Shown here piece by piece: positions 1-64,000 of a DNA stretch of 64,000 nt (its first letter is position 1; each line of letters starts with the position of its first letter). Where the stretch lies: contig NC_068998.1 of the NCBI RefSeq assembly GCF_001194135.2, positions 5,773,492-5,837,491 on the forward strand, in the 5' to 3' direction. Both the position numbers and the translations under genes were made by a program. The notes under the pieces were generated by a model, which did not search any database, was not told the origin of the DNA, and was given only the letters and a program-made list of their open reading frames with translations. The DNA comes from Octopus bimaculoides. Taxonomy: Eukaryota.

Positions 1-68
1 GACAACTATATCTGGCCTATTGGCCTTTATTTTTCTATCTGTTATTATTATTATCATTATTATTATAG

Positions 69-330
69 AGTGCATGGCCTAGAGGTTAGAGTGTGGCACT
101 CACAACTGCAAGATCGTGCTTTCAATTCATAGACCGGGTGGTGCATGGTGTTCTTGAGCAAAGCACTTCATCTCACGTTGCTCTACAATCACTTTGACAC
201 CTGATGCATGGCACACCATGCACCTGTTCAGGTAATGCCGATTTGATGTAGAAGGTGAGCTAATGGGTGACATGAACATTTTGATCACTATGAACAAATC
301 ATTTGAGTGAGTCATTCAGCAAAAAGCTGA
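69..330 (+). mobile_element. tRNA-derived SINE family E; second copy at about 38765-38946+
   Basis: A/B-box-like head and shared tgacgcatggcacac...catttgatcactatgaacaaatcat body. Confidence 0.65.
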
Positions 331-1031
331 AAGCTCATAAGTTGTCTTTGACGGGAGAGTCCATCAATATTATGCCCCCCCCCCGCTACTTCTACTCATG
401 ATCAGAGATCCACATATTGCCAGCCAGCCACCAAGGGACATGCCCAAGTGATTAAGGTCAAACAACTGACAAGTGGGCAATGGGCTGGCCGAATCGTTTA
501 GCATGTCAGATAATATGCCTAGTGACTTTTCTTTTGGTTCTTTATGTTCCAAGTTCAAATCCTTTGTCTTCCATCCTTTACGGGTCAATATGATAGAGTA
601 CAAGTCAAATACTGGAGCAGATATAATCATCTTGCCCCTCCCCTCAAAATTGCTAACCTTGTGTTAAAATTACAAAACTAGAAAGAAAAAATGGTATTAT
701 TATCATTAATTTTTGTGTCTGTTCATAGTTTTCCAGCAGAAACAAAATTACTGAGCAAAACACCTTTCAAAGTTTGAAAATGTGTTTCTGACAGGAAACC
801 TTAGGTCCTTGACTCACTCCTATTGTATACTCGGGTAATATCCCCCCCACACACACACACACTCACATGCATGCGTGCACGTATGTCATTTTATGTGTAG
901 AGTACACCTGCTCTTGTTTGTAAAATCTGACCTAGGACAACATGCAAGAAACACACTGAAATGATTTACATGCGCAGTAAGGTCAAATCCCTTTGCATAA
1001 AAAGCATGTGTACTTGAATGTGAGTGAGTGA

Positions 1032-1066
<35 letters not shown>

Positions 1067-1747
1067 GCAAATAACAAGACAGGTAGAAAAGTGGGTAGAT
1101 GAATGGGTGGATGAACGGATGGAGGGGGAGGGGGAGATTGATTGAGTTAGAAGGCAGAGATAGGATGGGGAGAGAAGGGAAGGAAGGAGGTTCCAAGTGA
1201 AAAAAATAAAAGGAAAAACTAATTATATTGAGTTGGTGGTGGTGATGGTGGTTGATTGNNNNNNNNNNTTTTTTTTTTTTGTTCAAGAGCAGAAACTGGC
1301 TGCGTGTAGAAATGTGTGTGAAAGAGAGATTCTTTTTGTTGTTACATATATATATTGTAACAGAGGTGGGGTGAGAAAGAGAGAGAGAGATAGCATTGCA
1401 ATGGTGGTGGTGGTGGTGATGGTGGTTGATTGGTTATGTAAAGAGGAACAGGTAATTTCTTTGCAGAAAAGGAAGTCACCACGGAGGAGGGAGTAAGGCG
1501 AGCATGATCTGCTAGAAATAGCAGTCAGATCCCTCAAACTGATTATTGGGTTACTTGTTCAGGTCTGACCAGGGGTTAAACAACAACAGCATCAACGGCG
1601 TACCTACCCGTATGCCATTTATTATCTATTATTATCTTCTTTCTCTCACCTGTTTTGTCTATCTACCTGTCCGACTTTCTGCCTACCTGGCTGTATACTT
1701 GCTATATGCAAAAATATATATATGTATGAGTATATATATATGTATGA

Positions 1748-1785
<38 letters not shown>

Positions 1786-2904
1786 NNNNNNNNNNNNNNN
1801 NNNNNNNNNNNNNNNNNNNNNNNNNNNNNNNNNNNNNNNNNNNNNNNNNNNNNNNNNNNNNNNNNNNNNNNNNNNNNNNNNNNNNNNNNNNNNNNNNNNN
1901 NNNNNNNNNNNNNNNNNNNNNNNNNNNNNNNNNNNNNNNNNNNNNNNNNNNNNNNNNNNNNNNNNNNNNNNNNNNNNNNNNNNNNNNNNNNNNNNNNNNN
2001 NNNNNNNNNNNNNNNNNNNNNNNNNNNNNNNNNNNNNNNNNNNNNNNNNNNNNNNNNNNNNNNNNNNNNNNNNNNNNNNNNNNNNNNNNNNNNNNNNNNN
2101 NNNNNNNNNNNNNNNNNNNNNNNNNNNNNNNNNNNNNNNNNNNNNNNNNNNNNNNNNNNNNNNNNNNNNNNNNNNNNNNNNNNNNNNNNNNNNNNNNNNN
2201 NNNNNNNNNNNNNNNNNNNNNNNNNNNNNNNNNNNNNNNNNNNNNNNNNNNNNNNNNNNNNNNNNNNNNNGAGCCTGGATGCAGGTTCGAACACACAAAT
2301 ACAACCTGGACTCGAACACACGCACACACATAAGCCTGGGCACAACTTAGTGCACTTGTACCTACACAGACAACAGCTCAGACCCCCCCCCCAAGCATAC
2401 GTTACTAACTGATCTAACGTTTATTTATTTAGCCTCTCTCTCTCTCTCTCTCTTTCCCCCTCCATCTCTCATTCTCTGTGCATATGTCTATCTGTCTATC
2501 TGTCTATCTCTCTCTCTCTCTCTCTCTCTCTCCCTCTCTCAGCCCCTCGCTCTCTTCCTCAACCATTATTACCACCACCACCCTCCACCCTTGCCACCTC
2601 CGTCACAGTAATTGATCTGCTTTCTACCTCATGAGTCTCATTCATTCATTCATTCATTCATTCATTCTTCGCCTTTCTTACTGTCTTTCCATCTTCATTT
2701 CTTTCCTTTCTCTCTTTCTTCCTCTATTTTCTCGCCTTATTTTCTTCCTTCCTTCCTTTAATTTCTTTCTCTTCTTCCTTTCTCACCTTGTCTTTCTTCC
2801 TCTTTCATTCTTCCTTCATTCCTTTCCTTTACCCTCTTTCTTTCTCTCACGTTTCCTTTCTTTATTTCCTTTCTTGCTTTCTCTTACTTCCTCACCTCTT
2901 CCAC

Positions 2905-2935
<31 letters not shown>

Positions 2936-3359
2936 CCTCTCTCTCTCTCTGCGTCTCTGTCTGTCTGTCTGTCTCTCTCTCTCCCCTCTCTCCCCCCAAA
3001 ATAATATACAAGGAGGACATCACTCAAATGGCGAACGCAAACAGGAACCAGGTTGAAAGAAGATCTCTTTAATGTCTACAATTTATGCTGACTTCATTCC
3101 CCATTCCGAAGAACTACTGCTGCATCACTTCTTCTATTCTGTGTTCACATTAAATGCAATCATTCAATTTCTTGTCATTGGTACTTACTTAGCTCCGAAT
3201 AAACCCTGGTTAAACAAATCTATGATCAAAGTGTGTCCCAAATGTGACCATCCTGCCTTTAATTTTTTTTTATCTGACAATGCGTTTATGCATTTTAAAA
3301 TGGTGTGTATGTTATAGCAATACACACACATGCATACATACATACATACATACATACGC

Positions 3360-3518
3360 AGGCATGGTTGTGTGGTAAGAAGCTTGCTTTCCAACTACAT
3401 GATTCCAGGTTCAGTCTCAATGTGTGGCACATTGCCTAAGTGTCTACTGGTATAGTTTCAGGCTTACCCAAGCCTTCTAAGTGGATTCGGTAGACAGAAA
3501 CTGAAAGAAGCCCATTAT

Positions 3519-3545
<27 letters not shown>
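3360..3545 (+). mobile_element. SINE family A, 5' part
   Basis: Matches the 16563-16962 copy. Confidence 0.75.
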
Positions 3546-3552
<7 letters not shown>

Positions 3553-4298
3553 TTTTAGCTGTATTTTTAGTTCGGGTGTGTCACCAAATTTTGAAAAGAA
3601 TATGAGTGTACCGGAAGTGAAGAAAAGCTTGCGGAGCACTGCTCTACCCCATACAGTTGATGGTGCGTGTGTATGTGGTGGTGGTGGTGGAGAGGAGAGG
3701 CTCTTCTTTGTCTTGCTAGTTGCTTAGCGACCTCACTAGTACCAGTGTCATAAGAAGAAAAAAAAAAAAAAAGCACCCAGTACACTCTGTAAAGTGGTTG
3801 ACATTCAGCCATAGAAACCATGCCAAGACAAACATTGGTGCTCAGCACAGTCCTTAGGCTTATCTGATCCTCTGGAACTGTCCAACCCATGCCAGCATGG
3901 AAGATGGATGTCAAATAACAATGATACATACGTATGTATATATANNNNNNNNNNNNNNNNNNNNNNNNNNNNNNNNNNNNNNNNNNNNNNNNNNNNNNNN
4001 NNNNNNNNNNNNNNNNNNNNNNNNNNNNNNNNNNNNNNNNNNNNNNNNNNNNNNNNNNNNNNNNNNNNNNNNNNNNNNNNNNNNNNNNNNNNNNNNNNNN
4101 NNNNNNNNNNNNNNNNNNNNNNNNNNNNNNNNNNNNNNNNNNNNNNNNNNNNNNNNNNNNNNNNNNNNNNNNNNNNNNNNNNNNNNNNNNNNNNNNNNNN
4201 NNNNNNNNNNNNNNNNNNNNNNNNNNNNNNNNNNNNNNNNNNNNNNNNNNNNNNNNNNNNNNNNNNNNNNNNNNNNNNNNNNNNNNNNNNNNNNNNNN

Positions 4299-4475
4299 CC
4301 TGTATTTCAAAGGGCCAGCCTTGTCACACTGTGTCACGCTGAATATCCCCGAGAACTACGTTAAGGGTACACGTGTCTGTGGAGTGCTCAGCCACTTGCA
4401 CGTTAATTTCACGAGCAGGCTGTTCTGTTGGTCGGATCAACTGGAACCCTCCTCATCATAACCTATGGAGTACCA
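4299..4475 (+). mobile_element. SINE family D, 3' part
   Basis: gggccagccttgtcacac...gagaactacgttaagggtacacgtgtctgtggagtgctcagccacttgcacgttaat. Confidence 0.8.
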
Positions 4476-4477
4476 CA

Positions 4478-4522
<45 letters not shown>

Positions 4523-5354
4523 TGCATGTAAGCATGCTTATGTGCATACACACACACCCACACAGAAACATTTTAAATGCAGCTTTAAAATATATTTGAT
4601 AGAATTGTGTCTCTTGGTTTTCAAGCCAAAAGATTGCTTCTCACTTCCATAGAGAAGGACATTAATATCCAAACAGGTTTTCTTTTAAAATTCCATTATG
4701 TTTTGCAGAGCTGTGACAATCTGTAAGCAGAGCAGTAAGACTGTGCAAGACTTTTCTAAGGTTTAGAATATGACATTGTTTTCGTTGTCTACATTCCAAA
4801 GAAGGTGCTTTGTATCTTTGTTAGAAACCAACTCCTTCTTCAGAGGAAGAATTTAGATGATTAAATACAGAAGAGGCACACAGACAGACAGACTGACAGG
4901 CTAATAAGTTCAGTCCTGCTGCAAAGCAACTGGACAGAAAGTTGATTGTGAAGCCCCACATCAACTGACATCTTTTTGATAAAACTGGGTGGATGAAAAC
5001 TATACAGACAAAGCCTGTTGTTAGAAACATTCTACCCTGAAGTCAAAAGGTACTGCTGCCTTGTCCTACAATGTCAAACTGATTCTGTCTGAGAATTCCA
5101 GTAAGAGTACATGTATCTGTGGAATCCTCAGGTATTTATATGTTAATTCAGAGACAGGTAACTCTGCTAATAGAACAAATGAATGCACATTGTTAAATCT
5201 GACAAGGAACCACATGCGCGCACACACATATAAATACATACTTGCATTAATATTCAAAACATACGCACACACATAGACGTGTGTGTCTGTATGTGTGTGT
5301 GTGTGTGTGTGTTCTGCAAGGACAGTATGAACATTATATATATATAAAGACAAT

Positions 5355-5715
5355 CATCATTATCATTTAACGTCCGCTTTCCATGCTAGCATGGGTTAGA
5401 CGATTTGACTGAGGACTGGCAAACCAGAAGGCTGCACCAGGCTCCAATCTGATTTGGCAGAGTTTCTACAGCTGGATGCTCTTCCTAACGCCAATCACTC
5501 CAAGAGTGTAGTGGGTGCTTTTACGTGCCACCGGCACGAGGGCCAGTCACATCGGACTGGCAACAGCCACGCTCAAAAAGGTGTTTTTTACGTGCCACTT
5601 GCACGGGAGCCAGTCCAGCGGCACTGGCAACAACCTCACCCAGCGGCGCTGGCAACGACCTCACCCAGCGGCACTGGCAACGATCTCGCCCAGCAGCACT
5701 GGCAACGACCTCGAA
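5355..5715 (+). mobile_element. Interspersed repeat family C (SINE-like)
   Basis: tttaacgtccgctttccatgctagcatggg...gctggatgctcttcctaacgccaa. Other copies near 3730-3920-, 12010-12222-, 13885-14075+, 15035-15180-, 18490-18640-, 21045-21450-, 35155-35245+. Confidence 0.8.
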
Positions 5716-5874
5716 TATTTCAGTAAAATTACAATTAATAAAATAAAAAATTACAGTTAATAAAATAGAAATATTATGTAAATACATAAACGTTTTCACC
5801 TCCCTGTGTATATATTTGTAGTTGTTGAGAGTGCATAACATGAGATGAAATAGAGAATAACAAACTCTGTGTGT

Positions 5875-6076
5875 GTGTGTGTGTGTGTTTGTCCCAAGCA
5901 ACATCACTTGACAACTGATGCTGGTGTGTTTACGTCCCCTGTAACTTAGCAGTTCGGCAAAAGAGACTGATAGAATAAGTGCTAGGCTTATAAAGAATAA
6001 GTCCTGGGGTCGATTTGCTCGACTAAACACGGTGCTCCAACATGGCCACAGTCAAATGACTGAAACAAGTAAAAGA
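5875..6076 (+). mobile_element. SINE family A, 3' part
   Basis: Matches the 16563-16780 segment. Confidence 0.8.
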
Positions 6077-6209
6077 CTATATATATACATACACACACAC
6101 ATACATAACTATCTATCTATCTATCTATCTATATATATATATATATATATATATAAATATAAATATATACTAACACGCACATACATATATCTATGTATGT
6201 AATATATAT

Positions 6210-6240
<31 letters not shown>

Positions 6241-6308
6241 CACATACACATACAAANNNNNNNNNNNNNNNNNNNNNNNNNNNNNNNNNNNNNNNNNNNN
6301 NNNNNGTG

Positions 6309-6340
<32 letters not shown>

Positions 6341-8116
6341 TATATATAAATATATCTCCTTGATATTCTTCCTTCCTCCCCACAGCGCTTTCTGGGCGTT
6401 ATGTCGATGATACAATAATGAAAATATCATTATTATCACCAATGTTTGGCGTGATAATACCATTATTTCATGTTCTTTGATTCCAATCCTTCTTTCGCTG
6501 TCAGTCTGTTCTTTCCCCTTATCTCTTACCTCTTTTTGTTTTGTTTTGTTTCCTGCTTTTCTTTCTTTTTTTTCTTTGGGTTTTTGTTACTCCTCATTGG
6601 CACCGCTCTCTTTCTCTTTCTTTTCATAATGCTTTCTTTCTTTCTTATCTTTGGTTTTGCCAAAAATGAAAAAGAAATAAATCCAATACAAAAATAATAA
6701 TAANNNNNNNNNNNNNNNNNNNNNNNNNNNNNNNNNNNNNNNNNNNNNNNNNNNNNNNNNNNNNNNNNNNNNNNNNNNNNNNNNNNNNNNNNNNNNNNNN
6801 NNNNNNNNNNNNNNNNNNNNNNNNNNNNNNNNNNNNNNNNNNNNNNNNNNNNNNNNNNNNNNNNNNNNNNNNNNNNNNNNNNNNNNNNNNNNNNNNNNNN
6901 NNNNNNNNNNNNNNNNNNNNNNNNNNNNNNNNNNNNNNNNNNNNNNNNNNNNNNNNNNNNNNNNNNNNNNNNNNNNNNNNNNNNNNNNNNNNNNNNNNNN
7001 NNNNNNNNNNNNNNNNNNNNNNNNNNNNNNNNNNNNNNNNNNNNNNNNNNNNNNNNNNNNNNNNNNNNNNNNNNNNNNNNNNNNNNNNNNNNNNNNNNNN
7101 NNNNNNNNNNNNNNNNNNNNNNNNNNNNNNNNNNNNNNNNNNNNNNNNNNNNNNNNNNNNNNNNNNNNNNNNNNNNNNNNNNNNNNNNNNNNNNNNNNNN
7201 NNNNNNNNNNNNNNNNNNNNNNNNNNNNNNNNNNNNNNNNNNNNNNNNNNNNNNNNNNNNNNNNNNNNNNNNNNNNNNNNNNNNNNNNNNNNNNNNNNNN
7301 NNNNNNNNNNNNNNNNNNNNNNNNNNNNNNNNNNNNNNNNNNNNNNNNNNNNNNNNNNNNNNNNNNNNNNNNNNNNNNNNNNNNNNNNNNNNNNNNNNNN
7401 NNNNNNNNNNNNNNNNNNNNNNNNNNNNNNNNNNNNNNNNNNNNNNNNNNNNNNNNNNNNNNNNNNNNNNNNNNNNNNNNNNNNNNNNNNNNNNNNNNNN
7501 NNNNNNNNNNNNNNNNNNNNNNNNNNNNNNNNNNNNNNNNNNNNNNNNNNNNNNNNNNNNNNNNNNNNNNNNNNNNNNNNNNNNNNNNNNNNNNNNNNNN
7601 NNNNNNNNNNNNNNNNNNNNNNNNNNAAAACATTTGACAATACGAGCCGCCCACAATGAGGTTTGAAACTACTGTCGGCTTCTTTGAATTGGCAGTCAGT
7701 CTGACTAGCAGAGTTCTGCGAGGAACAACATCATCGACCTGGTCTGGTGTTCTTGTGAGTTCGCTTTTGCTTTCAAACACAAAACGATAAACGATAAAAC
7801 GAAAATCAGAGCCTTTTGTGACCACCCCTCCTTTAGAAAAAAAATAACCTCATTTACCCCATAATTCCCATTTATCTGTGAAAATATAATTAAGAATTTT
7901 AGAGAGTCTTAGTAAAGGAAATAATAATACTATCTAAAGTTTTTAATTAGTTGATATAAATTAGTTTTAATTAGTTGATATAATTAAGTTGTCAGTGTTT
8001 AGAATATAGATTGGGGGTGGGGGGTAGAAACCCAGGTTTCTTGCATAATAAATATTATAATAGAAAACTTTGGATTTAAACCAGAGCATTTAATTAATAC
8101 TCATTAGCATCGTTAA

Positions 8117-8152
<36 letters not shown>

Positions 8153-8577
8153 TGATGAAAAGTTTGGATTCTAACGCAAAAAAAATGTTTAAACTGAGGT
8201 AGTCGTGTAGACCGGAGCTGTATCGGAACTATTTTGGTAGGTAGGAAAGAAATGAGCTACAAAAACACAAAAAAAAAAAAAAAGTGGCTGGCGCTAGAGA
8301 TAGTTTTTGTTGCAAATTTTATTGTTTTTTTTTTTACTTGTTTTCTTCATATTTTTGTTAAGAGATGACAGAAAGGCAGAGAACAGAGGGTAATAATAAT
8401 AATAATAATAATAATAATCGCTTAGATATTATTACCTTTAGGGTGGGCTGGGTAGTAGGTGATACCACTCGTCTCTAGTACATGATTGTTTCTTTACCCT
8501 GGAACGAAGCAAGGCATAGTTTATTTCAGCAGTATTTAAACTTGAAATGTAAAGAACCAGAACTATAACAACAACAA

Positions 8578-8768
8578 TAATAATAATAATAGTATCTGAC
8601 ATAAAGCAAGGCCAGGATTTGTGGTTTATTTTATTGACCCCTAGAGGTATGAAAAAGGCAGTGTTGACCTCATTGGGTTTGAACTCGTAATGTAGATGTG
8701 CCTTAAGTAAATTATTGCCAGGTACGTGCTCCAGTCCAATGCTGTAATGGTTTTGCCAATCTGCCACC

Positions 8769-8805
<37 letters not shown>

Positions 8806-9058
8806 TGATGATGATGATGGTAATGTTTTCTGCTATAGGCACAAGGCCTGAGATTTGGGGAAAGTGGGGGTAGTTGATCGCATCGACCTCCCCCCCCCAC
8901 TCCTGTGTGTGTAACTGGTACTCATTTCTTTGCTTCTGAAGGGATGAAAGGCAAAGTTGACCTCGGTGGAATTCGAACTCGGAACGTATCGACGGACGAA
9001 ATGCTTCGCAGCATTTTGCCCGGCGTGCTAACTATTCTACCAGTTCACCACTTTAATA
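8578..9058 (-). mobile_element. Two SINE family B copies separated by (AAT)n
   Basis: aaagttgacctcggtggaattcgaactc motif and related segments. Confidence 0.75.
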
Positions 9059-10259
9059 ATAATAATAATAATGATGATGGTTTATTTTTTTTGTCACCAG
9101 GGAAAAAAATATAAGAAATTAGTGAAACCGAATGAGGAAAGAAGTAAAAAAACCATGGTTTATAAATACACATGGTATATATATATATACACGCACACAC
9201 ACAGACATACATATANNNNNNNNNNNNNNNNNNNNNNNNNNNNNNNNNNNNNNNNNNNNNNNNNNNNNNNNNNNNNNNNNNNNNNNNNNNNNNNNNNNNN
9301 NNNNNNNNNNNNNNNNNNNNNNNNNNNNNNNNNNNNNNNNNNNNNNNNNNNNNNNNNNNNNNNNNNNNNNNNNNNNNNNNNNNNNNNNNNNNNNNNNNNN
9401 NNNNNNNNNNNNNNNNNNNNNNNNNNNNNNNNNNNNNNNNNNNNNNNNNNNNNNNNNNNNNNNNNNNNNNNNNNNNNNNNNNNNNNNNNNNNNNNNNNNN
9501 NNNNNNNNNNNNNNNNNNNNNNNNNNNNNNNNNNNNNNNNNNNNNNNNNCATTTCTTCACCCTCTTCATCTTCTGCATAATCATCATCATCATCATCATC
9601 TACTTCTTCTATGATTTATATCATTGTTTCTTGTTTTTTTCCTTCTTCTTCTCCCCCTGACATTATTCTTATTACTGGAAATATAAATCATAGCAAAGTG
9701 GTGGCTGTCAAAGAGTTTTGGTAGACAGGTGGAATTTAGTGACATCCAAGGAAATGTAATTGCATTTTTTGCTTTCACAATGATGTTTGCATCAAGATGT
9801 GGTCAGACTTTGATTTCGTACTTCTGAAAGTGGTGTTTGAAAAATTGGAGGGTTGATACAGTAAGTACCAACTGTGTATTCGTGGCTGGCCTTCATCAAA
9901 AATATTTCAATTTGGTCTTAAATAAAAGAGAAGAAAAACGCTTATTTAAGTAGGAAGAACAAAACTGGAAGATGGTATTTCCCATGCCTTGGGGACGACA
10001 GAATAATCCGGGACTTTTTTTTACATGGGGTTTATAGTGAATTACCCTAGTTTTCTAGAAACTTCTTTCAAAATTCTTATTTTGTGTTTCACTCATTAAC
10101 TTGTGTTGGTTGAACTGTGTAAAATGTCAGAGAAACGAACCTAACTGCTTCTTGCAATACATATCAATGGGTACATCTAAAGCAGGGGTTTTCAACCATT
10201 TATTTTTATCTATTTTGATTACTATTTTATTCCGGTGGACCCCCATAGCCATTCGATGT

Positions 10260-10492
10260 TTAACCCATTAAGTCCCACTGCCCTATAAATAGGACACGAA
10301 ATGAAAACATTAAATAAGCTGTATCACATTGTCTCAGTGTCCTATTTATAGGACACCAAGTATTTCCATTTCTACTTGAAGTAAAGGAGTTTTAATAATT
10401 ACTTTTTTTTTCATTTTAACCTATTTTCAATCATTTGTAAAAATTTAAAAGTAATATCCTGAAATTTAAGTATGTGGGGCTTAATGGGTTAA
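10260..10492. mobile_element. piggyBac-type MITE with TTAA target sites
   Basis: TTAA-cccattaagtccca ... tggggcttaatggg-TTAA; internal inverted cctataaataggacac / gtgtcctatttatagg. Confidence 0.8.
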
Positions 10493-11259
10493 GGGCAACA
10501 AGCTGGTTGAATTGTTAACGATCACACAAAATCTCAACAGCATTTCTTCCAGCTCTTTATGTTATGTTTTGAGTTCAAATCCCGTCTCTAAGTTGAACCT
10601 TGCTGTTCATCCCTCCAGGGTCAATAGAATATTACACCTGTCAAGCAATGGTGTCACTCGAATCAATTAACCCACTGCCCTCAAAACCTCTGGCCTTACG
10701 CCAAAACTTCAAACCATTATATAATGTTGTTGTTATCATTGTTATTAATATTGACATTGTGTTGCCAACAGTTTCATGTAACCACTGCACACAACCAGAT
10801 GCAACTGCATCTTTCTGAGGTTATATGCATTATTGTCTCTTGTGGAATGCAGAAATTACGCATGTCTGTTGCATCAGCCAATGCTTTGTCGCAGGATTTA
10901 TTCTGTTATTTCTGGTTGATTCTTTCACTTTTGCGTTTCATAAGTATGTTGTGTGTGTGTGTGTGTGTGTGTGTTTGGGACATAGCTGTGTTCTAAGTCT
11001 TGGTGCCGGCTGATGTTTGTATAAAAAGCATATGATGTGCCGGCTGTGTTAGGTTGCTGCGAGACTGTTGTTTAAAATTTGGGATGTATGAGGTGGTGGT
11101 GGTGGTGGTGGTGGTGGTGGTNNNNNNNNNNGTTTGTATAAAAAGCATATGATGTGCCGGCTGTGTTAGGTTGCTGCGAGACTGTTGTTTAAAATTTGGG
11201 ATGTATGAGGTGGTGGTGGTGGTGGTGGTGGTGGTGGTATTGCTGCTGGTGGTAATGTG

Positions 11260-11305
<46 letters not shown>

Positions 11306-11837
11306 CAAATGACATGGCTACCTGTTCAAGACTACCTGTTCAGGGCTACCTGGTTCAGGGGACTTTTAGCTAAGGAACTGTTAGATTCCAGAAATTTCTA
11401 ACCTGGAAGTGCTATGGATTGGCTGCGTTGTGTGAGGGAGACGGGAGGGGGCATATTTTGCTGATTAGGGATAGACTCTGTCAATATATACACACACACA
11501 CACACACACACATATACATATATATATATTTGTGTCTGTGTTAGTCCCCCAACCATTGCTTGACAACCGATGCTAGCAGTTCGGCAAAAAGAGACCGATA
11601 AAATAAGTACTAGGCTTACAAAGAATAAGTCCTGGGGTCGATTTGCTCAACTAAAGGTGGTGCTCCAGCATGGCCACAGTCAAATGACTGAAACAAGAAA
11701 AAAGAAAAAAAGAGTATTGTTATCTAAGACATCGCACAATATTCCAATATCATGATGTTGTTGATTGAAGGTATTGTGTACACCGGTGGATGGGGATGTT
11801 GTACTGTCTGTCAAGGACCTCATTTTTGCAGTATGCC

Positions 11838-11871
<34 letters not shown>

Positions 11872-13274
11872 TGTGTTCTGAGTTCAAACCAAGGTCAATT
11901 TTGCTGTTCACCCTTTAGCAGGTTAATGAAATAAGGTACCAGTTAAGTACTGGGGAGGTCTATGCAATCAACTGCTCTGTCCACAAATGTCTGATCTTAT
12001 GCCAGTACCACTTAAATGGCACCTGTGCCAGTGCCACGTAAAATGCATTCAATACATTCTATAAAACGGTTCGCACTATGAAGGGCAACCACCTACAGAA
12101 AGCATGCCAAAAACAGACAAGTGGAGACTGGTACTGCCCCCTGGTGTGCCAGCTCCTGTCAAACTGTCCAATCAATGTCAGCATGGAAAATAGACACTAA
12201 ATGATGATGATGATGATGATGATGACGATCAACATCATTATTATTATTGCTATTATCGTTGTTGTTGTTGTTGTTGTTGTTATCGTCAATAATGTTAGAC
12301 AGGCGCTCATAGAAGGGGCAGCAACTGGTGGAAATAGCGGGCTGCTAAGAACCGAGCTCCTTGCACTATTTGGTTATCTCCTCTTGTTAGCATACTGAGT
12401 TTCAATCTCACCGGGTTTTCCATCCCTGTGACATTGAGAAACTGCACGTAATCCATTGAATCAACAGCCAGCCAGCCAACCAACCAACCAACTTACCACC
12501 ACCACCACAAGAAGAAGAAGAAATTTGTGGATTACTGCCAAAGTTATTTTTGCATACATTCTGAGGATCAGAGCATCAGAGACAAAGGACTCTCTCTCTG
12601 TCTTTTCTCTCTACTTCTCTCTTTCTCTTTCTCTCTCTCTCTCTCACACACACGCACACACGTGTGTACGTGATATAATTTGTGGTTCTTATGTTTGTAA
12701 ATAATAAGATATAGGATTTCACAGTTGAATTACCGAATATATAAAAGCAACACACACAAGACACCATGATGGAATCTTGGTTGATACTATTTATGTCAAG
12801 AGGGTGTGATTTTTGTGATACACACACACACACTAGCATATATTTATATTGCAACTCTAAAATAATAATAATAATCTTTTCTACTCTAGGCACAAGGCCT
12901 GAAATTTTGGGGGAGAGAGGCAGTCGATTAGATCGACCCCAGTACGCAACTGGTACTTAATTTATCGACCCCAGAGGGATGGGATGCAAAGTCGACCTCG
13001 GCGGAATTTGAATAATAATAATAATAGCTCTCTCAGATTAAGCCACTCACACACACACACACACACTCATTTGATCTCACACACACACAACCTGTGTTCT
13101 TTTTAGTTTTTTTTATATTTTTGTTACCTCCTAAATTTTATAGAATTTTTTTTTCTTTCCATATTTTCATTTTCCTTATCTGTATTCCATTACCTCCGAA
13201 ATATATTCTGATACATTTTGTTCTCGTCTCATTCCAGGTTTTACCTCCCACATTAAAGTGTTCTTTCCGTAAGC

Positions 13275-13543
13275 ATGCAAGCAGTGGTACCGAAATGTAA
13301 CGGCCACACCGTTTTCACGCAGTGTGTGCGCTGTGCTCACACTTTGACCAAAAATGTTCAGGTTGTATCATCCAAAGAACTGCAACAGCTGATGCAAGCA
13401 GTTCAAAATCTCTATTCCCATAACTATTGCACGTCCTGCTGCAAAATGCTGTCGCCGAAATTGAACCTGCATCGCAACACACGACTGTCTGAATCTCATC
13501 AGTTACCTTTGCTTCTGCCCATTGCCAATTTCTTCAATTTTCG
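13275..13543 (+). CDS. NAGS: NAGS coding exon 1 (N-terminal leader)
   Basis: Acceptor ttccAG at 13237, in-frame TAA upstream of ATG 13275, donor CG|GTAAGA in phase 2 matching exon 2. No recognisable homology, so assigned by splice logic. Confidence 0.7.
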
Positions 13544-28004: not shown

Positions 28005-28733
28005 GGTCTTGCTTTGATTTCCAATTCTGTTTTCATTTTAACAAGAATTTTTCTCGTATCTTGCCATCATTCTGTTATATTTACCATTTTACATCCTTTA
28101 GGTTCTGGAACATTCTTTAAGATTACCGAACCAATTCACAGATACCATCACCTCGAGCAAGTTGATCAAACCAGACTGCACAATCTTCTGTTGAAGTAAG
28201 GTTCTTTTCTGAAACTGTATTCGTTTTATTTTTCCTTCGCTCATCAATTAAGTTTGCAGATTCCTTTGTGATGTTAAAACCACCCTGACTAATGAATTTA
28301 TGACTAATGATTTAGCGGAATCAGCAGAGCATCAAACCAGCTGATTAAACAGTCCCTTGCATTTTACAGATGTCAGGCATAAGTCTTTATGTGGTTACTG
28401 AGCCTCCTAGAAATAGCAACCAAATCTAATTCTACATATTGGATAGTTATAGCTGGAAAGTCTTTCCCCATGTGCCTTCTCATTTAGGGGCTGCTGATGT
28501 GGTGGATGTTGGAGAGGGATTAAGCTAAGAACAACAGTGAATTCCCACTGGTGTTTTGTTAGCTTACACTCTTAATTTCAAATCCTTCCATGGCCAAATA
28601 TCTGACACCTGAAACGAGTAGTAGTGAGAGACCATTATTTTGATATCCTTTGCATTGCCTCAAGAATCACTATGCTGACAAAAAGGGTTTTCATTTTTTA
28701 AATAAAGGTTCTATGTTTCCTATAGTAGAAAGG

Positions 28734-28768
<35 letters not shown>

Positions 28769-29432
28769 CATCATCATTAAGGTGCCGAGTTTGCAGAATC
28801 ATTAGCACACCAGGTGAAATGCTTAGTGGTATTTTATCTGTCACTACGTTCTAAGTTCAAATTCCGCCGAGGTCGACTTTGCCTTTCATCCTTCCGGGGT
28901 CAGTTAAATAAGTACCAGTTCTGCACTGGGGTCGGTGTAATCAACTATGCCCTTCCCCTAAATTTCAGGCCTTGTGCCTACAGGAGAAAGGATTATCATT
29001 ATTACCTCAGCCTATGGTAGAAAGCATTATCATTATTTTCATCATTATTAATTGTTTGTTCATTTCTGTGTTTTTGTTTTTGTTTCAGAGCTTTTGGCCG
29101 CAACTTGAAAGATGGTTATTTTGAAATGATCCAAAATCAACTTCACACTTTATATTTGTCTGAAGAGTAAATATTGTGACCTTATTTTTTTACTTTCTCT
29201 CTCTCTATCTTTATGTAGTTTTCTGAATGTGGTGGTGTGTATGTGTGGGTATATGGAAATATAAATATGTGTGTGTATGAAAAGATGGATGTGTGTGTGT
29301 GTGTGTGGTAAGTAGCTTGCTTGCTAACTACATGGTTCTGGGTTCAGTGCCTCTGCGTGGCACCTTGGGCAAGTGTCTTCTACTATAGCCTTGGGTGTAA
29401 CTCTGCTAATTAGCTGCCTCATTTAATTATTT

Positions 29433-29469
<37 letters not shown>

Positions 29470-30608
29470 TATATGCGCATACATACATTATCTTTGTCTT
29501 CTCCTTTCAGTTACAGTGCGGCAGCCATTATCCTACACGAAAACAGCACCGACGTACCATACCTTGATAAATTCGCAGTATCACAGAAAGCACAGGTTTG
29601 TTCTCTCTTACCATTTCCTTTTTCTTTGGCATAAGGTTATTGATGTTTGGGAGAGGTGGAGTGGGGCTTGGGTTGACAGAACTGAGCCTGTGTAAATAAG
29701 CGATTGGTCTTTGCTCCATGGATATCGAAATGTTGACAGGGAAAAATCAACCTTCGCAGGAATAAAAACAATAACAAAACAAAAAGATGCAACACAGAAC
29801 AACAAGGCATTTGATTTCTTGCTGTTGTGCTTCTACATTTCCTAATCAGTAGCAGAGATATAATTCTGTCACTATGATTTTAAAGGAAGAATAAAAAACA
29901 GAATAATTGTTGAAGATTTGACTTCTATTTCTTGCAATCTCAGCGACTCTGCTGTTGCTTCACGGAAATTCCTGTAGAAGTTCGCTTCAATCTGTGTCTG
30001 CGCTGTAGAATTCTGTGGGAGAGTTTCATTGAAAGTTGTTTTTATCTGATGTTGTTTCTTATATTTCCCACTTGTCATGTTATTGTAGGGAGAAGGCACA
30101 GGGGAGATGTTGTGGGCGTGTGTACGACAAGATTTCAAACAGCTGTTTTGGCGATCCAGGGGAGATAACCCAATCAATCCATGGTATGTATTTTGTTATG
30201 CATTGAGAGTTGCTTCCCTTAACCATTTTTTTTACAGTAATTTTATTTTCACTTATTTTGTATATTTCATTTTATTCCTTTATTTTTTTTTCTGTTTCAG
30301 CCCTAAGGCTGTGGCCATGCTGGAGCAACTCTTTTTCATTTGATTATTGAAATGAAATTCTCTCTTTCTTAATTGTAGATGTGGAATATAATTTATTATA
30401 CGGTGTGCACACATTTATGTGTGTGTGTAATATTATATAAAGGTAAAATCCAAGGGTCAAAGTGTAGGAAGTTAATAGGCTTCGAGTAGTCCGTAGAAGG
30501 TATAAAAAAAACAACTTTCAGGAGCAATATGCCTATACTTTATAGTTATATATAGAAATAAGTTGTGTAACAGGGATTCAGACAATTGTAAGACTATCGC
30601 TGTAAGTT

Positions 30609-30642
<34 letters not shown>

Positions 30643-33600
30643 TACATATTTATATATGGGTGCAGGACGTCACTGACGGTGCAGATGACATGAAATACGT
30701 AAACAAACAAGTTAAATACGTAAACAACAAGAAGAAAATGGAAAACAGGACAAGTAAATATAGAGAAAGGACCCTTCATCAGTTGTCAGCTGTCTATCTA
30801 CTCCTCATTTCAAGCATTCAATGACAATATGAGTTATGAGTTTTCAAAGACAGTTGCTCTCATAAATTCTAAAATAAAATTTTGGATTTTTGGAGGGTCA
30901 AAGTTGGGAACAAAAACATGATGGTGGAGACATACAAGGAAACTGAAGGAAAACAAAGGTGGAGGGTTGATAGACCAGAACAAGAGGAAAATAGTGATCG
31001 GTGGGTTGTAAAAGTAAGACCCAGCGATCCAGGTGTAGGAAGTTAGTAAGCTTCAAGCCGTGCTCAAAAAGGAAGAAATATCTACTGGGGTCAATTCATT
31101 GAACTAAAATTCCACAAGATGATACTCCAGCATGGCCGCAGTCTAATGACTGAAACCAATAAAAGAGACGTGTCTACAATCCTTCTCTGTTTTCTTTTGC
31201 AGGTATTTTAAAAAATCAGAAGGGAGTTGGAGCAATGGGAAATGGACTGTTTTTTGGTAAGTAGCGGCAGCGAATTCTCTTCTTGTTGATGTCAGTTATT
31301 AATTATTTCTTAATTAGCTATGGTGTAAGGCAAGTATGGGCATCCTGTTTCAAGAAGCAGGCCACAAGAGACATGGTTCATCATCAGGTGGGCTACACTA
31401 CTAAAAAAATGAAACTGTTGGTAATTTTTTGTTAAGTGTGCCATTCAGAGAATCCTGTGGCCCACGGGCCGCAGATTGCCCCTGATTGATGTAGGAACTA
31501 GCCATTTGTCAAGCAGAGAGGACATTGGTCTACCAATTTGAAAGTTCAAAAGTTCATATCCTCTCACCAGTTTTGTGGCTAATGCCTCAGTGCTTACCTC
31601 TCGATGGCCCAGTCTACTGAGTTGTAAACACGCACCACAGTATGGTACAGTTCACTACTGCAGTAAGCAGGAGCAATGGGTGTGTGTGTAACTGATGCAT
31701 GTTGCAGTGGCTCATGACACTGAATTGAACTGTTAACAGGTAAGTAAATTCTCATTGCTGCATAAGCCTTCAAGGGCTTTTAAAGAGTGGCGCTTGGCTG
31801 CCACTCCATAGCATCGGACAGACGAATGATAACTATCTGCAAGGATAGGACACTAGTCTATCACAGCTAATGTTCCCAGATAACCTAGTACCTATTCCTT
31901 GATGCTGTGGTACCTAAACTTATACATGATGTGGTACCAGTTCACAGAGGATCTGCTACCTCTTGATGCTGTGGTATCTCTTCTCTGATAATCCGGTACC
32001 TTAATTTATGATGTGGTATGTGTTCCCAAATGATCTATTCCCTATTTTACTAGATGTTGTGATACTTCTCTGAGAATTTGGTACCTAAATGTTTGCATGA
32101 TCTGGTCTCTATGCCCTCAAGACCTGCTGCCTATTGTGAGATGATTGGTTCTCTGTTCTTGACAGTAAAGCTTCTGACATGGCATGATGTAGAGTCTGCT
32201 GTGTTTTCATTGGCTGTTCACTGTTCCCTTCTTGTCCAATGAAATCCACTGTTTGGCAGTGTTGTGATGACCAATAGCCAAGCAGCTTTTCTAGCCCAGA
32301 TGCTCTGGCTCTGTATCTCACTGCAGTTTGTAGGATTTGTCTTAATTAGGATTTCTTCATTCGTTAGTTCTTTTACGTTCGTTACTGTTTTATGTTCATT
32401 TTGTCATGTTTGTATGGGCGGGATGGCCTTTCTGTTGGCACCATTATTTTTACAGTTGCATGGATGCCCTTCCTACCACTAACCACTCGACCGTGAAGTA
32501 GGAGTGGAACAGGCAAACAAACTGGAGCAAGCAGAATAATAATAATGATAATAACAATAACGTGCCTTGCTCAAGGGGGCACAACACCGCTGTAGTCAGG
32601 TTTTGAACCCATGATCTTACAGTGGTCATCATCAGTCCAGCACCTTAACTGGTCACGGTAAGTGACGCAGAGTATTCTGTACGGACTGTCTTTTGTTAGT
32701 TACTAAACTCATCTATAATGAAACATCACCGACTAACATCTTAAAATATATGTGAATGTCTCGCATAAAATAAAATAAAATTGAATTAAATTAAAAAGCT
32801 GGAATTCAAACCCATTGTAGTTTTAAAAACTGTTACTTTGGTTCAAAATATTTTTTTTTTGTTTTTAAAAAAATAATTTAGTTTGACCCTTCACCTTTTT
32901 TTGTAGTCCACGCTCCACTGCCTCTGTCAGTATCGTGTAATATTTTCTAATCTCTAGAAATAAATTAAATTATTTTTTGTTTTTTTATATCCAACTAAAC
33001 ACAGATGCCTTGTTAGAACACCAAATATCGCATTATAAGCCTTGAAAGATCCTCTCATGCTTCTGTTGCTAATAATTAATTTTGTTTTCATTGTTTCCCC
33101 CACACGTCCACTTTGTTGGGTGGAATTTAGTAAAATGCTTGTAAGAAATTTTGTCACAAACATATTTGCCATAGGAAAATTCACTGTTGGAAATTTCATT
33201 TTAAATGACCTCATCACATTTTTTTTTTTTTTTTTAATGTTTGATGTTGTATAATGGCATCTTTATTTAATACTTTTATAAAACCTTTTATTATTCTTTG
33301 TTTATTTTTAAAAAACGATGATGTAATTTGCTTTATCATTGTCCATACAACAAATTTGTCTTACACTAAATTTTCCTATACAGTGAGTTTTCCGGACTCA
33401 TAAAATAACTTTTCCTTTTTTTATAAAGCTAGTATTAGAAACACTTCGAGGTTACTTGCATTGTGTCTTNNNNNNNNNNNNNNNNNNNNNNNNNNNNNNN
33501 NNNNNNNNNNNNNNNNNNNNNNNNNNNNNNNNNNNNNNNNNNNNNNNNNNNNNNNNNNNNNNNNNNNNNNNNNNNNNNNNNNNNNNNNNNNNNNNNNNNN

Positions 33601-36600
33601 NNNNNNNNNNNNNNNNNNNNNNNNNNNNNNNNNNNNNNNNNNNNNNNGAATGAGAGTTGCAATGGGATGCTGAATGTCAGATAATCAGTGTTGAATCAGA
33701 GATGCTGTGCCAAAAAGGTGGAACCAAAACAGTGGAACTCAGAACGTAAAGACAGATGAAATACCGCCAAGCATTTCGTTTCTAACGTTTCTGTTAGCTC
33801 ACCGCCTTAATTCATTCTAAATATTACATCAACTTCTATGCTGAAAAATACCATATTTCAATCACTGGTACCTTTCATCCATTAGTACCTTACAACACAC
33901 ACACATTCACATGCACACGCATACACACTTTAACCTGGATATTATAGAATTCATAGTCAAAGACCTCCTTCCTATTTTCTTCACATCGTCAATGCTGCCA
34001 TGATAGTAAAGATCCCTTGCCTTTACTCCCTACTAATTACCCTTTTTTCTTTTTTTCTTTTTTTTTTCCTTCTTTTCACTATCCTTCCCTTACTAAAACC
34101 CTCACTGCACCTCATTGAAACCTTGCCTAAATTTGTTGTCCTTTAGACCTTCCATACTTTCTATTGTTTATTTCTGTTCCAGTGAAAGCCATCTTTAAAT
34201 TTATAATCTGCTTTTTTTTCCTTTTCTTTTCTCTTATTTATTGCACTTATTGGGCTGTGGCCATGCTGGGGCACCACCTTGAAGGGTTTAGTCATACGAA
34301 TCAATGTCCATGCTTTTATTTTATTTTTAATTTTTAAAGTCTATCAGTTTCTTTTGCCAAACCACTAAGTTACGGTCAGACAAACCAAACATTGGTCGTT
34401 AAGTTGAGTGGGGTGACAAACATAAAGACACACACACACACACACACAACGGGCTTCCACACAGTTTCCGACTATCAAATTCACTTACAAAGCTTTGGTC
34501 AACCTGGGACTATAGTAGGAGAGACTTGCCCAAAGTGCTGCACAGTGGGATTGAACCTGAAATTACATGATGGCAAAACAAGCTTAACTGTTCTGTCATG
34601 TCTAATGTGATGTGGTGGAGAGGATCAAGGGAGAGAGAGAGAGGTTCTTCTCACTTCAGGTCTAGGTTTTTTGTGTGGTTGTTTTTCTCTTCCTTCCCTA
34701 TTATTGCCAGAAATCTGCTGCCCCTACTTGCTTTCCTGTCTTCCCCTCATTGTCATAAGACAATTGTCTAGCCCTGATGGTTATGGTTTTGCTTCCAAGG
34801 CATTTTCCAAATTCACTCTTGGAACTAAGGATGAGGCATTGATTTCTGCACCTATCCCTAGGGCTGCCCCACAAACAACATCCTCTGCGGTTTTAAACCT
34901 TTGTTGCTGTTCTTTTTTACCCTTCAGGTTCTGTAGCTCTTCTGGACAGGAAGCATTTAGGTGACTCTTACTTCCACATGTATAGCAGCTAGGCTTTGTG
35001 TTCTGAGCAACCAGTCAGTCACAAAGATCTCTATGACAGCACCCACAACAAGGCAGTACTCTGGAATCATTTTGAGGTCACAAAGACTTCATCAGTGTTT
35101 TCACCAGCTTCATTTTCTTTGCTTTTTAACATTCATTTTTCTATACTTGCATGAGCTGGATAAAGTTTATTGGAGCAGATTTTCTATGGCTGGATGCATT
35201 TCCTGTCACCCCCACCCCAACTGTTCATTTCCAAGCATGGTAATATTTCTTCATGGCTAGTCATTGTTGTCGAATATAGGAAATAAATGACACTATTTGT
35301 ATGACAGTGACAACCATTTTACAACCATCACATGGTGTCAACACATACTCACACACAGTGGCCGACTGGGTCTAAAAATATTGGTTGCCAGGAGACTAAG
35401 GGGGCCCACCTGCGACTACAATGCTATCATTTATTTATTTTTTTGTTAAAAATATTCTTTTCAACTGTCTACAAACACAGCCAGGCTGAAATAATTAATG
35501 CATTCATCCAGGAGTGAATAAAAAATTCTCAAATTTGACGGGATGGATTCTAATGGTGCAGGGGCCCAATTGTCATGGGGCAAGCTGGCAACCTGGCCAG
35601 TCTGCCACTGCTCATACAACATCATCATCATCATCATCATCATAATAATAATAATATCTAACGATTCTGCCAGCTCGCTGCCTTAATAATAATAATAATC
35701 CTTTCTACTAAAGGTACAAGGCCTGAATTTTTGGGGGAGGGGACCAGTCAATTACATTGACCCCAGTGTTCAACTGGTACTTAATTTATTGACCCCAAAA
35801 TTGATGGAAAGCAAAGTTGATCCCAGCAGAAATTTAACTCAGAACGTAAAGATGGATGCATTTGTCATTGATCCCAGTATTTGACTGGTACTTTTTTCAT
35901 TAATCCTAAAAGGATAAACGGTGTAATCAGTGTTGATAGAATTAAGATGCTTAGCATCATTCTGTCTGGTGTGCTAATGATTCTGCCAGTTCACCACCTT
36001 AATAATAATAATAATAATAATACCCTACAATCTAGATGTATTGCAAAAGTCGGCATTGCTTGGAACTGCACGCATATTGCATAAAGTACTGTCTGTCTGA
36101 GGTCCTTGTTGTGACTTGACAAACAGTACAAACCCTCTGGTAGACACGATGTTTTCAATCATCAACCTCACGATATTGTATGCTGTGCGTCTCTAATAAT
36201 GATGATGATGCCTGTCTGATTCCAGGATCATAAAGAAAGAGGAAGAAGAAAAAAATTACAATCCCTTAAAATTTGAAATAGGAAAAATTTGGAGCATGAG
36301 AAGAGTAAAGTGGGAGTGGACAGGTCGATTACATCACCCCCATTGCATAACTGGTACTTAATTTATCGACCCTGAAAGGATGAAAAGTAAAGTTGACCTT
36401 GGTGGAATGTGAATTCAGAACATAGACATGGACGAAATACTGCTAAGCATTTTGCCTGCCCAGCTAACAATTTAGCCAGCTTGCTGCCGTAATTAATGAT
36501 GATAATAATAATAATAATAATAGTAATGGCTTTGAATTTTCGCTCAAGTCCATCAATTTTAGTGAGAGATGTGGGGGTGGGGAGCACTGGTGGGGTTAGT

Positions 36601-36647
36601 TGATCACATCAAGTTGAAGTATTCGAACTCATTGTTGTAGTAGTTGA

Positions 36648-36681
<34 letters not shown>

Positions 36682-36857
36682 GTGATGATGATGTTGCATC
36701 ATGAATTTATCTTGTGTTTTTGTGTATTTTTGTTTTATTTTTTATTATCATTTCTGTTTGTTTTGGTCTCTTCTACAGGTACGGAATCCAGTACCACAAC
36801 ACGTCATCACTGCTTATAGATGTAGCTTTGGAAAAAGAAAGTTCTTTCACATCATAG
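13275..36857 (+). CDS. NAGS: N-acetylglutamate synthase, vertebrate-like (AAK + NAT domains); 14 coding exons, 552 aa
   Basis: Exons 13275-13543, 17157-17304, 18684-18800, 18982-19095, 19870-19991, 20532-20754, 26076-26156, 26287-26386, 28102-28195, 29089-29166, 29511-29595, 30089-30183, 31203-31256, 36779-36857. All have AG/GT borders, phases are consistent, total 1659 nt. Spliced motifs [55 protein letters not shown] and [24 protein letters not shown] are colinear with human NAGS. Confidence 0.95.
15385..15800 (+). mobile_element. hAT (Charlie-type) transposon 3' remnant in NAGS intron 1
   Basis: [27 protein letters not shown]...LKLTKL.PQIKNL..HKAQGSQ* is a hAT dimerisation-domain tail; TIR-like end AAAAGGTTGAGAAACAC at about 15781-15797. 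Confidence 0.75.
16563..16962 (-). mobile_element. tRNA-derived SINE family A, full-length copy
   Basis: Head gtggtaag...ggttcagtccca, body gtagacggaaactgaaagaagcc, tail cagtcaaatgactgaaacaag. Other copies near 3360-3545+, 5875-6076+, 11530-11700+, 13712-13870+, 14120-14370+, 21700-21890+, 29290-29400+, 31080-31168+, 55845-55985-. Confidence 0.85.
17157..17304 (+). CDS. NAGS: NAGS coding exon 2
   Basis: ttcctgcAG acceptor; ends TDLRRFLSE|GTGGGT (human RDIQAFLNQ). Confidence 0.9.
18684..18800 (+). CDS. NAGS: NAGS coding exon 3
   Basis: [39 protein letters not shown]; ccAG / GTAAGT. Confidence 0.95.
18982..19095 (+). CDS. NAGS: NAGS coding exon 4
   Basis: [23 protein letters not shown]...; acAG / GTAGGG. 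Confidence 0.95.
19440..19672. mobile_element. Degenerate TIR MITE; related partial copy at about 21535-21670 in opposite orientation
   Basis: Ends accctttggtgttca / taaacaccaaagttttaa; shared cctacaatgtcatt and ggcccaaata segments. Confidence 0.5.
19870..19991 (+). CDS. NAGS: NAGS coding exon 5
   Basis: [39 protein letters not shown]; gcAG / GTCAGT, phase 2. Confidence 0.93.
20532..20754 (+). CDS. NAGS: NAGS coding exon 6
   Basis: [33 protein letters not shown]...GGFLDEEGH; ccAG / GTAAGT. Confidence 0.95.
24785..25085 (-). mobile_element. tRNA-derived SINE family D, full-length
   Basis: Head with ttgtgtccttgagcaagacactt; body matches 4299-4475+; partial copies at 46430-46505- and 47245-47365-. 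Confidence 0.8.
26076..26156 (+). CDS. NAGS: NAGS coding exon 7
   Basis: [27 protein letters not shown]; acAG / GTAAGT. Confidence 0.95.
26287..26386 (+). CDS. NAGS: NAGS coding exon 8
   Basis: [33 protein letters not shown]; gcAG / GTAAGA, phase 1. Confidence 0.95.
26806..27150. mobile_element. Two SINE family A 5' halves in inverted orientation
   Basis: + copy 26806-26975 and - copy 27009-27150. Confidence 0.8.
28102..28195 (+). CDS. NAGS: NAGS coding exon 9
   Basis: [31 protein letters not shown]; ttAG / GTAAGG. Confidence 0.95.
28770..29000 (+). mobile_element. tRNA-derived SINE family B, near full-length
   Basis: gttcaaattccgccgaggtcgactttgcctttcatcc...aagtaccag...aggccttgtgcc. Other copies near 478-680+, 8578-9058-, 10492-10725+, 12870-13012-, 16290-16500+, 20275-20410+, 35655-36000-, 36320-36495-, 39715-39930-, 48500-48680+, 62615-62830+. 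Confidence 0.85.
29089..29166 (+). CDS. NAGS: NAGS coding exon 10
   Basis: [25 protein letters not shown]; tcAG / GTAAAT. Confidence 0.95.
29511..29595 (+). CDS. NAGS: NAGS coding exon 11
   Basis: [28 protein letters not shown]; tcAG / GTTTGT. Confidence 0.95.
30089..30183 (+). CDS. NAGS: NAGS coding exon 12
   Basis: [31 protein letters not shown]; gtAG / GTATGT. Confidence 0.95.
30655..30960 (-). mobile_element. Interspersed repeat also present at 22667-22850+
   Basis: Shared acaactgatgaa(a/g)ggtc...ttgtc(c/t)tgttttcca...tacgtattt...gacgtcc(t/c)g(c/t)accca(t/c)atat. Confidence 0.55.
31203..31256 (+). CDS. NAGS: NAGS coding exon 13
   Basis: [17 protein letters not shown]; gcAG / GTAAGT. 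Confidence 0.95.
34245..34590 (-). mobile_element. SINE family A, degenerate near-full copy
   Basis: ggccatgctggggcacc ... ttgcccaaagtgctgcacagtgggattgaacc. Confidence 0.65.
34650..35130 (-). mobile_element. Retroelement ORF1/gag remnant with a CCHC zinc knuckle (NAGS intron 13)
   Basis: [14 protein letters not shown] (CX2CX4HX4C) at 34987-34946 on -. Confidence 0.55.
36779..36857 (+). CDS. NAGS: NAGS terminal coding exon 14
   Basis: (W)[25 protein letters not shown] then TAG; ctacAG acceptor, phase 2 completes TGG. Confidence 0.88.
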
Positions 36858-36930
36858 GAGCAAGACAACGGAAAGGACAACAACACCAACAAAAACAACA
36901 AAGGCGAAAAGGAAAACCAATAAAGAAAAC

Positions 36931-36986
<56 letters not shown>

Positions 36987-37230
36987 CTGCAAAAGAAAAA
37001 AAACCCCAAAAACGTAAAGAAAAGGAAGAAACAAAGAATGCTTGATACAAAGAAATACTGCATTCTGGGAAATATCTTGGAGTTTTTGTTGTCTTTTTTG
37101 TTTATTGTTTTTTCCTTCCTACTTCCCCTTCCATGATGCTCCCACTGTCTGCATTATATAAGCAAAAATGTGTTGAGACATAACACACGCATACATGAAT
37201 ATGTGTGTATGGGTGTGTAAATTTTATATG

Positions 37231-37262
<32 letters not shown>

Positions 37263-38714
37263 AATGAGGAGAAAAATTTAAAATAAACAACCATAACAAG
37301 GAAACTGAATTATGGGAAATAACCTGTGTAGTTTACATATGTATATATTAAATATTTATGTATATACATACACATATAAATATATATATATATATATATA
37401 TGTGATATAAATGTATATACATATCCATATAAATATGTAGACATCATCTATCTATATATATGTATATGCATATACATATGTATATACATATCAATATATA
37501 TGTGTATATATATATATATATGTGTGTGTAGGTAAATATTTAAAACACATGAGAAAAAGTGAGCAAAAAAAACAAATATTACAAAAGTGAATTGAATTAT
37601 GGGAAAATAATATTTCGTATTCCGGAATCTTTTTCTTCTTTATTTTTTTCTTTTTGCTTTATTTTTTTTTCCATGGTTCTCTCCTCTGCAAGTCACACAA
37701 AGCATGTCACATACACNNNNNNNNNNNNNNNNNNNNNNNNNNNNNNNNNNNNNNNNNNNNNNNNNNNNNNNNNNNNNNNNNNNNNNNNNNNNNNNNNNNN
37801 NNNNNNNNNNNNNNNNNNNNNNNNNNNNNNNNNNNNNNNNNNNNNNNNNNNNNNNNNNNNNNNNNNNNNNNNNNNNNNNNNNNNNNNNNNNNNNNNNNNN
37901 NNNNNNNNNNNNNNNNNNNNNNNNNNNNNNNNNNNNNNNNNNNNNNNNNNNNNNNNNNNNNNNNNNNNNNNNNNNNNNNNNNNNNNNNNNNNNNNNNNNN
38001 NNGCAACAAACAAAAATAACAACAACAGTATATAATGATAATAATAATAACAACAACAATTGATAATAATGATGTGTGAAGGAAAGACAATGAACTATGG
38101 GATATAATGTGTTTTGGAATTTCATTTTTCTGGTGAACCTCTCTCTCTCTCTACACACACACACACACACACAAAAAAAAGTTAAAATGAGTAAATATAT
38201 GAGTATCAAGGGTTAATGATGGAGAGAGAGGAGAGAGAGTAAAGAAACGAATTATTGATACTCTTTTGTGTTATACACTCTGATGTCTGTGTGTATATAC
38301 ATATATATATATATATACATACACACACACACTCACAAACATCAAAACGTGTAGCTACATATATATATATATATGTATGTATGTGTACATATGTATACAC
38401 ACACACACATACAGATATGTACAGCACATATGTACACATACATACACAGGTACTCACACATGTATATATATACTCACAGGTACACACACACACACACGAA
38501 TATATTATAACTATGCATGGAAGAATCCTTGGTAGCTGTGTTAGTCTACAATTATGAGAGAATCTAATGGTGAATTCTTGAACACAGACCATTTTGTAAG
38601 CAAAGAGACCATTCAGATCCTTACACTGGATCATCAAAGTAAACCTTCTCCAAGGAGACGATGAGACACATTGGTGGTAACCATGTCATGTGAATATGAA
38701 TATAACTATATGTA

Positions 38715-38766
<52 letters not shown>

Positions 38767-40053
38767 GTGCATGGCATAATGGTTAAGTTGTTGCAATCAT
38801 GAACTCATGGTTTTGATTCCCAGAGTGGTGCTTTGTATTGCTATCTGACGCATGGCACACTTGTGCCATGCATACAGGCGATGTTGATTTGGTAGAAGGA
38901 ACGAGGTTATTTGAGCGCAAACATTTGATCGTTATAAACAAATCATNNNNNNNNNNNNNNNNNNNNNNNNNNNNNNNNNNNNNNNNNNNNNNNNNNNNNN
39001 NNNNNNNNNNNNNNNNNNNNNNNNNNNNNNNNNNNNNNNNNNNNNNNNNNNNNNNNNNNNNNNNNNNNNNNNNNNNNNNNNNNNNNNNNNNNNNNNNNNN
39101 NNNNNNNNNNNNNNNNNNNNNNNNNNNNNNNNNNNNNNNNNNNNNNNNNNNNNNNNNNNNNNNNNNNNNNNNNNNNNNNNNNNNNNNNNNNNNNNNNNNN
39201 NNNNNNNNNNNNNNNNNNNNNNNNNNNNNNNNNNNNNNNNNNNNNNNNNNNNNNNNNNNNNNNNNNNNNNNNNNNNNNNNNNNNNNNNATATATATATAT
39301 ATATATATATATACACATCTAGACACATATGCATTCACACATGCATGTATACATAGATACACACACATACACACGTGTTTCGTATTTTTGGACTATTATA
39401 ACACTCTCACTGTTACTACGGATGATTGGTTTTACATAAAACAATTCAAACTACAGATAACAGCATTCCCCATATATGGAAAGCACAACAACAGCTGAGA
39501 AAACAACCTAAGGACCGTTACGAACTTTTATTGGTAGTGACTAACGCTTGTCTCTCCCCCCCCCTCTGAATCACACAGCACGGCGGGCAGGGGGCCACTG
39601 AAGTTGCTCGACATAGCGGTTGACAAATTCCAGTTTTTTTGTTCAACTCCGGGGTATAAAATATTAAAAAAAATATAGCATGAACTTCTTCCTCACAACA
39701 GCAACAATGATAATCCTTTCTATTATAGACACAGTGTCTGAAATTTGAGGGGAGGGGCACTTGTTGATTACATTGACCCCCACCCCCACCATGGTTCAAC
39801 TGGCACTTATTTCATTGCTGAAGGATAAAACTGACCTTGGTGGAATTAGAACTCACAATATAAACACACATGAAATGCTGCTAGGCATGTCGTTTGGTGC
39901 GCTAACCATTCTGCCAGCTTACAACCTTACACAACAACAACAATAATAATAATAACTGACTGACCCTTCCCCTCGAAATTGCTGGCCTTGTGCATAAATT
40001 AGAAACAATTATTATAAAAAGTTTTGTTATATAATATATATATATATATATAC

Positions 40054-40218
40054 ACCGTATTTTAATGTGTATGAGGAAACCCTTAATTTATGGGGCTTAA
40101 AATTTGTAAAAAAAATTTGTAAGGGATTATAATACTATCCACGTATAATAAAATCCCATATTTTTTTAACCTAATTTTTGACAAAAAAGGGGTTCCTTAT
40201 ACACGTTAAAATGCGGTA
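40054..40218. mobile_element. Tc1/pogo-type MITE in TA context
   Basis: About 30-bp imperfect TIRs accgtattttaatgtgtatgaggaaaccc / ggggttccttatacacgttaaaatgcggt. Confidence 0.7.
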
Positions 40219-40603
40219 TATGTCTTACTATGCCTCCACAGCCCTTTTGTGGGCCCCAAATTTAGCTGTACTATTTTTACCTTTGTAAATTTGACATGGG
40301 AGAGACCTATGTGGTCCCTTCTTCCCTTGGTGCCTGCAATAGGTGCTACTTTGTTTATTGGTAAATCCGGTGTTCAACATGCATGTACATCTGTGTGTGT
40401 ATGTGTATATATATAGAGAGATACACACTCTCTCTATATGTGTACTTATATATACAGACATGTATGTAGTTATACACATACACTAATATACATGTTTGTG
40501 TGTGCGTGTGAAAGAGAGAGAGAGAGGGATGGAATGAGTTTCTTGAAAAAAAAACGTTTACTTGTTTACTACAGTAAATGTACATATGCTATGTATATAG
40601 ATA

Positions 40604-40655
<52 letters not shown>

Positions 40656-55420: not shown

Positions 55421-56501
55421 TCTACCCCTGATATACCTTAACTCTACAGAAAATGGATTAATTGACAAGGATTTTCGTTGAATCATACAGAAAGTTGTGC
55501 AACAATTGCTTAATGTAACGACCGCAACTTAATAAGTGTTTCAAGTTCATACACGTTCTATAGTGACGAGAGAAAAATGGACAGTGGAGAGAGATAAACT
55601 TTCTCTAGCGATGTGCAGGCAATTTTCCACCAATATATATATATATAAAAAAACCTCTTAATTGTTGTACACAAAATCAATAAATCCCCTAATTAACTCT
55701 CACACTGTTTCATTGATTTATCTCTAGTAACAAAACCTAAATACCTATTATCCTTATTGCAAACAGCTGCTATTTTCAGCGAATGTTGCAACATCTGAAG
55801 TTCATTTTTATAATTTTAACTTTATATCTTTTAATTATTTTAATCATTAGACTGCGGCCATGCTGGGGCACTCCCTTGAAGAATTTTTAGTCGAATGAAT
55901 CGACTCCCCCACCCCACTCCAGTACTTTATTTTAAAGCCTGGTACTTATTCTATCGGTCTCTTTTTGCTGAACCGCTAGATTACGAGTACGGAGTTGCTG
56001 GGTGAGGGTTTTGTATTTGCTAACCATTTCTTTTTTGACTAAACTGAGGAAACACAACTAGATCTCATTATGCAAAAAAAAACAAAAAAACAGTTGCATA
56101 ATCAAATACATGTATTCTTGGGGAACTACGTTGCGTCGAAACAATTGTAGCANNNNNNNNNNNNNNNNNNNNNNNNNNNNNNNNNNNNNNNNNNNNNNNN
56201 NNNNNNNNNNNNNNNNNNNNNNNNNNNNNNNNNNNNNNNNNNNNNNNNNNNNNNNNNNNNNNNNNNNNNNNNNNNNNNNNNNNNNNNNNNNNNNNNNNNN
56301 NNNNNNNNNNNNNNNNNNNNNNNNNNNNNNNNNNNNNNNNNNNNNNNNNNNNNNNNNNNNNNNNNNNNNNNNNNNNNNNNNNNNNNNNNNNNNNNNNNNN
56401 NNNNNNNNNNNNNNNNNNNNNNNNNNNNNNNNNNNNNNNNNNNNNNNNNNNNNNNNNNNNNNNNNNNNNNNNNNNNNNNNNNNNNNNNNNNNNTATATAT
56501 A

Positions 56502-56739
56502 CTTTATTTAAAAGCAGCAGAAATATAACAAAAAAAACCGTTACTCTGAGTTTCACGTTCCCGTTCATCGGACAGTTTTGTTAGAAATGGAGGAAGGATA
56601 ACGATTTGCATCGTTATCCTTCCTCCATTTCTAACAAAACTGTTATATTTCTGCTGCTTTTAAATAAAGCATATTACTCTACCTCTGGTATTTGAGTACT
56701 CTTTTTTCCACCTTGTTGCACATTTCATGTGCTTACTCC

Positions 56740-56740
<1 letters not shown>
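56502..56740. mobile_element. Penelope-like terminal repeat arranged as a nested inverted repeat
   Basis: Perfect arms 56502-56530/56641-56669 and 56573-56605/56610-56642; shares the gagtttcacgt motif with 49.4 and 58.0 kb. Confidence 0.6.
56533..56580 (-). ncRNA. Minimal hammerhead ribozyme motif (CCGAUGA core)
   Basis: - strand: AAAACUGU-CCGAUGA-ACG(GGAA)CGU-GAAAC-UCAGA-GUA-ACGGUUUU; 8-bp stem I, palindromic stem III. Confidence 0.65.
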
Positions 56741-56774
<34 letters not shown>

Positions 56775-57469
56775 GGTGTGTTGTGTATATGCAAGTATAT
56801 AGATATGGATGTGTGTGTATATGTATAAATATGTGTGTGTGTGTGTACGCGCGTATGTAGACAGACAGATGACATATAACACACGCAGCAATTCAAATAC
56901 AGTCACACATAACTTTGTTCCCCACCGCGCCGGCAACATCAATCATCTTGGCATCAGCTGGTAATTTGGCTGTCGAGATTTGTCTCTGACCTCCATTTAG
57001 TTTCTAAAAGTACATTCGTGTGTGTATGGTGGGTAGGTGGACGTGAAGAGTACCCTGATTTTTAGACAGAGAAAAGCATTTTTGGAAGGGGCGGTGTGAA
57101 CGAAATCGGCAAAAAAAAAACCAGCTACAATAATAAATCATAACCACCATTTTATGAAGTAAATGAGAACGAGCCCCTGGGTGTTGAAAAACGTATAATT
57201 TTGTTTTTTCAGTAAAAGCATGTCAACATATGATTTTGTATATTTATTTTGATATACAAATTAATAACTTTTAAAGAAACGGCATTCCTTCGGCATCGGT
57301 CTACAAAGTGTCGACATAGTCTTCTTCAGTTCAACTTTTTTTTTTAACTATGTCATGAGAGAAGGTTTGGTGGGTGAATGACGTCGTGTACAAATACCGA
57401 AGGATTGCCAATGAAATACTGAGATTCTAAATAAATGGTGTATTCATCAACTCATTCTATTATTGTAGC

Positions 57470-57800
57470 CTCGAGCAAATCAAGGCTTTGTGAATAGATC
57501 TGGCGGATGGAAACTGAAAGAATCCCGTCGCACGGAGGCGCGCGTGTACAGAGAGGGAGAGGGGAAGTGCGGTGAGTTGGTAAAATCGTTCGCACCGGAC
57601 AAAATGGACCATATAGTTGGTAAGCAAACTACTTACCACACAGCCACTCCAACGCCAAACCACACACCCTTTGTTAATACATACATACATACATACATAC
57701 ACAGTCGCACACGACGGGCTTCTATACAATTTCCATCTACCGAATTCATTCACAAGGCATTGGTCAGCCCCGGGGCTAGAGTAGAAGACAGTTGTTCAAG
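57470..57800. mobile_element. SINE family A fragments in opposite orientations
   Basis: + piece 57478-57530, - pieces 57615-57650 and 57705-57800. Confidence 0.55.
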
Positions 57801-58009
57801 GTGCTATAGAAAAAAATTCAGTACCATTTCATATTAGAAAGAGATCTGAACCAGTCAAGTGCAGAACACAGCGATACCTGCCTTTGTTATGGTCCAATTT
57901 CCTTTCTAGATTTTGTCACTCAATTTCAGTAGAATTTACGGAGGATTAATGGAGGGTGTACGTCACAAAGGCACTGCAAAATTTAGCTTTTGATCCTTAT
58001 ATATATATA

Positions 58010-58505
58010 TATATAGTTAGATAAGGCCAATTCATGGGATTACCCTGAGTTTCACGTCCATAGAGCGCTTAGCTTTATGGCGTGTCATCAGATCCTAAAA
58101 CTTGTTGACTTGAGGCCTCTCTAGAATATGAAGTTGGAAAGGACCTCGTTACTCAATGTCAACAACAGAGGATTGTCTCCCTTTGGCTATCATTCGAAAG
58201 TGACCCCATTATTTTGTGGGTTCCAATAGGCCAGCAGGAATTTCCTGAATTGCAAGCACGGATCGAGAGAATCCTTCAGAATATTCGCACGTGCCGCCAT
58301 GCATAGTTTACAATGCTTGGTTACGTTTATGTAGGGGCCTTGAATTTCTAGGATTCTCCATGCTATTGTGTATGGAATCCCGTCGTCTTTCAGGTGCCAT
58401 ACATGGGTGGCTAGTGACATAACGTATCTCCTTTTCGGTATCATGAAGGAGGATTTATATTATATAGAGTGTGCTTCTTTTCCGGATTTATGTCTTATCG
58501 ACTAT
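58010..58505 (-). mobile_element. 5'-truncated Penelope-like retroelement (GIY-YIG C-terminal remnant plus pLTR)
   Basis: SLATHVWHLKDDGIPYTIAWRIL...PYINVTKHCKLC resembles the PLE endonuclease tail; hammerhead motif follows. Confidence 0.75.
58037..58095 (-). ncRNA. Type-I hammerhead ribozyme motif in a Penelope 3' pseudo-LTR
   Basis: - strand: GGAU-CUGAUGA-cacgCCAUA...UAUGGacgu-GAAAC-UCAGG-GUA-AUCC, lying just downstream of a GIY-YIG remnant. Confidence 0.7.
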
Positions 58506-58757
58506 ATATATATATACACACACATACACACGTGTGTTTGTGTATGTGCGTATCTGAGCATGACTGTAAATTAGAAAAAGGACGGAAGAATGTTACTCTT
58601 ACGTAAATGTTAGGTAATTTAATATCTAAGATGTACTAAACTATATTTACATATATGTATGTATGTAGGTGTGTGCGTGCGTGCGCGCGCATGTCCCTGT
58701 ATGTATTTATCTATAAATTTATGACTACTGGTTGTTATGTTGTGTTCATGTATACAT

Positions 58758-58798
<41 letters not shown>

Positions 58799-58963
58799 AA
58801 GAGAGAGTTTGTGTAATATGCATGAGATAATATTAACGTGTGCGGCAAAGGAAAAAACAGACTGTTTACAACTTCGAAACTCGCTAATTTCTCTCTAACC
58901 TTACTCTTTCTCTCTCCTTTTCTCTTCTTTTTCCAATTGAACCTTTCTCTGTTTCTTTCACAG

Positions 58964-59010
<47 letters not shown>

Positions 59011-59158
59011 GTCTATCGTGTCCTTGAATGCTATTTAACAAAACTAGCTATGTGAGTGAATACACACACGCACACACATATGCGTGTGTTTAAGTATTAA
59101 CATATTCAAGTGTGTAGACAAACAACAGCTAGACAGATAAGTAGACAGACAAACAGAG

Positions 59159-59221
<63 letters not shown>

Positions 59222-59681
59222 GAGGGGGAGGGGTTATAATAAGATATTTAAACAGAAAGTTAGTCGGGCATGTATAGCAATATAGTTTTAAGTGTTGAAA
59301 CGTTAAGTTTTCAAAAAACAAAGTACATCTCACAACAAATGGATTTCCTTCTTTATTTTTTACGGATTCCGCATATTTGCACACGTTCAATGTTGTAGTC
59401 ATGAGAAACGTTAACAAACTCGACATGTTGAAACGGGTCACGCGCACTTTGATTCGGGCCTTCTCCAATACATGAATGCATAGGTGTATGTGCGCGCGCA
59501 AGTGTGTGTGTGTACGTGTGCATGTGTGTATATATATATATATATATACACTTATAACACGTCAGCATGTGTGTCTGTACATATACGTGTATGTCTATGT
59601 ATGCACACGCACATATGCTGGACATATATACACTATATACACATGTACATACACATCGAGAGGGAGAGAGAACTTGTCAAC

Positions 59682-59717
<36 letters not shown>

Positions 59718-59807
59718 AGATGGGGCGTAAGTTTTCATGAACCTGTATCACCGAACGCATTAACATCAGCTGGTTCAACAAAAGATATAGTTATGTGTGT
59801 GTTGGTG

Positions 59808-59847
<40 letters not shown>

Positions 59848-60317
59848 ATCGTTTTTTATTTTCAAGAATTTTCTTTTTTAGTTTCCCACCTGATGGATTT
59901 GTTAACGTGTGTGTGGGGGGGGGAGAGTGCTGCGGAGGCAAATGAAAGTTTTTGGAAAGCCGTTGTATAAAAGGAAATGTATATATTTGAGATATTTACA
60001 AATTGAAAAATGTAGAATTGGTATAAAAAATAAAAAAATAAAAAAGCCCCACTTTGAAGCATACACGCGTTACATCAGCCTACGCTTTATAGCAATATTT
60101 ATACACACTCACTTGAGCTGTCGCTCACATATACATATATATATATGCATTAACATCCAATGACGTACCGCTCTTTCATATATACACATACATACACACG
60201 CATACATTTATATATATATATATATATATATACATTGATTCACATACAATATATACATATATATATATATGGAAAAAAGACAAGGTAGAAGATGCTAAAA
60301 TACTTTTATAAAAAACA

Positions 60318-60360
60318 TTTCAGTACTGGTTTCGATCCTTGAGATCTTTTCAACTGTAAA
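60318..60360 (-). ncRNA. Minimal type-I hammerhead ribozyme motif, U3-A8 core variant
   Basis: - strand reads uuuaCAG-UUGAAAA-GAUC(ucaag)GAUC-GAAAC-ca-GUA-CUGaaa: stem I, core, perfect 4-bp stem II, short stem III, GUA site. Confidence 0.6.
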
Positions 60361-61137
60361 TATGGATAACAAATATATATATATGTATGTACATACACTT
60401 ATATACAATATATGTACATATATACAATTAAGCAACATGTACTATATACATACATGTACACACTATATATGCATATATGTGTTATATATGTTGTACATAC
60501 ACACACACGCACACGTTAGCACGATGTCATAGCAATGTGTATAATCAGACCACTCTCAAAAGATAATTAAAAAATAAAATAAACCCACTTAAATATCAAA
60601 ACCAATCCAATCAAGACCACGACTACTGCCAACACTAACACCAACACAACCACTCCCAGCATCATCATCATGAACATCAACGCAATAATTATCATTTCCC
60701 TCTTTCATAACATCCTTCTAATGATCGCTTTCCCATTGTAAGGCCTTCTGTTTGTTTTGTTTTTTTTTTGTTTTTTTTTTACAATAAAAGTGCATCGCAG
60801 GGGTCGCAGACATTTTGCAGTTCATCTTTTACCGTTTTTTTTTTTTTTTCCTTTTAAAATCTTACTTGAATTTCGCTTTATATCTTGCCTTTTTAAATAC
60901 ATTTAAAACACAATTTTTATCCATCTTTATCTCCTTTCAAATTTCCCATTAAATTCACTTTCAGTTGTTCACTCGGATCTTTGTTGTTCCTAGGTTGTCT
61001 TATTAAATTTTCCACCCCGCTTGCGACCAAGAATACAGTTTTTGAATATATTTACAACAAAATAGTTGAGCAATTTCATTTGTTATAATAATTCATTAGA
61101 AAATCTGTTTCTTTTTCTTTAAAAAAAAAATGTTTTT

Positions 61138-62004
61138 TTACCATTTTAATTTACCCGGGATATATTTTTCAATCAATTTTTCGTAATGTGGTCGGATTTC
61201 GTCAACGTCCGGAATGACGGGTGATTTGGTATACAAATCGAACGGGTTGAAATTTTGAACCCATTTCAACATTTCTTGATCTTTGTTGTCACACAGGTAA
61301 CCATAATCATTACAGGTGTGCCATGGGTAGAAAGAATGGTATCGAATGACACAGAGAGCTTCCTCGGGTAGGTAACAAGTGTTGTGTTTCAGTACTTGGT
61401 ACATGTACTCATCGTGGCCCCAAGACATGAGTACCTTACTCAGACCACAGTGTTCTTCGTAAATACCGAGTTTCGTGTTGAATTTCGGGTTGTTAAAATC
61501 GCGGTTGTCGTTGAAAGTACTGTCGGCATAAACGACCGAAGGAGCTGGTCTACAGCCGACCGGGTAGGTGTCGCCGACCACCGACCACTGCGGTGCACCC
61601 CAGAGGGCCATAACTTTACCTAGGTCGTGTATGAGTCCCGTCAACTGAAACCAGTCTTCGTCGGGGTACTCTTTACGTATTCCTTCTGCCGTTTGAAACG
61701 CATGGAAAGAGTTACTGAGATCGATGTCCGGGTCGGATTCATCCACCAAGTTGTTTAACATTTCCAGAGCTTCCATTATAGACATTTCAACATGATCGAA
61801 TCTGGTCCATCGTCCGTGGGATTCTTTCACAAAGTCGACAGTTTGAAACGTGTGCATTTGCTTGTAGGTGTTGTACACCTGCGAATCGGAATCACATTTG
61901 TCAAAGTTCCTGAAGGAATGGTTTTCTTTGGCCGCGTCGTGGTTATAAACCAGTTTCTCCCTTATAAACGGAGACATAATATTGCTGTCCAATGCAGCAG
62001 TCAT
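61138..62004 (-). CDS. MIOX: myo-inositol oxygenase, single exon, 288 aa
   Basis: Uninterrupted ORF; first ATG at 62004 (the track starts at TTG 62013). Motifs LVDESDPD, SFHAFQTAEGIR, GLIHDLGK, VVGDTYPVGC, MSWGHDEY, RYHSFYPWH, FDLYTK and C-terminal PGKLKW, with all HD-fold di-iron ligands present. Confidence 0.97.
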   Translation of the reverse strand: MTAALDSNIMSPFIREKLVYNHDAAKENHSFRNFDKCDSDSQVYNTYKQMHTFQTVDFVKESHGRWTRFDHVEMSIMEALEMLNNLVDESDPDIDLSNSFHAFQTAEGIRKEYPDEDWFQLTGLIHDLGKVMALWGAPQWSVVGDTYPVGCRPAPSVVYADSTFNDNRDFNNPKFNTKLGIYEEHCGLSKVLMSWGHDEYMYQVLKHNTCYLPEEALCVIRYHSFYPWHTCNDYGYLCDNKDQEMLKWVQNFNPFDLYTKSPVIPDVDEIRPHYEKLIEKYIPGKLKW

Positions 62005-62114
62005 TATGATCAATTTGCGATAGTTACTGTTGCTATTGTTGTTGTTGTTGTTGTTGTTTTCGTTGTTTCAATTCTTTCTTCAAGCTGAGAACGAAAGTTT
62101 TTCCTTCACATCAG

Positions 62115-62153
62115 AAGTGCGATTTGTTTATCGAGCAGTGGGCCTTTTATATA
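62115..62153 (-). promoter_or_regulatory. Putative MIOX core promoter: TATA box plus Inr-like element
   Basis: TATATAAAAGG on - at 62153-62143; CGCACT (BBCABW-type Inr) with A at 62118, about 31-33 nt downstream and 114 nt upstream of the ATG. Confidence 0.55.
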
Positions 62154-63084
62154 AACTATCAGGCGACGATAGACAGATAGAAAGATAGATAGATGAATGG
62201 ATGGAGGGACTAACGGAAAGAAAGAAAGAAAAAAAAAGAATGGTAAGGAAGAAGAAATTGGGTGAGATACAACGAAGAAAAAAGTAGGTGTGTATTTCTT
62301 TTTGATTGGACAGATTTTGTGACGGTAATTTCTGATTGGTCGAGCACTGTGTAAACAATAACAACCACATTATTGAAAATGCGTGCAGTTTCTTCAACAG
62401 CGTAAAATTAAATTAGGCCATGTTTACTACTTTATAATACATTCGTCATCGTAATCCACCATCATCATCACCACCACCATTGTCATCATCATCATCATCA
62501 TTATTATTATTACCACAACCATCGCCACACGTCGTCGTTGTCATGTGTTTTCTACTAGTCTACTCAATTACAAGTCATCATCATCATCATCGACATCATC
62601 ATCGTCGTCGTCGTCATCGGCAGTGAGATTCACCGATTGTTCTGTGTTCAAATCCGGCCGAGGTCAATTTTGCGTTTCATTTTCTCTTTCTTTTCTCGTG
62701 GTGGTGATGGGTGGGGTGGGGGTGCAGAAATAAATAAATAAAAAAGTACCAGTCAAATACTAGCGTCTTTACCATCGACTAATCCCTCACTCCCGACCCA
62801 AATTTCTGGTCACGTGCCTATGTTTGAAAAACATGTTTATTAGTAAGTATTTCATTAAGGGTTGCAAAGTCAATTTTCATCACCATCATCATCATCATTA
62901 TTACCACAACCATCGCCACACGTCGGTGATGATTATCAAGATGATGGTAATCATTATCATCATCATCAACGCCATCATCAATATCAGCATGGTGTTGGGT
63001 TGGCCGGATGGTTAGAGCGTCGGGCAAAATATTTTGCAATATGTAATTAAGTTGTTGTCGCTCTACGTTCAAATGGAGCCGAAG

Positions 63085-63985
63085 GAATCGGACAATAAGC
63101 GTAAGCCAGTGTCAATGGTGGTGGTTCCAGAAATTCCGAGCCTGAAACTACAGCCTCGAAGACGAGTCTCGTCCTAGATCTGTAGATCTCCACTGGGGAC
63201 GACCTGCAAACCCTGATGGGACAAAATCCCATCATAACTGTTAAGGAACGAGCAGAGAAGCTTGGATTTGGTCATTCAACCATTCATCGACACCTGCGTG
63301 TCAGCAAATTGGGTCAACAGGTTTCTCACAAACTTTCCTGGTCTAATCGAGCGCAAAGAGTGAATGTGTGCTCTTCTTTGCTGTCACGTCTCACGAATAA
63401 TCCTTTTCTTTTTTAACCGAATAGTGACTGGTGACGAGAAATGGGTTCCCTATAAAAATGTCAAGCGCCGAAGACAGTGGGTGAGGAAAAGAGAAACACG
63501 GGCGCCCCAGGCTAAAGGTCTTCACCCACGTAAGGTGTTGTTATGTTTGGTGGGATATGAAAAGTTTAGTGCACTTTGGACTTTTAAACTCAAACCAAAC
63601 GATAACAAAGGAGATCTACTGCAAATAGCTCGAGCAGCTTAAGCCAGCGCTGGAAGAAAAACGACCATCTTTGGTTTGAAGACGGAAGGTGTTCTTCCAT
63701 CAGGATAATGCTCAGTCACATAGAGCGAGGATGACATTCCAAAGGCTGGAGCCGTTTGAATGGGAAACGATGCCCTACCCGCCATATTCGCCGGACATTG
63801 CCCCCTCTGATTATCATTTATTCCGCAGTCTTCAAAATCATTTGGACGGAAAAAATATGAATTCTGTAGACGAGGTTAGAAGAATACTGGATGAGTATTT
63901 TTCGTGACGGACAAGTGAATTTTGGAAGAGCCTTGTAAGTCTACCAGATAAGATGGAAGAGCATTGTAGAAAATGAAGAAGAGTA
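63085..63985 (+). mobile_element. Decayed mariner transposase (frameshifted)
   Basis: RIVTGDEKWV, HPRKVLL, FHQDNAQSH and PYPPYSPDIAPSDYHLFRSLQNHL are split over several frames. Confidence 0.93.
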
Positions 63986-64000
63986 TATATATATATATAT

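What the first reader, a model, noticed from the sequence alone, without database searches (positions are those of the whole stretch)
60318..60360. U3-A8 hammerhead motif inside the probable MIOX 3' UTR
Seen: on the MIOX strand, about 780 nt after the stop, the sequence folds as a minimal type-I hammerhead (CAG/CUG stem I, UUGAAAA core, perfect GAUC/GAUC stem II, GAAAC, 2-bp stem III, GUA site). I found no AATAAA or ATTAAA on - between the stop (61138) and this motif; the first AATAAA is at 59860-59855, beyond it. Known: C3-G8 is a tertiary pair that tolerates a U3-A8 swap, Penelope-like elements carry minimal hammerheads, and hammerheads in mRNA 3' UTRs can lower expression (rodent Clec2). 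Inference: a retroelement-derived ribozyme may cleave or define the MIOX mRNA 3' end.
Basis: partly seen in the sequence, partly recalled or inferred. Interest (0 to 1): 0.75.

Follow-up and report, generated by a model that had tools for sequence, protein, structure and literature searches.

The report
Lone hammerhead-like relic downstream of MIOX
About 780 bases after the octopus MIOX gene lies a 36-base sequence that spells out a hammerhead ribozyme; it probably arrived on a small Penelope-type retroelement fragment found only in this species, and it is unlikely to cut the MIOX message.

Summary
Every invariant hammerhead core base is present, with the 3/8 pair as U-A.

It is not a convincing ribozyme:
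- The drawn 2-bp helix III closes a 2-nt loop, which cannot form.
- The hammerhead fold is not the predicted structure, and disappears once 60 nt of flank are added.
- Two copies do not fold into a double hammerhead, whereas two canonical-core hammerheads in the same window do.

The window is Octopus bimaculoides. The roughly 105-nt block carrying the motif is absent from the orthologous site in O. sinensis and O. vulgaris, which have only a (TA)n microsatellite there. So it is not a conserved part of MIOX regulation.

Chance gives 0.007 to 0.09 such U3-A8 matches per window. However, the motif sits in a (TA)n-bracketed insert, a setting covering 2% of the window. The two genuine Penelope-type hammerheads nearby sit in similar settings.

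Best reading (about 0.6): an inert relic or variant of a Penelope-type minimal hammerhead. Chance resemblance is about 0.3. A working cleaver of the MIOX 3' UTR is about 0.04. Whether the MIOX transcript reaches the motif could not be tested.

The parts
60321..60356 (-). Hammerhead-like motif in type-I topology. Stem I is CAG/CUG (3 bp), the core is UUGAAAA...GAAA with U3-A8, and stem II is GAUC/GAUC (plus a U-G pair) with loop UCAAG. The helix III positions read A-C-CA-G-U. The putative cleavage site follows A17, between 60324 and 60323.
   Evidence: Sequence read. Descriptor hits. Energies. Dimer fold.
60271..60372 (-). Unique 102-nt block (TTTGTTATCC...CTTTTTTCC) that carries the motif. It is present in O. 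bimaculoides only and has no other copy in the window or in the orthologous loci.
   Evidence: Alignment A1 shows the block gapped in O. sinensis and O. vulgaris. BLAST breakpoints fall at 60373 and 60263. No homologue was found. The (TA)n bracketing is.
60373..60384 (.). (TA)n run flanking the block on its upstream side in the MIOX sense. Coordinates are approximate.
60247..60270 (.). (TA)n run flanking the block on its downstream side in the MIOX sense. Coordinates are approximate.
61138..62004 (-). MIOX coding sequence, 288 aa in a single uninterrupted ORF, with stop TAA at 61140-61138. It is context for the '3' UTR' claim only.
   Evidence: PF05153, E 7.7e-115.

Best explanation
The motif is an inert relic or variant of a Penelope-like-element (PLE) type minimal hammerhead. 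It was carried on a roughly 100-nt retroelement fragment that inserted into a (TA)n microsatellite about 750 nt downstream of the MIOX stop codon. This happened either in the O. bimaculoides lineage, or earlier with later loss in the O. vulgaris/O. sinensis lineage. In a full PLE such motifs are thought to work only as dimers in tandem transcripts. This copy is solitary, has a 3-bp helix I, and has no helix III that can form or pair with itself. It most likely does nothing to the MIOX transcript.

Shown: the sequence, its absence from relatives, the (TA)n bracketing, the presence of true PLE hammerheads nearby, and the failure to fold as a monomer or dimer.

Inferred: that the insert is PLE-derived, and that it is catalytically inert.
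For: - All invariant core bases are present, with the 3/8 pair as U-A. PMC4209133 reports this exact covariation in about 1,300 S. mansoni PLE mini-hammerheads.
- G10.1-C11.1 is present, which that paper lists as a hallmark.
- The block is missing at the orthologous site in O. sinensis and O. vulgaris, which have only (TA)n there.
- Only 2.0% of the window lies in segments of 150 nt or less bracketed by (TA)>=6 runs, and the motif is in one of them.
- The two canonical-core hammerheads the descriptor finds, 49752..49712 and 58095..58037 on the same strand, also lie in such segments.
- The 58-kb hammerhead follows an ORF homologous to GIY-YIG endonuclease C-termini of the PLE kind and is conserved in three Octopus species.
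- PLEs insert preferentially into microsatellites and cut AT-rich DNA (PMC8557442; PMC11167929).
- Evidence for inertness comes, and from the reports that single mini-hammerheads are inactive and dimers weak in vitro (PMC4209133; PMC6765202).
Against: - No second copy of the insert or of the motif family was seen, so there is no covariation evidence.
- There is no sequence similarity to the two real hammerhead-bearing inserts outside the core.
- Three PLE hallmarks are missing: no bulged base between A9 and 10.1, helix II of 4-5 bp rather than 6-8, and a helix III (ACCAGU) that is not palindromic.
- The palindrome that does exist, CAGUACUG, is centred on the cleavage site and predicts a non-hammerhead dimer.
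- Under a relaxed descriptor, chance gives up to 0.09 to 0.23 U3-A8 hits per window.
- The insert has no reverse transcriptase or endonuclease coding remnant.
- The octopus genome itself could not be searched.
Confidence: 0.6

Rival explanations
1. Chance resemblance. An AT-rich stretch of unknown origin next to a microsatellite happens to contain UUGAAAA, a 4-bp hairpin, GAAA and a UA step. The 3-bp 'stem I' is a by-product of the local palindrome CAGUACUG.
For: - A relaxed descriptor gives 0.23 U3-A8 hits per simulated window, or 0.085 with equal or better stems.
- The U3-A8 core is made of the commonest bases in this 64% A+T window.
- The descriptor was chosen after seeing the hit.
- The fold z-scores are unremarkable.
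- Several PLE hallmarks are missing.
- No related copy was found.
Against: - With Watson-Crick stems the expectation is 0.007 per window. It was 0 in 600 simulations under the strict descriptor.
- A chance hit would land in a (TA)n-bracketed segment of 150 nt or less only about 2% of the time. It would then also have to be the one large lineage-specific block in the 1.6 kb compared.
- Real PLE hammerheads in the same setting lie nearby.
Confidence: 0.3
2. One reading: a working ribozyme that self-cleaves inside an extended MIOX 3' UTR and lowers or defines the mRNA 3' end in O. bimaculoides.
For: - The core is intact, with a GUA cleavage triplet on the MIOX sense strand.
- O. bimaculoides has no AATAAA or ATTAAA between the stop and the motif.
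- The ATTAAA that the sister species carry at +491 and +495 is mutated to ATTTAA in O. bimaculoides, so read-through to the motif is conceivable.
- A 3' UTR hammerhead that reduces expression has a precedent in rodent Clec2 (my own knowledge: Martick et al. 2008).
Against: - The motif is absent from O. sinensis and O. vulgaris.
- Helix III is impossible as a monomer, and the hammerhead fold is 3 to 8 kcal/mol worse than the MFE.
- Stems I and II vanish from the ensemble in native context.
- There is no partner copy, and the predicted dimer is not a hammerhead, whereas both controls are.
- There is no stem I/II loop-loop architecture.
- Single PLE mini-hammerheads show no detectable cleavage in vitro (PMC4209133).
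- There is no evidence that the transcript reaches the motif.
Confidence: 0.04

Closest known systems
Minimal hammerheads of Penelope-like elements, especially the U3-A8 core variant described in Schistosoma mansoni Cercyon elements (Cervera and de la Pena 2014, PMC4209133)
   Same: Both are type-I, have the U3-A8 covariation in an otherwise canonical core, have G10.1-C11.1, and have a very short helix III and a short open helix I. Both mostly occur as single dispersed motifs from truncated elements. Both insert in an AT-rich or microsatellite context.
   Different: The candidate has no unpaired base between A9 and 10.1. Its helix II is 4-5 bp rather than 6-8. Positions 15.2-16.2 and loop 3 are not palindromic. 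No family of copies or covariation has been shown, and there is no adjacent PLE coding or pLTR sequence.
The two canonical-core PLE-type hammerheads in this same window (49752..49712 and 58095..58037, minus strand)
   Same: They lie on the same strand, are type-I, and sit in short unique segments bracketed by (TA)n.
   Different: They have C3-G8 cores and a palindromic or near-palindromic helix III. Two copies are predicted to fold into a double hammerhead. The 58-kb one follows a PLE-type endonuclease remnant and is conserved in three Octopus species. The candidate shares none of these properties and has no sequence similarity with them outside the core.
Canonical metazoan type-I hammerheads of non-LTR retrozymes (PMC7229834; description in PMC4209133)
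   Same: Both have a helix II of 4 bp and a helix III of 1-2 bp capped by a 2-4 nt loop.
   Different: Those have a 6-bp helix I closed by a loop, conserved loop 1/loop 2 tertiary contacts, a palindromic loop 3 and a tandem arrangement. None of these is seen here.
Discontinuous hammerhead in rodent Clec2 3' UTRs (my own knowledge: Martick et al., Nature 2008)
   Same: Both are hammerhead motifs on the sense strand downstream of a coding sequence.
   Different: Clec2 is a type-III discontinuous ribozyme with tertiary contacts. It is conserved across several mammals and was shown to cleave and to lower expression. Here there is no conservation, no tertiary contacts and no activity data.

Membership tests
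Hammerhead ribozyme (any type) | Conserved core: C3 U4 G5 A6 N7 G8 A9 ... G12 A13 A14, A15.1-U16.1, H17 | tested here: inconclusive
   All positions match except C3-G8, which is replaced by U3-A8. This covarying pair occurs naturally in PLE hammerheads (PMC4209133). The core is compatible with the family but non-consensus.
Hammerhead ribozyme (any type) | Three helices around the core that can form | tested here: not met
   Helix II forms with probability about 1 in isolation. Helix I has only 3 bp. Helix III as drawn closes a 2-nt loop and is forbidden, and a 1-bp version makes the fold +3.7 kcal/mol. The hammerhead is not the MFE structure, and it is lost once 60 nt or more of flank are added.
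Hammerhead ribozyme (any type) | Site-specific self-cleavage after H17 | not testable with these tools
   This needs in vitro transcription or RNA end mapping.
Rfam hammerhead families (Hammerhead_1, _3, _II, HH9, HH10) | Covariance-model score at or above the gathering threshold | tested here: inconclusive
   There was no hit even at E<=10 on 76 or 401 nt. The two canonical-core PLE-type controls in the window are missed as well, so the negative result says nothing.
PLE-type minimal hammerhead (PMC4209133) | Palindromic 15.2-16.2 and loop 3, allowing a dimeric active fold | tested here: not met
   ACCAGU is not self-complementary. RNAcofold of two copies gives a CAGUACUG duplex rather than a double hammerhead, while both controls give the double hammerhead.
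PLE-type minimal hammerhead (PMC4209133) | Unpaired nucleotide between A9 and 10.1, and a long helix II (6-8 bp) | tested here: not met
   A9 is followed directly by G10.1, and helix II is 4 bp plus one G-U pair. The 49.7-kb control also lacks the bulge, so the feature is not universal.
PLE-type minimal hammerhead (PMC4209133) | G10.1-C11.1 pair | tested here: met
   GAUC...GAUC follows A9 and precedes G12.
PLE-type minimal hammerhead (PMC4209133) | Belongs to a multi-copy consensus family with compensatory changes, located in PLE pseudo-LTRs | not testable with these tools
   No octopus genome could be searched. There are no other copies in the 64-kb window or in about 48 kb of related loci.
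PLE-type minimal hammerhead (PMC4209133) | Insertion context typical of PLEs (microsatellite or AT-rich target) | tested here: met
   The 102-nt block is bracketed by (TA)n, a setting that covers 2% of the window. It is absent from the orthologous (TA)n tract in two relatives. The target bias is described in PMC8557442 and PMC11167929.
Regulatory 3' UTR hammerhead (Clec2-like) | Lies inside the mature or nascent transcript of the gene and is conserved among related species | tested here: not met
   Conservation fails, since the motif is absent in O. sinensis and O. vulgaris. Transcript extent could not be tested, and poly(A) hexamers are not conserved.

The most novel reading that the evidence does not exclude
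A recently inserted, PLE-derived U3-A8 mini-hammerhead is transcribed as part of a long MIOX 3' UTR in O. bimaculoides, which has lost the ATTAAA that its sister species carry at about +490. It cleaves co-transcriptionally with the help of cellular factors. This would give a species-specific, ribozyme-mediated reduction or 3'-end definition of MIOX mRNA, caught at the moment a retroelement ribozyme is being co-opted.
Probability: 0.03. Interest if true: 0.55.

Novelty: new member of a known kind. Interest (0 to 1): 0.15.

Why it matters
If the best reading is right, this is one more dispersed Penelope-type hammerhead relic, of which metazoan genomes hold thousands. It matters only as an annotation. 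It would also be a small data point suggesting that the U3-A8 core variant, so far described in Schistosoma, may occur in cephalopods.

The result does not make any open question about ribozyme-mediated gene regulation testable, because the motif is neither conserved nor structurally competent.

A practical by-product is that Rfam 15 hammerhead models miss even canonical-core PLE-type hammerheads. Descriptor searches are therefore needed for this class.

Tried and rejected
- **Rfam scans** at gathering and at E<=10 gave no hammerhead hit. I rejected this as evidence because both positive controls also fail.
- **Hairpin or foldback element.** In context the insert's MFE is a long imperfect hairpin, but z = -0.73, so it is not significant. 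The termini show no terminal inverted repeats.
- **Shared family with the two real hammerhead inserts.** BLAST between the three inserts found only chance words.
- **Other copies of the insert** in the window or in the O. sinensis, O. vulgaris and Argonauta loci: none found.
- **More U3-A8 hits in the related loci:** none found.
- **Delimiting the 3' UTR.** Poly(A) hexamers are not conserved. The O. bimaculoides AATAAA at +1277 is absent from relatives, and their ATTAAA at +491/+495 is absent from O. bimaculoides. Identity stays at 80-90% well beyond any candidate end.
- **Transcript contigs.** The O. bimaculoides, O. sinensis and O. vulgaris MIOX proteins are on record only on genome contigs. 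Logan contigs of a 68%-identical MIOX from an unnamed organism stop at a genomic A-run and are uninformative.
- **Polarity of the indel.** Argonauta aligns only in the coding sequence, so there is no outgroup.
- **Identity of the 58-kb ORF.** Pfam and the word-based protein search found nothing. Only the exhaustive phmmer search did. Pfam on its hits gave one sub-threshold GIY-YIG match, so the PLE assignment rests on the motifs visible and on my knowledge of PLE endonucleases.
- **Lunse et al. 2017** on PLE hammerhead dimers is not held in the library.

Full report
**What is there.** The window is Octopus bimaculoides chromosome CM046618.1 of assembly GCA_001194135.2. On the minus strand, 60356..60321 reads CAG UUGAAAA GAUC UCAAG GAUC GAAA C CA G U A CUG.

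In hammerhead numbering, U4, G5, A6, A9, G12, A13, A14, A15.1, U16.1 and H17 (A, base 60324) are canonical.

MIOX is genuine. It is one uninterrupted ORF of 288 aa at 61138..62004 on the minus strand, matching Pfam PF05153 at E 7.7e-115. There is no AATAAA or ATTAAA between its stop and the motif. The first AATAAA is at 59860, and TATAAA occurs at 60882 and 60310.

**Does it fold as a hammerhead?** No.
- With a 1-bp helix III the hammerhead costs +3.7 kcal/mol. With none it is -1.5 kcal/mol.
- The minimum free energy (MFE) fold of the 36-mer is -4.8 kcal/mol, and it pairs core bases U3, U4 and G5 instead.
- With 10-30 nt of flank on each side, stems I and II persist. With 60 nt or more, their probability is about 0, because the AU-rich insert refolds.
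- Neither the motif nor the insert folds better than shuffled sequence (z = -1.0 and -0.7).

**Is it more than chance?** The answer depends on the descriptor.
- A strict descriptor fitted to the hit finds only this motif and one canonical hammerhead in the window, and none in 600 simulated windows. My own analytic estimate for it is about 1.6e-4 per window.
- A relaxed Penelope-style descriptor gives 0.23 U3-A8 hits per simulated window. The figure is 0.085 for stems at least as long, and 0.007 for Watson-Crick stems I>=3 and II>=4 (890 simulations).
- For the canonical core the expectation is 0.065 per window, and two are observed.
- On the motif alone, chance therefore remains a live explanation.

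**Rfam is blind here.** No Rfam 15 hammerhead model matches the candidate even at E<=10 on 76 nt. The same is true of two canonical-core hammerheads in the window. This negative result carries no weight.

**Comparative evidence.** The MIOX protein cluster led to orthologous loci in O. sinensis, O. vulgaris and Argonauta hians.
- Downstream of the stop, O. bimaculoides aligns with the two Octopus species at about 80-90% identity for more than 1.6 kb, with one large exception.
- That exception is the block 60372..60264, which has no counterpart. Both relatives have only a (TA)n tract at that point (alignment A1; breakpoints).
- No diverged copy exists elsewhere in their 20.9-kb loci.
- Argonauta aligns only in the coding sequence. 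The event could therefore be an insertion in the O. bimaculoides lineage or a deletion in the O. vulgaris/O. sinensis ancestor.
- Either way the block sits inside a (TA)n tract, and it is not a conserved feature of the MIOX locus.

**Context that points to a Penelope-type origin.** The descriptor scans found two other hammerheads on the same strand.

The first is at 49752..49712: GGC CUGAUGA AUGCC-AAUA-GGCAU GAAA GUACGUAC U C GCC. Its helix III, AGUACGUACU, is a perfect palindrome.

The second is at 58095..58037. It has a bulged C after A9, a long helix II and a 4-bp helix I, which are the hallmarks listed in PMC4209133.
- It lies about 95 nt after an ORF (58193-58444) that the exhaustive phmmer search links to 447 proteins (best E 5.8e-20).
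- The sequences of those proteins show the GIY-YIG endonuclease module of the Penelope kind. Pfam gives only one sub-threshold GIY-YIG hit.
- This element is conserved at about 87% in O. sinensis and O. vulgaris.

All three hammerhead-like motifs lie in short unique segments bracketed by (TA)>=6 runs, of 102, 201 and 487 nt. Such segments make up only 2.0%, 2.7% and 6.7% of the window.

The literature fits this picture. Penelope-like elements (PLEs) insert preferentially into microsatellites (PMC8557442), and their endonuclease prefers AT-rich DNA (PMC11167929). The U3-A8 core is a documented natural covariation, with about 1,300 copies in Schistosoma mansoni, mostly as single motifs from truncated elements (PMC4209133).

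This context is what moves me from 'chance' to 'probable retroelement relic'.

**What argues against a true PLE hammerhead.**
- No family of copies could be shown, because no octopus genome is searchable with these tools.
- The three inserts share nothing outside the core.
- There is no bulge after A9, and helix II is short.
- Helix III (ACCAGU) is not palindromic.
- In RNAcofold, two copies of each control fold into the textbook double hammerhead. For the 49.7-kb motif the dimer is 14.9 kcal/mol more stable than two monomers, and the O. sinensis version of the 58-kb motif does the same. Two copies of the candidate instead pair through the palindrome CAGUACUG, which buries the cleavage site.

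**Function.** Published single PLE mini-hammerheads show no detectable cleavage, and dimers cleave weakly (PMC4209133; PMC6765202). This copy is solitary, cannot dimerise properly, has a 3-bp helix I and has no loop-loop contacts. I judge it inert.

Whether the MIOX transcript even reaches it is unknown.
- Poly(A) hexamers are not conserved. The O. bimaculoides AATAAA at +1277 is absent from the relatives, and their ATTAAA at +491/+495 reads ATTTAA in O. bimaculoides.
- No transcript contigs were retrievable.

**Verdict.**
The letters are right, but the fold is not.
- Best explanation: an inert relic or variant of a Penelope-type minimal hammerhead on a lineage-specific insert (about 0.6).
- Rivals: chance resemblance (about 0.3), and a working 3' UTR ribozyme (about 0.04).
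- Novelty: a new member of a known kind. Interest is low.

Noticed in passing
window 49712-49752 (minus strand): A canonical-core minimal type-I hammerhead: GGC|CUGAUGA|AUGCC-AAUA-GGCAU|GAAA|GUACGUAC|U|C^GCC. Its helix III (AGUACGUACU) is perfectly palindromic, and two copies are predicted to fold into a double hammerhead. It lies in a 201-nt segment bracketed by (TA)n and is missed by Rfam.
   Followed up: partly
window 58016-58502 (minus strand); hammerhead at 58037-58095, ORF at 58193-58444: A 5'-truncated Penelope-like element. It consists of a remnant of a GIY-YIG endonuclease C-terminus (phmmer best E 5.8e-20, 447 hits) followed by a PLE-type hammerhead with a bulge after A9 and a long helix II. 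The element ends about 21 nt before a (TA)n run. It is conserved at about 87% in O. sinensis and O. vulgaris, with frame-breaking indels in the ORF.
   Followed up: yes
window about 49380-49418 (minus strand): A further CUGAUGA...GAAAC core with a weak helix II (C-U mismatch, 2 bp, UGAA loop) and a 3-bp helix I, about 330 nt downstream of the 49.7-kb hammerhead on the same strand.
   Followed up: no
window 63216-63907 (plus strand): Three short ORFs that look like fragments of a mariner-type transposase (YPPYSPDIAPSDYHLF...). The Pfam Transposase_1 match is at E 2.6e-4, below the curated cut-off.
   Followed up: partly
window 61138-62004; loci L002, L003, L004: The MIOX coding sequence is one uninterrupted ORF in O. 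bimaculoides, O. sinensis, O. vulgaris and Argonauta hians, whereas vertebrate MIOX genes are multi-exon (my own knowledge). It may be an old retrogene or a case of intron loss in octopods.
   Followed up: no
L005 13564-16113 and L006 13712-15851, against window about 58516: O. sinensis and O. vulgaris carry about 2.1-2.5 kb of extra sequence between the MIOX downstream region and the Penelope fragment. O. bimaculoides lacks it.
   Followed up: no
window-wide; Rfam 15 hammerhead covariance models give no match, even at E<=10 on stretches under 300 nt, to two canonical-core PLE-type hammerheads. Covariance-model scans will under-report this class in metazoan genomes.
   Followed up: yes
window 60560-60590, against L002/L003 about +491 to +514 after the stop: The sister species have ATTAAA and TATAAA about 490-515 nt after the MIOX stop. 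The O. bimaculoides sequence at the aligned position is ATTTAA. This may be a species difference in MIOX poly(A) site usage.
   Followed up: partly
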